From: an uncultured bacterium | GTDB taxonomy: Bacteria > Hydrothermota > Tepidihabitantia > B3-TA06 > CAYQJV01 | Reading direction: 5' to 3' | NCBI GenBank assembly: GCA_964417925.1 | Contig: CAYQJV010000006.1 | Span: 2,232-66,231, forward strand | Length of the DNA: 64,000 bases | Part shown: piece by piece, positions 1 through 64,000 of the stretch | Position numbering within the stretch: the first letter of the stretch is position 1 | Layout of the letters: every line of letters begins with the position of its first letter | Position numbers and translations under genes: made by a program | Notes under the pieces: model-generated | The model's database searches: none | Told to the model about the DNA's origin: nothing | The model's input: only the letters and a program-made list of their open reading frames with translations

Positions 1-1014
1 AAATGGAGAAAAATCATTCAATCTAATTTTACTTCTTTTAGAAAGAAGAGAATAGAAAAAACCGTTGAATCTGTACTCTCATGGGTGAGAGAAAATATAA
101 GAAAAGAAGAAAATAGAGGATACTTTGGCCCAATGATGAATCCAGCAGATGTGTACACAGCAGAAAAAGCAACAGAGATTGAAAGATACATATTGGTTGT
201 AGGAATATTAAGAAGCCTTGGAATTCCTGCAAGAATAAAGTGGAGTTACGATGCTATAGAATACTGGAATAATGGATGGAAAGAAGTAAAATTTGAAAAA
301 AAGATAACCAAAGAAAAAACTAAAAAAGCATGGATTGCATTGAAATTTGTTGATAATGCTGGAAATGACATTACATCAAAGCAAAGATACTACTATGATT
401 ATAGTATTACAAGATTTGAAAAATACCCTGAGAGACTTGAACCTCCGATAGACACATCAAAAGGCTACTTAGTGGTTACTTTGGATGATAAACCAGTCTA
501 TGTGGTTACTGGGTGGAGAAATGGATATGGAGATACTTATGTAAGGATAAAAAAGGTAATACCTACAAGGGATACAGCAAAGATTACTGTGAATACAGGT
601 ATCCCTGAGAAAGTAAAACCTGGAGAGCTCGTGGTAAGAAAATATACAGGGCTAAAGGTATCAATGCTTGGAATAAATGAAAAAGAATTAAAAAAAGGAA
701 AGGTACTTTTAATCGTTTTTGATACAGAATCTGAAGCTTCCAAATCAACTTTACAGAACGCAAAAGATGTAATAAATGGCTTTAATGGGAAGGTTTATCT
801 CTTTGCAGTGGCTGATAGAAAAACTGCAGAAGAATTTTTAAAAGAAACTGGAATATACAAGGGAAATCTCTACACAATTACAGAAGAGATATACAGGAAG
901 CAATGGCACATAAAAAATCTTCCTTCCATCATTTATTTAGAAAACAATAAATGTATATTGTGGTTGGAAGGATTAATACTGCACCTCTCAAAATTGCTAA
1001 AAAACTTAAAATAA
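1..1014 (+). CDS. Transglutaminase-like domain protein with C-terminal thioredoxin-like fold (5'-partial)
   Basis: Frame is open from base 1. ILRSLGIPARI is the transglutaminase-core motif; C-terminal WHIKNLPSIIYL resembles the thioredoxin cis-Pro strand. Confidence 0.6.
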   Translation, partial: KWRKIIQSNFTSFRKKRIEKTVESVLSWVRENIRKEENRGYFGPMMNPADVYTAEKATEIERYILVVGILRSLGIPARIKWSYDAIEYWNNGWKEVKFEKKITKEKTKKAWIALKFVDNAGNDITSKQRYYYDYSITRFEKYPERLEPPIDTSKGYLVVTLDDKPVYVVTGWRNGYGDTYVRIKKVIPTRDTAKITVNTGIPEKVKPGELVVRKYTGLKVSMLGINEKELKKGKVLLIVFDTESEASKSTLQNAKDVINGFNGKVYLFAVADRKTAEEFLKETGIYKGNLYTITEEIYRKQWHIKNLPSIIYLENNKCILWLEGLILHLSKLLKNLK

Positions 1015-1020
1015 AATTAT

Positions 1021-3096
1021 TTAAGTAGGATTCCAGCCATATTTGATAAAAGAAAATAACCTCTCCTTTTCCTCCTCAGGGAGAGGTGCATAATGAGAAA
1101 ACTGAATTGTAAGAGAAGCTCTCCCTTGCGAAAGAGACCTCAATGTAGTTGCATAACCAAAGGCATTTGCAAGAGGAACATATGCATGGATTAAGTTCCC
1201 TCCTTTAACAACTTCTATCTTCTCCACCTTTCCCCTTCTTGCATTTAAATCAGTAATTATCCCTCCCATGTATTCCTCAGGAGTAACTATTTCCACCTTC
1301 ATTATTGGTTCAAGCAATACAGGATTTGCTTTATTGAAAGCCTTTCTAAATGCTTCAGAAGCTGCACTTTTGAAAGCAAATTCATCCGATTCATTTTCTC
1401 TATATTCTGCATCTATAAGTATTGCTTTTATATTCGTAACAGGATATCCTGCAAGAACTCCTGCAGAAAACGATTCCTGGATAGCATAAACCGCTGCATC
1501 GGTAAGAAACTTAGGTACCTTAAGATGGTCCACAAAATTTAAAACTTCTGTCCCCCTATCTTTTGGTTCTACCCTTACCTTTACCTTTGCGTATACGGAT
1601 TTTCCAGCAATCTGCCTTGCAAAGGTAACTTCCTCCTCTGCTGAGGAACTCACAGTTTCTCTATAGGAAACCTGAGGTTTACCAACATGAAGGGGAACTT
1701 TGTAATCCCTTTTTAATCTATCCACCACAATCTCCAGATGCAGTTCACCCATACCTGCGATTAATCTTTGCCCTGTCTCAGGATCCACTCTAACTTGTAG
1801 TGTTGGGTCTTCAAGCATCATATTTTTAAGACTTCTTTCCAACCTCGGTTCATCTTTTCTCGTTACCGGTTCAATTGCTCTGTAAACTACAGGCTCGGGA
1901 AATTCCATCTGTTCAAATGCAATGGGATGTTTTTGATCTGCAATTGTATATCCTGTTTTTATATCTATCAATCCTGCAACCATCCCTATTTCTCCTGCTT
2001 CAAGTTTATCAACCTCCTCTGTCTTATCAGCATGAACCAAAAATAATTTTAAAGCTCTTGCTCTCTTCATAGAAGGAATCACCATCACGGTTTGACCTTT
2101 TCTTATTACACCTGAATAAACCCTGACATAAGAAAGCAGTCCAAGATGAGGATTTGAAACTATTTTAAAAATCAAAGCAGAAAACGGAGCCTCAGGAGAT
2201 GGAGGTCTCTCCTCCTCTCTTCTATTCACAGGATTTATCCCTTTCATAGGAGGTATATCCAAAGGAGAAGGAAGGTAATCTATAATAGCATCAAGCAGTT
2301 TTTGAATTCCTTTATTTTTTAATGCAGCTCCACACAATACGGGTACAATTTTTCCTTCTATGGTTAGTCTTCTTATCACATCTATTATTTTTTTAACCGG
2401 AATTTCTTTTTCCTCAAAATAAAGCGAAAGAATTTCATCATCATACTCAGAAAGAACATTCATAATATGTTCTTTATACTCCATAACTTTATTTTTGTAT
2501 TCCTCAGGAATCTCTATGGTATAGTACTCTGCTCCAAGCGTCTCATCTTTCCAAACATAAGCTTTCTCTTCAATTATATCTATCACTCCTTTAAATTCTT
2601 TTGAAACTCCAAGAGGATACTGTATAGGTAAAGGAATCTGAGTAAACTTCTTACGCATCATATCCACGACATTTTCAAAGTCTGCTCCAATCCTGTCCAT
2701 CTTATTTACAAAAGCTATTCGTGGAATTTTGTATTTATCTGCTTGTCTCCATACTGTCTCTGATTGAGGTTCTACACCTCCTACTGCACAGAAAACCACA
2801 ACTACCCCATCCAAAACTTTTAAAGCCCTTTCTACTTCTATTGTGAAGTCCACATGCCCTGGAGTATCTATAATATTTATTCTATAATTCTTCCAGTAAC
2901 ATGTGGTTGCCGCAGAAGTTATAGTAATTCCTCTTTCTTTCTCTTGAATCATCCAGTCCATGGTAGCAGACCCTTCATCAACCTCTCCCATTCTGTATAT
3001 CTTACCAGTATAGTAAAGTATTCTCTCTGTAGTGGTGGTTTTACCTGCATCTATATGAGCTGCTATACCTATATTTCTAAGCTTTTTTAGTTCCAT
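1021..3096 (-). CDS. fusA: Elongation factor G (canonical G domain, divergent domain IV)
   Basis: RNIGIAAHIDAGKTTTTERIL, ERGITI, DTPGHVDF, NKMD, GMGELHLEI; 691 aa. Confidence 0.95.
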   Translation of the reverse strand: MELKKLRNIGIAAHIDAGKTTTTERILYYTGKIYRMGEVDEGSATMDWMIQEKERGITITSAATTCYWKNYRINIIDTPGHVDFTIEVERALKVLDGVVVVFCAVGGVEPQSETVWRQADKYKIPRIAFVNKMDRIGADFENVVDMMRKKFTQIPLPIQYPLGVSKEFKGVIDIIEEKAYVWKDETLGAEYYTIEIPEEYKNKVMEYKEHIMNVLSEYDDEILSLYFEEKEIPVKKIIDVIRRLTIEGKIVPVLCGAALKNKGIQKLLDAIIDYLPSPLDIPPMKGINPVNRREEERPPSPEAPFSALIFKIVSNPHLGLLSYVRVYSGVIRKGQTVMVIPSMKRARALKLFLVHADKTEEVDKLEAGEIGMVAGLIDIKTGYTIADQKHPIAFEQMEFPEPVVYRAIEPVTRKDEPRLERSLKNMMLEDPTLQVRVDPETGQRLIAGMGELHLEIVVDRLKRDYKVPLHVGKPQVSYRETVSSSAEEEVTFARQIAGKSVYAKVKVRVEPKDRGTEVLNFVDHLKVPKFLTDAAVYAIQESFSAGVLAGYPVTNIKAILIDAEYRENESDEFAFKSAASEAFRKAFNKANPVLLEPIMKVEIVTPEEYMGGIITDLNARRGKVEKIEVVKGGNLIHAYVPLANAFGYATTLRSLSQGRASLTIQFSHYAPLPEEEKERLFSFIKYGWNPT

Positions 3097-4453
3097 TTAA
3101 AGAGATTTTTTTTATCATCTCCTCAATAATGGAAGACGCCTTTCTTACATCAGAAGGCAAACATACCTCTATCTGAATACCTTCTTTATCAAATTTCACC
3201 ATTGGATTTGTATTTATCATAACCATAGGATCCTTTATCTTATTTTTTAAAAAATGGTATGCAAAAACTCCCACCTGGGTTGATTCAGTATCTGAAGGAT
3301 TCACCAAAATTACAAGCCCATCACATTTCTTGGCAAAAGCCTCCCAGAGAGGGGCAAACCTTTTTAACCCAGGAAGTCCGTAGAGGTTAACAACAGAATC
3401 CTCATAATGAATCTTTGCAAAATTAACATCCCCTTCCCCAGAAAAATATGGAGTTTTTGCAGCATTTTTTATAAATAGATTCCTCTCTGCTGTATTCTTG
3501 CCTATAACCATGATATTAATAACCTTTTTCCCTCTTGTTTCTTTTCCTTTTCCCTTTATCTCAATATTACCCTCTTTCTCCAGTTCCTCAAGGAGTAAAA
3601 GAGTTCTGTACTCACTGAAGGGAGATTGCTCAAGAATATTCTTAATCTTCTCCTCTCCCTCCCTCTTTATTACCAGCTTTAACTCATCATCTTCAGGAAT
3701 TTTTTTAATCACAATCACACTTTCAGGATTCCATTTTTCCTTCATTCTTTCTGCTTCGTCTCTCTGCCTTAATACTTCAAGAATTGTTTCATCTGCACCA
3801 GTATGAATGGTTTCAACTACTTTCTCTTCTACAGATTGTTCCATCTCAAACTCTCCTTTATCCCATGACAAAATGGTATACAAAGCATCCATACCTCTTC
3901 TTCTACCTGTTTGTGCATCTATTATCTTACCTTCTTTTACCCATACAGTTGCAGTATCTCCATTTCTTTTTATCCTTATTGTGGCTGTTCTATTACCGTA
4001 GTGTAGAAGTTGAAGAAGATCTGTTATCGGAATATCCTCAAATCTTCCTTTAGTAACAGGTGTCTCTATGGTTTTTTTATACCTCTCATATCTGTCAAGA
4101 AGGATTTCTATTCGTGCTAAAAGTTCCTCTCTATCAAAAGGTTTTGCAATATAATCATCTGCACCAAGTTTAAGCCCCTTAACCTTATTTTCTACATCTC
4201 CCAAGGCAGAAAGAAATATAAAAGGTAAATTCTTATACTCCTTTTGTTCTCTCACCTTTCTACAAAATTCATAACCATCCATCTCAGGCATCATTACATC
4301 TGCAATTATAAGATCTGGAGATTCGGTTTTTAAAAGGTTAAGCCCTTCCTTCCCGTTGGATGCCTTTATGGTGATGTATCCTTGTTTAGAAAGAATTATT
4401 TCAAGCAGTGCGAGATGATGGGGGTCGTCTTCCACAATGAGAATTTTCTTCAT
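3077..4453 (-). CDS. Response regulator: REC + DUF4388-like + degenerate small-GTPase-like domain
   Basis: KILIVEDD, DVMMPEMDG, YIAKPF; GRFEDIPITDLLQLL..TATIRI..G.IIDA..WDKGEF; LYGLPGLKRFAPLW..DGLVILVN. Start moved to ATG 4453, which overlaps the upstream TGA (ATGA). Confidence 0.8.
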   Translation of the reverse strand: MKKILIVEDDPHHLALLEIILSKQGYITIKASNGKEGLNLLKTESPDLIIADVMMPEMDGYEFCRKVREQKEYKNLPFIFLSALGDVENKVKGLKLGADDYIAKPFDREELLARIEILLDRYERYKKTIETPVTKGRFEDIPITDLLQLLHYGNRTATIRIKRNGDTATVWVKEGKIIDAQTGRRRGMDALYTILSWDKGEFEMEQSVEEKVVETIHTGADETILEVLRQRDEAERMKEKWNPESVIVIKKIPEDDELKLVIKREGEEKIKNILEQSPFSEYRTLLLLEELEKEGNIEIKGKGKETRGKKVINIMVIGKNTAERNLFIKNAAKTPYFSGEGDVNFAKIHYEDSVVNLYGLPGLKRFAPLWEAFAKKCDGLVILVNPSDTESTQVGVFAYHFLKNKIKDPMVMINTNPMVKFDKEGIQIEVCLPSDVRKASSIIEEMIKKISLNGTKKA

Positions 4454-5955
4454 CTCTCTACTGTGGGTAAAACAAACCAAAACATTGCTCCTGCTCCTTC
4501 TTTGCTCTGAACACCTATCTTCCCTCCATGAGCTTCTATTACCAGTTTCGAAATTGCAAGTCCTAAACCTATTCCTTCCTTCTTTGTGTCTGCCTTTCTG
4601 TATTTTTCAAAAATATATGGCAGTTTATCCGCAGGAATACCGGGACCTTCATCCTTTACAGCAATCTTTATCCATTCTTTACCATCCTTTAAAAACTTTG
4701 AATGTTTTATGGTAATTTTTTTCCCCCTTGGGGTATATTTAATGGCATTATCTAAAAGATTTATTATCACTCTTATTATTCTTTCTTTATCCACCAGTGC
4801 ATAACTATCCTCTTCAAAACCTTTGCATACAATCTCTACTCCTTTCTCTTGGGCTACCAGCTCTAAACTTCTTATAGAGATATTCACAAGTTCTCTTATA
4901 TTTACCTTTTCCTTTTTCAGCTCCACCTTTCCCCTCTCCAGCCGTGAAACTTCAAGAAGCTCATTGATCATGGTAAGTAATCTCATTCCATCTTCTCTTG
5001 CATTTATAAGGATATTATAAAACTTCTCTTCTATCTGTCCCAACAGTATTTCTGAAAGAAGATCAAGAGCTCCCATAATAGATGTAAGAGGAGATCTCAA
5101 ATCATGAATTACCATTGCAGTAAAATCTGCCTTCATTCTGTCAATCTCTTTTTGCCGGGTTACATCATAAAACAACATACACGTACCTATCCTTGCACCA
5201 TTAAATCCTCCAACTATGTTTATTTTCAAATTATAGTACCTATCTTTTATTTTCACTTCTACATCCTTGCCAGGAGTTTTAATCAATTCGGTAATTCTTT
5301 TCTTATCCTCCTCTCCAAATACTGTTGTAATATCATCCCCTGGTTTAATGTCGAACCTTTCTTCTGCTTCTTTGTTTACTATCTCTATTTTGTTTTCTCT
5401 GTCCAGCAACACCACAGGTTCTGGAAGAGAAGAAAGTAACGCTTTAAGTTTACTTTTCTCTTCATTAAGTTTTCTAAAAAGTGCCGCATTTCTCACTGCA
5501 ATGGCAACTTCATTTGCAAGATTCTCCAAAAACTTTATATCCTCAGGAGTATAAGGATTTTTTCTCTTGACTTCAAAATTTAATATACCTATCACCTTTT
5601 CTTCATCTCTTAAAGGAACCACCAGTTCCGATTCCACATCCGGTCTCGCTGCAATGTATCTTTTATCCTTTTTTACCTCAGGTACATACACTGTTTCATT
5701 TTTCATTGCTGCATACCCAGCAAGACCATTCCCCAATTTTATCTCATACAGTTCAAAAGCCTCTGACATTTGAATCACACTACCGTTTGATGCTCTTATT
5801 GGCTTTAAAACCTCATTTTCTACCACTGCAATATCCACATAATCTGCTATTCCATACTCTTTTATCCTTTGGTATACGAGTTCTAAAATCTCTTCTAAAT
5901 CAAAACTCTTTATTATTGCATTGGTTATATCTAAAAGTATTTTACTTTTTTCCAT
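4450..5955 (-). CDS. GAF-PAS sensor histidine kinase
   Basis: GAF (GLAGYAA, SELVVPL, VIGIL), PAS, H-box HDLRSPL, NLLDNAIKY, DEGPGI, GLGLAI. Confidence 0.92.
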   Translation of the reverse strand: MEKSKILLDITNAIIKSFDLEEILELVYQRIKEYGIADYVDIAVVENEVLKPIRASNGSVIQMSEAFELYEIKLGNGLAGYAAMKNETVYVPEVKKDKRYIAARPDVESELVVPLRDEEKVIGILNFEVKRKNPYTPEDIKFLENLANEVAIAVRNAALFRKLNEEKSKLKALLSSLPEPVVLLDRENKIEIVNKEAEERFDIKPGDDITTVFGEEDKKRITELIKTPGKDVEVKIKDRYYNLKINIVGGFNGARIGTCMLFYDVTRQKEIDRMKADFTAMVIHDLRSPLTSIMGALDLLSEILLGQIEEKFYNILINAREDGMRLLTMINELLEVSRLERGKVELKKEKVNIRELVNISIRSLELVAQEKGVEIVCKGFEEDSYALVDKERIIRVIINLLDNAIKYTPRGKKITIKHSKFLKDGKEWIKIAVKDEGPGIPADKLPYIFEKYRKADTKKEGIGLGLAISKLVIEAHGGKIGVQSKEGAGAMFWFVLPTVER

Positions 5956-6322
5956 AATTCTCTATTATTCTTTCTATTTCCTTATCCAACGTTCTTGTAT
6001 TGATTGGCTTTGTTATATATCCCCAACAACCAACCCTTTTTGCTTTTTCCTCTTCCTCTGAAGTTGCATATGCAGTTACAGCAATAAGAGGTATATCTCT
6101 AAGCTTTTCTTGATTTTTAATCCACTCTGCAACTTCATATCCAGAGATCCCGGGAAGTTGTAGATCAAGAAGAATCACATCCACAGTACTTTTAGAAAGA
6201 ATCTCCATCGCTCTTTTACCATCCTCAGCCTCCAATACCTCGTATCCTTTCATTTCCAATACTACCCTTATCAATTCCAGATTATGCCTGTTATCTTCAA
6301 CTACCAGAATCTTTTTTGACAT
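5942..6322 (-). CDS. Single-domain response regulator (DivK-like)
   Basis: ILVVEDN, LLDLQLP, AVTAYA, YITKPI. Confidence 0.92.
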   Translation of the reverse strand: MSKKILVVEDNRHNLELIRVVLEMKGYEVLEAEDGKRAMEILSKSTVDVILLDLQLPGISGYEVAEWIKNQEKLRDIPLIAVTAYATSEEEEKAKRVGCWGYITKPINTRTLDKEIERIIENYGKK

Positions 6323-7826
6323 AATTTTTTATCACCTTCTTTAACTCTTCTTTCAATTCTTCCTTGGTAATCTCTGTTTTTCTAAATATGGCCTTTATAT
6401 TGTGACCTAACTTTTCTTTCTCCTCTGGGGTTAGTTCCTTAGCTGTAAAGATTACAACAGGCCTATCCTCTTCTCCCTCCATCAACTTCATAACATCAAA
6501 TCCACTTATATCAGGCATCAAAAGATCCAGAATTATAAGGTCGGGTTTATCCTGCCTTATTTTTTTTATTCCCTCTACTCCAGAAAAAGCCTTCTCCACA
6601 TGAATACCTTCTATTTTCAGTACCTCTTCAAGGAAAATAGCGTCAGAGGGATTGTCATCAATTACAAGTACCTTTATCCTATCTTTCTTTTTGGTAAACA
6701 CTTTCTTTATTCTATCCAAAAGTTCTGCTCTTGAAAAAGGTTTAACAAGATAGTCCACTGCACCAAGGTTTATACCAAAACTTTTATTTTCAACAATGGA
6801 ACATACAATTACAGGAATATCTCTGGTTTCTTTGTTTTCCTTAAGCCGGTATAATACCTGCCATCCGTCCATATCAGGCATTAAAATATCTAAGGTTATT
6901 AAAGCAGGCTTTTTGTATATAGCTTTTTCAATTGCCTCTCTTCCATTTTTAGCAATGATCACCTTATAACCTGCTTCCTCTAACCATACTCTCATCAATT
7001 TCTGAGCCAGGGGATTGTCCTCCACCACAAGAATGGTCTCTCCTTTAATTTCCTCACGAGACAAGCTCTCCAATTCTTCTATTTCTTTACCGTATTTTAC
7101 CATCGGAAGCCTCACTGTAAATTTTGTTCCTTTCCCTTCTTTACTCTCAACCTCTATATCTCCTCCCAGAAAATCAACGATTCTTTTAACAAGTGCAAGT
7201 CCAAGCCCAGTTCCTTCATATTTTCTGGTAGAGGAAGAATCTAATTGGTGAAACTCTCTAAATATCTCTGGAATGTCTTTTTCAGGAATTCCTATACCAG
7301 TATCTGCAACCTCTATTTTTATCTTGCCGTTTTCCTCTTCCACAGAAAACCTCACCTCCCCCTTTTCTGTAAATTTAACCGCATTACTCAAAAGATTATC
7401 TACAATCTGAATAAACTTCTTCCTATCGGTGATTACCAATGGTATCTCTTCATCAATCTCCACTTTAAAATCAATTCCTTTATTCTCTGCCTTTTTACGA
7501 TAAAGTTCAATCACCTCAGACAATATACTCCTTACCTCAACAGGCTCTGCTTCAAGTTCAACCATTCCTGCTTCAAATTTTGATAAATCAAGAATATCAT
7601 TTATAAGTCTCAATAAATGATTACCTGAGTTGTATATGATCTCAAGAAAATGTTTCTGTTTCTCAGTTAATTCTCCAGCAAGCCCATCAAGCAACAGCTC
7701 AGAAAACCCTATGATTGAATTCAATGGAGTCCTCAACTCATGACTCATGTTGGCAAGGAATCGTGATTTTAACTTTGAAAGCTCTATTATTTCTTCAGCT
7801 TTTTTTAAGTCCTGTTCATTCTCCAT
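6297..7826 (-). CDS. Hybrid histidine kinase HisKA-HATPase-REC-REC without input domain
   Basis: FLANMSHELRTPL near the N-terminus, NLLSNAVKFT, DTGIGI, GTGLGL, two receiver domains. Confidence 0.92.
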   Translation of the reverse strand: MENEQDLKKAEEIIELSKLKSRFLANMSHELRTPLNSIIGFSELLLDGLAGELTEKQKHFLEIIYNSGNHLLRLINDILDLSKFEAGMVELEAEPVEVRSILSEVIELYRKKAENKGIDFKVEIDEEIPLVITDRKKFIQIVDNLLSNAVKFTEKGEVRFSVEEENGKIKIEVADTGIGIPEKDIPEIFREFHQLDSSSTRKYEGTGLGLALVKRIVDFLGGDIEVESKEGKGTKFTVRLPMVKYGKEIEELESLSREEIKGETILVVEDNPLAQKLMRVWLEEAGYKVIIAKNGREAIEKAIYKKPALITLDILMPDMDGWQVLYRLKENKETRDIPVIVCSIVENKSFGINLGAVDYLVKPFSRAELLDRIKKVFTKKKDRIKVLVIDDNPSDAIFLEEVLKIEGIHVEKAFSGVEGIKKIRQDKPDLIILDLLMPDISGFDVMKLMEGEEDRPVVIFTAKELTPEEKEKLGHNIKAIFRKTEITKEELKEELKKVIKNYVKKDSGS

Positions 7827-7831
7827 GTTAA

Positions 7832-7859
7832 ATTTTAACTCTATATCTCAAAATGTCAA
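7832..7859 (-). promoter_or_regulatory. Sigma70 promoter, probably giving a leaderless transcript
   Basis: TTGACA-N16-TAAAAT, 5 nt before ATG 7826, no SD. Confidence 0.7.
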
Positions 7860-7900
7860 ATTTTTATAAAAACTGATAAATTTTAATCTGGTAACTTATG

Positions 7901-8383
7901 TTATGAAACTGCTTTTCTTAAAAAAGCCAAAGCATAAATTACTAAAATTATAAACAAGGTATTTTTTTCCATCATTGCGTTGGTAAGGTTAAACCTGGTT
8001 CTAACTATAGGAGCTTTTTTCAATCCCCGACTTTCTTCAAAAGCAAATAGGGAATAAATTAAAATGAATATTGATACAAATATCCAGAAAACCAAGAAAG
8101 GTGGATTATACAGAAAGAGCGTACCCAAGACAAGCAAGAAATTCCCCAAATACAAAGGATGATCTAACAACTTATATACTCCTCCTTTGTATCTTATCTT
8201 TGTAATCATTTCTCTATCTCTATAGTGAGGTCCTATATATCCTGCAGAAAAAAATCTCAAAACGCTCCCTGCAATATGAAGAATAATTGCAGGGAAAAAA
8301 TCTATTCTTTGAGAAGATATCCAAATCACTCCAAACCCTAATACCCCAAGTATGTCTCTTATCTTATAAATCTCTCGTATCAA
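7901..8383 (-). CDS. ICMT/PEMT-family membrane methyltransferase-like protein
   Basis: Hydrophobic helices; GGVYKLLDHPLYLGN and a late EE motif. Confidence 0.7.
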   Translation of the reverse strand: MIREIYKIRDILGVLGFGVIWISSQRIDFFPAIILHIAGSVLRFFSAGYIGPHYRDREMITKIRYKGGVYKLLDHPLYLGNFLLVLGTLFLYNPPFLVFWIFVSIFILIYSLFAFEESRGLKKAPIVRTRFNLTNAMMEKNTLFIILVIYALAFLRKAVS

Positions 8384-8706
8384 TAGATGTATATCTCTAT
8401 TTTCTTTCCATCCTCCTCAATATCCATTATTTTCTGAGGTTTTAATCTTTCTATCATTTCAATCAACTCCTTTTTAGTCATTCCTGTTTTTTCACGAAGG
8501 ATATGTTCAGGAACAAATTTCAAACCAAACTTTGCAAGAATTATAGGAACATTTACATCCACTCTCTTTCCTTGGGCTTTAATATGAATTGCAAGGTTTC
8601 TTGGTTTTTCTTCTGCAGTCTCAAGCACATTCAAAAGTTTTTCTGCTTCTTCTGCAGTTATCTTTTTTTCCGATACCATTTTGAGTATCCTTAATCTGGG
8701 ATCCAT
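8380..8706 (-). CDS. SHOCT-like domain protein (DUF2089 operon)
   Basis: N-terminal RLRILKMVSEKKITAEEAEKLL; VDVNVPI; C-terminal KKIEIYI. Confidence 0.7.
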   Translation of the reverse strand: MDPRLRILKMVSEKKITAEEAEKLLNVLETAEEKPRNLAIHIKAQGKRVDVNVPIILAKFGLKFVPEHILREKTGMTKKELIEMIERLKPQKIMDIEEDGKKIEIYIY

Positions 8707-8948
8707 TAACCCTCCTTTATTTTTTCAACTGCTTCATCAACCGAGATTTTTCCTTTCTCAACATCATTTAAAATTTTATCAACCTTAGGCTTTTTCTTTT
8801 TTATCTTTCTCACAATTATCCACGTTCCTAAAAGAATAATAAGCACAGGCCAATCTCTTGAAAAGTTGATAAAACCTATTCCAAGATTTGAAAACCATAT
8901 CCATAATCCTATAAAAAGAAGTATTATCCCAAATATCAATCTCTTCAT
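8706..8948 (-). CDS. Small 2-TM protein (DUF5668/LiaF-TM-like) with C-terminal SHOCT-like helix
   Basis: GIILLFIGLW..DWPVLIILLG; ILNDVEKGKISVDEA. Confidence 0.7.
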   Translation of the reverse strand: MKRLIFGIILLFIGLWIWFSNLGIGFINFSRDWPVLIILLGTWIIVRKIKKKKPKVDKILNDVEKGKISVDEAVEKIKEG

Positions 8949-9121
8949 TTTTTTCTCCTTTTTTTAACCCATGCTATCCCTTCAAGCAATGTTGCAAGTC
9001 CTATGATAACTATTATTACGGGCCAGTCCCTTGACCACTTGAAACTTGCTATACCGTAGTTTGCAAGCCATATCCATATACCCACACCTATTATAATGAT
9101 TCCCCAGAAAATACTCATCAT
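8945..9121 (-). CDS. Small 2-TM protein (DUF5668-like), 58 aa, absent from the ORF track
   Basis: Translated by hand: MMSIFWGIIIIGVGIWIWLANYGIASFKWSRDWPVIIVIIGLATLLEGIAWVKKRRKK. ATGA overlaps at both ends; paralogue of the next gene. Confidence 0.85.
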   Translation of the reverse strand: MMSIFWGIIIIGVGIWIWLANYGIASFKWSRDWPVIIVIIGLATLLEGIAWVKKRRKK

Positions 9122-9948
9122 TCTTGCCTCCTTTTTATTATTATATTACCCTTTTTTGCAAAAACCTTTAAACTTCTCTTACCTTCTCCTATTATAATTT
9201 TTTCATTTTTCATCTCAAACTCCGTCTCTATATCTCCTTCCTCTACCAGAGGTTCTATGATACAGGAGGCATCTGGAGAAACACTTAAAACCACATCCCC
9301 TGCATCTGCCTTTATACTTCCTTCCAGTTGGATAGCCTGGATTTCTGCATCTCCTGCCCTTAAGCGAAGCGTTATCTTGCCCTCAAACTCCTTCATTCTT
9401 GCATCTCCTGCCATTAATTCTGCCCCCACCTCTCCCTTTACCCTTTCCACATTTAAATCCCCAGCCATATTTTTAACCCTTATATTTCCTTCAAAATTCT
9501 CTATCTCCACCTCTCCTGAGAAATTTTCTACCTCGATTCTTAAATTTTTAGGACTTTTTATAAAGGTATCACCGGTCATCTGTTTTATAATCAGTTTCTT
9601 ATCCTCTCTTCTTGCTGAAAAGACCCCGGTTCCTTTTACTACCAGTTCTTCTTCTTCCCATCCTTTTATACTAACGTCTCCAGAAAAATTCTTAATCTTC
9701 AAGAGTTCTACATCCTTTTCTCTTTTCTCAAACTCTCCTTCAAAATGAAATCCCATCCTTATACTATCTTCCAATATCTCAGGTATTCTTTTGAGTTCTC
9801 TGGATACAATTTTTGTTATGAATGTTCCAAGATTACCAAGTTCTGCTTCCACATTTCTACCTTTTAAAGCCTCCAACAGTCTTGCTGCCTCCTCTGCTGT
9901 TATCTTTCCTTCTTCAACCATCTTTAAAATTCTTAATCTTTCCTCCAT
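9118..9948 (-). CDS. DUF4097 beta-strand repeat protein with N-terminal SHOCT-like domain (LiaX/YvlB-like)
   Basis: EERLRILKMVEEGKITAEEAARLL; repeated N.SGDV / AGD units; SD GGAGG. Confidence 0.82.
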   Translation of the reverse strand: MEERLRILKMVEEGKITAEEAARLLEALKGRNVEAELGNLGTFITKIVSRELKRIPEILEDSIRMGFHFEGEFEKREKDVELLKIKNFSGDVSIKGWEEEELVVKGTGVFSARREDKKLIIKQMTGDTFIKSPKNLRIEVENFSGEVEIENFEGNIRVKNMAGDLNVERVKGEVGAELMAGDARMKEFEGKITLRLRAGDAEIQAIQLEGSIKADAGDVVLSVSPDASCIIEPLVEEGDIETEFEMKNEKIIIGEGKRSLKVFAKKGNIIIKRRQE

Positions 9949-9971
9949 AATTTACCTCCTTTTTGAACCAA

Positions 9972-10334
9972 TCATTTCTTCTCTTCTATAAGCTTTATTG
10001 CCTCTTCGGCTGTTATCTCTCCCCTTTCCAACATATCCAAAATCTCAGATACCCGGGAAGAAGAAAGCTCTCTTATTCCAAGCTTTGCAAGTATATCCTC
10101 AAGCCTATTCCTTACCGTTGGATAAGAAATCCCAAGTTCCCTCCCAACCTCTGTCAAACTTCCCCTGAACTTCAAAAAAAGCAAAATAAACTTTTCCTCC
10201 CTAGCAGACAACTTCAAAAAAGGAGAGATTCCAAACTCTCCTCTAACCGAAGTACCACATTCCTTACACTTCAACTCTGTAACCACCATCTTCTTCCCAC
10301 ACACAGGACATCTGCCTACTATTCTCTTTTCCAT
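9972..10334 (-). CDS. DUF2089 family zinc-ribbon/HTH protein
   Basis: CPVCG..CKECGT; GSLTEVGRELGISYPTVRNRL; ILDMLERGEITAEEA. Confidence 0.88.
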   Translation of the reverse strand: MEKRIVGRCPVCGKKMVVTELKCKECGTSVRGEFGISPFLKLSAREEKFILLFLKFRGSLTEVGRELGISYPTVRNRLEDILAKLGIRELSSSRVSEILDMLERGEITAEEAIKLIEEKK

Positions 10335-10340
10335 ATAAAA

Positions 10341-10368
10341 ATTTTAATTAAATTTTAAAATTTGTCAA
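10341..10368 (-). promoter_or_regulatory. Sigma70 promoter of the DUF2089 operon (leaderless)
   Basis: TTGACA-N16-TAAAAT, 6 nt before ATG 10334. Confidence 0.65.
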
Positions 10369-10372
10369 GTTT

Positions 10373-10400
10373 TTTTAAATTTTTTTAAAAAAATTTAAAA
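10373..10400. repeat. Perfect 28-bp palindrome
   Basis: TTTTAAATTTTTTTAAAAAAATTTAAAA reads identically on both strands. Confidence 0.6.
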
Positions 10401-10558
10401 TAAACTTTAAGTTTATAAAGTTTAGATTGTGTTTAAAAAACATATACGAGTAGAAAATGTTTATGATCGCTGATAACACACTTGCATTTAAGTAACAGCA
10501 TAAAGTTATTAATCTTAAAGTTTAATTTTGTAAAACGTTTTTTAAGAAAAGTGTTACA

Positions 10559-10586
10559 TTGACTTTCTTTTCTAACAAGATAAAAT
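10559..10586 (+). promoter_or_regulatory. Sigma70 promoter of holA-leuS (leaderless)
   Basis: TTGACT-N16-TAAAAT, 6 nt before ATG 10593. Confidence 0.7.
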
Positions 10587-10592
10587 AAAACA

Positions 10593-11555
10593 ATGAAGGT
10601 AATTTTTATTTATGGAGAAAATGTTTTAGCAGTGGAAAAGGATACTGAAAATACAATAAAAAGATTTATTAAACCAGAATTTAAAGAGTTTGATTTAAAA
10701 GTTTTTAGAGGAAAAGAAACAGACATTTCTGATGTAATAAACCATCTTTCCCTCTTTCCCTTAGGAAAGAGCAGAATAGCCGTTATAACGCATGCTGAAG
10801 AACTCAAAGAATCGGATATCCAAAGCATAGTGGAATTTATACCCAAAATAAAAAGAGGAGTTCTTATACTTTCTACCTTTAAATCTTTAAAAGACATGAA
10901 GAAAGGACTACAAAATCTTGCATCACTACCTCAAATAGAAAAAAAAGAACACATAAAACCAAAGGAAAGAACCACAATCGAATGGATAAAGGAAGAGTTG
11001 AGAAATAGAGGATATTCAATTTCAGAAGATGCATTATTTATGCTTCTTGATATGAGTGATGAGGACCCTGCTGTGATATACAGTTTTATTAACAAAGTGG
11101 AACTCTACCTTGAGAAAGGAGGTTTGATAAATACTGAAATCATTGATCTAATGCTTGGAGAATCTGTACAGAAAAGTAATTTTGAGTTTTCCGATGCATT
11201 CCTTGAAAGAAACAAAAAAAGATGTCTTGCATTGTTAAACAACATAAAAATGTATGGAAAAAAGGAAGGAATTGTGCAACTACTTGGATTGCTGGGAAAA
11301 GAAATAGGAAAGATAATACAGTTTAAATCATTTCTATCCATGGGTATTCCTTTAAAGGAAATCCCCTACCGAATGCATTTTAAGGGAAGCCATGATGAGT
11401 TTATCTTAAAAAAACTTTCACAAAGAGAGGAAAAATGGAAAAGAAGTGAACTATTTACAATGATTGATAGATTAGCTGAAATAGATTTTGAGATAAAAAC
11501 TACATCTGTAGATGGTTATATTCTTCTTGAAAAACTTGTTGGAGAAATGCTTTAG
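10593..11555 (+). CDS. holA: DNA polymerase III delta subunit
   Basis: IFIYGEN start, KVELY, LAEIDFEIKT..LLEKL C-terminus; 320 aa; adjacent to leuS. Confidence 0.8.
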   Translation: MKVIFIYGENVLAVEKDTENTIKRFIKPEFKEFDLKVFRGKETDISDVINHLSLFPLGKSRIAVITHAEELKESDIQSIVEFIPKIKRGVLILSTFKSLKDMKKGLQNLASLPQIEKKEHIKPKERTTIEWIKEELRNRGYSISEDALFMLLDMSDEDPAVIYSFINKVELYLEKGGLINTEIIDLMLGESVQKSNFEFSDAFLERNKKRCLALLNNIKMYGKKEGIVQLLGLLGKEIGKIIQFKSFLSMGIPLKEIPYRMHFKGSHDEFILKKLSQREEKWKRSELFTMIDRLAEIDFEIKTTSVDGYILLEKLVGEML

Positions 11556-11564
11556 GAGGTGCAA

Positions 11565-14108
11565 ATGGAGTATAATTTTACTGAAATAGAAAAAAAATGG
11601 CAGAAGTTTTGGGAAGAAAAAAAGATTTTCAAAACTCCTGAAAGCCCAAAAAAGAAATTCTATGTGCTGGAAATGTATCCTTATCCTTCTGGTGAGCCTC
11701 ATATGGGGCATCTCAGAAACTATGTGGTGGGGGATGTGGTGGCGAGAATAAAAAAGATGGAAGGATATGATATACTGCATCCAATGGGATGGGATGCATT
11801 TGGCCTTCCTGCAGAGAACGCAGCAATAAAAAGAAAAATAAAACCTCAGGATTGGACAAAAAACAACATTGAAGCTTACAAAAAAACATTTAAAATACTT
11901 GGAATAAGTTATGATTGGGAAAGGGAAATAGCAACGTGTTCTCCTGAATATTACAAATGGACTCAATGGATCTTCCTGCTTCTTTATAAAAAAGGACTTG
12001 CATATAGAAAAAAAGAGTATGTAAACTGGTGTCCATCATGTAACACGGTTCTTGCAAATGAACAGGTAATTGATGGAAGGTGTGAAAGGTGTAAAACTTT
12101 TGTAACAAAAAAAGCTTTAAAACAATGGTTTTTCAAAATAACGGAATATGCAGAAAGATTGCTTAGAGATCTTGAAAAGTTAAAAGGTAAATGGCCTGAA
12201 AGAATAATAAAACTGCAGGAAAACTGGATAGGAAAATCAGAAGGAACAGAAATAGTGTTTTTATTTGAAGATAATAAAACAAAACTTCCGGTATTTACAA
12301 CAAGAGCAGATACTTTGTTTGGTGTTACATTCATCACCATTGCTCCAGAACATCCATTAACCCAGCAAATAATAAAGGATTCTCCCAACAGAAAAGAGAT
12401 TGAAAAATATATAGAAGAGGCCATTAAAAAACCGGATATTGAAAGAACCGCAGAAGAAAAAGAAAAAACAGGAGTCTTCACAGGAAAATATGTATACCAT
12501 CCTTTTACAAGAGAAAAGATCCCTGTATGGATAGGAGATTATGTGCTTGCAAGCTATGGAACGGGTATAGTAATGGGGGTCCCTGCCCATGATCAAAGGG
12601 ATTTTTTGTTTGCAAAAAAGTATAACCTTCCCATTAAAGTTGTCATAAAACCAGTGGATGGAAAACTTCCAGAAGAGTTAGAACATGCATTTGAAGAGTA
12701 CGGTATAATGGTAAATTCAGGAGAGTTCTCTGGATTTTCTTCACAAGATGGAATAAAAAGAATTCAAGAAAGGTTAAAAGAAAAAGGTCTTGGTGGGCCC
12801 TCAGTAAGTTACAGAATAAAGGACTGGCTCATATCAAGACAAAGATATTGGGGAGCACCAATCCCTGTTATCCATTGTTCATCTTGTGGAGTAGTTCCTG
12901 TACCTGAGGAAGAACTACCTGTATTGCTTCCAGAAAACATAAAGGATTTTCTTCCAAAAGGGAGATCTCCCTTAGAAGATGTACCTGAATTCATACGTAC
13001 AAAATGCCCAAGATGTGGAAAGAATGCTAAAAGAGATCCTGATACTATGGATACCTTTGTTGATTCTTCCTGGTACTATCTAAGATTTACGGATCCCAAA
13101 AATAATAGAGAGCCGTTTTCTATTGAAAACGCAAAGAAATGGATGCCCGTTGATCAGTACATAGGAGGAGCAGAACATGCTACAAAACACTTGATCTATG
13201 CAAGATTTATAACCAAAGTATTATACGATGAAGGGCTTGTTCCTACCGATGAACCCTTCATGTATCTATTTAATCAGGGACTTGTACACAAAAGATTCTA
13301 TTGGTGCCCAAAATGTCTTGAGATCACAGAAGATGTAGAAGATAAAAAGCATAAAAAATGTGGAACGCAAGTTGAAGAAAAACTTGAAATGATGTCCTCA
13401 TCCAGAGGAAATGTAGTACCCGTAGCTCCATTTGTAAAGAAAAATGGAGCAGATGTTGCAAGAGTAACCATTCTTTTTGCAGGACCTGCAGAAAAGGATA
13501 TGGAGTGGACCGATGCAGGAGTTGAAGGAGCAAGAAGATTCTTACAGAAGATATGGAGACTTTACGATGAAAACATCAAGAAAATAAAAAACATTGAGAA
13601 AATTGAATTTGAAGAACTAACTGAAAAAGAAAAGGAATTATACAGACATCTTCACAAAACTTTAAAGGCGGTGATTGAAGATTCGGATGAATTTCATTTT
13701 AACACTGCCCTTGCAAGAATGATGGAACTTCTTTCGCAAATGCAAGGATTTGAAAATAAAAATTCAGATGTATTCTCCTATGTGGCAAAAAACTATCTTG
13801 TAATGCTTGCTCCCTTTGCTCCCCATCTTGCAGAAGAGTTGTGGCAAAGGATAGGAGAAAAGGAAAGTATATTTACAAGAAGCTTTCCCGAAATAGATAA
13901 AAAAGCATTAATTGAAGAAAAAGTAACAATAGTAATTCAGGTAAACGGAAAAGTACGTTCAAAAATGCAAGTTAAAAAGGACGCACCAGAAGAGGAAATC
14001 TTTAAAAAAGCATTAAATGACGAAAATGTAAAAAAATTTGTAAAGGGTAGAGAAATAATTAAAAAAATATATGTTGACAACAAACTCCTTAACATAGTGG
14101 TGAAATAA
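11565..14108 (+). CDS. leuS: Leucine--tRNA ligase
   Basis: MYPYPSG.PHMGH, GWDAFGLPAENAA, DWLISRQRYWG, DTMDTFVDSSWY, QVNGKVR; SD AGGAGG before ATG 11565. Confidence 0.97.
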   Translation: MEYNFTEIEKKWQKFWEEKKIFKTPESPKKKFYVLEMYPYPSGEPHMGHLRNYVVGDVVARIKKMEGYDILHPMGWDAFGLPAENAAIKRKIKPQDWTKNNIEAYKKTFKILGISYDWEREIATCSPEYYKWTQWIFLLLYKKGLAYRKKEYVNWCPSCNTVLANEQVIDGRCERCKTFVTKKALKQWFFKITEYAERLLRDLEKLKGKWPERIIKLQENWIGKSEGTEIVFLFEDNKTKLPVFTTRADTLFGVTFITIAPEHPLTQQIIKDSPNRKEIEKYIEEAIKKPDIERTAEEKEKTGVFTGKYVYHPFTREKIPVWIGDYVLASYGTGIVMGVPAHDQRDFLFAKKYNLPIKVVIKPVDGKLPEELEHAFEEYGIMVNSGEFSGFSSQDGIKRIQERLKEKGLGGPSVSYRIKDWLISRQRYWGAPIPVIHCSSCGVVPVPEEELPVLLPENIKDFLPKGRSPLEDVPEFIRTKCPRCGKNAKRDPDTMDTFVDSSWYYLRFTDPKNNREPFSIENAKKWMPVDQYIGGAEHATKHLIYARFITKVLYDEGLVPTDEPFMYLFNQGLVHKRFYWCPKCLEITEDVEDKKHKKCGTQVEEKLEMMSSSRGNVVPVAPFVKKNGADVARVTILFAGPAEKDMEWTDAGVEGARRFLQKIWRLYDENIKKIKNIEKIEFEELTEKEKELYRHLHKTLKAVIEDSDEFHFNTALARMMELLSQMQGFENKNSDVFSYVAKNYLVMLAPFAPHLAEELWQRIGEKESIFTRSFPEIDKKALIEEKVTIVIQVNGKVRSKMQVKKDAPEEEIFKKALNDENVKKFVKGREIIKKIYVDNKLLNIVVK

Positions 14109-14303
14109 TGTAATTTTCCAAATAATGGAAAATTCAGGAAAAATCTCTACGAGAGTAGGTTGTTCTTGAAATATAAGTATCGTATTTAGGTTGTGTTAGA
14201 ATCAATGCATGGCATGTTTTTGCTATAGAAGGTGATGCATCTCCTGTTTCCAGGGAAACTAAATAAAATAAATTGGCTTAAAAATGTGAACAAGGAGGTA
14301 AGT

Positions 14304-16121
14304 ATGAGAAAACATGTATTTTATATATTGTTGTTTTCATCACTGTTTTCTGCTCCTTTTAGTAAACGTACAGAATTTGGGGAAGGAAAAACCCTCGGAA
14401 TGTCTTGGGGAGATGCCAATGGAGATGGATGGGTTGACCTTATGGCTGAATGGCAGGGGCCAAATTGGTTGTTCCTAAATAATAAAGATGGAACATTTAT
14501 ACATCTAAGAGATTTTGGAGGAACAGAATGCTCTTGGGCAGGTGCCTGGGGAGATTATGATGGTGATGGAGACTTAGATGTCGCCATAGCTAACAGAGGA
14601 GATGTGGAATCAAAACTTTACCGTAACAATGGAGATGGGACATTCACTTTGGTAAGAGATTTTGGAATAGGAGACAGCCCTGGAATTGCTTGGATAGATG
14701 TAGAAAATGACGGAGATCTCGATGTATTAAAAGCTACTTCTGGAATGGGAATAAAACTTTACAAAAACATGGGAAATGGTGAATTCATGGAGATGGATGT
14801 GGGAGGTATAAGTGGGTGTAGAGGTGTATATCCTGCGGATTTCAATAACGATGGATATATGGATTTTCTTGCTCTCTTCTACGGTCCAGCAAGACTATAC
14901 TTCAATAATGGAGATGGAACATTCCACAATAGTGCTTCAGATACCTTAGGCAATACGAGAAACATGATATCTGCAACGGTAGCAGACTTTAACAACGATG
15001 GAAATATAGATGTAGCCATTGCTTGTGCTTCTGGGGGCCAAAACATGTTATATATAAATAACGGCAAAGGGGTATTTACAAGTTTTCCAAAATTCGGAAA
15101 AGGAAACAGCAGGGGTATTTCAGCGGGAGATTACAACAACGATGGCTTTGTAGATGTTGTGGTATTAAACTGGGAGGAACCTGATATACTTTATGCAGGC
15201 GATGGAAATGGAGCATTTACACCAGACACTTTGGATAGTGATAGCAATAGAAGTACAGCCTGTGCCTGGGCTGATTTTGACAATGATGGAGACCTTGACC
15301 TTGCTGTGGGAACATGGGACATACCTAAGAATAACTTTCTGTACATAAACATAACGGATAACAAAAAGATGGTTTCAGTATCTTTAAAAGGTAAGGCAAA
15401 AAAGGGATATACAAATTCTCATGGAATAGGAGCAGTTGTAACATTTTATGATGAAAATTGGAATCTTATAAAAAGGGAGTGGATTCTCTCCTATGGTGGA
15501 GGATATTCTGCTTCCAAGGATCTAAAGGCTTATTGCGCTTTGGAAAACAATAAAAATTATAAAGTTGTGGTAGAATGGCCGGTAAGTGGTATCGTAGATA
15601 CTTTAAATATTACCTCAGAAGATAAATGTGTAATAGTATATGAAAACAGAGAACCTTTACCTTTTACCTTAATTTCTCCGGTAGGTGGAAAAACCGTAGG
15701 GCATACTCCTATTTTCATATGGAAAAATTCGGAAGACCCTGATGGAGACCGAGTAGTATATAAACTGTTCATTGATAAATCAATCACCTTTGATTCTCCT
15801 TTAACCTTTGAAAATTTAGCTGATACTTCTTTCTCCATTTATACCCCTCTTGAAGAAGGAGTATATTACTGGAAAGTCCAAGCAATTGATGAAGATGGAG
15901 GAACCACAGAAAACATAGGAGGACCTGGTTGGTTCGTAGTAAGCAGTACAGGAATAAATCAAAAAAATAATTCTACTCCTGAACAAAAAGAAGAAATTAA
16001 GATATACGACATCTCAGGCAGAAAAATCAAAGTAAAAGATACAGAACTTCTTCATCCTGGAGTTTACTTTATAAAAGATAAAGAAAGTAACAAAGTAAGA
16101 AAACTCATAATTATAAGATAA
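14304..16121 (+). CDS. Secreted FG-GAP/VCBS repeat protein (CRTAC1/ASPIC-UnbV-like) with FN3-like and T9SS-type C-terminal domain
   Basis: Signal peptide; about 7 D.N.DG..D repeats; IKIYDISGRKI..PGVYFIK..KLIIIR; SD AGGAGG before ATG 14304. Confidence 0.8.
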   Translation: MRKHVFYILLFSSLFSAPFSKRTEFGEGKTLGMSWGDANGDGWVDLMAEWQGPNWLFLNNKDGTFIHLRDFGGTECSWAGAWGDYDGDGDLDVAIANRGDVESKLYRNNGDGTFTLVRDFGIGDSPGIAWIDVENDGDLDVLKATSGMGIKLYKNMGNGEFMEMDVGGISGCRGVYPADFNNDGYMDFLALFYGPARLYFNNGDGTFHNSASDTLGNTRNMISATVADFNNDGNIDVAIACASGGQNMLYINNGKGVFTSFPKFGKGNSRGISAGDYNNDGFVDVVVLNWEEPDILYAGDGNGAFTPDTLDSDSNRSTACAWADFDNDGDLDLAVGTWDIPKNNFLYINITDNKKMVSVSLKGKAKKGYTNSHGIGAVVTFYDENWNLIKREWILSYGGGYSASKDLKAYCALENNKNYKVVVEWPVSGIVDTLNITSEDKCVIVYENREPLPFTLISPVGGKTVGHTPIFIWKNSEDPDGDRVVYKLFIDKSITFDSPLTFENLADTSFSIYTPLEEGVYYWKVQAIDEDGGTTENIGGPGWFVVSSTGINQKNNSTPEQKEEIKIYDISGRKIKVKDTELLHPGVYFIKDKESNKVRKLIIIR

Positions 16122-16126
16122 AAATA

Positions 16127-17020
16127 ATGCTTGCATTAATCTTTGCATTTTTTTCATCCCAAATAGGAACCAAGGCAGTTTCTTTTTTAAAAACAGGGAC
16201 AGGAGCAAGGGCTTGTGGAATGGGAGAAACCTATGCAGGTATAGGAGAGGGAATAATTACAGTATGCTGGAATCCTGGAGGCATAGGTAATATTAAAAAA
16301 CCTGAAATAATGTTTCACCAACATCTGTGGCTTGCTGGAACTCTGGATGAATGTGTGGGAGTTGCCTATCCATTGGGGAAGGGAGCCCTTGGTGGGGTTT
16401 TATTGATAAATCTTAATCCAGGTATTGAACAATGGAATGAAAATGACTTTTTCAAAGGGACCTTTACCACTTATTCGGTTTCTTTGAATATCTCTTATGG
16501 ATTAAGAAATAACAACCTTTCATATGGAGGAACCTTTAAATTTCTTTATGAGAATCTATCTCTGCATACAGGTTTCACCGTTGCATTTGACATAGGGATT
16601 CTTTATTCACATAGTAAAAGTTGGAAAAGTGGAATAGTAGTTAAAAATATCGGTATTCCAATGTATGATTTTCAAGGAATGCTTCCCTTTTCCATAAGAT
16701 ATGGAACTTCCTATAAGTTTGAGAAGTATCCTTTAGTCACTGCATTGGATTTTGAACTTCCGATTGATAATAATCCACATTTCCATGCAGGAATAGAATA
16801 CAACCATCATGAGATGTTCTTTTTAAGAGCAGGTTTTAAAACAGGACCCCAGGATCTTACAACTTTGGGAATAATTTCAGGAATTACCTTTGGCATTGGG
16901 GTAAGCAAAAATGGATGGAAGATAGACTTAGCCTGTGTACCTTACGGAGAACTGGGGATCACATGTAGAATAGGCATAATTTATACCTTTGCTGAAAGCC
17001 ACATTCTTGCCAAAAGATAA
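16127..17020 (+). CDS. PorV/PorQ-family outer-membrane beta-barrel protein
   Basis: FLKTGTGARACGMGE, WNPGG, FDIG, FLRAG, PYGELG. Confidence 0.8.
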   Translation: MLALIFAFFSSQIGTKAVSFLKTGTGARACGMGETYAGIGEGIITVCWNPGGIGNIKKPEIMFHQHLWLAGTLDECVGVAYPLGKGALGGVLLINLNPGIEQWNENDFFKGTFTTYSVSLNISYGLRNNNLSYGGTFKFLYENLSLHTGFTVAFDIGILYSHSKSWKSGIVVKNIGIPMYDFQGMLPFSIRYGTSYKFEKYPLVTALDFELPIDNNPHFHAGIEYNHHEMFFLRAGFKTGPQDLTTLGIISGITFGIGVSKNGWKIDLACVPYGELGITCRIGIIYTFAESHILAKR

Positions 17021-17023
17021 AAA

Positions 17024-20000
17024 ATGTTTGGTATGGTAATATTGTTATTTTCAGTTATTAAAGCACCTATATCTTGGGAAATTAAAGAAACCCTTTCAGA
17101 AGAAATACACACAAGGAGCCCCATCAAAAACACAGTAGGAGTTATACTTGTTACCAATACCAAAGACACAGGCCCAGGATCTTTGAGAGATGCAATAAAA
17201 ATTGCCAATTCCTCTCCCGGCGTTGACACCATAGAATTTGCTATTCCAGAAACCGATCCAGGATACATAGAGTACGACTCCACACATCATGTATGGAGAA
17301 TAAAACTTTTCTCTCCACTTGTGATTAAAGAAGCTGTGGTAATTAACGGTTTCTCACAAAAAGTAAATATAAAGGATGCAAACCCTGGAGAAATTATCTG
17401 TAGTGAACGTGTAGGGACTCAAAAGATCTCCCTTACACCTTTTGAAAAGCCTGAAATAGAATTGTATGGAGGAGGAACAAATAAGTACTGTTTTATAATT
17501 GATGCTTCTCAAGTAACAATTAAAGGTTTTGCTATTTTTGGCTTCGGAATGCATGGAACTGCAATAGGGGTGAAAAACCATCTTTCTACAGATGTAATTA
17601 TAAAAGACAACTTTATAGGATTAACTGCTACAGGAGAAGATCCATACAAATATGGTTTAGAGAGAAATAGAAATTATGGAATATTTGTGGTAGGAAGCGG
17701 AGGTGAAATTACTCATAATATAGTAGCCTATTGTGCAAACATAGGTATAAGTATTACTGGTGAGTGGAATTGGGGGATCCCTGCTGTTGGAGAAAACTAT
17801 GTTGTAAAAAACAACTATGTTTATTCAAATGGATACAATCCATTTGTTTCTTCAGGAGACGGAATAGATATCGTAAATGGGGCAGAAAAATGTCTTATCA
17901 TTGGAAATGTAATTGTAAATAATACAGGTTATGGAATAGATTTAGACAGAAGTCAGGGACACATAGTAATACAACAAAATACAGTAAAGAAAAATGGTAC
18001 AGGAAGAATATTTACTGTGGGTATACGCTGTGAAGGAGATTCAAATATAATAATGAACAACGTGATTTGTGAAAACCTGGGAGCAGGCCTCACTTTATTA
18101 CCAAGAGAAGATGGAAATGCAGATGAAAATGGATTTGGTCCGAGATTCCCCAATACAACTTATTACAATATACTCACTGCCAATTCTTTTGAAAATAACG
18201 AAGGTCTGGCAATTGATATCATTACCACTCTTAACGATATATGGAACAACAATGAAGGAGTTACTAAAAACGATGATAATTACAGTAAAGATGCAGGAAA
18301 TATGGGAATAGACTTTCCAGTAATAGTTGAGGCCACCTATGACGGAGTAAATCTATCCATCAAAGGATACATCGGAGATTCTTTGCCCAACCCTTTATTT
18401 GGAAATTCAAAAGTTGAAATATACCGAGTAAGTGAGGACCCCAGTGGATATGGAGAGGGTATTGAGTATCTGAAAAGCTTAAATGTAACATCTGAAGGAT
18501 ACTTTTCTGGAATCTTTCCTGCTCTTCTTAATCCAAATGACAAAATATCAGCAATAACAATTGATAAAGAGGGGAACACTTCTGAATTCGGTAAAAACAA
18601 AGAAGTAACATGGAGTATACATACCTATCAACCTGATATGCATATAGGGAAAGATGAACACTCCTATATCGGCGACAATATATACAACACCACAGGAGAA
18701 AACCAAACAGTGGAAAAGGAAGGAAAAGGTGGTGAAACAGTAGTATTTTTTATAAAGATAGAAAACGATGGAAACAGCGAGGATACAATTATAATAAAGG
18801 GAACACAAGGTAATAACCGATGGGAGGTAAAGTATTTTTATCCAAAGCATTCAAGCACTCAAATAACAGAGAAAGTAATAAATGAAGGATATCCAATAGG
18901 ACCCTTATCTCCAGGTGAATATGATGAAATAAGACTTGAGATTACAATACCTGTTGATGTAAAGCAGGATGAACTTTTTAATGTATATGTGCAAGGAAAG
19001 TCACAAAACAGTCATTTAAAACAGGATGTAGTAAAGGCAGTTGTTAAAAAAGAAAATAAAAATGAAGCCTACCAGCCTGACCTTGCAATAGCCTCTCTTT
19101 CATCGCTTAATGATATTGAAGGAGAAAATATCTACAATGTTACAGGAGAAAAACAGACCAAGTATTTCACCGGAAATTTAAAGAAAAGTTTCTACATAGA
19201 AATAGAAAATGATGGTAAAAAAAATGACGTAATAAAAGTACAATCCTCGTACTGTGGTAGCGGAATAAAATTTTATAATGCACTTTCTGGAGGAGATGAA
19301 ATTACAGAGGAGGTGATAAGCAAGGGATGGAATGTGTCTCTTCAGCCTCTCGACTCCGTCTACATAAGGGTTGAAATAATTCCTGAAAGTCTCCATACCA
19401 GTAACAGTAAACTGGAATTCCTTATTAAAGGAACTTCCCAAAATGATACTACGAAGATAGACGCAGTAAAAATAGTTTACCACTGCTACCAATGGAAAGG
19501 ATATCAACCCGACGTAATGGTATCATCTGATGGAAAAAGTTTCATAGGCAACGATATATATAATCTTTCAGCAGAGGGTCAAACGATTACAGAAATAATA
19601 CAGCAATCCTCCTCCGAAACTTTATATGTAAAACTCCAGAATAATGCAGACTCTTTGGATAACATAATTTTAAAGATAGAAAAAGAAGGAAGTTCTGAAC
19701 TTAAAATCTATACCAGTATAGGAGAAGACATCACTGAAACTGCAATGAGTAAAGAAGGATATCTCATTGAAAATCTCTATCCCAGCGAAGAAGAAAACCT
19801 AAAATGCATATTAAATCCAAAAGACTCCTTAGAAATCACTTATGTTAAAATTCATGCTGTATCCCCAAAAGATCCTACAAAAGAAGATTTAGGAAAACTG
19901 GTATTATACTCAAAAAACCTTATTAAATGTCAAAAGTGGGCATATCCTGCTCATGGCTCTTTTATATACCCCACCGATACAGTAACCTATTATCTTGCCT

Positions 20001-20948
20001 GTACTAATTTCTTAAACGAATCTTTATACAATGTAATAATCTCTGATACTATAAAAGGAGATTTTCAACATGTACTGGCCATTTCAGACAATGGTATACT
20101 CTCAGGTAATGTAATCACCTGGAACATTGAAAAAATCTCTCCACATGAAAGCGATACTTTTTCCTTTAAAGGAGTTGCACCCTTACATCCGGATACATTG
20201 ATAAACTTTTTCACTTTAAAATCATCTGATTTTGCCGAAATCTCTTTTTACTCGGACACAGTTATACACTATTTAATTCCAAAACAATCGCTTTTAGATA
20301 TCACTCCAGAACAAACAAAAGATACAACTCCTGGTAATCCAATTTTTTTTTGAAGTTTATATTGTTAATTTATCTTCAGATACTGAATGTGTAAAATTTA
20401 AAATTGAATATGAGGAAAAGCCCCACTGGAAAATAGAACTTTTAAATAACTATACAAAAGATAACAACAATTATTACACCACATTACCAATTCCCCCTGG
20501 AGACAGGGATACAGTGAAATTGAAAATAACAACTCCGTCTAATTTTGGAATTTCTCTTGGAGGTATAGACACAGTTGATTGGTGGTATAGAATAAAGTTG
20601 AAAGGATACTTAGAAAAATTTCCCCATGCAAAGGATAGTGTCTATCTCTGTGCAAGACTTTCTCTAAAACCTGATATTCCTAACTATCCCAATCCAGTAA
20701 GCTTAAAAAGAGGTAAAACTACCTTTAAATTCCAAATCCCTGACCAGATGAAGGTAAAACTTAGAATATATACAAGAGCAGGGGAATTTGTAAAAGAGTT
20801 ATTCAACTATACTGAAAAAAAAGGAATTCACGAAAGAATATGGAATTTAAAAAACAATGCAAGCAAGGTAGTTTCCCCAGGCACATATATCTATGTATTC
20901 TGGGCAGATAATTACCGAATAGTTAAAAAAATAGTAATAACAGAATAG
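17024..20948 (+). pseudogene. Large secreted beta-helix/Ig-like protein, split by a one-base frameshift at a T9 run (20343-20351)
   Basis: VTNTKDTGPGSLRDAI, beta-helix repeats, GNTSEF, three YQPD repeats, DUF11-like domain. First ORF ends ATT TTT TTT TGA; the +1 frame is open from 20352 to 20948 and encodes an NYPNP..FlgD-like sorting domain. Confidence 0.75.
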
Positions 20949-21644
20949 TTAAATCTTCTTAATAAGAAAGAATATTTCTGCCGCTTTTTCCAGTATTTCA
21001 ATCAAATCTAAAGCCTTTTCCAAATTCTCTTCAGCTGTAATAACTCCATGCTTTTCCCACACTATAACTCTGTGTTTTTTAAAAGCTTTTAAGGTCTTTT
21101 CTGCAAGAATTTTTGAACCTGGAGTTGCTTTCACCACTTCTATTCCCTCTGGAATTTTCACCTTTATTTCAGGATGTATTGAAAGTAACACATCTTTAAA
21201 TTTTTTAATGTGAGAACAGGCTACAAGTCTTGTAGGATGGGTATGGAGGATAACTCTATAAGAAGGTTTTTCCTGCACAAAATAGGAATGCAGAATAAAA
21301 TGGGTCATGTATTCACTGGTAATCGGAAGCTCATTTGTGGAAAAGTAAGATTTCCCTTTCTCACCTATCTTAATAATTGCCAAGTTTCCTAAAGGATCAT
21401 CCACCATATCTCTCATCCTTGCCCCTGCTTTTGTAATGATGAAAACTTTATTTTCCAACGCACCAAATGTTTCGGTAAGGTGTTTTAAAAAGAGCTTTCT
21501 TCCCTTAAAAAATCCTCCAGGAAGATCTTTTTCCTCTATTCGAACCGAAATGTTTCCAGCATTTGCTTCTGCCCATCCTCTTTCGTATAGAATCTTTGCA
21601 ACTTTCTGAATCTCTTTTAACTCTGGTATTCTATAAAGTTTCAT
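20949..21644 (-). CDS. Class II aldolase, rhamnulose-1-phosphate aldolase-like
   Basis: GWAEANAGNISVR, TSEYMTH, ILHTHPT, WEKHGV. Confidence 0.8.
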   Translation of the reverse strand: MKLYRIPELKEIQKVAKILYERGWAEANAGNISVRIEEKDLPGGFFKGRKLFLKHLTETFGALENKVFIITKAGARMRDMVDDPLGNLAIIKIGEKGKSYFSTNELPITSEYMTHFILHSYFVQEKPSYRVILHTHPTRLVACSHIKKFKDVLLSIHPEIKVKIPEGIEVVKATPGSKILAEKTLKAFKKHRVIVWEKHGVITAEENLEKALDLIEILEKAAEIFFLIKKI

Positions 21645-21704
21645 ATTATTTTAATTTATGATATACAACCTATCTTTTAAGTCAAATTAAGTATCCTACT
21701 AAAC

Positions 21705-21733
21705 TTGACATCTTACAACATCAAATTTATAAT
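21705..21733 (+). promoter_or_regulatory. Sigma70 promoter
   Basis: Perfect TTGACA-N17-TATAAT. Confidence 0.75.
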
Positions 21734-21754
21734 CTTGGTCTAAGGAATAAACTA

Positions 21755-22957
21755 ATGAAATTGTCAGAGGATCCTAAATTTGTTTTTTATTTGAAAAAAT
21801 ACAATAGATACAGTATAAAAGCATTGCTCGGAAGTATTGAGAGATATGGAATAAAAAATAATAACATATATATAAAACAGAACCTCAATGAAGTTCTGGA
21901 ATTTATATCCAAAACCCAAAATGTAACCCTCCTCCTCTCTTTTCCTACACCACAGGTTTTTGAGATAGAAAAAGAAATAAAAGAAATAAAAAAAACCAAA
22001 AAAGATTTAATTATCATTGTAGGAGGGCCCCATGCTTCAGGAATCCCATCTCACTGTTTCAAAATAGGAGTTGATAAAGTAGTTATAGGTGAAGGAGAAA
22101 AGGTAATTATTGAAATACTTAAAAATCCATACCACAGAAGTAAAATCATTGTAGGAGAAAAAATTACGCTTGATGAATATCCATCTTTTAGTAAAGAGTT
22201 TAAAATCTTTGGACCTATTGAACTAACAAGAGGATGCCCTTTTTCTTGCACCTATTGTCAAACCCCAAGAATATTTGGGCAAAAGCCAAGACATAGAAGT
22301 ATTGATAAAATTGTTGAAGAGGTGGAAATAAGACTAAAACATGGTAGAAAAGACATAAGATTTATATCTCCAAATGCCCTTGGATACGGAGCAGAATTTA
22401 AAGAATGTAAGCTTGAAAAGATAGAAGAACTTTTAAAAACAATAAGAAAAATATTAAAAAATAAAGGAAGAATATTTTTCGGTACCTTCCCTTCTGAAAT
22501 AAGACCAGAGTTTATTACCAAAGACACAGTAAAAATTTTAAAAGAGAATGTAAATAACAACAACATCACAATAGGAGCACAATCTGGGAGTGAAAGAATA
22601 CTTGAACTTATTAAAAGAGAACATGGGGTAGAAGATGTGGTTAAAGCAGTTGAAATTCTTACAAAAAATGGATTTCTGGTAAATGTAGATTTTATGTTTG
22701 GACTTCCCGAAGAAACAGAAAAAGACAGAAGAGATACTATTAGATTAATGGAACTACTCGTAAAAAAGGGAGCAAGAATACATGCCCATACCTTTATTCC
22801 CCTTCCTGGAACCCCTCTGTTCAGTAAAACTTCTTCAGAAATCGACAGAAATTTCATACAACGAGTAGAACACTTTATCTCTTCGGGCAATCTTTTTGGG
22901 CAGTGGAAAAAACAACTGGAGTTAAGAAAAAAAATATTAAAAAAATTAATTAGTTAA
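21755..22957 (+). CDS. B12-binding radical SAM protein (TIGR04013/MJ1487-like)
   Basis: VGGPHASG, GEGE, IELTRGCPFSCTYCQTP, FFGTFPSEIRPE, HAHTFIPLPGTP. Confidence 0.85.
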   Translation: MKLSEDPKFVFYLKKYNRYSIKALLGSIERYGIKNNNIYIKQNLNEVLEFISKTQNVTLLLSFPTPQVFEIEKEIKEIKKTKKDLIIIVGGPHASGIPSHCFKIGVDKVVIGEGEKVIIEILKNPYHRSKIIVGEKITLDEYPSFSKEFKIFGPIELTRGCPFSCTYCQTPRIFGQKPRHRSIDKIVEEVEIRLKHGRKDIRFISPNALGYGAEFKECKLEKIEELLKTIRKILKNKGRIFFGTFPSEIRPEFITKDTVKILKENVNNNNITIGAQSGSERILELIKREHGVEDVVKAVEILTKNGFLVNVDFMFGLPEETEKDRRDTIRLMELLVKKGARIHAHTFIPLPGTPLFSKTSSEIDRNFIQRVEHFISSGNLFGQWKKQLELRKKILKKLIS

Positions 22958-22958
22958 G

Positions 22959-23708
22959 TTAAATAAATAACCCCCAATCTTTTATAAACCTTTTCCATTT
23001 CTCTATTTCATTTACTGCAGTTAAATTAATTGATAAAGGAGTAATGGAGATATATCCATTGTAAACTGCATTGAAATCAGACCCCTCTATTGAAACATGA
23101 GATAATTCGCCCGAAAGAATATATTTTGCTTTTCCCTTTTTATCTATCGTCTTCTCCACTATATCCTTGTATATTCTTTTACCTAAGAATGTAACCCTAA
23201 TACCTTTTATCTTTCCTTCAGGAATGTTTATATTTAATAAAGGCACCATATTTTTTATCTTTCCTTCAAGGATTGCCTTTACAAGTTTTTTTAAAAATCC
23301 ATAGAATTTAACATCTATCTTCTCAATATTCAATGCAGACAACGCTATTGAAGGATATCCAAGTAACTTCCCCTCAATAGCAGCAGCAACGGTACCTGAA
23401 TACATTACATCTTCTCCCATATTAGGAGCATAGTTTATACCTGAAAGTACAATATCTATATTCCTTCTCATTATTTCGTGATGGGCAAACAATACACAAT
23501 CTGTTGGAGTTCCATAAACTTTATACCAGTTTTTTTTAATTTCATCCACCCTTACAGGTTTTCTTATGGTAAGTGAATGACTTGCTCCTGACTGCTCTTC
23601 TGCAGGGGCAACCACAAATACATCTCCAAGCTCCTCAACCGCTTTATGCAGAAGCAAAATTCCTGGAGCATCAATTCCATCATCATTTGTTACAAGAATT
23701 CTTTTCAT
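22959..23708 (-). CDS. surE: 5'/3'-nucleotidase SurE
   Basis: ILVTNDDGIDAPG, GTPTDCV, SGIN..N.G, YSGTVAAA. Confidence 0.95.
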   Translation of the reverse strand: MKRILVTNDDGIDAPGILLLHKAVEELGDVFVVAPAEEQSGASHSLTIRKPVRVDEIKKNWYKVYGTPTDCVLFAHHEIMRRNIDIVLSGINYAPNMGEDVMYSGTVAAAIEGKLLGYPSIALSALNIEKIDVKFYGFLKKLVKAILEGKIKNMVPLLNINIPEGKIKGIRVTFLGKRIYKDIVEKTIDKKGKAKYILSGELSHVSIEGSDFNAVYNGYISITPLSINLTAVNEIEKWKRFIKDWGLFI

Positions 23709-24376
23709 ACAAAGATTAATTTTACTGATAAAACTATAAATCTCAAGGTATCAACAAAAGGACTTATATGACTTCCTCCAACACTGTACATAGTTCTTAT
23801 TGGGACTTCTTTTAAGGAAAACCCTGCTCTGCACGCCTTTACAAGCAACTCTGACTCTGCTTCATACTTTTTTGTTTTAACAGGAATTTTTAAAATCCTG
23901 GAAAGATTTAACATCCTGTATCCACACTGACTATCCTTAATTCTTCTCCCACATAGCACGGATACAACAAAGGAGGTGAGAACATTTGAAATTACCCTTT
24001 TAAAAGGCATCACCTTTGGATCTATTTTTCTTCTGCCTATCACAATATCATAAGAAGTATTTTTTAAAAACTTATCAATATCATCAACCAAGTGTTGTCC
24101 ATCCGCATCCATTGTAACTACATACTCAAATCCAAGTTCTTTTGCAAAAAAAAATCCTTTTCTCTGAGAATATCCCTTGCCCTCATTTTTTTCGTTTTTT
24201 AAAACCCATACACCCTTTTTTCTTGCCATTGTATAGGTTTTATCAATTGAACCATCATCCACAACAATTATTTCTTTCTTTGAAAATCCTTTTTTAAAAA
24301 GTTTATCAATAAGATCTTCTATGTTTTCCTCTTCATTGTAAGCAGGTATAACAACTGCTATCTTATTTTTGGGCAA
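23705..24376 (-). CDS. Glycosyltransferase family 2 (DPM synthase-like)
   Basis: VIPAYNEE, VVDDGS, MDADGQH, DSQCGYR. Confidence 0.9.
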   Translation of the reverse strand: MPKNKIAVVIPAYNEEENIEDLIDKLFKKGFSKKEIIVVDDGSIDKTYTMARKKGVWVLKNEKNEGKGYSQRKGFFFAKELGFEYVVTMDADGQHLVDDIDKFLKNTSYDIVIGRRKIDPKVMPFKRVISNVLTSFVVSVLCGRRIKDSQCGYRMLNLSRILKIPVKTKKYEAESELLVKACRAGFSLKEVPIRTMYSVGGSHISPFVDTLRFIVLSVKLIFV

Positions 24377-25205
24377 GTCTTCTTACTATTTTCATATTCA
24401 TTTTATCGTCCTCAGGAGACTTCCTGGGGGTTTCCATTATTGCTGGTAATTTTGATAATACAGGGTGATTTATTATTCTTTTAAAACCATCCTCCCCTAT
24501 ATATCCTTTACCTATATGCCAATGTCTATCTTTTCTTGAATTAAAAGGAGTATAAGAATCATTGAGATGCAAAAGGTAAAGTTTATTCAGCCCTATGTAT
24601 TTATCAATTTCTTCAAGCGTCTCCTCGAGCCCCCTCTTGGTAGAAACATCGTACCCACCCTCAAAGGCATGAGCAGTATCAAGTACAATTCCAACCCTTT
24701 TCTTTTCGTCAATTCCATCTATTATACTCTTAAGTTCTGCAAACGTTCTTCCTATCTCTGTCCCCTCTCCAGCAGTATTCTCAAGAAGAAGGAAAACTTT
24801 ATTTTTAACCTTTCTAAAAGCTTCATTTATTGCTCTTATTATTCTTTCAATACCATCTTCTAATGTAGAATTCATATATGCTCCAGGATGTATAACCAAA
24901 TACTTCCCTCCAAGAATCTCTGTTCTTCTTAAATCTTCAATCAGTGCCTTTTTTGACTTATTATAAAGAGTCCTATCGGGCGATGCGAGATTGGGTAAGT
25001 ATGGAAGGTGAATAACAAAGGGATCTATTTTATACTTTTTAAGTCCTTTTTTTAACTCCTCTGCATCCTTCTTATCTATAGGTTTGTAAACCCATCCCCT
25101 TGGGGTTGTTGAAAAAATTTGCGCAGTTTCGCATTTAAGTTCATAAGCCCTTAAAGGAACTTTTTTAAAACCTCCTCCTATGGAAACATGAAAACCGAAT
25201 TTCAT
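24363..25205 (-). CDS. nfo: Endonuclease IV
   Basis: GFHVSI, LLENTAG, LDTAH, HLNDS, DRHWHIG, METP. Confidence 0.95.
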   Translation of the reverse strand: MKFGFHVSIGGGFKKVPLRAYELKCETAQIFSTTPRGWVYKPIDKKDAEELKKGLKKYKIDPFVIHLPYLPNLASPDRTLYNKSKKALIEDLRRTEILGGKYLVIHPGAYMNSTLEDGIERIIRAINEAFRKVKNKVFLLLENTAGEGTEIGRTFAELKSIIDGIDEKKRVGIVLDTAHAFEGGYDVSTKRGLEETLEEIDKYIGLNKLYLLHLNDSYTPFNSRKDRHWHIGKGYIGEDGFKRIINHPVLSKLPAIMETPRKSPEDDKMNMKIVRRLAQK

Positions 25206-25230
25206 ACAAGAACAAGAATCTTCATTTTTA

Positions 25231-25524
25231 TCATAGAGAAGGAAATTGAAATCCAGTGATTTTTACTATCTCTTCCTGAGCCCGCTCCTCGGCTTTCCTT
25301 TTGGCTTCATTTACAGCAGCAATTATCAAATCCTCAAGCATATCTTTCTCCTGAGAATTTATAACTTCAGGTTCTATAAAAAGTTCCACAAGTCTCCCTT
25401 TTCCATCACAAACAGCTTTTACCATTCCTCCTCCAGATTCAGCCTCCACTCTGATTTCACAAAGTACTTTATCTATTTTTTCTTTTATTTCAAGAGCCTT
25501 TTTAAAAAAATCCATTCCTTTCAT
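25231..25524 (-). CDS. ybaB: YbaB/EbfC nucleoid-associated protein
   Basis: SGGGMVKA, MLEDLIIAAVNEA; follows dnaX. Confidence 0.92.
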   Translation of the reverse strand: MKGMDFFKKALEIKEKIDKVLCEIRVEAESGGGMVKAVCDGKGRLVELFIEPEVINSQEKDMLEDLIIAAVNEAKRKAEERAQEEIVKITGFQFPSL

Positions 25525-26948
25525 TTAATTATTTCTCCATCAAAAAGGTTTATTATCTTCTTTATTTTTCTTTTCGTTTCATCCTCGGAAATCCCATCCT
25601 TCTTTTTCTCTCGTTCTTCTTTTATTTCAATCACTACTTCCATTCCCATCTTTTCTTTGAGCAATCTCTCCATATTCACTTTCTCCTTTTTTAAAATCTG
25701 TGCATGAATATTGGATAAATCGTCAAGATACAAAACGAGTTTTTTATCTTCTTCAGAAACTCTTTTAACAAAACCAAGATGAGCAGCGAGCATAGGTCTT
25801 TTATCTTTAAGAACTTGCATTAATGTCTTGAAAGTTGTTTTCTCTTTCTTTTCTTCTAAATCTTTTTCCTCTTTCTCTATGGTCGTCTTCTCTTTCGGCT
25901 TTACCTTTTTCTTAAGTCTTAATAACAGTATTTCAAGCAAATATCTTTGAACCAAACTTTTCTTAAATCTTTCCTCTTCTGAAAGAAGAATTCCCAAAAT
26001 ATCCATCATCTCCTCCTGTGTAAGGGAGACTTCAAACTCTTTTTTATTAGACACTCCAATAGAATAGAGCCAAGCTTCCCTTAAAAATTTAATCAATCCA
26101 TAATAAAACTCAACAAAATCATATCCTCTTTTTGCAATTTTGTCCACGAAGTCAAAAACTCCTTTTTCATCTTTTGAAAGCATTATTTGAATAAACTCTC
26201 TGTATATAACTGTAGGAACTATACCGAGAAGCTCTTCTACATCCTGAGCAGTTATTCTTCCCTCTACATAAGACCACACCTGTTCAAGTAAACTCTCTGC
26301 ATCTCTCATACTTCCATCTGCACTTCTTGCAATCACCCAAAGAGCATCTTCTTCTATATCTATGTTCTCTTTTTCTTTTATAAATGAAAGTCTCCGTACA
26401 ATTTCTTCCTCAGTAATCTTTCTAAAATCAAATCTCTGGCATCTGGATATCACAGTTTGAGGAACCTTATGGGGAGCAGTGGTTGCAAATATAAAAACTG
26501 CATGGGAAGGAGGTTCTTCAAGGGTTTTTAAAAGAGCATTGAAAGCTTCATGGGTAAGCATATGAACTTCATCTATTATATAAATTCTGTATCTTCCTTT
26601 TGTTGGTTTAAATCTTATGTTTTCCCTTATGTTCCTTATTTCATCTATGTTTCTATTAGATGCTCCATCAATTTCTATAACATCAAAGCTCCTGGATTCT
26701 GAAATCTCAATGCATGATGAACATTTATTACATGGTTTTGGAGTTATTCCTTGCTCACAATTTAAAGCCTTGGCAAGTATTCTTGCAGTGGTAGTCTTTC
26801 CTATTCCCCTTGGTCCAGCAAATAAATATGCATGAGCTATTTTTCTTTTCTTAATGGCATTTATAAGAGTTTTCTTTACATGTTGCTGATTATAAAGTTC
26901 ATCAAAATCCTTAGGACGGTATTTTAAAGAGATTACCCGATGCATCAT
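25521..26948 (-). CDS. dnaX: DNA polymerase III subunit gamma/tau
   Basis: KYRP, GPRGIGKTT, EIDGASN, IIDEVHML, AFNALLKTLEEPP, SRCQ. Confidence 0.96.
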   Translation of the reverse strand: MMHRVISLKYRPKDFDELYNQQHVKKTLINAIKKRKIAHAYLFAGPRGIGKTTTARILAKALNCEQGITPKPCNKCSSCIEISESRSFDVIEIDGASNRNIDEIRNIRENIRFKPTKGRYRIYIIDEVHMLTHEAFNALLKTLEEPPSHAVFIFATTAPHKVPQTVISRCQRFDFRKITEEEIVRRLSFIKEKENIDIEEDALWVIARSADGSMRDAESLLEQVWSYVEGRITAQDVEELLGIVPTVIYREFIQIMLSKDEKGVFDFVDKIAKRGYDFVEFYYGLIKFLREAWLYSIGVSNKKEFEVSLTQEEMMDILGILLSEEERFKKSLVQRYLLEILLLRLKKKVKPKEKTTIEKEEKDLEEKKEKTTFKTLMQVLKDKRPMLAAHLGFVKRVSEEDKKLVLYLDDLSNIHAQILKKEKVNMERLLKEKMGMEVVIEIKEEREKKKDGISEDETKRKIKKIINLFDGEIIK

Positions 26949-26952
26949 ATAT

Positions 26953-27232
26953 GGTGTCGGCCGTGCGACACCTTCGCCTGGGAAGTCATGGACTTACTGT
27001 AAGGGGTAAGGCTCCGACAAGGCACCCCTTGCACCAGAGGATACCTGCTTACCGTTGCTCCCTTTCGGGCCTGGCGGGGTTCACAGGTCCTACTGAGCAA
27101 GGACCCTGTCATCATCGCCCTCCCTTACAGCAGACTCCACCCCTTCCCAGACTCATGGTGCCCTTCAGCCCCGCATATGGCGGATTTCGGGTCCAGGAGA
27201 CCGCCAGCCTCCCGCTTAGCACGACCGACACC
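26953..27232 (-). ncRNA. ffs: Signal recognition particle RNA, large (Alu-domain-containing) type
   Basis: GC-rich island; helix-8 motif GTGAACCCCGCCAGGCCCGAAAGGGAGCAACGGTAAGC on the minus strand; 5' GGTGTCGGTCGTGC pairs with 3' GCACGGCCGACACC; directly upstream of dnaX. Confidence 0.92.
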
Positions 27233-28165
27233 TTATCTCCTTAAATCAGCCACTGGAATTATGAGAGGAGTTATGTCTACCCTATTTTTTATCACTCCAT
27301 AACCATACAACCTATCTGCAAGCAATTGGATACCGGTTTTATCTATTTCATGAACTCTCAAATAATTAGGTAGACGTACTGAATCAGCAATTTGTGAAGG
27401 AATATTGAATTTCCTTTTAATAAATACTGGAACAGAATCCTTTTCTCTCTGCATGTACAGATATGCAATATCCAGTGCTTCTTTAAATCTTATAACTGCA
27501 AGTTTATTCTTTTCAAAATAACTCTTTTTTATAAAAATACCACTTCCAGGAAAGGGAGCAGATATTCTCTTGGCAAAAGTAGGAGATTCAAAAAGTATTC
27601 CTTTGTCTTTGTATAAAGAAAGGTAAGGTTCCACAAGTATCACCGCATCGTAGTTCTTAATCTTATCTGCCATATCTTTAAAGGAGACAAACACAGGTTT
27701 CAAGGAGATATTGGCTCCTTTATTCATTACCTCCACAGCTGTTTTGTATAATGGAGAGGTAAGGACCGTCTTCTTGTTGAGATCTTTTAAAAACCTTATT
27801 TTTCTTTTCGTTATCAATCCATCGCATGTTTTAAACTCTACAGAGAAAAAGCACTTAAGAGTATCTTTATGTTCTGCAATCCACTTTATCGCCTCTATCC
27901 AAGGTGCTACCACTACATCTGCCCTTCCTTCTGAAAGCATTTTAAATATTTTTCCAGGATTCTCTTCAAAAGTAATTTCGGGCTCCACCTTTCTCTCTTT
28001 AAATATTCCCTGTTCTTCGGCTATCAATACAGGAAGCGAAGAAACTGTAGGTTCACACACTATCTTTATCTTACTTGGCTGTGAACGCTGATATATAGGT
28101 ATACCAAGCACAAGAACAAGAATAATAAAAAGAACAACGATTATTATGTTAAGAGCTGTTTTCAT
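27233..28165 (-). CDS. Substrate-binding protein, SsuA/THI5/NitT-like
   Basis: N-terminal TM anchor; SLPVLIAEEQGIF, LSEGRADV, VEPY. Confidence 0.7.
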   Translation of the reverse strand: MKTALNIIIVVLFIILVLVLGIPIYQRSQPSKIKIVCEPTVSSLPVLIAEEQGIFKERKVEPEITFEENPGKIFKMLSEGRADVVVAPWIEAIKWIAEHKDTLKCFFSVEFKTCDGLITKRKIRFLKDLNKKTVLTSPLYKTAVEVMNKGANISLKPVFVSFKDMADKIKNYDAVILVEPYLSLYKDKGILFESPTFAKRISAPFPGSGIFIKKSYFEKNKLAVIRFKEALDIAYLYMQREKDSVPVFIKRKFNIPSQIADSVRLPNYLRVHEIDKTGIQLLADRLYGYGVIKNRVDITPLIIPVADLRR

Positions 28166-28174
28166 GCCCTCTCC

Positions 28175-29401
28175 TTATTTTTTAGATTTTTCTTCATAAA
28201 TTTTAAGATACTCTTTTGCTTTATCATAGTCCTTCTTTTTACTGTAAAGAATGGCAAGTTTCTGATAAATTTCGGGTTCTTCAGGAGCAAGTTCCTTTGC
28301 CTTCAAAAGATAAGCTTCAGCCTTATCATACTTCTCAAGATTGATGTATGAAATTCCTAATAAAAGATACACAAAATAGTCATCTCCGAAATATCCACTA
28401 TCAACAACCTTCTCCAGATATTTAACAGATTCTTCATGTCTTGCAAGTATATTAAGAACATAACCTTTTTCATACAACACATCCATATTATTCGGTGTCT
28501 TTTCCACACATATTTCAAGCACCGAATCTGCTTTGTCAAATTTCTTAAGGGCAGAGTAGGCGCGTGATTCCCATAAAAGAGAAGTAGTATATTCTTTTTC
28601 CTTTCCTTTGTATCTTGCTATCCATTGAACCAGACCTTTAATCATTCCTTCATCCACCCTCATCCTCTTCAAAACATCCTCTATTTCCTGCATTTTATTA
28701 GCCTTTCTTGTGGAATCAAGTAAAACCTTTATTTTCTCCTCCTTCATTCCAGTTTGCTCAAGCACATTATCCACAAATGCATCAAGCTCCTGTTTAAAAT
28801 ACTTTGCAGAATTCTGGAAGTTCTTAAGAGCCTTTTCCCATTTTTTATTAAAATAATCTACCTTACCCAGGATGAAGTATGCCTCTGCAGAATTTTCCTT
28901 CATATGGAAAAGCTTTTCTGCTACCTCTCTGGCTTTGTCATACTTTTTCTCGTCGATGAATATTCTTCCGAGAAGAGCATAACTTGCCTCTTTTTCTGGA
29001 TCTATGAGTGTAGCCTTCTCTACAAAAAACACGGCAGAATCATAGTTATTTTCTTTTATATATTCTTGTCCTCCATACTGAAATGCCACCCATACGCGAT
29101 ACTTGAGTTCCTCTTTACCCTTTATTTTGGAAAGATAAGAAGAATCAATCTCTATTGCCTTCCAGTAAGCATTTGCAGCATCTTTATATCTTCTAAGTTG
29201 TATTGAAACTTCTCCAAGGTAGAAATAGGCCTCTGCATTAGCAGGATTTACCTTTATCTCTTCCCTAAGAAGACTATCAGCTTTTTCATATCTTCCATCC
29301 CTCATGTGAATCTTTGCTCCTTCAACCCGCGGAGAAGATGCACATTCAGTAAAAAGCACAAAGGAAAAAAGCAAAGAGAACAAACTCATCCATTTTTTCA
29401 T
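28175..29401 (-). CDS. Tetratricopeptide repeat protein (signal peptide, possible lipoprotein)
   Basis: Multiple TPRs such as NAEAYFYLG and YLLLGISY; N-terminal hydrophobic segment with Cys. Confidence 0.85.
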   Translation of the reverse strand: MKKWMSLFSLLFSFVLFTECASSPRVEGAKIHMRDGRYEKADSLLREEIKVNPANAEAYFYLGEVSIQLRRYKDAANAYWKAIEIDSSYLSKIKGKEELKYRVWVAFQYGGQEYIKENNYDSAVFFVEKATLIDPEKEASYALLGRIFIDEKKYDKAREVAEKLFHMKENSAEAYFILGKVDYFNKKWEKALKNFQNSAKYFKQELDAFVDNVLEQTGMKEEKIKVLLDSTRKANKMQEIEDVLKRMRVDEGMIKGLVQWIARYKGKEKEYTTSLLWESRAYSALKKFDKADSVLEICVEKTPNNMDVLYEKGYVLNILARHEESVKYLEKVVDSGYFGDDYFVYLLLGISYINLEKYDKAEAYLLKAKELAPEEPEIYQKLAILYSKKKDYDKAKEYLKIYEEKSKK

Positions 29402-29514
29402 CTTTTGCCTCCTTTATTTAATTATTTTAAGATACCAAGATAAAGAAAATTGTCAAGAAAAAATAAGAGTACTGTCAAATTTTTAAGAAACAGATTGTAA
29501 GCTATAGGCTTTAT

Positions 29515-29542
29515 TTGACTTTATAGTTTATTCTGGTATAAT
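29515..29542 (+). promoter_or_regulatory. Sigma70 promoter (leaderless) upstream of the ileS operon
   Basis: TTGACT-N16-TATAAT, 7 nt before ATG 29550. Confidence 0.7.
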
Positions 29543-29549
29543 TTCTCAA

Positions 29550-30113
29550 ATGGGCATGTATTTAGTAATGATTATGACCTATCTTACAGATTATGATCTT
29601 GCAGTAGTTGCTGTTATGAATGCCATAAAAGAGTTTCCAAAATTGGACGGTGTAAAAAAAGTACTTGTATATGACGCAAAAGGATATGCCTCTGATGATG
29701 CCAGTCTGTTGGTAAAAAGCTGTATTGCAGATTACTTAAAAAGTAAAGGAATAGAGGTTTACTATCAAACCACAGGAGTAACTCCTGATATGGAAATAAG
29801 ATACGTGGTGCAGGATTTAAAGGTAGTTTATACAAGGGAATTTAGAAAATTTCTAATAGGAGAAAAAATGGTAGAAAGATGGGCACATGCACAGATGGAA
29901 GTATCTCTTATAAAGAACGATAAATTAATAGGTGTTTATAGATTGAGTGGTGATGCAAGAAGTATAGTTCCTAAAAAAGCAGTGATAATTTTGCGTTCTG
30001 CGAGTTTCACCCAAGATTATAGCACCCAACGATCTGGAGATAGTCTTGTAGAACCTCTTTTAATCACTGCGATCATTGGTGTACTTATCTACATTTTTTA
30101 TGTTCCAAAGTAA
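29550..30113 (+). CDS. Hypothetical protein with C-terminal TM helix
   Basis: 187-aa ORF; LVEPLLITAIIGVLIYIFY. Confidence 0.7.
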   Translation: MGMYLVMIMTYLTDYDLAVVAVMNAIKEFPKLDGVKKVLVYDAKGYASDDASLLVKSCIADYLKSKGIEVYYQTTGVTPDMEIRYVVQDLKVVYTREFRKFLIGEKMVERWAHAQMEVSLIKNDKLIGVYRLSGDARSIVPKKAVIILRSASFTQDYSTQRSGDSLVEPLLITAIIGVLIYIFYVPK

Positions 30114-30137
30114 AAGATTTTCAAAACAAGGAGGAAT

Positions 30138-32927
30138 ATGAGTAATCAAAGGGCCGGTGATTACAAAAACACAATAATACTTCCTAAAACAAACTTTCCA
30201 ATGAAGGCGAATCTACCTAAAAAAGAGCCTGAAATAATTAAATTTTGGGAAGAAAATGAAATCTATAAAAAGGCTCTTGAAATAAGAAGAGATAAGGAAT
30301 CTTATATTGTACATGATGGCCCTCCATATTCAAATGGACATATCCATGTAGGACATGCATTAAATAAAATTCTAAAAGATATCGTTGTGAAGTATAAAAT
30401 GCTTTCAGGTTTCTACACTCCTTTTGTGCCTGGATGGGATAATCATGGGATGCCGATTGAAAATGGAGTAATAGAAAGATTTAAAAGGGAGAATAAAGAA
30501 ATTACAAGAAAAGATGTAAGAAAAGAATGCAGAAAAACAGCTCACTACTGGGTAGAAATACAGAATCCTGAATTTAGAAGACTCGGAGTTTTTGGGTTTT
30601 GGGAAAATCCCTATCTTACAATGAAACCTGATTACGAAGCTTTAATTCTTGAAACATTTGCAGAACTGGTGGAAAGGGGATATGTGTATAGAAGTTTTAG
30701 ACCCATCCACTGGTGTATACATTGTGAAACAGCTCTTGCAAATATAGAAATTGAATATGAAGAAAAAAAATCTCCCTCAATATGGATAAGATTTCCATTG
30801 AAGGAAGATTCTAAAGAACTATTTAAAGATATTCCAAAAGAAAAAGTATATGCACTCGTATGGACAACAACTCCATGGACAATCCCAGGCAATTTAGCAA
30901 TCACACTACATCCTGATTTTGAATACGTAGTAATAAAAGTAAAAGATGTGTACTATCTTCTTGCACAGGATCTTTTAAAAGAAGTTACACAAAAACTTAA
31001 TATACAGGATTATTGTGTGGTAAAGAGATTTATGGGCAAAGAACTTGAGGGAGAGGTATTTAAACATCCAATATTTGAAAGAGAATCTCCAATAATCCTT
31101 GGAGAGTTTGTTACAAAAGAACAAGGGACTGGATGTGTACATACTGCTCCTGGACACGGTATAGAGGATTTTGAAGTAGGTAAAAAGTATGGTTTAAAGG
31201 TCTTATCACCTGTGGATTCAAAAGGGTATTTTACTGAAGAAGCAGGAGAGTTTGCAGGTATTTCAATCATAGAAGGAGATAGAAAGGTAGTGGAAGCGCT
31301 AAAAAGAAATGGAAATTTATTGAAAGAAGAGGAAATAACACATCAGTACCCGTTTTGTTGGAGATGTCATAACCCTCTTATCTTCAGAGCTACCCAGCAA
31401 TGGTTTATGTCTATGGAACACAGAGAACACAGAAAAAGAATGCTTGAAGCAATTGAAAAGGTAAAATGGTATCCAAAGGAGAGTTATTATAGAATGCGGG
31501 GATTTCTGGAAACAAGGCCTGATTGGTGTCTCTCAAGGCAAAAGTTCTGGGGAGTCGGAATACCTGCATTCTACTGTGAAGAATGTGGAGAAGCAATACT
31601 TTCACCAGATATCATAAGAAAGGTTGCAGAAATTGTAAAGAAAGAAGGATCCGACATATGGTTTGAGGAAAATGTAAATGCAGAAACCCTTGGAATAAAA
31701 TGTCCTAAATGTGGGTCAAAAAATTTAAGAAAAGAAACCGATGTACTTGATGTATGGTTTGACTCCAGCGTAAGTTACATATATGTATCACAAAAGAATG
31801 GCCATAGATGGCCATCGGATATGTATCTTGAAGGTTCGGATCAACACAGAGGATGGTTTAATCTCTCTCTTGTGGTAGGAATAGCAGTTAAAGACTCTCC
31901 ACCTTATAAAAGTGTTTTAACTCATGGTTTTGTCCTGGATGAAAAAGGACTTGCAATGCACACCCATCTTGGAAATGTAATTCCTCCTCAGGAGATCATA
32001 GAAAAGTATGGAGCAGAGATTCTCCGTCTGTGGGCATCCTCTGTAGAGTACTTTAAAGATGTGAAAATCTCTTACGAAATAATTGAAAGACTTGCCGAAG
32101 CTTACAGAAAGATAAGAAACACTATAAGGTTTATATTAGGGAATCTTCATGACTTTGAGAAAAGTAAAAAGATAGGATATGAAGAGTTATCAGCGCTTGA
32201 TAAATACATGCTTCATCGATTACAGGAGATAAAACGAAAAGTAATAAAGGCATACGAAAACAATGAATTTTACAGGGTATTTCATACCATTTATAATTTC
32301 TGTGTGGTAGAATTATCCTCATTTTATCTTGATATACTAAAAGATATCCTCTACACATATCCTGCAGACTCTAAGGAAAGAAGAGGAGCTCAAACCACAA
32401 TGGAAATAATTCTCTGTGATCTATTGAGAATCCTTGCTCCAATAATGAGCTTTACTGCTGAAGAAGCATACTCTCATTTAAAAGACAAAAAAGAAAGCAT
32501 TTTCTTTGAAGATTTCCCTACACCCGATGAACGGTTTGAAAATCCAGAACTTGCAGATGAATGGAACTTAATTGTTGAAATAAGAGATGTAGTATTGAAA
32601 GCTCTTGAAATAAGAAGGAAAGAAGGAAAAATAGGAAGCTCCTTAGATGCAAAGGTATTGTTAAAAATAAAAGATAAAAGAAAGGAAGAAATAGCAAAGA
32701 AATACATAAAGTATCTTCCACAGGTGTTTATAGTATCTCAAGTAGAAGTTGTTGGTACTCTTGATACGGTTCTTGTGGAAGACGAAACTTCAGGAGTTGA
32801 GGTAATGGTGGTAGAGCCAGAAGGTAAAAAATGCGCAAGATGCTGGATATGGAGTAAAACTGTAGGAGAAAACAAAGAGTATCCTGATATATGTGCTAAA
32901 TGTATAAAGGCGGTGAAGGGTGAATAG
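30138..32927 (+). CDS. ileS: Isoleucine--tRNA ligase (type 1)
   Basis: LPKTNFPMKANL, HDGPPY..HVGH, WTTTPWT, DWCLSRQ, YLEGSDQHRGWF, C-terminal CARCW zinc finger. Confidence 0.97.
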   Translation: MSNQRAGDYKNTIILPKTNFPMKANLPKKEPEIIKFWEENEIYKKALEIRRDKESYIVHDGPPYSNGHIHVGHALNKILKDIVVKYKMLSGFYTPFVPGWDNHGMPIENGVIERFKRENKEITRKDVRKECRKTAHYWVEIQNPEFRRLGVFGFWENPYLTMKPDYEALILETFAELVERGYVYRSFRPIHWCIHCETALANIEIEYEEKKSPSIWIRFPLKEDSKELFKDIPKEKVYALVWTTTPWTIPGNLAITLHPDFEYVVIKVKDVYYLLAQDLLKEVTQKLNIQDYCVVKRFMGKELEGEVFKHPIFERESPIILGEFVTKEQGTGCVHTAPGHGIEDFEVGKKYGLKVLSPVDSKGYFTEEAGEFAGISIIEGDRKVVEALKRNGNLLKEEEITHQYPFCWRCHNPLIFRATQQWFMSMEHREHRKRMLEAIEKVKWYPKESYYRMRGFLETRPDWCLSRQKFWGVGIPAFYCEECGEAILSPDIIRKVAEIVKKEGSDIWFEENVNAETLGIKCPKCGSKNLRKETDVLDVWFDSSVSYIYVSQKNGHRWPSDMYLEGSDQHRGWFNLSLVVGIAVKDSPPYKSVLTHGFVLDEKGLAMHTHLGNVIPPQEIIEKYGAEILRLWASSVEYFKDVKISYEIIERLAEAYRKIRNTIRFILGNLHDFEKSKKIGYEELSALDKYMLHRLQEIKRKVIKAYENNEFYRVFHTIYNFCVVELSSFYLDILKDILYTYPADSKERRGAQTTMEIILCDLLRILAPIMSFTAEEAYSHLKDKKESIFFEDFPTPDERFENPELADEWNLIVEIRDVVLKALEIRRKEGKIGSSLDAKVLLKIKDKRKEEIAKKYIKYLPQVFIVSQVEVVGTLDTVLVEDETSGVEVMVVEPEGKKCARCWIWSKTVGENKEYPDICAKCIKAVKGE

Positions 32928-33270
32928 AAAGTTAAAAAAATTTGAAAAACTATTAATAGAAAAGAAAAGAGAGATCCTTAAAGATATTGGGATAGAAGCA
33001 AAAGAAATATTTGAATCACATAAAGAAAGTTCAGGTGAGATATCCTCCTATACTCTCCATATGGCAGACCAGAGTAGTGATACTTTTAGAAGAGAATTGA
33101 AGGCTCAACTTACAGAAGAACAAATGAAAATTTTGAAAGAGATTGAAAGGGCATTACAAAAAATATATGAAGGAAGCTATGGAATATGCGAAAAGTGCGG
33201 AGAAGAAATAGAAGAGGAAAGATTAACCCTTCTTCCTTGGACAAGGGTGTGTTCAAAATGTAAAATGTAG
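32920..33270 (+). CDS. TraR/DksA C4-type zinc finger protein
   Basis: HMADQSSD, GSYGICEKCGEEI..RL..LPW..CSKC. Confidence 0.9.
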   Translation: MNRKLKKFEKLLIEKKREILKDIGIEAKEIFESHKESSGEISSYTLHMADQSSDTFRRELKAQLTEEQMKILKEIERALQKIYEGSYGICEKCGEEIEEERLTLLPWTRVCSKCKM

Positions 33271-33375
33271 ACAAGATTGACTTTTTCAATATTAAGAATA
33301 TAATTTTATCCTAAGATGAAGGTAAGTGAAATTTTGGATATACAAATTCAGTGAAGGAAGATGAAGGAGGTTACT

Positions 33376-33603
33376 ATGAATATGAAAAACAAAGACAGAG
33401 TAGATGAGCTTGAAGAAAAAATTTTTATTGTTGAACAACCTACTGAGGCAGCTCTTTTAATCTCAGAAGCTCAAAGATTTTCAGAAGATGGAAAAATAAT
33501 GGATGTAGAAGAAGAAAGAACCACCCTGGAAGAGGAACTTACAAAACTTGCAAAAGAAGTTAGAAAATTGTTTGAAAGAAAGAAGCAGGGGGACCGGTTT
33601 TAA
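33376..33603 (+). CDS. Small acidic hypothetical protein
   Basis: SD AGGAGG before ATG 33376; own promoter TTGACT-N16-TATAAT at 33277-33304. Confidence 0.6.
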   Translation: MNMKNKDRVDELEEKIFIVEQPTEAALLISEAQRFSEDGKIMDVEEERTTLEEELTKLAKEVRKLFERKKQGDRF

Positions 33604-33605
33604 AA

Positions 33606-33633
33606 TTGACTTTTTGGAAAATAGATTTATAAT
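33606..33633 (+). promoter_or_regulatory. Sigma70 promoter of tRNA-Asp
   Basis: TTGACT-N16-TATAAT. Confidence 0.75.
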
Positions 33634-33643
33634 TAAAAAAAGC

Positions 33644-33718
33644 GGGGTCGTAGCTCAGCCTGGTTAGAGCGCCAGCCTGTCACGCTGGAGGTCGCGAGTT
33701 CAAATCTCGTCGACCCCG
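33644..33718 (+). tRNA. tRNA-Asp(GTC), CCA not encoded
   Basis: Acceptor GGGGTCG/CGACCCC, D stem GCTC/GAGC, anticodon arm CCAGC-CTGTCAC-GCTGG, T loop TTCAAAT, discriminator G. Confidence 0.96.
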
Positions 33719-33729
33719 CTTTTTTATTT

Positions 33730-34233
33730 TTATAAAATCTTATTCAGAACCAAAGATACAGTTGTAATTAAAACACCTCCTATTAATATTCCCCACCCTC
33801 CAAGCAGTGATAATGCTGTTACAATTACTGCAGCAATCAAAATCCCGATAGTAATGGCTAAAAAAGCTTTCTTTTTCTCAAGGCCAAGTAAAGATGCAAT
33901 TAAGGAACCTGTCCATGCTCCGGTCCCTACAAATGGAATTGCGACAAAAATCGTCAACCCTATAAACTCATACTTCTCAACAATTTTCCCTTTCTTCAAT
34001 GTTTTTACCTCTATTTTTTCAAAAATCCTTCTTATGCTTTTTGTTTTTTTGAAAAGTTTAATTGAAAATTCAAGAAGATAAAGTAAAGGGACTACTGGAA
34101 GAATATTACCTATTACAGATATTAAAAAAGCCTTCCACCAGGGAAAGCCAAAAAGATACATTGCGGTAGGAATAGCTCCCCTTAGTTCTACGATTGGAGA
34201 CAGTGATATTAAAAGAATCCAAAACTCATGCAT
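33730..34233 (-). CDS. Small multidrug export-like membrane protein (COG2426)
   Basis: PIVELRGAIP, GLTIFVAIPFVGTGAWTG. Confidence 0.88.
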   Translation of the reverse strand: MHEFWILLISLSPIVELRGAIPTAMYLFGFPWWKAFLISVIGNILPVVPLLYLLEFSIKLFKKTKSIRRIFEKIEVKTLKKGKIVEKYEFIGLTIFVAIPFVGTGAWTGSLIASLLGLEKKKAFLAITIGILIAAVIVTALSLLGGWGILIGGVLITTVSLVLNKIL

Positions 34234-36002
34234 CAGGGTAAACCCTTCCTCCTCCTAAGAAGGAGGTCCCCCATAAAAAGAATCATCACAACCATATACC
34301 ACAGAAATTCCTCCCTCGGATGCAGAACAATCTCTTTATTCCTGCAGTGAATACTGGGCAATCCATTCTCCTTATACTCACCCCCGGTTTCTTCAGCTAT
34401 ATCTTTCAGAAGTCTTCTGTTTATTCCATAGTCTTTGTCCTCAACTGAAAAAGGGAAAACTTCAAACTCTACTTTTCCTATTATTGTATTTCCTGCATAA
34501 ATTCTTACTTTATAATGTCCTGACTCCTTTAAATCAATTTTTAAAATTACTTCATCTTTTGAAACTATTTTTTTCACTTTAGATTTTTTATTAACAATCA
34601 CTTTTAAACTTTCACTTGTTGGAATCCTCCCCTTTAAAAGTATCTCCGCTATCTCACCTATCATATATTTTCTCCTCATCCTTTTTGGTTTTAAAAGCCT
34701 TTCTGGATCCATAGCATACTCTACCATCTCTTTTATCCTTCCCTTTCTAAAATAATCTGTGTTCCACAACTCCTTAATCCCTACGATAAATGCTTTACCG
34801 TAAAAACCTGCAATTTTTTTGTCTCCTGCCTTTATCATTTCTTGGCCTATCTGAGACGTATAGTAAACCACTACACTATCCCTATTTCTTAATTCTGCAA
34901 TCATCTCTGAAAAAATTGCATCCCCTACTCCACAGGAGTTAATTGTGTTCCCTCTTACCGTGATTCTTTTAACCAAAATTCCAAGTACTTCTGCTTTCAT
35001 TTTATCTCCGGTTAAAAGAAACACTCCGTTTTTCTTCAAATGTGTTTTTAAAAACTTTAACCAAAAGGATGGTATCTTTGTAGCATCAAAATTATCAAGT
35101 ACAATAAGATCAAATTTACCCCCTATATTTACTTTTGTTATTCTATCATTCTTTATTGAAATCATTTTTCCCCTTGAAAGAAAAATCACATAATAAACTT
35201 CACAATCAGTAAGAGAAGAAAGAATTTTTATCCACCCAGCAGTCCCTTGGTAAGGAATTGTGTTGAAGTAGAGTACTCTTTTTTTTCTTTTTTTAAGATA
35301 AATAGAAAGGGTATTATTAGTTACTATTTTTTCCTTTGAAAGAACAGGAATTTCTATCTTTACCTTCTCCTTCGCTTCCTTTTTAGGGAGTGTAAAATCT
35401 ACCTTTGTAATCTCTCCATCATAAACATCTATTAACTTTTCAACTGTTTTGCTTTGTAAAAAAATCTTCAAAGGAATATTTTGAGCATTTATTCCTTTTG
35501 ATTCTACATATATAGATAAATAAAGTGAATCTGAACTTTCTGCTTTAGAGTAATCCACTATTCCGATATCGGTATATCTTTCGTCCGTTATCCCTACAGT
35601 ATAAAGAGGAAAATTAATTACCTCAAGAAGGGAAGAATTAAACTCTCCTTGATTGTGAAATCCGTCAGATATAATTACTCCTGCATCAGGAGATTTTTCC
35701 TCCAAAATTTTAAGCAGTTTATTAAAATTAGTTCTCTTCCCATACTCCTTTAAAATCCCCGGAACCACAGTATCTGCAAAGGAATAAAACTCAATGTTAA
35801 ATTTTTTTAAATTTTTCAACTTTTTTAAAATTTTTTCAACCTTTTTTATCTTCTCCTCCCTCTCCATACTTTTTGAGCAATCTACTGCAATTAAAAGAAC
35901 CGGCTTTTTAAAGACCAAAGGGATTTTTATAGAAGGATTAAAAAACAACAATAAAAGGATTAAAAAAATCATGCCTCTTAAAATAAAGGAAAACTGGTTC
36001 AC
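34233..36002 (-). CDS. Membrane-anchored vWA-domain protein
   Basis: VDCSKSM MIDAS motif, IISDG..N, LKDIAEETGG, terminal TM with RRRKGL. Confidence 0.75.
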   Translation of the reverse strand: MNQFSFILRGMIFLILLLLFFNPSIKIPLVFKKPVLLIAVDCSKSMEREEKIKKVEKILKKLKNLKKFNIEFYSFADTVVPGILKEYGKRTNFNKLLKILEEKSPDAGVIISDGFHNQGEFNSSLLEVINFPLYTVGITDERYTDIGIVDYSKAESSDSLYLSIYVESKGINAQNIPLKIFLQSKTVEKLIDVYDGEITKVDFTLPKKEAKEKVKIEIPVLSKEKIVTNNTLSIYLKKRKKRVLYFNTIPYQGTAGWIKILSSLTDCEVYYVIFLSRGKMISIKNDRITKVNIGGKFDLIVLDNFDATKIPSFWLKFLKTHLKKNGVFLLTGDKMKAEVLGILVKRITVRGNTINSCGVGDAIFSEMIAELRNRDSVVVYYTSQIGQEMIKAGDKKIAGFYGKAFIVGIKELWNTDYFRKGRIKEMVEYAMDPERLLKPKRMRRKYMIGEIAEILLKGRIPTSESLKVIVNKKSKVKKIVSKDEVILKIDLKESGHYKVRIYAGNTIIGKVEFEVFPFSVEDKDYGINRRLLKDIAEETGGEYKENGLPSIHCRNKEIVLHPREEFLWYMVVMILFMGDLLLRRRKGLP

Positions 36003-36958
36003 CGCCCTTTTAAAAATTCGTCAAAAAACTCTTTAAGTCTTACAGATTTTTTACGTATCTTTAATATCAAACTGTCCTTTCTACTTTTAACCACAGTGTC
36101 TGCAAACGCTTCAGAAATTAAATCTCTGTCTTCATCTATAAAAACAACAATATGCATGGTATCTTTAAAAAAAATAGGCAGTCTAAATCTTCCCACCGTA
36201 TCTGTAATAGAGGAAACACAAAACTTATGCTTTTTTGAAACAACTACAATCGCTTTTTTGTTTTTCACTCCTACCACTCTTCCTGGCATCATTTCAATCT
36301 TTAAAAGAGTATCTGCAACAAATAAAAAAGAGTAATAACCCTCAAGAGGATTTTGTGAAAAATCTCTTAAGGTAGGAAAAATAAGAAATGCGAAAGGAAC
36401 CTCTTTATACAATGTATCCTTTACAACAAGTTTAAATTGAGTAAAGCCTTTTCTCCATTTTTTTTCATACACTGGAATCGTTGAAAGTAAAAAAAGGGAA
36501 GAAGCTGAAGTATCTATAGGCTCTGAAATATCAATCGTTATGTTATAAGGAAAGGAAACTCGCATTGTTTGAGGTATTACCTTCCTTATCTCAGGAGGTA
36601 TGGTATCTTTTTTCTTTGTAGATTTAAAAACTTTTTCAAAAAACGCTTGGTTTTTACTTTTATCTTTTACCACTCCTTTTATTTTATATCTACCTTTTTG
36701 CAGAGGAGAAGTTATTATTCTTATTGAAGTTTGAGTTTCATCAAAAAAAGAAATTAACTTGATCTGAGCATTATAAATTACAAAATTCTGTATATCCAGC
36801 GACGAAGTATCCAAAGGTTCATTAAAGTAGAGAACCAATGAATTATCATAAAGTGCCTGAATCCTTATCAGTCTTGGAGCAAATCTATCTGGAGAAGGAG
36901 GAGGAAGTTTTTTGGCACAAAGGACGAATGCTATAAAAAATAAAAAGTACCTTTTCAT
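35999..36958 (-). CDS. Ig-like (Big_5-type) domain lipoprotein
   Basis: LCAKKLPPPSPDRFAP, FNEPLD, DTIPP. Confidence 0.65.
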   Translation of the reverse strand: MKRYFLFFIAFVLCAKKLPPPSPDRFAPRLIRIQALYDNSLVLYFNEPLDTSSLDIQNFVIYNAQIKLISFFDETQTSIRIITSPLQKGRYKIKGVVKDKSKNQAFFEKVFKSTKKKDTIPPEIRKVIPQTMRVSFPYNITIDISEPIDTSASSLFLLSTIPVYEKKWRKGFTQFKLVVKDTLYKEVPFAFLIFPTLRDFSQNPLEGYYSFLFVADTLLKIEMMPGRVVGVKNKKAIVVVSKKHKFCVSSITDTVGRFRLPIFFKDTMHIVVFIDEDRDLISEAFADTVVKSRKDSLILKIRKKSVRLKEFFDEFLKGR

Positions 36959-38244
36959 TTTTTCATTCTTCTTTTTATTTCCTTTTCAAAACCTTTTTCC
37001 GTAGGAAAGTAGTACTCCTTGTGTCCCAAATTTTCTGGGAGATATTTTTGATCACTATCGTTGTTTTCATGAGGATATATGTATCCTTTTCCATAACCCA
37101 ACCTTCTCAACAGCGCTGTACTTGGATTTCTCAAGTGCATGGGAACAGGTTCTGCTCTGGTTTTTACTGCATCTTCTTTTGCAAGTTTTAAAGCTTTAAA
37201 GGAAGCATTACTCTTTGGAGCAGTAGCAAGATACAGAGATACTTGAGCAAGAATTAACTCCGCCTCAGGCATTCCAACAAAATGTACAGCTTCCTTTGCA
37301 GCATTGGCAAACACAAGAGCCATAGGATCAGCATTTCCTATATCCTCCGATGCAAATATAATCATTCTTCTTGCTATAAAAAGTGGATCCTCTCCTGCTT
37401 CAAGCATCCTTGCAAGCCAGTAAATTGTTGCATTAGGATCAGATCCCCTCATACTCTTTATAAACGCAGAAATCAAGTTATAATGTTCTTCTCCTCTTTT
37501 ATCATACAGGAAAACTTTTTTCTCCACCACTTCTTCCACAATTTCTCTTTTAATTCTCCTTATGCCATTTTCATCTGGATCTGTCATGAGAACCGCAAGC
37601 TCAAGATAGTTCAAGGCTCTTCTTGCATCACCATCACATACCACTGCAATAAATTCAAGCAACTCCTCTTCTATCTTTGGGTTATAAGGCAAAAGTCCTT
37701 TTGGATGGCTAAGTGCTCTTTTTAAAATCAATTTTATTTCCTCTACAGATAAAGGTTTAAGGATATATATTCTGCATCTTGAAAGTAAAGGAGATATTAT
37801 CTCAAAAGAGGGATTTTCAGTTGTTGCTCCTATAAAAATTATGGTCCCATCCTCTACGTACGGAAGAAATGTATCTTGTTGGGATTTATTAAAATGGTGA
37901 AGTTCATCAACAAAAATAATAGTTCTTCTATTTTTTGCCTTAAACAGGTAAACTGCATTTTTTATTATCTCCCTTATTTCCTTTATTCCTGAAGTAACTG
38001 CACTATAAGATAAAAAATTCGCATCAATACTATTTGCAATTATTTTAGCAAGAGTGGTTTTACCGGTACCAGGGGGGCCCCATAAAATCATTGATCTTAT
38101 CTCTTTCTTTTCAATCATTCTTCTCAAAGGTTTATTCCTGCCAAGAATGTGCTGTTGACCTATAAACTCATCAAGACTTTGAGGTCTTATTCTTTCTGCA
38201 ATTGGTGTGTTTTTCTCATCAAAATCATTTGAAAAAAGGTACAT
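36955..38244 (-). CDS. rarA: Replication-associated recombination protein A
   Basis: PIAERIRP, WGPPGTGKTT, GATTENPSFE, SAFIKSMRGSD, ASEDIGNADP. Start at ATG 38244, 5 nt after TTGACT-N17-TATACT. Confidence 0.95.
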   Translation of the reverse strand: MYLFSNDFDEKNTPIAERIRPQSLDEFIGQQHILGRNKPLRRMIEKKEIRSMILWGPPGTGKTTLAKIIANSIDANFLSYSAVTSGIKEIREIIKNAVYLFKAKNRRTIIFVDELHHFNKSQQDTFLPYVEDGTIIFIGATTENPSFEIISPLLSRCRIYILKPLSVEEIKLILKRALSHPKGLLPYNPKIEEELLEFIAVVCDGDARRALNYLELAVLMTDPDENGIRRIKREIVEEVVEKKVFLYDKRGEEHYNLISAFIKSMRGSDPNATIYWLARMLEAGEDPLFIARRMIIFASEDIGNADPMALVFANAAKEAVHFVGMPEAELILAQVSLYLATAPKSNASFKALKLAKEDAVKTRAEPVPMHLRNPSTALLRRLGYGKGYIYPHENNDSDQKYLPENLGHKEYYFPTEKGFEKEIKRRMKK

Positions 38245-38346
38245 AAAATAGTATATCCACAATTCCTTTACAAGTCAAATATAAAGAAAATCCTTTATTC
38301 CTCTATCTTGACAACCTATTTTATTTATGTATTATTAAATTATACA

Positions 38347-39081
38347 ATGAAAAAAATAGTAGGATTCCATGTAGAAAATAAGGTGTATGCAGTATTCATA
38401 AGAGGTAAAATGGAAAACACATCTTTTTATACATTTGATACTATAGAAGAGCTTTTTCAAAATATGGATAAAGATTCCATGTTTATAACAGGAATAAGTT
38501 CAGAGAAAACTGTCTTTATCTGTGAATTCTTCCCAAAAGTTTGTGAAGCAGAACTGACTGAACTTGTAGAAATGAAAATGAAGTACTGGATAAAAGAAAA
38601 AATGAGAACAAAATTTCAGCTGTTAAGAGAAGAAAAAGAAAAAGTATGGATGCTAATTGTAGGAATACCTGAAAATAAAATAAAACCCATTGAGGACCTT
38701 TTGAAAGGGAAAAATTATATACTGGATGTCCCTGCAGTTGCATTTTTTAATATACTTGAGTTAAATGGAAAAATAGAAGATGGAATATTTGTTCTTTCTA
38801 CAGAAGAGTTTTTCCATATTATAAGGATAAAAAACAATGATCTGAAATTTATAAAAACATTTAACAAAGACTCCTGGGTCTCACTGGAATGGATTGAACA
38901 TCATATTCAAAAAATGGAAAGAAGTTCTGAAGCGAAAATAAAAGGAGTAGCAGGTAAACTTTGTAAAAACTATCCTGACCTCTGTATTCTCAATCTCTCA
39001 AAAATCTTTGGTAGAGAAATAAGAGAAGAGGAATGTTATATAATTCCAGCAGCTTATGCATTAAGGGGGTACTATGATTAA
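38347..39081 (+). CDS. Divergent PilM-like protein
   Basis: Actin-fold-like start IVGFHVE and end AYALRG; precedes two bitopic proteins. The track's TTG start at 38308 is the -35 box of a promoter. Confidence 0.45.
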   Translation: MKKIVGFHVENKVYAVFIRGKMENTSFYTFDTIEELFQNMDKDSMFITGISSEKTVFICEFFPKVCEAELTELVEMKMKYWIKEKMRTKFQLLREEKEKVWMLIVGIPENKIKPIEDLLKGKNYILDVPAVAFFNILELNGKIEDGIFVLSTEEFFHIIRIKNNDLKFIKTFNKDSWVSLEWIEHHIQKMERSSEAKIKGVAGKLCKNYPDLCILNLSKIFGREIREEECYIIPAAYALRGYYD

Positions 39082-39592
39082 AATAGATCTCAAGGAAAAA
39101 AAAGAAACAAGAAGAGAAAATGGATTAAAATGGATTTTAACCCCTCTGATTGCTTTTATTGTAGTTGTTATGTTAATCACAGGTGTTTATCTCTTATCTC
39201 TTTACAACCTTTCTACTATAAAAAATAGATATCGTGTCATACTAAAAGAGAAAGAAAAAAAAGAAGAACAGCAAATAGAATTTAGTAGACTCAGAGATTA
39301 TAAAGATAGACTTAGGGAAGAACTCGATTTTTTAAAAAACACAGAAAAGGATACCAGAAAAAAACTCAATATAGTGAGGATAGCTTTTTATAAAGCTCCC
39401 TCGGGCATAAAAATACAAAGTCTTCTTTTAAGAGATAAAAGTTTACAGATTGAATTTTTAGCACGTAATAGAATTGTTGTAGAGAGATATACAGAACAGT
39501 TGGAGAATGCAGAGATAAAGATAAAGGACAAATGGATGGAAAGAACAAAAAAATATATAAAAACTACTGTAGAAGCAGAGATCGGGGGTTAA
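39074..39592 (+). CDS. PilN-like bitopic protein
   Basis: MIKIDL (cf. INLL), TM, coiled coil, PSGIKIQSL. Confidence 0.5.
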   Translation: MIKIDLKEKKETRRENGLKWILTPLIAFIVVVMLITGVYLLSLYNLSTIKNRYRVILKEKEKKEEQQIEFSRLRDYKDRLREELDFLKNTEKDTRKKLNIVRIAFYKAPSGIKIQSLLLRDKSLQIEFLARNRIVVERYTEQLENAEIKIKDKWMERTKKYIKTTVEAEIGG

Positions 39593-39593
39593 T

Positions 39594-40088
39594 ATGAAGT
39601 GGATATTCACATTCGTTTTTATTGCACTTTCGGTAATCGTAGTTGCTATTGGAGGAGCTTTCTCAGTAAGAAACTTTATTTATGCAAACCGTATAAATAG
39701 AGAGATATTCTACCTTAAAAAGGAAATCCTACAACACCAAAAGAAAGATAGTGAGATAAATATTTTAAAAAAGGAGATCAAAAATCTGGAGGACACCCTT
39801 AATTTAATTCTTGAAAAAGGTGTGGATATAGAAGATACCGATGAACTACTAAAGTCTTTAAAGTTCAAAGGATGTGAAGTTTATGTAGGAGATTACAGAA
39901 AAGAGCTCCTAAAGGAAAGGGAGTTCCACATCTTTTATACTGGAGAATTTCAAATGCTAGATATAATGTTTGACTCACTGATTCAAAAAATAAGATGGAT
40001 TGATCTTGACTCAATGAAATTTATTGCACCTCAAAGTGCAGAAATTTTTGGAAAGGTGTATGCTCCTTTTATTGACTTTCCTCACTAA
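39594..40088 (+). CDS. PilO-like bitopic protein
   Basis: N-terminal TM, coiled coil, YTGEF..L; position after the PilN-like gene. Confidence 0.4.
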   Translation: MKWIFTFVFIALSVIVVAIGGAFSVRNFIYANRINREIFYLKKEILQHQKKDSEINILKKEIKNLEDTLNLILEKGVDIEDTDELLKSLKFKGCEVYVGDYRKELLKEREFHIFYTGEFQMLDIMFDSLIQKIRWIDLDSMKFIAPQSAEIFGKVYAPFIDFPH

Positions 40089-40822
40089 TGGATAAACTTA
40101 TTGATATTATAAAAAAACTAAGAGAGAAATGTCCTTGGGATAAAAAACAAACCTTGAACTCTATTAAATGGTTATTTATTGAGGAAAGTTATGAATTAAA
40201 GGAAGCGATTGAGAGGAAAAACAGAAAAGAAATAGAAGAAGAACTGGGGGATATTCTCTTTTTATCTCTCTTTGGTATAAAGGTTGCAGAGGATGAAAAA
40301 GTAACAACACTTGATGCAGTGGTAGAGAAAACCTCTTCAAAACTTGTGCAAAGGCATCCCCATGTGTTTGGGAATGTAGTGGTAAAAGAAATTAAAGAAG
40401 TACTGAAAAACTGGGAGCATATAAAACAAAAGGAGAAAAAGAGCTTTTTTGAAGGAATTCCATCTTCTTTACCTGCTCTTCTCAAAGCAAAAATAATTCA
40501 GGAAAGAGTAAAAAGAGTAGGCTTTGACTGGAAAGACTATACAGGACCTCTTGAAAAAGTAAAAGAGGAAATTGAAGAAATTGAAAAAGAGATAAAAAAA
40601 GGTGATAAAAACAAAATAGAAGAGGAAATAGGAGATTTGTTTTTTGCTGTGGTAAATCTTGCAAGACACTTGGGAATAAATCCAGAGGAGGCGCTTGAGA
40701 AAACGAACAAAAAGTTTATGGAAAGATTTGAAACAATAAAAAAGGAAATAGAGAAAAAAGGGAAAAAATTAAAAGATGCAACTCTTAAAGAAATGGATGA
40801 AATATGGGAGAGAATAAAATGA
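40088..40822 (+). CDS. mazG: Nucleoside triphosphate pyrophosphohydrolase MazG
   Basis: CPWDKKQT, EEELGD, RHPHVFG, VGFDW, EEIGDLFF. Confidence 0.95.
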   Translation: MDKLIDIIKKLREKCPWDKKQTLNSIKWLFIEESYELKEAIERKNRKEIEEELGDILFLSLFGIKVAEDEKVTTLDAVVEKTSSKLVQRHPHVFGNVVVKEIKEVLKNWEHIKQKEKKSFFEGIPSSLPALLKAKIIQERVKRVGFDWKDYTGPLEKVKEEIEEIEKEIKKGDKNKIEEEIGDLFFAVVNLARHLGINPEEALEKTNKKFMERFETIKKEIEKKGKKLKDATLKEMDEIWERIK

Positions 40823-41652
40823 ATAAAAAAATAGAAGAATTTAAAAAAGTAGTAGAAGCTGACGGAGTAGAAATCTTATGTGTCTACGAAGAACCTTACA
40901 GTGGTAAACTCCAGTTGTTCTGCAACTTTCCCATAGAAATGGTTAAACCTGCTCCATTCCAGCGCGAGATTTCTACTACCCATATGCAGAGAATAGCAGA
41001 AGTAATAAGTAAAATAGAAAGGTATATAGATCCCATAGTGGTTATAAGAACAGATGAAGGGGAATACTGGACTCCAAATGGTACTCACAGACTTGAAGCA
41101 ATGAAATTCTTGGGAAAGCAGAAAATAACAGGCGTATTGATTCCAGAAAAGGAAGTTGCAAATTTCATACTTGCCCTTAACACAGAAAAAGCTCCAAATC
41201 TTAAGGAAAAATCTCTGGAGGTTATAAAACTCTATAAACAGATAATGGGAAAAATGCCTCAAACATATGAATCTGAATTTAGTTTTCAGTTTGAAGAAGC
41301 TTGTTTTATCACATTTGGACTTTTGTATGAAGAAAATCCAAGGTTCAGTGGTTCATCCTTCCATTCCTTTGTTACAAAAATAGATGAATTTCTTGAAATG
41401 CCTTTTATTGAAGCAATTGAAGAAAGGAAAAACAGAAAAGAAAAGGTAAAAGAACTTTTTGAAACCATAGTAGAGAAGGAAAAAGAACTTCAAGAACGGG
41501 GAATTAACATTCCTTTTGTAAGACAGTATATAGTCTCAAAGGCAAATCCTTATAAAAGGCTTCGTAAAATTCCTGATGAGTTCTACACAGCCATGAATAA
41601 AATGATAGAATCGGTTAAAAGACTCTCTGCAGAGGAGTTAAAAGAGGTTTAA
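40819..41652 (+). CDS. ParB/Srx N-terminal-domain protein
   Basis: PAPFQREIS, DPIVV, TPNGTHRLEA, LALNTEKAPNL; ATGA overlap with mazG. Confidence 0.75.
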   Translation: MNKKIEEFKKVVEADGVEILCVYEEPYSGKLQLFCNFPIEMVKPAPFQREISTTHMQRIAEVISKIERYIDPIVVIRTDEGEYWTPNGTHRLEAMKFLGKQKITGVLIPEKEVANFILALNTEKAPNLKEKSLEVIKLYKQIMGKMPQTYESEFSFQFEEACFITFGLLYEENPRFSGSSFHSFVTKIDEFLEMPFIEAIEERKNRKEKVKELFETIVEKEKELQERGINIPFVRQYIVSKANPYKRLRKIPDEFYTAMNKMIESVKRLSAEELKEV

Positions 41653-41660
41653 CCTACCCA

Positions 41661-42257
41661 CTACTCAAACAATATCCCTTCTGCTTTCCTCACTATGATA
41701 CCACGATATAAAAAATCAACTTGTCTGAATAAAATTTCTCTATCAAAATCTACAATTGCAGATATTCCATCACTTGGAATTATAATTTTGTATCCAAGTA
41801 GTGCTGCACTTCCTGCGGTATGAAGTACACATATATTTGCAACAGTTCCAGTGATAACGAGATTTTCTATTTTCATAATTCTGAGAAGGTGGTCCAGAGG
41901 AGTTCCAAAGAATGCATCATAACGGAGTTTTTTAATTATATATTCCTGTGGTAAAGGTTTTAACTCTTCAATAATTTCTGCTCCCCAGGTTTCTTTTCGC
42001 GCATGTTCTCCCCATATCAAAAATTCATAATCCTCATCTTCATGCCAATCTTGGGTAAAAAATATCTTTACTCCTTCCTTTCTTGCTCTCTCAAGAAGAG
42101 ATTTAATCGGTTGAATTGCAATTTCCGCGTGAGGAACCCTTAGTTTACCTTCGGGTTTTACAAAATCATTCTGCATGTCAATTATTAAAAGTGCGGTCTT
42201 CTCTTTCTTTAATCTTACTTCATCTATTACTCTATACTCAGGAACCTCTACTTTCAT
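41661..42257 (-). CDS. Isochorismatase-family cysteine hydrolase
   Basis: IIDMQNDF, DWH, K.RYDAF, GTVANICVLHT. Confidence 0.9.
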   Translation of the reverse strand: MKVEVPEYRVIDEVRLKKEKTALLIIDMQNDFVKPEGKLRVPHAEIAIQPIKSLLERARKEGVKIFFTQDWHEDEDYEFLIWGEHARKETWGAEIIEELKPLPQEYIIKKLRYDAFFGTPLDHLLRIMKIENLVITGTVANICVLHTAGSAALLGYKIIIPSDGISAIVDFDREILFRQVDFLYRGIIVRKAEGILFE

Positions 42258-42348
42258 TTTTTTCCTCCTTTTTAAAGTAAGGATAAAGAAATATCCTTAA
42301 CATGTCAATCTCTTAAGACCTTCCCTATCAACGGAATCCTAAATCTTA

Positions 42349-42376
42349 TTGACTTTATAAACAAAAGTAATATAAT
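42349..42376 (+). promoter_or_regulatory. Sigma70 promoter (leaderless)
   Basis: TTGACT-N16-TATAAT, 6 nt before ATG 42383. Confidence 0.72.
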
Positions 42377-42382
42377 ATAGAA

Positions 42383-43120
42383 ATGACCAAAATAAATACT
42401 AAAAACAACGCAGTATATGGAATTTACTCTCCACCTTTTAAAATAAAAAGAAAAAATTTTATAATTGAAGTAAAAAAAGAAAAAGACAGTATAATGTACA
42501 CAAGGATTTCTTCAAAAGAAAAAGTAGAAAAAATAATACTGGCAAGTGAAGGAACTATTGTAATTAATCCTATTGAACCTGTAAATAAACCTAAGGAGAT
42601 AACTCCATATCTCCTCGTAGAGTTTGAAAATAAAATATTAATAGAACCTAAATTAACTCAAAAAGTATTTATAACTTTCCCTATAGAAATAGGAGTTTTT
42701 ATAAAAAAAGATAAAAAGATTGAGATAGTAGATATAATCTCCACTATAAAACAGAAGTATACATTGTACGGCGATATAAAAGATGGAACGGTATGCAGGT
42801 ACTGGAAAAGTGAAACATTTTTTAAACTTATTTACACAGATCCTTTGGAAAAAGGAATAATGGAACTTGATATTTCAAATACCACAGATGAATGGATTGA
42901 CACAGGAATGGCTGTTTTTGATGCTTATGGAATGAAGATATATTACAATGATAAATTGGTCTCAATGAAAGCTAAAATGCGAATATTGGGTAAGGAACTT
43001 GCTGAAACTGAATTTAAGGATGCCCCTATGGAAAAGAATATGAAAAAATCCATTGAACTCTACCAAGTAAAGAAGTTACCTATGATCAGAAAAAAATTTA
43101 TAATGGAATGGGGAATATAA
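42383..43120 (+). CDS. DUF432 domain protein
   Basis: INPIEPVNKP, FPIEIGV, KYTLYG..G.VCRYWKS, FIMEWG. Confidence 0.75.
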   Translation: MTKINTKNNAVYGIYSPPFKIKRKNFIIEVKKEKDSIMYTRISSKEKVEKIILASEGTIVINPIEPVNKPKEITPYLLVEFENKILIEPKLTQKVFITFPIEIGVFIKKDKKIEIVDIISTIKQKYTLYGDIKDGTVCRYWKSETFFKLIYTDPLEKGIMELDISNTTDEWIDTGMAVFDAYGMKIYYNDKLVSMKAKMRILGKELAETEFKDAPMEKNMKKSIELYQVKKLPMIRKKFIMEWGI

Positions 43121-43926
43121 TTTTTAAAAAGATAATATTTGGCTCGATAAGTATATTTGACATTTTTATCTCTGCATTAATTATTGCCTCTGCTATAGTA
43201 ATAGCAAAAATAATTGCCGTCAACTTAAGAAGGTACCTACAGGAAAAGATTGAAAAAACGAAGCTTGATATTTTTATAAAGATTATCTACTACTCTATAA
43301 TTACTGTAGCAGTGGTTGTTACCCTCCCTATAGTAGGTATAAATCTTTCAGGACTCCTCGTTGCAGGAGGAATTACAGGAATAATAATTGGATTTGCAAG
43401 CCAAAAAATAGTGGGTAATTTAATATCAGGAATATTTTTGATGCTAGAAAGACCTGTTAAGATAGGACAACAGATAAATGTGGATGGTGTATCAGGTTAT
43501 GTTGAGGATATAAAAATGCTTTCTACCACTATAAGAACCTATGATGGAATATTCGTAAGAATACCTAATGAAAAGGTGTTTACAACCAGCATAACCAATT
43601 ATGTAGCCCACGTGGCAAGAAGATTTGAATACACCATTGGTATAAGATACAGTGATGATGCAGAAAAGGCAATAGAAGTGATTAAGAGTGTTATAGAAGA
43701 ACATCCTTTTGCACTAAAAAATCCTGCTCCTCAAGTTTTTGTAGATAATCTTGGAGATAGTTCAGTAAATATTCTTGTAAAGATATGGGCTCCTGTAACT
43801 GAATGGTACGGAGTTAAAACAGAACTTTTATGGAAAATAAAAAAGACCCTTGAAGAGAAAGGAATAGAAATTCCATTCCCCCAAAGAGTTATATGGTTTG
43901 CAGATAAGAAAAAGCCTAAAAAATGA
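43108..43926 (+). CDS. Small-conductance mechanosensitive channel (MscS family)
   Basis: GFASQKIVGNLISGIFL.LERP, IPNEKV, GIEIPFPQ. Confidence 0.92.
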   Translation: MGNIIFKKIIFGSISIFDIFISALIIASAIVIAKIIAVNLRRYLQEKIEKTKLDIFIKIIYYSIITVAVVVTLPIVGINLSGLLVAGGITGIIIGFASQKIVGNLISGIFLMLERPVKIGQQINVDGVSGYVEDIKMLSTTIRTYDGIFVRIPNEKVFTTSITNYVAHVARRFEYTIGIRYSDDAEKAIEVIKSVIEEHPFALKNPAPQVFVDNLGDSSVNILVKIWAPVTEWYGVKTELLWKIKKTLEEKGIEIPFPQRVIWFADKKKPKK

Positions 43927-43930
43927 TCAC

Positions 43931-44869
43931 TTAATCTTTAAGATGAAATTCAATTACATCCCCATCTTCTAACACATGTTCTTTGGAGACCCTTATTCCA
44001 TTTTTATTCCACAATCTTGCATATAAAAGTCTCTTTGCAAAATCCTTATGTAACCTTTTCGCAGCATCCAAAACCGTGCTTTCTTTTTTAAGCACAAGTG
44101 GATTTTCAAAATCGGGTGTTTTACCTGGAGGCTTTGTATAAACCCTTATTAAATTGAGTTTCTCAAAAATCTCCTTTTTTAAATGTTTAAGTGAATCTTC
44201 TTCAAAAATAGAAACTTTAATAAAATGATTTCTTATTATCCCGAGTTCTCTTGCTATTTCTATGTTATCTTTTGCTTCTTCTAAATCCACTTTTGTAAAA
44301 ATTTTTATCTTAAGGTGATCTGAAAGTCCTGTTAATTGAATAAGTTTCTCTGTCTCTTCTATATCTTCAATAAGGGTGTTAGAAGAAGCATCTACTGTCA
44401 CAAGAAGCATATCACTATTTATTGCTATTCCTTTTTGCCATCCTTCAAAGTGTTCTTCTGAAAAAGGAGGCAAATCTACCATTTGTATCCTAACATTCTC
44501 ATAACGCATGATTCCTACTTCAGGTTTAGTAGTGGAAAAAGGGTAATCCGCTACTAAAGCATTTGCTCCTGTAAGTCTATTAAAAAGAGCAGATTTCCCA
44601 GAGTTGGGTAATCCAAATAGGACTACCTGTGCAGCTTCTTCTTTTGGTATACTGTAAAGCGTTTCCTTTCTACTTTTTGCGCTTTTTTCTTCTTCTCGCA
44701 TTAATTTAGAAAGTTTCTGTTTCAAAATGCCGTAAAGCTTTTCAGTTCCTTTATGTTTTGGCATCACCGCGATCATTTCTTTTAAATATTTGATTTTTTC
44801 CTCCCTTGTTTTTGCCTCTCTAAATTTCTTCTCTACCTCAAAATATTGAGGGGGAAGGTTTGCAGGCAT
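43931..44869 (-). CDS. DRG/OBG-like GTPase with TGS domain
   Basis: MPANLPP, PKHKGTEK, GLPNSGKS, YPFST, RVYTK, LEDGDVIEFH. Confidence 0.88.
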   Translation of the reverse strand: MPANLPPQYFEVEKKFREAKTREEKIKYLKEMIAVMPKHKGTEKLYGILKQKLSKLMREEEKSAKSRKETLYSIPKEEAAQVVLFGLPNSGKSALFNRLTGANALVADYPFSTTKPEVGIMRYENVRIQMVDLPPFSEEHFEGWQKGIAINSDMLLVTVDASSNTLIEDIEETEKLIQLTGLSDHLKIKIFTKVDLEEAKDNIEIARELGIIRNHFIKVSIFEEDSLKHLKKEIFEKLNLIRVYTKPPGKTPDFENPLVLKKESTVLDAAKRLHKDFAKRLLYARLWNKNGIRVSKEHVLEDGDVIEFHLKD

Positions 44870-44878
44870 TTTTAAAAT

Positions 44879-44904
44879 AAAAAAGGGCGCGCAGAGGCGC
44901 CCTT
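44879..44904 (-). terminator. Intrinsic terminator after the ferredoxin gene
   Basis: AAGGGCGC-CTCTGC-GCGCCCTT followed by a T tract on the minus strand. Confidence 0.75.
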
Positions 44905-44907
44905 GAA

Positions 44908-45096
<189 letters not shown>

Positions 45097-45161
45097 CTAC
45101 CTCCTTTTTTAGGTTTTTTGAAAAATTATATTCATTTAATTTTTAAAGTCAAATTTAAAAA

Positions 45162-46022
45162 TTATTTACCCTTCTTAAGCAACTCCTTAAGAGAAGGTCC
45201 TATTCTTACCAACCCCCCTTCTGTAATCTCCATGAAATGAGTTTCAGTATCATGCCCACATAACCTACATCCATCTATTCTAAAAAGCCTCACCATCTCA
45301 CCTATTGGTTTTTTGTAAAGATTCTCATCGTATCTTGACATAATTATCTTTTTTGAAAGTACCATTGTGCAGTCCACTATATGAGAAACTGCATATCCTC
45401 CTGCTGCTTCTGCTGAAAGTTCTTCATGAGAGGAGCGTTTCTGAGAAACAAATAGAGCGGTTTGATACCACTTTTTTAAGAAATTAAAAAGTTGTCTTAC
45501 AAAAACTCTTGCAAGCATCTCCTTGTGCTCATAAAGTCCTGTCACTGAATCTACCACAACATTTTTAACCTTATATTTCTTTATCACATAGGCAAGAGTA
45601 TCAAGAAGTGTTGGCATATCTTCTCTTAAAGAAGTGTGGGATGCAGCATCAATGATTATTATATTTTCCTCTATCGCAGAATAATTCACACCCATGGCTC
45701 TTGCCCTTTCCTTCAACCCCATTGATAGAAAGACAGCAGGGGTCTCAACAGTTATAAATGCTACAGATTCTCCTTTAGAAGCCTGGGTAATTGTAAACTG
45801 CTCCACCATTAATGATTTTCCAGTATCCGAAACCCCTGTCAAGTTTATCACTGCATATCTGGGAATACCTCCAAGTATAACCTTTCTTACCTTTCCTTTA
45901 TCAATGGTAGATGTAAAGAAAAGCGAATCAAGCCCTTCTATTCCTGTTTCCACCCCTTCAAGTCTTGGAGTTTTCTTTCCTATGTCTGTTAAAGTATGAA
46001 TACTTTCTTCTATAACACCCAT
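45162..46022 (-). CDS. KaiC-domain/RecA-superfamily ATPase (AF_0795-like)
   Basis: TGIEGLD, GVSDTGKS, VVDSVTGLYE, AAGGYAVSHIVD, RIDGCRLCGHDT; SD before ATG 46022. Confidence 0.85.
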   Translation of the reverse strand: MGVIEESIHTLTDIGKKTPRLEGVETGIEGLDSLFFTSTIDKGKVRKVILGGIPRYAVINLTGVSDTGKSLMVEQFTITQASKGESVAFITVETPAVFLSMGLKERARAMGVNYSAIEENIIIIDAASHTSLREDMPTLLDTLAYVIKKYKVKNVVVDSVTGLYEHKEMLARVFVRQLFNFLKKWYQTALFVSQKRSSHEELSAEAAGGYAVSHIVDCTMVLSKKIIMSRYDENLYKKPIGEMVRLFRIDGCRLCGHDTETHFMEITEGGLVRIGPSLKELLKKGK

Positions 46023-46062
46023 TTTTCCTCCTTGATATTTAGGATTTAAGAAATCTGTTTTA

Positions 46063-46130
46063 ATTATAAACATGTGTTTTTTCCTGTCAAGCATAGATTT
46101 CCTTGACACCTCCTCGTATAGAGATATAAT
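46063..46130. promoter_or_regulatory. Back-to-back divergent sigma70 promoters
   Basis: Minus strand TTGACA(46085-90)-N16-TATAAT; plus strand TTGACA(46103-08)-N16-TATAAT. Confidence 0.75.
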
Positions 46131-46149
46131 AATTCCAAAAAGGAGGAAA

Positions 46150-47700
46150 ATGGCAAGACTCTTTGAGTATCAAAGTAAAAAAATTTTAAAAGATGTTGGA
46201 ATAAAAATTCCAGCAGGAGATGTTGCAAATAGTCCTGAGCAGGCAGTGGAGATTGCAGAAAAAATAGGGTATCCTGTGGTTTTAAAAGTTCAAGTTTGGG
46301 AAAAAGAACGCAAGAAAAAAGGAGGAATTGAGTTTGCAGAAACTCCTGAAGAAGTAAAGGAAAAGGCAAAAAGTCTTTTAGGAAAACAATGGGAGGAGTT
46401 TACTGTAAAGGAAATTCTCGTTGAAAAGAAGATAGCTATCGCTCAGGAAATGTTTGCAGGAATAATCATTGATGATAGAGAAAAGAAACCTCTTCTTGTA
46501 TTCAGTCCTGTAGGAGGAACGGGTATTGAAGAAATAGCTAAAAAATATCCTGAAAAAATAGTTAAAACTCATATTGACCCGCTTGAAGGTTTTTACTCCT
46601 TCCAAGCAAGAGAACTATTGAGGAGAACAGGAATAAAGGGAAAAACTCTTTTAAAAGTTGCAAACACACTCGCCCTTCTTTATCGCGCAATGAAATCTTA
46701 TGATGCAAGGTCACTTGAAATAAATCCTCTTGTCTTAAGTGAAGATGGAGATGTAATTGCTCTTGATGCCCATATTGTAATTGATGACTATGCGGTTTAC
46801 AGACATCCTGAACTCGGAATAGAAATAGCAAGAGAATTTTCAAGACCTCCAACAGAACTTGAAAAGATAGCCTATGAGGTTGAAAAAAATGATTACAGAG
46901 GAACATTCTATTTCTTCCAGATGGTCACAAAAGTTCCGCCTGATAAAAAACACATAGGTTTCCATGGAGCAGGTGGTGGAGGTTCAATGATGTCAGCTGA
47001 TGCTGTTTTATCGGTTGGTTTCAAAATAGCAAATTTTACAGATACAAGTGGAAACCCTCCCTCATCAAAGGTTTACAGAGCTGCAAAAATAATCCTATCT
47101 CAACCAAACATCGTTGGATACTTTGCCTCAGGCTCAGGCCTTGCCTCTCAGGAACAGTTTCATTCTGCAAGAGGATTTGTTAAAGCATTCTTGGAAGAGG
47201 AAATTGATATTCCCGCGGTTTTAAGACTTGGAGGAAACTACGAAGAGGTAGCTATAGAGATACTATCAAAGTATCTCAAAAACTATAAAGTTGAAGGATA
47301 TGGAAAGGATGACTCGCCCCAGTTTTGTGCAGAAAGACTTAAAAAACTCGTTGAAGAAAACGGTTATAAAATGCATAAGGTCAAACCTCATAAAGAGTTT
47401 GTACCAAAAGGAGATGAATATAAAATAGAAACTTTAACCGGAACTATTTATATTGATCATAATGTATGTGCTCTCTGCGATAAAAAACCTTGTGTTTCTG
47501 CATGTAACTATGGAGTATTGAAGATTGAAAACGGAAAACCTGTTCTTGCGATACCCGCTGAGGATGCAAAAAAAGGAAAATGCGTGGAATGTCTTGCCTG
47601 TGAAATTGCATGCAGATTTGAAGGTAAAAATGCTCTGTATATTCATCTACCAATTCCAGGCCTTTCAGAATACAGAGAAAAGATAATAAAGGAGGTATAA
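46150..47700 (+). CDS. Succinyl-CoA synthetase beta-like subunit with C-terminal 4Fe-4S ferredoxin domain
   Basis: LFEYQSK, VLKVQV, LEINPL, ALDA, ANFTDTSGNP, RLGGN; CALC..PC..AC and CVECLACEIAC. Confidence 0.82.
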   Translation: MARLFEYQSKKILKDVGIKIPAGDVANSPEQAVEIAEKIGYPVVLKVQVWEKERKKKGGIEFAETPEEVKEKAKSLLGKQWEEFTVKEILVEKKIAIAQEMFAGIIIDDREKKPLLVFSPVGGTGIEEIAKKYPEKIVKTHIDPLEGFYSFQARELLRRTGIKGKTLLKVANTLALLYRAMKSYDARSLEINPLVLSEDGDVIALDAHIVIDDYAVYRHPELGIEIAREFSRPPTELEKIAYEVEKNDYRGTFYFFQMVTKVPPDKKHIGFHGAGGGGSMMSADAVLSVGFKIANFTDTSGNPPSSKVYRAAKIILSQPNIVGYFASGSGLASQEQFHSARGFVKAFLEEEIDIPAVLRLGGNYEEVAIEILSKYLKNYKVEGYGKDDSPQFCAERLKKLVEENGYKMHKVKPHKEFVPKGDEYKIETLTGTIYIDHNVCALCDKKPCVSACNYGVLKIENGKPVLAIPAEDAKKGKCVECLACEIACRFEGKNALYIHLPIPGLSEYREKIIKEV

Positions 47701-47702
47701 AA

Positions 47703-48593
47703 ATGGCAATTTTAATCAATGAAAACACAAAAGTTCTTGTCCAAGGAATAACTGGAAGGGAAGGTATGACAAGAACGAAATTAATGAAGGAGTATGGGAC
47801 AAAGGTAGTTGCAGGAGTAACTCCTGGAAAAGGAGGAACCGAAGTCTTTGGAGTCCCGGTGTTTGACACAGTTTATGAAGCCGTTGAGAAAGTCGGAGAA
47901 ATTGACGCATCGGTTGTGTTTGTTCCTGCTCCTTTAGTAAAAGAGGCTGCACTTGAAGCAATAGATGCAGGAGTAAAATTACTGCTTTTGGTACCCGATA
48001 GAGTTCCAATCCATGATGTCTTAGAAATTGCCTCCTTTGCAGAAAAGAAAAAAGCAAGATTTATAGGTCCAAATACCCTGGGTATCTTAAGCCCTGGAAA
48101 GGCAGTACTTGGAATGATAGGAGGAAGAGCATTAACTGCGAAAGAATGGTTCAAACCAGGACCTGTAGGAGTGACATCAAGAAGTGGGGGAATAACATCT
48201 GCGATGTCTTATTATATAACAAAGGCAGGATTTGGAGAATCAACCATAATCCATGTAGGAGGAGATGCAGTTGTTGGTCTTCCCCATCCAGAGGTATGCA
48301 AACTATTTGAAAAGGACCCTGAAACAAAAGTTATTGTAATGTTCGGCGAAATAGGAACAACCCAGGAGGAGCAGGTTGCAGAAATGATAAAAAAAGATGA
48401 ACTTACAAAACCTGTAATTGCATTTATTGGAGGAAAATCTGCCAAAAAAGGAACAAGATTCTCCCATGCAGGAGCAATTGTGGAAGGAGAAAGAGGTTCC
48501 TATGAAAGTAAGGTAAATGCATTAAAAGAGGCAGGAGCAATTGTCGTAGAAAACATAACAGAAATACCAGAAAAGGTAAAAGAAGTACTTTAA
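47703..48593 (+). CDS. sucD: Succinyl-CoA synthetase alpha-like subunit
   Basis: VQGITGREG, AGVTPGKGG, IGPN, SRSG, GEIG, RFSHAGA phospho-His motif. Confidence 0.8.
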   Translation: MAILINENTKVLVQGITGREGMTRTKLMKEYGTKVVAGVTPGKGGTEVFGVPVFDTVYEAVEKVGEIDASVVFVPAPLVKEAALEAIDAGVKLLLLVPDRVPIHDVLEIASFAEKKKARFIGPNTLGILSPGKAVLGMIGGRALTAKEWFKPGPVGVTSRSGGITSAMSYYITKAGFGESTIIHVGGDAVVGLPHPEVCKLFEKDPETKVIVMFGEIGTTQEEQVAEMIKKDELTKPVIAFIGGKSAKKGTRFSHAGAIVEGERGSYESKVNALKEAGAIVVENITEIPEKVKEVL

Positions 48594-48667
48594 ATCCATA
48601 AGGAGAAAAAATACAACTATTAAAAAGACAGGTTATTTATTCGCTAACATGTTAAGTTAACTTCTTG

Positions 48668-50797
48668 TTATCTCAAAACAATAAACTTCTTCACAATACC
48701 CTGGTTTTTAATTTTTGCAAAATATACTCCTGGACTCAGTTCTGCCATGTTTATCACATTTTCAAACTTTTTTATTCTTCTTCCACTAATGTCATATATC
48801 TCCACCTGTTCTCCTGTATCAAGTATTACTTTATCCTTCCTACTATAAAATGTAAGGAATAAGCTCTTTTCAAATTTATCCTTTTTCTCAGCAATACCTC
48901 CTGCTGCTGAATATGCCTTCACCCAACCCTTTACTACTACACTCAATTTTGGATTTGAATTATAAAAAACGATGTATACGTTTTTATCTGTTGGAACATC
49001 ATATTCTTTCTTCAATACAGTAAATCCTGTGTCCTTGTGTAGGTAATAGAATTTATATCCATTCCTAAACTTTAGAAGGTTTTCTGCATCCATGATATAA
49101 AAATACTCCAGTATTCCATTTTCAAACTTTTTTGCAAAGGTCTGACTTCCCCCATAGGTGTAATCTTCATAAGAAAAGGAAAGCCCATGCCCTATCTCAT
49201 AAGGTACTTCTACATCCACCTGTATTCTATACCCCTTTTCTCCTTCTTGTTTTTCATCTTTTGGAACAGAAACCGGAAGTTCCAGGGTTAATGTATCATA
49301 GTAGAAGAAATGAGTACCTGGTAAGGCTTCGGCAGAATCAATTACTTTCCCTTTTCCTAAGATATAGTAATTTTGTTGATCTCCAAGAATCGTTGTAAAC
49401 TCTCCATTTCTATCTGTAATACCAGAAAATCCTTTCCACAACATTGTGGTATACCATCCTTCACTTAGTAACTTAACAGTATAAGATGGATAGGGAACAC
49501 CATTTTTATCGAATACCTTCACTGTAAGAGTACACACATTTGAATATATATCCACACAACTCCACTGATAACCATCTCCTCTCCAGTTCCATACACACGA
49601 TACCTGCTTACTTCCTCCTCTATCCACATCATACGCAGTACCTGAATCTGCAACATGTGTTGACCCTCCTCCCAAATCTACCTGAAATTCATACCAGTTA
49701 CTGTCCAATGGCCAATATATTGCGTTCCATACATGATCTTCATTTATATCAAGAGTTCCAAGTATTGGTATAAGTACTGTTCTTCCTGCTGCCCAGGCAA
49801 GATCTTGTAATTCACCACAGTTTCCATTGTGTTCATAAGCTATAACATTTGGCTGAATTGGCCTATTCCCCCAAGCCTTTTCCGGTACTATCCTTGTTAT
49901 CCACCAACCAAGAGCATTTACCAAAGACATGGTATCAGAATACTCCCTATCACCTCGCCATACATGTTTAGTACCATCCCAGTAAACTTTTACATTTGCT
50001 ACCACATCTTTTAAAAGAGGATATGTACCTCCTGAAGTGTAATCATACTCTTCATCACTATAGTAAAGATATTCTCTCCAGAATTTATTGTACACAGAAG
50101 CATCCTTTCTAGGCATCTCATCGGTACCTTTGGGCATCACCACCCACCAGTAGTATATCTCCTTGGGAATCTCCACCCATACCGTATCTTGATTTTCATT
50201 GATAACTCTGTATTTGGTTGTGGAATAATAGGACGAATCGGTTTGAGGATCTCCATGGTCCACTATATCAACATATTTAAGGTCTTCATCTATTTCATAC
50301 AGATATTTTGCATTATCTATAATTACTTCAGGATCAATTACCGCCAGGACTTGAGGAGCAAGATGTGCAATTTGGAAATAAAGCTCATCAAGAATCCTTG
50401 GATCATTATTTTGCTGTATAATTTCTATACATTTTTCTGCTGCATCCCACCCCATGTTTATGAAATTCTCTATAAGATCATTCCTCAACCATACAGGAGC
50501 AGATTCTATTACTTCTTCTGCTCCCTCAGGAAGATTATAGGTAGGAGCCAATGTATCTTCAAGGGAAATTTTTACTGGATCAAACTTTATTACATAAAAG
50601 CTATCCGGAGGAAGCAGAATATCTATCCACAGAGAGTCCTGTGCACCCACGCAGTAAAACTCCTCCACTATTTTCCTTTTCTCTTTAGACTCAACATAGA
50701 AAGGAGCTTTATAGGTAGGCAATACTTTTTCATCCTTTATCACAGGCTCTGGAAAAACACTTATACTGTAAGCATATATAAACATCAGCAATGCCAT
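48668..50797 (-). CDS. Secreted transglutaminase-like protein with T9SS-type C-terminal domain
   Basis: GNCGELQDL, EDHVWN, FQVD (Cys-His-Asp triad); VEIYDISGRRI..PGVYFAKI..KKFIVLR. Confidence 0.7.
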   Translation of the reverse strand: MALLMFIYAYSISVFPEPVIKDEKVLPTYKAPFYVESKEKRKIVEEFYCVGAQDSLWIDILLPPDSFYVIKFDPVKISLEDTLAPTYNLPEGAEEVIESAPVWLRNDLIENFINMGWDAAEKCIEIIQQNNDPRILDELYFQIAHLAPQVLAVIDPEVIIDNAKYLYEIDEDLKYVDIVDHGDPQTDSSYYSTTKYRVINENQDTVWVEIPKEIYYWWVVMPKGTDEMPRKDASVYNKFWREYLYYSDEEYDYTSGGTYPLLKDVVANVKVYWDGTKHVWRGDREYSDTMSLVNALGWWITRIVPEKAWGNRPIQPNVIAYEHNGNCGELQDLAWAAGRTVLIPILGTLDINEDHVWNAIYWPLDSNWYEFQVDLGGGSTHVADSGTAYDVDRGGSKQVSCVWNWRGDGYQWSCVDIYSNVCTLTVKVFDKNGVPYPSYTVKLLSEGWYTTMLWKGFSGITDRNGEFTTILGDQQNYYILGKGKVIDSAEALPGTHFFYYDTLTLELPVSVPKDEKQEGEKGYRIQVDVEVPYEIGHGLSFSYEDYTYGGSQTFAKKFENGILEYFYIMDAENLLKFRNGYKFYYLHKDTGFTVLKKEYDVPTDKNVYIVFYNSNPKLSVVVKGWVKAYSAAGGIAEKKDKFEKSLFLTFYSRKDKVILDTGEQVEIYDISGRRIKKFENVINMAELSPGVYFAKIKNQGIVKKFIVLR

Positions 50798-51085
50798 ATC
50801 TTTATCACCTCCTTTCTTTAAGGATAAGATAGTTTACTACAATTTTTTAAAAAGTCAAGTTTTTTACCTTCTCTATCTTACGTAATTCTATGTGGATACA
50901 ATTAAAGTAACTCTTTTTCCCTCTCCCTTATGGGATTAGAAATGACTATTTCTAATTTTTGCCTTTCGAACACAGAGTAATCAATAGTATGACTTTCCTA
51001 TAATAAAAGCTTGTTTTTTTATTATTCTTCAAGTCACCTTTTCTTGACTTTCCATAGATAATGATTAAAATTACATAATCTGGAA

Positions 51086-51376
51086 ATGAGAAAAGGAAAA
51101 ACCTACAAAGTGGGAGATATTCTCCCTACTTTAATTAAAAAATTAAAATTGGGAAAAAAATTAAAAGAACATGAAGCTTTAAAATTATGGGAAGAAGTGG
51201 TAGGGAAAATGATATCAAAAAAAGCAAAAGCCTACCGGGTGGATAGAGGAGTACTTTTTGTCAGGGTAAACGATCCTATGTGGTTGCAGGAGTTATGTCT
51301 GAGAAAAAAAGAAATAATTGAAAAGATTAACGAAAAAATTGGTAAAGAGGTTATAAAAGACATTAACTTTTTCTGA
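51086..51376 (+). CDS. DUF721/DciA family protein
   Basis: WEEVVG, GVLFVRV..PMWLQEL; directly upstream of gyrB; promoter TTGACT-N16-TAAAAT at 51044-51071. Confidence 0.88.
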   Translation: MRKGKTYKVGDILPTLIKKLKLGKKLKEHEALKLWEEVVGKMISKKAKAYRVDRGVLFVRVNDPMWLQELCLRKKEIIEKINEKIGKEVIKDINFF

Positions 51377-51391
51377 AAGGAGATGCATAAT

Positions 51392-53275
51392 ATGGAAAAA
51401 TACGATGTCACAAAAATTCAAGTTCTCAAGGGACTTGAAGGAGTAAGGCGTAGGCCCGCAATGTACATTGGAGATACTGGAGTAAGGGGTCTACACCATT
51501 TGATTAATGAAGTCGTTGACAATGCAGTAGATGAGGCTCTTGCTGGATATTGTAAAACAATAAAAGTAGCTCTTATTTCAAAAAATAAAGTATCCATTGA
51601 AGATGACGGAAGGGGAATTCCAGCTGAAATCCATCCAGAACTTAAAAAATCAGGACTTGAGATAGTAATGACAACCCTACATTCAGGAGCAAAATTTGAG
51701 GATAAAGTATACAAAATTTCAGGAGGACTACACGGAGTAGGAGTGAGTGTTGTTAATGCACTGTCTGCTGAAATGGAAGTGGAGGTTAAGCGAAACGGTA
51801 AAATTTATTACCAAAGATATGAAAAAGGAAATCCAGTAACTCCTGTAGAGATTATCGGAGAAACTGAAAAAACAGGTACAAAAGTAACTTTCGTACCTGA
51901 CAAAGAGATATTCAAAAAAACTGAATTTAATCCAGAAACAATCAAAGCAAGATTAAGAGAAATAGCATTTTTAAATCCTCAACTTACTATAATATTTGAA
52001 GATAAAGTAAGAAATACTAAAGAGATTTTTCACTATCCAAGAGGGCTTGTTGACTTTATATCCTATCTGGATGAAGGGCGAATAAAATTACACAAACCCA
52101 TTTTTATAAAAGCTAAAAGAGGCGATATTGATGTAGAAGTTGCCTTAGAGTACAACGATAGTTACTTGGAAAACATAATTACATTTGTAAATACAATAAA
52201 TACTCATGAAGGGGGAACTCATCTTGTTGGTTTTAAAACTGCTTTGACAAAAATACTCAATGAATATGCTAAAAAAAATGTGAAGGGAGCTCCTGATCTT
52301 ATTGGAGAGGATGTAAGGGAAGGGCTCACTGCAATCATATCAGTTAAAATGCCTGACCCTCAGTTTGAAGGTCAAACAAAGACAAAGCTTGGAAACAGTG
52401 AAGTCAGAGGAATTGTTGAATCTGTAGTTCAAGAAGGCCTTACAAAATTCTTAGAGGAAAACCCAAGAGTCCTGGATATCATACTTAAAAAGGTAATAGC
52501 CGCTGCAAAATCAAGGGAGGCTGCAAAAAAAGCAAGGGAACTTGCAAGGAAAAAAGCAACTCTTGGAATAGACATCTTACCTGGAAAACTCGCTGACTGT
52601 ACCACAAATAATCCAGAGGAAGCAGAACTCTTTATAGTAGAGGGAGAATCAGCAGGGGGTTCTGCAAAACAGGGAAGAGATAGAAGATTCCAAGCAGTCC
52701 TTGCTCTCAAAGGAAAAATCTTAAATGTAGAAAAATCAAGTCTAAACAAGGTTCTATCAAATGAGGAAATAAAATCCATTATTGCATCAATTGGTGCAGG
52801 TGTGGGGGAAGATGAATTTGACCCTTCAAAGGTTAGGTACAGAAAAATAATCATTATGACAGATGCAGATGTAGATGGTTCTCATATAAGAACTTTACTT
52901 TTAACTCTTTTTTACCGATTGATGTACCAATTAATTGAACAGAAAATGGTATACATTGCTCAACCTCCTCTTTATCGTGTAAAATACAAAAAAGAGGTAA
53001 AGTATTTTCACACCGATGAAGAACTTGAAGAATTTTTAAAAAACCATCCAGAAAATGAAGTTGAAATCCAGAGATTTAAAGGACTTGGAGAAATGAATCC
53101 AGAGCAGTTATGGGAAACCACTATGAACCCAAAAACGAGAATTTTAAAACTTGTAACCCTTGAAGATGCTGCAATGGCGGATAAAATTTTCTCAATTTTG
53201 ATGGGTTCTGAGGTAGAACCCAGAAGAAAATTCATTGAAGAGAATGCAAAATTTGTTGTGAATTTAGATGTTTAG
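51392..53275 (+). CDS. gyrB: DNA gyrase subunit B
   Basis: RRPAMYIG, EVVDNAVDE, GGLHGVG, VEGESAGG, MTDADVDG, RFKGLGEMNP. Confidence 0.96.
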   Translation: MEKYDVTKIQVLKGLEGVRRRPAMYIGDTGVRGLHHLINEVVDNAVDEALAGYCKTIKVALISKNKVSIEDDGRGIPAEIHPELKKSGLEIVMTTLHSGAKFEDKVYKISGGLHGVGVSVVNALSAEMEVEVKRNGKIYYQRYEKGNPVTPVEIIGETEKTGTKVTFVPDKEIFKKTEFNPETIKARLREIAFLNPQLTIIFEDKVRNTKEIFHYPRGLVDFISYLDEGRIKLHKPIFIKAKRGDIDVEVALEYNDSYLENIITFVNTINTHEGGTHLVGFKTALTKILNEYAKKNVKGAPDLIGEDVREGLTAIISVKMPDPQFEGQTKTKLGNSEVRGIVESVVQEGLTKFLEENPRVLDIILKKVIAAAKSREAAKKARELARKKATLGIDILPGKLADCTTNNPEEAELFIVEGESAGGSAKQGRDRRFQAVLALKGKILNVEKSSLNKVLSNEEIKSIIASIGAGVGEDEFDPSKVRYRKIIIMTDADVDGSHIRTLLLTLFYRLMYQLIEQKMVYIAQPPLYRVKYKKEVKYFHTDEELEEFLKNHPENEVEIQRFKGLGEMNPEQLWETTMNPKTRILKLVTLEDAAMADKIFSILMGSEVEPRRKFIEENAKFVVNLDV

Positions 53276-53283
53276 GAGGTGCA

Positions 53284-54348
53284 ATGGATAGATACAGTCT
53301 TTTTAAAGAATTAACAGAAGCTTTTGGCCCTTCAGGATTTGAAGAAGAACCGAGAAGAATAATGAAAAGATACTTCACTGAACATGGGTATTCAGTATTT
53401 TATGATAGGCTTGGAAGCATAATAGGGGCAAAAGAAAAAGATTCACCTAGAATTCTTGTATGTGCGCATATGGATGAAATAGGATTCATGGTAAAGAATA
53501 TCACCAAAATTGGCAACAAAGGATACATAAGATTTCTCCCTGTAGGAGGATGGTGGGAAGGTGTGTTGTTAGGACAAAAGGTCAGAATAAAGACAAAGGA
53601 TAAAGAGTTTATAGGTATTATTGGGGCAAAACCTCCCCATGAGATGAAACCAGAAGAAAGAAAAAAAACAGTAGAACTAAAACATATGTTTATAGATATA
53701 GGAATAACAAAAGATAAAGGAGCAGAAGAACTGGGAATAAAACCTGGGGATCCTATTGTACCCTATGCTGAATTTAAACCACTTGAGAACAAAACTCTTT
53801 CTGCAAAGGCATGGGATGATAGAATGGGATGTTCTGCAATTATTGAAGCTTCATGGAGATTAAAAGACACACCGAATTCGGTATTTTTTTCTGGAACGGT
53901 GCAGGAAGAGGTAGGATTAAGAGGGGCAAGAACTGTAGCAAATCTTATAAAACCTGATATTGCCTTTGCAATAGATGTCTCTATAGCAAGGGATATACCA
54001 GGAGAAGAAGCAGAACAGGTTGAATATCTTGGAAACGGTATTGGAGTACTTATACATGACAGCACCATGATACCAAACCTCAAGTTAAGAGACTGGGTGA
54101 TAGAACTTTTTGAAAAGGAAGGAATAAAATACCACCTTACTTCTATAAGAGGAGGATACGACACAGGAGTAATTCATCTATCAAATATTGGAGTTCCTTC
54201 CCTTGCACTTGGAATTCCAACAAGATATATACATTCCCATGTATCTTTAATTCATGAAGATGATTATGAAAACCTTGTAAATGCTATTGTTATAATTCTG
54301 GAAAAACTTGACAAAGAGACTGTTTCAAAAATTTTAAGTTTTGAATAA
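53284..54348 (+). CDS. M42 family aminopeptidase
   Basis: AHMDEIG, KAWDDR, QEEVGLRGA, RYIHS. Confidence 0.93.
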   Translation: MDRYSLFKELTEAFGPSGFEEEPRRIMKRYFTEHGYSVFYDRLGSIIGAKEKDSPRILVCAHMDEIGFMVKNITKIGNKGYIRFLPVGGWWEGVLLGQKVRIKTKDKEFIGIIGAKPPHEMKPEERKKTVELKHMFIDIGITKDKGAEELGIKPGDPIVPYAEFKPLENKTLSAKAWDDRMGCSAIIEASWRLKDTPNSVFFSGTVQEEVGLRGARTVANLIKPDIAFAIDVSIARDIPGEEAEQVEYLGNGIGVLIHDSTMIPNLKLRDWVIELFEKEGIKYHLTSIRGGYDTGVIHLSNIGVPSLALGIPTRYIHSHVSLIHEDDYENLVNAIVIILEKLDKETVSKILSFE

Positions 54349-54359
54349 AAGGAGGAAAA

Positions 54360-56432
54360 ATGGCAAAAATAGAACCCAAAAACATAAGAAATATCGGATT
54401 CTTTGGACACGGTGGGTGTGGAAAAACCACTATAATTGATGGAATTCTTTACTTAACAGGTGAAAATACAAGAGTAGGTAGAGTTGACGATGGAACATCT
54501 CTAATGGACTTTGACCCTGAAGAAATTGAAAGAAAAACTACTATAAATCTTTCAGTATTTTCTTTAGTTAATTATAATGGTAAAATAATAAACATCGTAG
54601 ATACCCCTGGATATCTTGATTTTGTAGGAGAAGTTCTTTCTGGCATCAGAGCTATTGACGTGGGAGTTGTGGTGATCGATGCCACTTCAGGAGTAGAAGT
54701 AGGAACAGAACTGGTATGGAAATATCTTGAAGAAGAAGATAAGGCAAGGGCTATTTTTGTAAACAAGTTAAAAAAGGAAAATGCAGATTTTGATAGTGTG
54801 TACAAACAGATAGTTGATACCTTTGGACATAAAATATGCCCCATAACCATTCCTATAGGCCAGGGCCCAGAAATGCAAGGTTATGTAAACCTACTTACAC
54901 AAGAAGCCTTTAGGATAAAAGATGGGAAAGAAGAAAAAATGGAAATCCCTGAAGATATCAAGAAGAAAGTTGCTGAATTCAGAGAGAAAATAATAGAGTC
55001 CTTGTGTGAAGAAGATGAAAGCTTGATGGAGAAATATCTTGAAGGTATTGAAATAAAAGTTGAAGAAATAATTCCTACAATAGCAAAAGCAGTGGCCAAT
55101 AAAGCGATATTTCCGCTTTTTGCGGGTGATGGGTATGAACTTATAGGACTTACTGGATTTTTAAATTTTGTTGCAGAATATTTCCCTTCACCACTTGATG
55201 TGGGAGTAAAAGCCAGCACAAAGGAGGGAAATAAAAAAACTATCAAACCTGCAGAAGACAATCCTACAATAGGCTTTGTTTTTAAAACCTTCTCTGACCC
55301 TCATGTTGGAGAGATGCTCAATATAAGAGTACTTTCTGGTAAGATAATACCTGGAATGTCCATTAAGAATACCACAAAGGATGTAGAAGAAAAGATAAAC
55401 CAAATATTTGTATTAAGAGGAAGGGAAAGAAAAGAGGTAAGTGAACTGGTGACTGGAATGCTCGGGGTGCTTGTAAAGCTTAAATCTACAAAAACTTCTG
55501 ATACCCTGGCAACCGACGATACCCTTATACCACAGATAAAATTCCCTGAACCTTCAATCTCCGTTGCAGTAGTGCCGAAAACTAAAGGAGATGAAGAAAG
55601 AGTATCAAATGCTCTTGCAAGATTACATGAGGAAGATCCAACTTTCAAATACCACTACAATGTTGAATTTAAACAACAACTGATAGAGGGAATAGGAGAG
55701 CTTCACCTTGATGTAATTTTATCAAGGTTAAAAAGAAAATTCAATGTATCTGTGGATACAGAAAAACCAAAAATTGCATACCGAGAAACAATTACCAAAA
55801 AGGCAGAGGCCCAAGGAAAATACAAAAAACAGACCGGCGGAAGAGGCCAATACGGAGATGTATGGCTAAGATTAGAACCTTTACCAAGAGGAAAAGGGTT
55901 TGAATTCGAAGAGACCATATTTGGTGGAGCTATTCCTTCAAAATACTTCCCTTCAATTGAAAAAGGAATAAAGGAGGCAGCAGAAAAAGGGATCCTTGCA
56001 GGATATCCTGTAATAGATTTTAAAGCAACCCTTTATGATGGATCCCACCACCCGGTAGATTCTTCGGATATCGCCTTCAAAATAGCGGCCTCCATGGCAT
56101 TTAAAAACTGCGCGGAAAAAGCAAATCCTGTACTGCTTGAACCAATACTTGAGATAGAAGTGTTGGTCCCCGAAAAATTTATGGGAGATGTAATAGGAGA
56201 TTTAAACTCCAGAAGAGCAAAAATTTTGGGAATAGACACTGAAGGAAGGTTTCAAAAAATAAGAGCCTATGTTCCTGAAGCAGAAATGTATAAATATGCA
56301 ACAACCTTAAGGTCAATAACTCAAGGAAGAGGAATATTTAGAGCAAAATTCTCCCACTATGAAGAAGTACCCAAGGAAATAGCTCAGAAAATAATAGAAC
56401 AGGCAAAAAAGGAAAAAGAAAAGGAGGAATAA
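54360..56432 (+). CDS. fusA: Elongation factor G paralogue (EF-G2 / EF-G II type)
   Basis: GHGGCGKTT, DTPGYLDF, KKQTGGRGQYG, GSHHPVDSS; 690 aa. Confidence 0.92.
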   Translation: MAKIEPKNIRNIGFFGHGGCGKTTIIDGILYLTGENTRVGRVDDGTSLMDFDPEEIERKTTINLSVFSLVNYNGKIINIVDTPGYLDFVGEVLSGIRAIDVGVVVIDATSGVEVGTELVWKYLEEEDKARAIFVNKLKKENADFDSVYKQIVDTFGHKICPITIPIGQGPEMQGYVNLLTQEAFRIKDGKEEKMEIPEDIKKKVAEFREKIIESLCEEDESLMEKYLEGIEIKVEEIIPTIAKAVANKAIFPLFAGDGYELIGLTGFLNFVAEYFPSPLDVGVKASTKEGNKKTIKPAEDNPTIGFVFKTFSDPHVGEMLNIRVLSGKIIPGMSIKNTTKDVEEKINQIFVLRGRERKEVSELVTGMLGVLVKLKSTKTSDTLATDDTLIPQIKFPEPSISVAVVPKTKGDEERVSNALARLHEEDPTFKYHYNVEFKQQLIEGIGELHLDVILSRLKRKFNVSVDTEKPKIAYRETITKKAEAQGKYKKQTGGRGQYGDVWLRLEPLPRGKGFEFEETIFGGAIPSKYFPSIEKGIKEAAEKGILAGYPVIDFKATLYDGSHHPVDSSDIAFKIAASMAFKNCAEKANPVLLEPILEIEVLVPEKFMGDVIGDLNSRRAKILGIDTEGRFQKIRAYVPEAEMYKYATTLRSITQGRGIFRAKFSHYEEVPKEIAQKIIEQAKKEKEKEE

Positions 56433-56434
56433 AA

Positions 56435-58117
56435 ATTCCAGAACTAAATGCTCTTTTTAAAAAACTCGCCTCTGTATGTAATGATGCAGTCGTAATTATA
56501 CAGGACAGCAAAATAAAATATATAAATAAAAAAGGAAAACAACTCGTCCAATACGAAAGGGAGGAAATTTTAGAAAAACCCTTTTATGAATTTGTAGCAG
56601 AGAGATATAAAAAAACGGTAATAAAGAGATTTCAAGAAAGAATGGGAGGGAAATATCCTCCCACTAATTACGTAATCAAGGTAAAAACAAAATATAAAGG
56701 GGATATTCCTGTGGAAGTGAAGGTAAAAAGAGTAACTTATAAAGATAAACCTGCGGTACTGGTATATCTTAGAGACTTAAGTGAAAAATATGAAAGAGAA
56801 AGAGTAGAACGTGCGATTAATAGAGTTGAAAAACTCTTTTCAAAACTCTATGTCTTTAACTTAGAAGAACTTGCAAGAAAAATAAGGAAAATAATGGAGG
56901 AAACTTTACACCTCAGGAATCCATATGTTTATATAAAAACAGACCATGGAAGCGTTGAAAAAGGAGAAAGAACTCAAAATGTGTTAAGTGGTGCGAATAT
57001 AGAAATTTCTTATCCTAAAGGATATTCAAAATTCTATGCAAAAATGTGGCTTCATTGTTTAGATAATTTTATAACAAGGATTTCCGCGTGTAGATACTGG
57101 GGTAGTTTTTACAAAGCCATGTTAAAAGTGCCGGAGAAGCTGTATTTTTTTAATCAAAAGGATACCAATGCATTACTGGAATCAATAGCCTCAAACCTCC
57201 TTGAGAATCTCAACATAAATGGGATTTCAATCATCATTAAATTTGATGAAAAAAGTATTGAAATTCACAGAGGGATAACGGAAAAGATAGACCTTTTTGA
57301 AAAAGTGAGTAAAAATTCTCAAAGAGATGAGGTTATAACGCTTAAAAAAAACAGATATTATGTAACATTAATACCCATCCGCTTTTTAGGAAGAACATAT
57401 GGAGGGGTGGGGATGTGGAGTAAAAACATTCTGGGATCTTTAACAACCAGAACTTTACTGCTTATATCTTCTTATATTTCTTTTGTCTTATTCACTCAAA
57501 AAACTGTAGATGAACTTTTCAAAAGGTTAAGAAACAAAGAAGCACAGGAGGAAAAAATAGCACAGAGTTTCTCTGGACTTGCCCATGACATAAAATCGGA
57601 AATGGCAGGAATATATGGACTTTTATACCTTTTAAAGAATCAACAAGATATTAAAGGAACTTTTGAAAAACTGGAAGAAAAAATAAAAAACCTTGCAGAT
57701 AAATTGGATGTGTTTCTTTTAATCCCCAGGACTAAGAAATTAAGGGAAAAGGAAGAAATTAATACTTCAGAAATTTTTAAAAAAGCTAAGGAAAAAATCT
57801 GTCCAGCTCAGAAAATACAGATAAAAATCAACAAAATGAAGATGTTGCATTCTAAAAGATTGATGGACACAATAGCAAGGGAAATAGTGAAAATAAATTC
57901 TAAAATACTGAATTGCGATCATATGAACATAAAATTGGATGAGAAAGAAAATACATACAAATTTCGTGTAGAAATGCGAAATCCAAAAAAGAATTTAAAA
58001 ATGAGTGATATAGCTCCTCTTAAAACATTAATGTGTGCAATAGGAGGAGAAATGAATGTAAATGAAAAAAAGAATTCAATGGAGATAAATTTATGGATGC
58101 CCAAAAACATAGAGTAA
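56435..58117 (+). CDS. PAS-domain protein with HisKA-like H box and degenerate ATPase domain (start uncertain)
   Basis: Frame is open upstream of ATG 56642 and encodes the PAS N-half (DAVVIIQDSKIKYIN..EEILEKPFYEFV); AHDIKS; no DxGxG. Confidence 0.65.
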   Translation: MPELNALFKKLASVCNDAVVIIQDSKIKYINKKGKQLVQYEREEILEKPFYEFVAERYKKTVIKRFQERMGGKYPPTNYVIKVKTKYKGDIPVEVKVKRVTYKDKPAVLVYLRDLSEKYERERVERAINRVEKLFSKLYVFNLEELARKIRKIMEETLHLRNPYVYIKTDHGSVEKGERTQNVLSGANIEISYPKGYSKFYAKMWLHCLDNFITRISACRYWGSFYKAMLKVPEKLYFFNQKDTNALLESIASNLLENLNINGISIIIKFDEKSIEIHRGITEKIDLFEKVSKNSQRDEVITLKKNRYYVTLIPIRFLGRTYGGVGMWSKNILGSLTTRTLLLISSYISFVLFTQKTVDELFKRLRNKEAQEEKIAQSFSGLAHDIKSEMAGIYGLLYLLKNQQDIKGTFEKLEEKIKNLADKLDVFLLIPRTKKLREKEEINTSEIFKKAKEKICPAQKIQIKINKMKMLHSKRLMDTIAREIVKINSKILNCDHMNIKLDEKENTYKFRVEMRNPKKNLKMSDIAPLKTLMCAIGGEMNVNEKKNSMEINLWMPKNIE

Positions 58118-59541
58118 AAAAAATTCTTGTAGTGGATGATGATCCAGATCATTTCTTCTTTTTGAAAAGTATTTTAGTAAAAAGTGAATTTGAACTGATA
58201 TATGCAAGAACTGGAGAGGAAGCGCTTAAAAAAGCTTCTCAAGCAGAACTCGTTTTACTGGATAGAGATTTTGGAAAGCTATCACAAGATGAATTCTTAG
58301 GCTCTCCTTGGGATTTCAGAAATGAAGGATTTGCAATTCTTGAAAAATTGAAGGCTGAATATCCTTATCTTCCTGTAGTAATGATAACAAGCTATCCGGA
58401 TATTGAATCCACTGAAATCGCTATAAGAAAAGGGGCTGTTGATTATATTGAATGGAGCTCTCTAATGCATAGCGAAGATTATTTTAGGGAGAGGATAAAA
58501 AGAATATTTGAAACATACGGTAAGGAAGAAAGAAAAAGGTTGATTCATAGTTTCAGAAATATAGGAATAATAGGTATAAGTGATGCTATGTATGAGATAT
58601 TTCTATTTATTGAAAAAGTGAAAAATTCTCCTGCTACTGTATTTATCACCGGAGAATCTGGGGTGGGAAAAGAACTTGTAGCAAGAGCAATTCATTTAAG
58701 AGGGGTAAGAAAAGACAAACCTTTTATTAAAGTAAGTTGTGCCAATATTCCTCAAGATTTATTAGAATCAGAACTATTTGGTTACGAGAAAGGAGCATTT
58801 ACAGGAGCGGTTAAAGAAAAACCAGGAAAATTTGAACTTGCCGATGGAGGAGTTATTTTCCTTGATGAAATAGGAGAAATAGGACCCGCTATTCAGGTGA
58901 AGTTATTAAGAGTTCTTGAAGAAAAAGCCTTTGAAAGACTGGGAGGGAAAAAAACAATCCATGTAGATGTAAAGATAATAGCAGCAACCAATAAACCAGT
59001 AGAATCTCTATCAAAGGCAAAGTTTAGAAAGGACCTTCTACACAGACTTAAAGTACTTTCTATCTCCATTCCACCACTACGTTATAGGAGAGAAGATATT
59101 CCTCCTCTCATAGATTACTTTATAGACAAATTTTCCAAGTACTACAATAAAACCATTGAAGGAATAACAAAAGAAGCAAGATTTTATCTTGAAAATCAAA
59201 ACTATGAAGAAGGAAATGTAAGAGAGCTTCAAAATATAATCATAAGAGCTATCCATACCGCTCATAAACTAATCACACTTAAAGATATTGTACCTTCGGA
59301 AAGGGTATGTAAAAAGTTTTATAAAAAAATGTGTCCATTCCTTGAAAAAGGAAGTTGTATACTGGTATCAAACATGAAATTAAAAGATGTGGAAAGAGAA
59401 CTTATATTAAAAAGACTTGAAATGTATCAACAAGATGTTTTAGAAACTGCTTATTCTTTAGGAATAAGTAAAAGTAAGTTGTATATGAAATTAAAAGAGT
59501 ACGGTATAAAACCTCCCAGAAAAAGAAAAAAGGAAGAGTGA
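58093..59541 (+). CDS. Sigma54-dependent response regulator (NtrC family)
   Basis: REC, GESGVGKE, ESELFG, GAFTGA, FLDEIGE, C-terminal HTH LGISKSKLY. Confidence 0.93.
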   Translation: MDAQKHRVKKILVVDDDPDHFFFLKSILVKSEFELIYARTGEEALKKASQAELVLLDRDFGKLSQDEFLGSPWDFRNEGFAILEKLKAEYPYLPVVMITSYPDIESTEIAIRKGAVDYIEWSSLMHSEDYFRERIKRIFETYGKEERKRLIHSFRNIGIIGISDAMYEIFLFIEKVKNSPATVFITGESGVGKELVARAIHLRGVRKDKPFIKVSCANIPQDLLESELFGYEKGAFTGAVKEKPGKFELADGGVIFLDEIGEIGPAIQVKLLRVLEEKAFERLGGKKTIHVDVKIIAATNKPVESLSKAKFRKDLLHRLKVLSISIPPLRYRREDIPPLIDYFIDKFSKYYNKTIEGITKEARFYLENQNYEEGNVRELQNIIIRAIHTAHKLITLKDIVPSERVCKKFYKKMCPFLEKGSCILVSNMKLKDVERELILKRLEMYQQDVLETAYSLGISKSKLYMKLKEYGIKPPRKRKKEE

Positions 59542-60047
59542 TAGAAATATATACAGGGGATGGAAAAGGAAAAACAACGGCAAGTTTTGGCCTTGCAATA
59601 AGAGCAGCAGGACATGGATTAAACGTAAAAATACTACAGTTTTTGAAAAGGAGCGAAACCGGTGAGATAAAATTCTTAAAAAGGTATAACGAAATAAAAG
59701 TATATCAGTTTGGAACAGGAGAATTTGTAAGAAACGGAAAAATTCCACAACATCTCAAAGAAAAAACTAAAGAAGGGTGGAAAATGTTTAAAAAATTCAT
59801 ACAAGATGAAAACACGGATCTTATAATCCTTGACGAATTTACCCACGTTATCAATCTATCCATTCTAAAAAGAGAAGAAGTAATTGATTTTTTTAAAAAT
59901 ATTAAAAATATAGAAAAAGAAATAGTTATCACAGGAAGAAATGCGGATCCATCTCTTATAGAGATTGCAGACCTTGTAACAGAAATGAAGAAAATAAAAC
60001 ATCCCTATGACAAAGGCATTAAGGGAAGAAGAGGAATAGAGTATTAA
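59538..60047 (+). CDS. Cob(I)yrinic acid a,c-diamide adenosyltransferase (CobA/CobO/BtuR)
   Basis: YTGDGKGKTTA, QFLK, ILDE, TGR, ADLVTEM..KHPY. Confidence 0.92.
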   Translation: MIEIYTGDGKGKTTASFGLAIRAAGHGLNVKILQFLKRSETGEIKFLKRYNEIKVYQFGTGEFVRNGKIPQHLKEKTKEGWKMFKKFIQDENTDLIILDEFTHVINLSILKREEVIDFFKNIKNIEKEIVITGRNADPSLIEIADLVTEMKKIKHPYDKGIKGRRGIEY

Positions 60048-60062
60048 GTTACATATGAAGAG

Positions 60063-60509
60063 TTACACATCTTTTACCATTACATAGGCATCCTCTCCAT
60101 TTCTATAATAGTGTTTTCGGGTATATATTATTTTAAAGCCTTCCTTTTTATAAAAGTTAATTGCAGGATGATTTGACACTCTTACCTCAAGATAGATTCT
60201 TTTTACATTTTTTTCAGAAGCTTCAGATATTATCTTCCTCATAAGAAAGCTCCCTATCCTTTTCCTTCTTTCTTCCCGCTTAACTGCGACATTTAAAATG
60301 TGCATTTCATCACCCACAATCCAAGCAATTATATACCCAACTACCTTTTCATCTTTTTTGGCTACATAAAAAAGAGAGACTGGATTTTTCAGTTCATGGT
60401 AAAATATAAACTTGTTCCAAGGATCTTTAAACGATTCTTTTTCTATAGCATAAACTTCTTCAACATCTTTATTCTTTGCCTTTTCTATCACTATACTTTC
60501 TCTCTGCAT
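60063..60509 (-). CDS. rimI: Ribosomal protein S18 alanine N-acetyltransferase
   Basis: HILNVAV, LEVRVSN, RKHYY..GEDAYVM. Confidence 0.9.
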   Translation of the reverse strand: MQRESIVIEKAKNKDVEEVYAIEKESFKDPWNKFIFYHELKNPVSLFYVAKKDEKVVGYIIAWIVGDEMHILNVAVKREERRKRIGSFLMRKIISEASEKNVKRIYLEVRVSNHPAINFYKKEGFKIIYTRKHYYRNGEDAYVMVKDV

Positions 60510-61170
60510 CGGTAACCCGCATGTAAAAAGGTTCTATTGTTACTGGATCATCTATCACTCCTTTTTTTATATATTCTTTGGCAATTTCTGCAACTACAGC
60601 AGAGTAAGGATATAAAAGATAAGGTGTTATTATTTCTACACCTTCTATTTTTTTTAAGCTTTCTTCACATTTCACTACCCCTGGTCCTGCTACATATACC
60701 TTTTCTTTTTTTAAAAAATCCCCTATATATTCTTTTATTTGTTGATATTCTATTATTGCATAATCCCTTATCTTCTCCTTTTTAAAATAAAGCCCTGCGT
60801 AAAGCTGAGTTTTTCCTGCATCCGCAAGAACAAGCGTTAAAGCAGTGATTTTCAAGGATCTACAAATGGCATCCAAAGTATTTACTGTTTTTAAAGGAAG
60901 ACCATAAATAAAAGAAACTGTTTTTGCTACAGCCATTCCTGTCCTGAGAGAGGTAAACATACCAGGACCTGCTGAAACACCTACTCCCTTTACATCTTTT
61001 ATGTTCACATCCATTTCTTTAAAAAGTTCTAAAAGCATGGGAAATAATTTTTCATTGTGATTTGCAGGAGTATAAAGAGAATACTCCCCTACTACTTTTT
61101 TTTCATCAATAAGTGCTATTGAAGAAAACTTAAAGCTGGTTTCTATTCCTAAATAAAATTCTCTATCCAT
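60469..61170 (-). CDS. tsaB: t6A biosynthesis protein TsaB
   Basis: LGIETS, GPGMFTSLRTG, EPFYMR. Confidence 0.9.
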   Translation of the reverse strand: MDREFYLGIETSFKFSSIALIDEKKVVGEYSLYTPANHNEKLFPMLLELFKEMDVNIKDVKGVGVSAGPGMFTSLRTGMAVAKTVSFIYGLPLKTVNTLDAICRSLKITALTLVLADAGKTQLYAGLYFKKEKIRDYAIIEYQQIKEYIGDFLKKEKVYVAGPGVVKCEESLKKIEGVEIITPYLLYPYSAVVAEIAKEYIKKGVIDDPVTIEPFYMRVTDAERKYSDRKGKE

Positions 61171-61577
61171 CCTTTAATAGTAAACCTCCTTTTTGTAGAA
61201 TTTATTATTTCTATCCTTACTTCAATCTTTTGTGGAGGAAGCCACTGTTCTGCTCGATCTGCCCATTCTACAATTGCTATAGCATCTTCTTTTATAAAAT
61301 CTTCAAAATCAATACTTGGTATCTCATCAACGGAAAGTCTAAATAGGTCTATATGATGAACAATTTTTTTATTCTTATAAGTTGCTACTATTGTGAAACT
61401 TGGGCTTTTAACCTCCTCTTCAATACCTATTCCTCGTACAATTCCTTTTACCAGTACTGTCTTACCTGCTCCCAATTCTCCATACAAAGCAACAATGTCA
61501 CCTTCTTTCAACACCTTACCTATTTTTTCTCCCAACTTTTCGGTCTCCGTTGGAGAAGCAGTGTAAATTACTTTCAT
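61149..61577 (-). CDS. tsaE: t6A biosynthesis ATPase TsaE
   Basis: GELGAGKT, SPSFTI, HIDLFRL, VEWA. Confidence 0.93.
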   Translation of the reverse strand: MKVIYTASPTETEKLGEKIGKVLKEGDIVALYGELGAGKTVLVKGIVRGIGIEEEVKSPSFTIVATYKNKKIVHHIDLFRLSVDEIPSIDFEDFIKEDAIAIVEWADRAEQWLPPQKIEVRIEIINSTKRRFTIKGWIENFI

Positions 61578-62323
61578 CGATTCAATCTGTAGAGATGTAT
61601 AAGTCCTTTTATCCCCAGATCAGGATCTATGGCGTCGATAGCTGGAACTAAACCTGCAAGTGTCTCTGCAAGTCCTCCTGTGGCAATAAAGGTAAATTCC
61701 TTTTTTGTTTCTCTTTTAACTGCAGCCTTTACCGATTCTATAAAACCTATACTTAAAAGGTATATTCCTGATCTCATACATTCTTCAGTACTCTGTCCTA
61801 TAAATCTCTCTGGTTTTTTAATCTCTACATCAAAAAGTTTTGACGTTCTTTTTACAAGATTTTCAAAACTTGCCTTTATCCCAGGTGCAATTATACCTCC
61901 AAGATGTTTACCATCTTCTGTAACAAAATCCACAGTAGTTGCTGTGCCGAAGTCTACTATAGCTATATTTTTTCTATACTCATGAAATGCTCCAACTACA
62001 TTTGCAATCCTATCTTCTCCCATCGTTCCTGGAACGCTGTACCCAGGAACTAAACCAGTATTAAGGTCCCAACTAACCCTTAAAGGCTGAGTAATTCCAA
62101 ACTTACCCTTGAGTACCGACTCATACAGAGGATTAAGAGAAGGAACTGCTGAGGCAATCACTGCGTCCTCTAAATGAGTAATTCCAAAAAGCTCAAACAT
62201 GATGTATATCTCATCCTCGGTATAGTTATATCTTGTAGAAAGCGAGAACTTCCTTTTTATTCCTTCATCGTCAAATCCAGCAACTCTCACAGTTGTATTA
62301 CCAATTATTATTGCTACTTTCAT
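61574..62323 (-). CDS. coaX: Type III pantothenate kinase
   Basis: GNT, GEDR, VDFGTATT, GGIIAPG, ATGG; follows birA. Confidence 0.9.
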   Translation of the reverse strand: MKVAIIIGNTTVRVAGFDDEGIKRKFSLSTRYNYTEDEIYIMFELFGITHLEDAVIASAVPSLNPLYESVLKGKFGITQPLRVSWDLNTGLVPGYSVPGTMGEDRIANVVGAFHEYRKNIAIVDFGTATTVDFVTEDGKHLGGIIAPGIKASFENLVKRTSKLFDVEIKKPERFIGQSTEECMRSGIYLLSIGFIESVKAAVKRETKKEFTFIATGGLAETLAGLVPAIDAIDPDLGIKGLIHLYRLNR

Positions 62324-63009
62324 ATTATCTTTACCACCTCCTTTAAATTTATTATAAAAGGTTTACCATGTGTAGAAATTATTACTAAATTTGCATCTTC
62401 ATCTATATCCATAACCTTTCCTACAAACCATCCCGAAGTTGTTTCTATTTTGATCTCTTTATTCCATATATCCATTTTGTTTTTCATATCAGCCAAAAAA
62501 TATTTAAACCCATGTGTTTTAAAAATTTCTATGACTTCTCTAATGGCTTGAATAAGAAGATTAATTATTTCTTCAAGATCATACTTTTTCCCGGTTTCTA
62601 TATACATTGAACTTGCATTTATATAATGAGGGAAATACTCTATATTTACATTCAATCCTATCCCTGCAAGAATTTTATCTTTGTAATATTCTACAAGAAT
62701 ACCACATATCTTACCTGCTTTGCTGTAGACATCATTGGGAGGCTTAATTAAACACTCTATCCCTTCTCTTTCTAAGAAGTTAGAAACTGCAAAAGAAAGA
62801 ACCAGCGGAATCGAAGGATGCACCAAACCATCTGAAGAATCTACATAAGTCATCCATACTCCTCCTGAAGGTGAATACCATTTCCTATTGTATCTTCCTC
62901 TACCTGCAGTTTGTTTATCTGCGATAACTACAAAAGGAGGATTTATGGTAATTCTCTTTGCATGCTCTTGCGTCGAATCTATATCTTCAAAACGTATTAT
63001 GTGCATCAA
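62320..63009 (-). CDS. birA: Biotin--acetyl-CoA-carboxylase ligase (no HTH)
   Basis: DSTQ, QTAGRGR..W.SP, KPPND, KICGIL, GIGLNVN. Confidence 0.92.
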   Translation of the reverse strand: MMHIIRFEDIDSTQEHAKRITINPPFVVIADKQTAGRGRYNRKWYSPSGGVWMTYVDSSDGLVHPSIPLVLSFAVSNFLEREGIECLIKPPNDVYSKAGKICGILVEYYKDKILAGIGLNVNIEYFPHYINASSMYIETGKKYDLEEIINLLIQAIREVIEIFKTHGFKYFLADMKNKMDIWNKEIKIETTSGWFVGKVMDIDEDANLVIISTHGKPFIINLKEVVKII

Positions 63010-64000
63010 ATCTTTTTATAGGCACAAAGAGAGATACATAAGTATGGTTATGGGGATGTTTTAATCTCCAACTTATAGGACCATCCATCTCTATTCCTTC
63101 ATGAATGATAAGTTTAACACCAGAGGCAAAGTTAAATTCAACTGAAAATATAAGCCTCGATTCTTTACTAAACTTATCCTCTACCTCTACTCCATTGTAA
63201 ACTCTTTTCCGCCAACTTATCTGATAGCCCGCCCATACCGTTGTGATTTTGGAAACCCTTCTTATGTATTTTATATGCATACCTTTCCAATCCCTCACAT
63301 AAGAAGAGGTATCGGTACGATGGATCTTTGGAAAAAATGTATATTCAAACAAAAACCTATTCCCCCTTCCTATACCCATTTCAACAAAAGGCTCAATATA
63401 GAGCGCAAACAAAGTATCATAACCTATCTTTTTCTCTGGAATAAAATAATAAAAAATCCTTCTTTCACCAGCATACTGAAACATACATCCTAACCATAAG
63501 TTTTCTAAAGGTGAAACCTCCAATCTTATCCCACCTCTAAGCGAATCAAACTTTTCAGTTCTATAATTCAACGGATTTCTATAGATTCTTGTCCCTTGGG
63601 TAGTAAAGCTATGCTTTATTTTCAATCTTAACCTTTCATTGATTTTACTAATGTATAGCTGAAATCTAAAAGGTATTTGATAATACACCATTAAATCTGG
63701 ACCTGGAGGGGTGAATCTTGAAGCAAAGTTCCTGTCAAAATCTTTAAACCCTATAAAAAATTCAACATAGTTTAACCAGTTCTTTATATATCCTACACCA
63801 AAGCCCACTTCATCACTATATTTATAAAAATAAGGGATAATTTCTAAAAACAACCATAAATTATTAAGTTTCAAGTAAGGCTCTATTCTATGTTCGTAAT
63901 GGTTTATTCCATAATCATCAATTCTTCTATACCTATATCTTGCACCAAAGTTTTTATACATTGGGAATATAAACTTCGCCTCGTATACATCGTACCATTT
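62987..64000 (-). CDS. Hypothetical protein, probable outer-membrane beta-barrel (5'-partial)
   Basis: Frame is open to the window edge; aromatic-rich alternating beta-strand pattern. Confidence 0.55.
   Translation of the reverse strand, partial: KWYDVYEAKFIFPMYKNFGARYRYRRIDDYGINHYEHRIEPYLKLNNLWLFLEIIPYFYKYSDEVGFGVGYIKNWLNYVEFFIGFKDFDRNFASRFTPPGPDLMVYYQIPFRFQLYISKINERLRLKIKHSFTTQGTRIYRNPLNYRTEKFDSLRGGIRLEVSPLENLWLGCMFQYAGERRIFYYFIPEKKIGYDTLFALYIEPFVEMGIGRGNRFLFEYTFFPKIHRTDTSSYVRDWKGMHIKYIRRVSKITTVWAGYQISWRKRVYNGVEVEDKFSKESRLIFSVEFNFASGVKLIIHEGIEMDGPISWRLKHPHNHTYVSLFVPIKRFDAHNTF

Follow-up and report, generated by a model that had tools for sequence, protein, structure and literature searches.

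The window analysed here, a stretch of 64,000 nucleotides from an uncultured bacterium of the Hydrothermota, carries ileS, a gene for isoleucyl-tRNA synthetase (IleRS), with the following features.

30138..32927, + strand: ileS, type-1 bacterial isoleucyl-tRNA synthetase, 929 aa (open reading frame; TIGR00392 profile match)
30345..30356, + strand: HVGH, an intact HIGH signature, residues 70–73 (local sequence SNGHIHVGH)
31953..31967, + strand: AMHTH at the KMSKS position, residues 606–610 (alignment to K594-M-S-K597-S of PDB 8c9e)
32920..33270, + strand: DksA/TraR-type zinc-finger gene overlapping the ileS stop (PF01258, E 1.1e-11)

The ileS product matched the NCBIfam profile TIGR00392 end to end with 914.6 bits (cut-off, 621.4), residues 20–839 being aligned with profile positions 2–856 of 861. 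The alignment with Priestia megaterium IleRS1 (PDB 8c9e) was also end to end (phmmer, E 3e-267). The AlphaFold2 model (mean pLDDT 93.2; 85–90 over residues 601–620) superimposed on 8c9e with a TM of 0.92 and an rmsd of 2.6 Å over 926 columns, and its TM to IleRS2 folds was 0.79–0.80, which places it nearer to IleRS1. In common with the type-1 enzymes of P. megaterium (8c9e) and Staphylococcus aureus (1ffy/1qu2), the window IleRS has the HIGH motif, all residues at columns invariant across 70 homologues (W242, T243, T244, W247, G330, G332, and H335), and four C-terminal cysteines (C899, C902, C919, and C922) that are likewise invariant across the 70. We take the former columns to be the CP1 editing domain and the cysteines to be a zinc-binding site. 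The His two residues before the HIGH motif is the commonest state at that position (57/107 homologues), and neither Lys nor Arg occurs in the HIGH loop, PPYSNGHIHVGH. Thus, ileS is a real, full-length, and conserved gene, single in the assembly, whose other signatures are all intact.

Class I synthetases are taught to depend on the second Lys of KMSKS (K2) as a ligand of the transition state. In the window IleRS, the loop and its surroundings read HGFVLDEKGL-AMHTH-LGNVI, encoded at the motif by GCA ATG CAC ACC CAT. T609 stands in place of K2, which is K597 in the KMSKS loop of P. megaterium IleRS1, and H610 stands in place of the last Ser.

Reality and distribution of the AMHTH loop

The original prediction that AMHTH replaces KMSKS in this IleRS was confirmed by the codons, the profile match, and the alignment with 8c9e. 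Neither neighbouring frame yields KMSKS; therefore, a frameshift was rejected, and AMHTH is a substitution. In the 901 bases from 31500 to 32400, contigs of public runs from two studies showed 0 differences, and at most one of these studies is independent since either may be the source of the window DNA. None of the data sets listed with this stretch was an RNA one. P0002, a metagenome homologue from a different source that is 78% identical to the window IleRS (722/923), also reads GI-AMHTH-LGN. The two proteins differ at 201 of 923 aligned positions, only four of which lie within residues 557–616, the catalytic-core stretch including AMHTH. An assembly error was rejected on the basis of the identical contigs from the two studies and the agreement of P0002.

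We counted the loop states of the 120 nearest IleRS homologues by sequence pattern. AMHTH occurred in two and AMHKS in 30, and K2 was kept in 118. By alignment, position 609 was Lys in all 105 other full-length homologues, and position 610 was Ser in 103 of them. K2 was also kept in 145 of 150 IleRS representatives at 50% identity; the loops of the remaining five were wholly degenerate, and three of these had a broken HIGH motif as well. Metagenome loci retained K2 in 79 of 79 cases (among 80 loci, the closest had 59% identity, and the contig coding for P0002 is not one of them). The same was true for 21/21 IleRSs of relatives, for which 30 loci of the match list were read as sequence. Three types of IleRS are in use among relatives of the same class; all 13 IleRS1 sequences read in these relatives had xMHKS, and seven archaeal-like IleRSs had D/EMHKS. 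A search for the AMHTHLGN pattern across species genomes gave no other IleRS, and the two stretches found were both unrelated short ORFs.

In the tree, the window IleRS and P0002 (AMHTH) adjoined P0027 (AMHKH) and P0015 (AMHKS) within the xMHKS clade, so that the AMHTH clade consists of two sequences only. Judged by these relationships, the AMHKS/xMHKS enzymes are the phylogenetic background of the window IleRS. The AMHKS-type IleRS1 of WOR-3-like and other bacteria and the archaeal-like D/EMHKS IleRS share with it the absence of the first Lys and a His at position 3. However, they all retain K2, and nearly all have Ser, Thr, or Ala at position 5. The loop had been put forward as novel, and this holds only in part: two of the four changes, Lys1 to Ala and Ser3 to His, are old and widespread, while the loss of K2 is rare in IleRS. 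We found no paper on MHKS or MHTH loops in tRNA synthetases and none whose title or abstract deals with class Ia synthetases free of loop lysines; the supplementary alignments of PMC10485003 may show IleRS loop variants. These results indicate that the AMHTH IleRS represents a known enzyme in a rare form, unusual in its loss of K2.

K2 in other synthetases

The window also contains the only LeuRS gene found.

11559..14108, + strand: leuS, bacterial leucyl-tRNA synthetase
13389..13403, + strand: MMSSS at the KMSKS position of LeuRS, with Arg as the next residue (MMSSS-RGN)

As had been noted earlier from the sequence, this LeuRS lacks both lysines as well, its motif lying 18.5 kb upstream of the IleRS loop. 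MMSSS was found in 2 of the 120 nearest LeuRS homologues and MMSKS in 62. The window genome shares MMSSS with a sister-genus assembly of the same family (G001), and a further relative (G002) reads MMSKS. Since each K2 loss is rare in its own subfamily (2/120 for IleRS and 2/120 for LeuRS), their occurrence in one small lineage is a real coincidence. The proposal of lineage-wide selection on this loop did not stand, as ValRS, CysRS, TyrRS, and TrpRS of the window genome keep KMSKS. MetRS of this genome has KLSSS and is of the Pyrococcus type. Across the class of the bacterium, we also observed non-canonical class I signatures in ValRS (TLGH), ArgRS (N[IV]V[NQS]), and LeuRS (xMSSS).

Frequent occurrence of such variants had been named beforehand as evidence against the original prediction; they proved frequent in other class Ia enzymes and not in IleRS itself. 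Within the class of the bacterium, K2 was absent from MetRS in all 30 genomes read and from LeuRS in 14 of 30. Among Thermoplasmata archaea, 37 of the 46 ValRSs read lacked K2 (PMHTH, PMHTS, and PMHAS). The K2-less ValRS was the only one over the family cut-off in 5/5 genomes checked, and ValRS with the exact MHTHLGN occurred in at least nine species genomes. An unconditioned sample of Thermoplasmata ValRS gave 16 PMHTS, 16 PMHAS, and four forms with His at position 5. The rule that K2 loss requires His at position 5, which came from scans conditioned on that His, was refuted by the dominance of PMHTS and PMHAS.

These ValRSs resemble the window IleRS in being class Ia editing enzymes without loop lysines, and PMHT(S/H) shares its Met-His-Thr core; they differ in being another enzyme from another domain of life. 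Since Met-His-Thr-core loops occur in the sole ValRS of many Thermoplasmata, lysine-free loop chemistry is evidently viable in class Ia enzymes, as judged by analogy. The K2-less Thermoplasmata ValRSs have an Arg in PPRY upstream of HIGH (29/29), where KMSKS-type archaeal ValRSs have Pro (6/6); the window IleRS has no counterpart of this Arg. The Pyrococcus-type MetRS (PDB 1rqg; loop KFSTS) is also a class Ia enzyme without K2 and has Thr at the K2 position, as does the window IleRS. Unlike the window IleRS, it keeps the first Lys and has an Arg directly after the motif.

The role of K2 in the human cytoplasmic TyrRS, which reads KMSSS, reportedly falls to K+, in work attributed to Austin and First in 2002, and an ArgRS with a HIGH-loop lysine reportedly works without K2, as ascribed to Sekine et al. 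in 2001. Both belong to subclasses other than that of IleRS. We looked for such a relocated residue in the alignment with homologues and found that the HIGH loop of the window IleRS had acquired neither Lys nor Arg in exchange for K2. P0002 has no Lys or Arg from seven residues before AMHTH to 13 after it. Clade-specific gains of Lys, Arg, or His in the alignment, e.g. H556, H610, and K640, form a list of candidates.

A second canonical ileS or leuS, which the original prediction suggested looking for, was not found in the 92.9%-complete genome, and the window ileS was its only IleRS-class match (phmmer and PF00133). No GluRS gene was found in this assembly either; therefore, an essential synthetase gene can hide in its gaps, and a second ileS could lie there. 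In the assembly of the sister genus (G001), ileS is missing altogether; G002 carries an IleRS2. Among the relatives, of whose match list 30 loci (21 of them IleRS) were read as sequence, no strong IleRS1 match (E <= 1e-100) coincided with an IleRS-type open frame of 980–1160 aa. A pseudo-enzyme would be expected to show decay of several signatures and a canonical copy elsewhere; in the window IleRS, the change is confined to the loop, and the 92.9%-complete genome yielded no second copy.

Function of the lysine-free IleRS

The window ileS probably encodes the working housekeeping type-1 IleRS of the organism, predicted from its sequence to be active with a His/Thr loop. The ancestral lineage would long have had AMHKS, with His instead of Ser3 and without the first Lys. 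AMHKS would then have lost K2 (Lys to Thr), and the last Ser would have become His, in a small clade of family level to which this WOR-3/Hydrothermia-like vent bacterium would belong. Such a stepwise origin is suggested by the position of the AMHTH pair next to AMHKH and AMHKS inside the xMHKS clade. The AMHTH loop may still close over ATP; the Thr hydroxyl, the backbone of the loop, and H608, H610, or both would then make the phosphate contacts of K2, possibly at a cost in rate. In E. coli IleRS, according to PMC2695604, both loop lysines are located at the site of ATP and the tRNA 3′-end. Given this location and the conservation of K2 in other IleRSs, its loss could be seriously damaging.

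There is a minor but real chance that constraint was simply relaxed in a slow-growing vent bacterium with a small genome, K2 having drifted away in IleRS and LeuRS to leave slower enzymes in which the His are idle. The IleRSs of its own clade are off consensus at 34 of 312 conserved columns (median, 9); among these departures, G544S and R469K fall in columns where conservation is otherwise 100%. Signatures of ValRS, ArgRS, and LeuRS are non-canonical across the class, and the Thermoplasmata ValRSs lost K2 with no need of His at position 5. On the other hand, with a genome G+C content of 35%, a codon change from AAA/AAG to ACC goes against the base composition, and AMHTH and the core were kept between the window IleRS and P0002 despite the 201 differences. 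Two independent K2 losses, each seen in 2/120 nearest homologues, are also unlikely to arise by drift alone. We consider it quite improbable that the window copy is dead or moonlighting, the true IleRS being located in the 7% of the genome that is not assembled and belonging to type 2 or the archaeal-like kind, both of which relatives use. The missing GluRS, the three IleRS types in the class, and the degenerate loops of all five K2-less representatives, three of them with a broken HIGH, are consistent with such a copy. However, HIGH, the invariant columns, and the C-terminal cysteines of the window IleRS are intact, unlike those degenerate representatives, and its core is strongly conserved relative to P0002. 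The relatives, with 30 loci of their match list read as sequence, also gave no case of a strong IleRS1 match beside a second IleRS-type frame, and the gene context is ordinary, with the dksA-type gene overlapping the ileS stop.

It seems very improbable that a natural inhibitor, mupirocin-like or mimicking the adenylate, drove the reshaping of the loop, or that the loop changed to dodge acylation of a phosphate-site lysine. The parallel K2 losses in IleRS and LeuRS of one lineage would fit this, as would the self-immunity LeuRS with KQSKS described in PMC5059758. According to Brkic et al. 2023 (PMC10485003), IleRS2 with a non-canonical G/AXHH HIGH motif is active and tied to mupirocin hyper-resistance; changes of signature motifs are known to confer antibiotic resistance on IleRS2, which would also fit. 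In that case, HIGH is changed in a type-2 enzyme, whereas the KMSKS loop is changed in a type-1 enzyme here. According to the same paper, mupirocin touches the backbone NH of K2 (K597) in P. megaterium IleRS1 and not its side chain, which argues against escape through loss of the side chain. The NCBIfam resistance models MupB and MupA scored the window IleRS at 385 and 375 bits, below their cut-offs of 1900, and the lysines of ValRS, CysRS, TyrRS, and TrpRS were retained.

We give a small chance to a bolder reading, in which the vent family dropped K2 from IleRS and LeuRS because the cell penalises a phosphate-site Lys, and the His-x-His of IleRS (H608 and H610) took over. Acylation of lysines, the ionic milieu of the cell, or a natural inhibitor could be the source of the penalty, and the two His might act as a cationic ligand of the ATP phosphates or hold an extra metal ion. 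His-assisted catalysis had been suggested in the original prediction. The K2 losses seen in Ile and Val enzymes all occurred in a Met-His background, which agrees with that suggestion; its support is circumstantial only.

As a single-copy type-1 IleRS without either lysine, the probable working enzyme is a natural test of whether K2 is dispensable. The lysine-free ValRS, LeuRS, and MetRS likewise test this, and together these enzymes make it possible to ask whether histidine or threonine, a cation, or a relocated arginine takes the place of K2. Because the IleRS loop belongs to the mupirocin pocket, the variant bears on natural variation that may affect how inhibitors bind. Should the enzyme only be slower, it would illustrate relaxed constraint in an extremophile with a small genome. 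If His-x-His did take over, the KMSKS mechanism would have a counterpart based on histidine, at which the ValRS of Thermoplasmata arrived independently.

Identity and integrity of the isoleucyl-tRNA synthetase

The gene and its signature loop are located as follows:
30138..32927, + strand: ileS, ORF of 929 residues matching NCBIfam TIGR00392 across its entire length
31953..31967, + strand: AMHTH loop (residues 606–610), codons GCA ATG CAC ACC CAT

In NCBIfam profile searches, the protein scored 914.6 bits with TIGR00392 (ileS; cut-off, 621.4) and fell far under the mupirocin-resistance models MupA and MupB (375 and 385 bits, respectively; cut-offs, 1900). AMHTH aligned with K594-M-S-K597-S of Priestia megaterium IleRS1 (PmIleRS1; PDB 8c9e; phmmer, E 3e-267), and both the codons and this alignment showed the original prediction of AMHTH in place of KMSKS to be exact. 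Thr-609 thus occupies the position of the second, catalytic lysine (K2). The HIGH motif is HVGH (residues 70–73), and W242, T243, T244, W247, and four C-terminal cysteines, whose columns are invariant across 70 homologues, were retained. An AlphaFold2 model from the alignment of these 70 homologues had a mean pLDDT of 93.2 (85–90 at residues 601–620) and matched 8c9e with a TM score of 0.92 and an rmsd of 2.6 Å. Directly 5′ of ileS lies an ORF of 187 amino acids (29550..30113, +) with a hydrophobic C-terminal stretch and no Pfam match.

A frameshift was ruled out because KMSKS is present in neither alternative reading frame at 31953..31967. The 901 bases around the motif were identical throughout in contigs from two studies with public runs, one of them labelled as a hydrothermal vent metagenome; either study may have yielded this assembly, and therefore at most one of the two is an independent confirmation. 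P0002, a metagenome homologue from a different source with 722 of 923 residues identical (78%), carries GI-AMHTH-LGN and differs at four positions in residues 557–616, the catalytic-core stretch including the motif.

The genome of the window (1.78 Mb, 109 contigs, 92.9% complete, 35% G+C) contains one each of IleRS, ValRS, LeuRS, MetRS, and CysRS; no second canonical ileS or leuS, a possibility raised with the original prediction, was found in this 92.9%-complete assembly (phmmer, PF00133/PF09334). A GluRS or GlnRS gene was likewise not found in it (PF00749, TIGR00464), probably reflecting an assembly gap. Since an essential synthetase gene can thus be missing from the assembly, a second ileS may be hidden. 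The assembly of the sister genus of the same family had no ileS, and a genome of the same order had a type-2 IleRS. Judged from its sequence, the protein is a genuine type-1 IleRS that is probably functional and whose K2-less loop is rare; it does not represent a new kind of system.

Distribution of lysine-free loops in IleRS and ValRS

Among the 120 nearest IleRS homologues, including the protein itself, the loops were KMSKS (75), AMHKS (30), AMSKS (4), PMHKS (3), AMHTH (2), and KMSKT (2), with SMHKS, AMHKH, TMHKS, and KMAKS found once each. Lysine was present at position 609 in all 105 other full-length homologues, and K2 was kept in 79 of 79 readable metagenome loci (80 fetched) and in 145 of the 150 cluster representatives (50% identity). 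The loops of the five K2-less representatives were entirely degenerate (RTEEE, LLESS, QFSLP, RMARA, and KIVLD), and HIGH was broken in three of them (ILPV, HVGI, and ITLG). We also searched 40 relatives and read the loop in 30 loci: all 21 IleRS kept K2, comprising 13 IleRS1 with xMHKS (AMHKS, 12; GMHKS, 1), seven archaeal-like enzymes with D/EMHKS, and one IleRS2 with KMSKR; the other loci read were duplicates or ValRS with KMSKS (8). AMHTHLGN occurred in two stretches in ca. 185,000 species genomes, a set possibly lacking the window's own genome, and neither stretch was in a synthetase. By comparison of homologues, the loop change therefore consists of a common part (loss of Lys1 and Ser3 to His) and a rare part (loss of K2). 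The relatives' loci (L015–L044) also showed three IleRS types within one bacterial class: type 1 (xMHKS, ca. 930 aa), type 2 (KMSKR, 1042 aa), and archaeal-like (D/EMHKS-KGN, 976–1073 aa), implying repeated ileS replacement.

The species genomes were also scanned for MHxHLGNV (at least 118 stretches) and MHTHLGN (at least 119). Amid chance matches, the MHxHLGNV scan included at least 17 true class Ia synthetases, of which seven were classified by NCBIfam (five archaeal ValRS, NF009687, 856–994 bits; two IleRS) and the other ten from flanking sequence. The loops among the matches listed were PMHTH and PMHSH in Thermoplasmata, AMHKH in Micrarchaeota, AMHRH in Nitrososphaeria and Thermoproteota, and EMHRH in the two IleRS. 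ValRS with PMHTHLGN was present in at least nine species genomes, two confirmed by NCBIfam and the rest assigned from near-identical flanks, and was the sole ValRS above the valS cut-off in all five such genomes checked.

Because both scans were conditioned on His5, we also sampled ValRS unconditioned from 60 relatives of one PMHTHLGN archaeon (50 loci fetched, 46 read, four dropped). Both lysines were absent in 37 of these 46 Thermoplasmata ValRS (L442–L491), and KMSKS was present in nine. The lysine-free loops were PMHTS (16), PMHAS (16), PMHAH (2), PMHTH (1), PMHSH (1), and PMHSS (1); the dominance of PMHTS and PMHAS excludes His5 as a requirement. These results indicate that in a large archaeal group an essential class Ia enzyme normally carries a lysine-free Met-His-(Thr/Ala) loop. 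In four of these archaea, IleRS kept K2 (PMSKS, QMHKS, and PMHKS in two).

Possible compensation for the lost lysine and proposed origin of the loop

All 29 full-length K2-less ValRS of Thermoplasmata have PPRY N-terminal to HIGH, and all six KMSKS-type archaeal ValRS have Pro in place of this Arg (PPP). The Arg fits a candidate relocated positive charge, a comparison confounded by phylogeny. In contrast, the IleRS lacks such a residue, its HIGH loop being PPYSNGHIHVGH. P0002 is free of Lys and Arg in the motif, the 7 residues preceding it, and the 13 following it. The IleRS loop itself offers no cation-capable side chain other than His-608 and His-610. His at position 3 accompanies every K2 loss seen in Ile/Val enzymes; in Leu/Met enzymes, K2 loss occurs with Ser at position 3, usually with Lys/Arg directly before or after the motif. 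From these loop patterns, we infer that the phosphate contacts would be carried by His3, the Thr hydroxyl, and the loop backbone.

In a FastTree phylogeny of the C-terminal half, the IleRS and P0002 adjoin the homologues P0027 (AMHKH) and P0015 (AMHKS; named WOR-3) within an xMHKS clade, and another AMHKS clade falls elsewhere, amid KMSKS sequences. The order AMHKS, AMHKH, AMHTH is plausible. The clade of the IleRS has 34 non-consensus residues over the 312 conserved columns (median, 9), including R469K in WCxSRQ(R)xWG and G544S in WFDS(G), at columns 100% conserved in 105 homologues. These departures fit co-adaptation or relaxed constraint alike. H406F and K411H are further changes of this clade.

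Other class I synthetases of the genome and its class

Loops at the KMSKS position in class I synthetases of the genome of the window
ValRS, CysRS, TyrRS, and TrpRS: KMSKS
MetRS: KLSSS
LeuRS: MMSSS
IleRS: AMHTH

The original prediction had explained the loss by lineage-wide selection on the loop. However, ValRS, CysRS, TyrRS, and TrpRS retain KMSKS, and the loop is thus not remodelled across the genome. None of the 30 class genomes read had K2 in MetRS (KLSTS, 17; KFSTS, 4; PLSTS, 3; KISTS, 3; KLSSS, 2; PMSTS, 1), nor does its closest solved structure have it (1rqg; KFSTS); the MetRS loop is therefore the usual one for this type of enzyme. LeuRS had K2 in 16 of the 30 genomes (VMSKS, 12; KMSKS, 2; AMSKS, 1; MMSKS, 1) and lacked it in 14 (VMSSS, 6; TMSSS, 3; MMSSS, 2; KMSSS, 2; KMSAS, 1), both lysines being gone in 11 of the latter. 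MMSKS is the rule in the LeuRS subfamily concerned (62 of the 120 nearest), and MMSSS occurred there only in the protein itself and one 78%-identical homologue. MMSSS is present in the sister genus and absent from the genome of the same order. From these distributions, one family-level lineage lost K2 in both IleRS and LeuRS, each loss being rare within its own subfamily; of the original prediction's interpretation, it is this coincidence that holds.

Concerning inhibitors and modification, three papers bear on related enzymes. The carboxylate of mupirocin bonds the backbone NH of K597 in PmIleRS1 (PMC10485003), the residue aligned with Thr-609; by analogy, a side-chain change there need not alter this contact. 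Met to Gln is described as the sole loop difference between a self-immunity LeuRS and sensitive LeuRS (PMC5059758), and ATP and tRNA 3′-end analogues label both loop lysines in E. coli IleRS (PMC2695604).

Directly N-terminal to the LeuRS loop is an insert of ca. 32 residues with C-x-x-C ... H-x-x-C (window 13290..13388, residues about 578–610), which resembles a leucine-specific domain reduced to a small zinc knuckle; it is common to this genome, the sister genus, and the genome of the same order and missing from the other 27 LeuRS read. Outside the window, the sole ArgRS (G000:C12:7452-9032, −) has PL-NVVQ-AR at the HIGH position, whereas the closest solved ArgRS (PDB 3fnr) has PL-HIGH-AR. 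All 22 ArgRS of this type in 41 class genomes (L193–L214) have N/S-[IV]-[VA]-[NQS], without His at either HIGH position, and keep the (M/F)SKR loop. ValRS, also outside the window (G000:C21:11179-13788, +), has TLGH for HxGH, the first His being Thr; TLGH was found in this genome and eight relatives (9 of 9 readable; L001, L028, L031, L037–L039, L042, and L045–L048), with KMSKS kept. Non-canonical signatures are commoner in this lineage and these enzyme families than textbooks imply.
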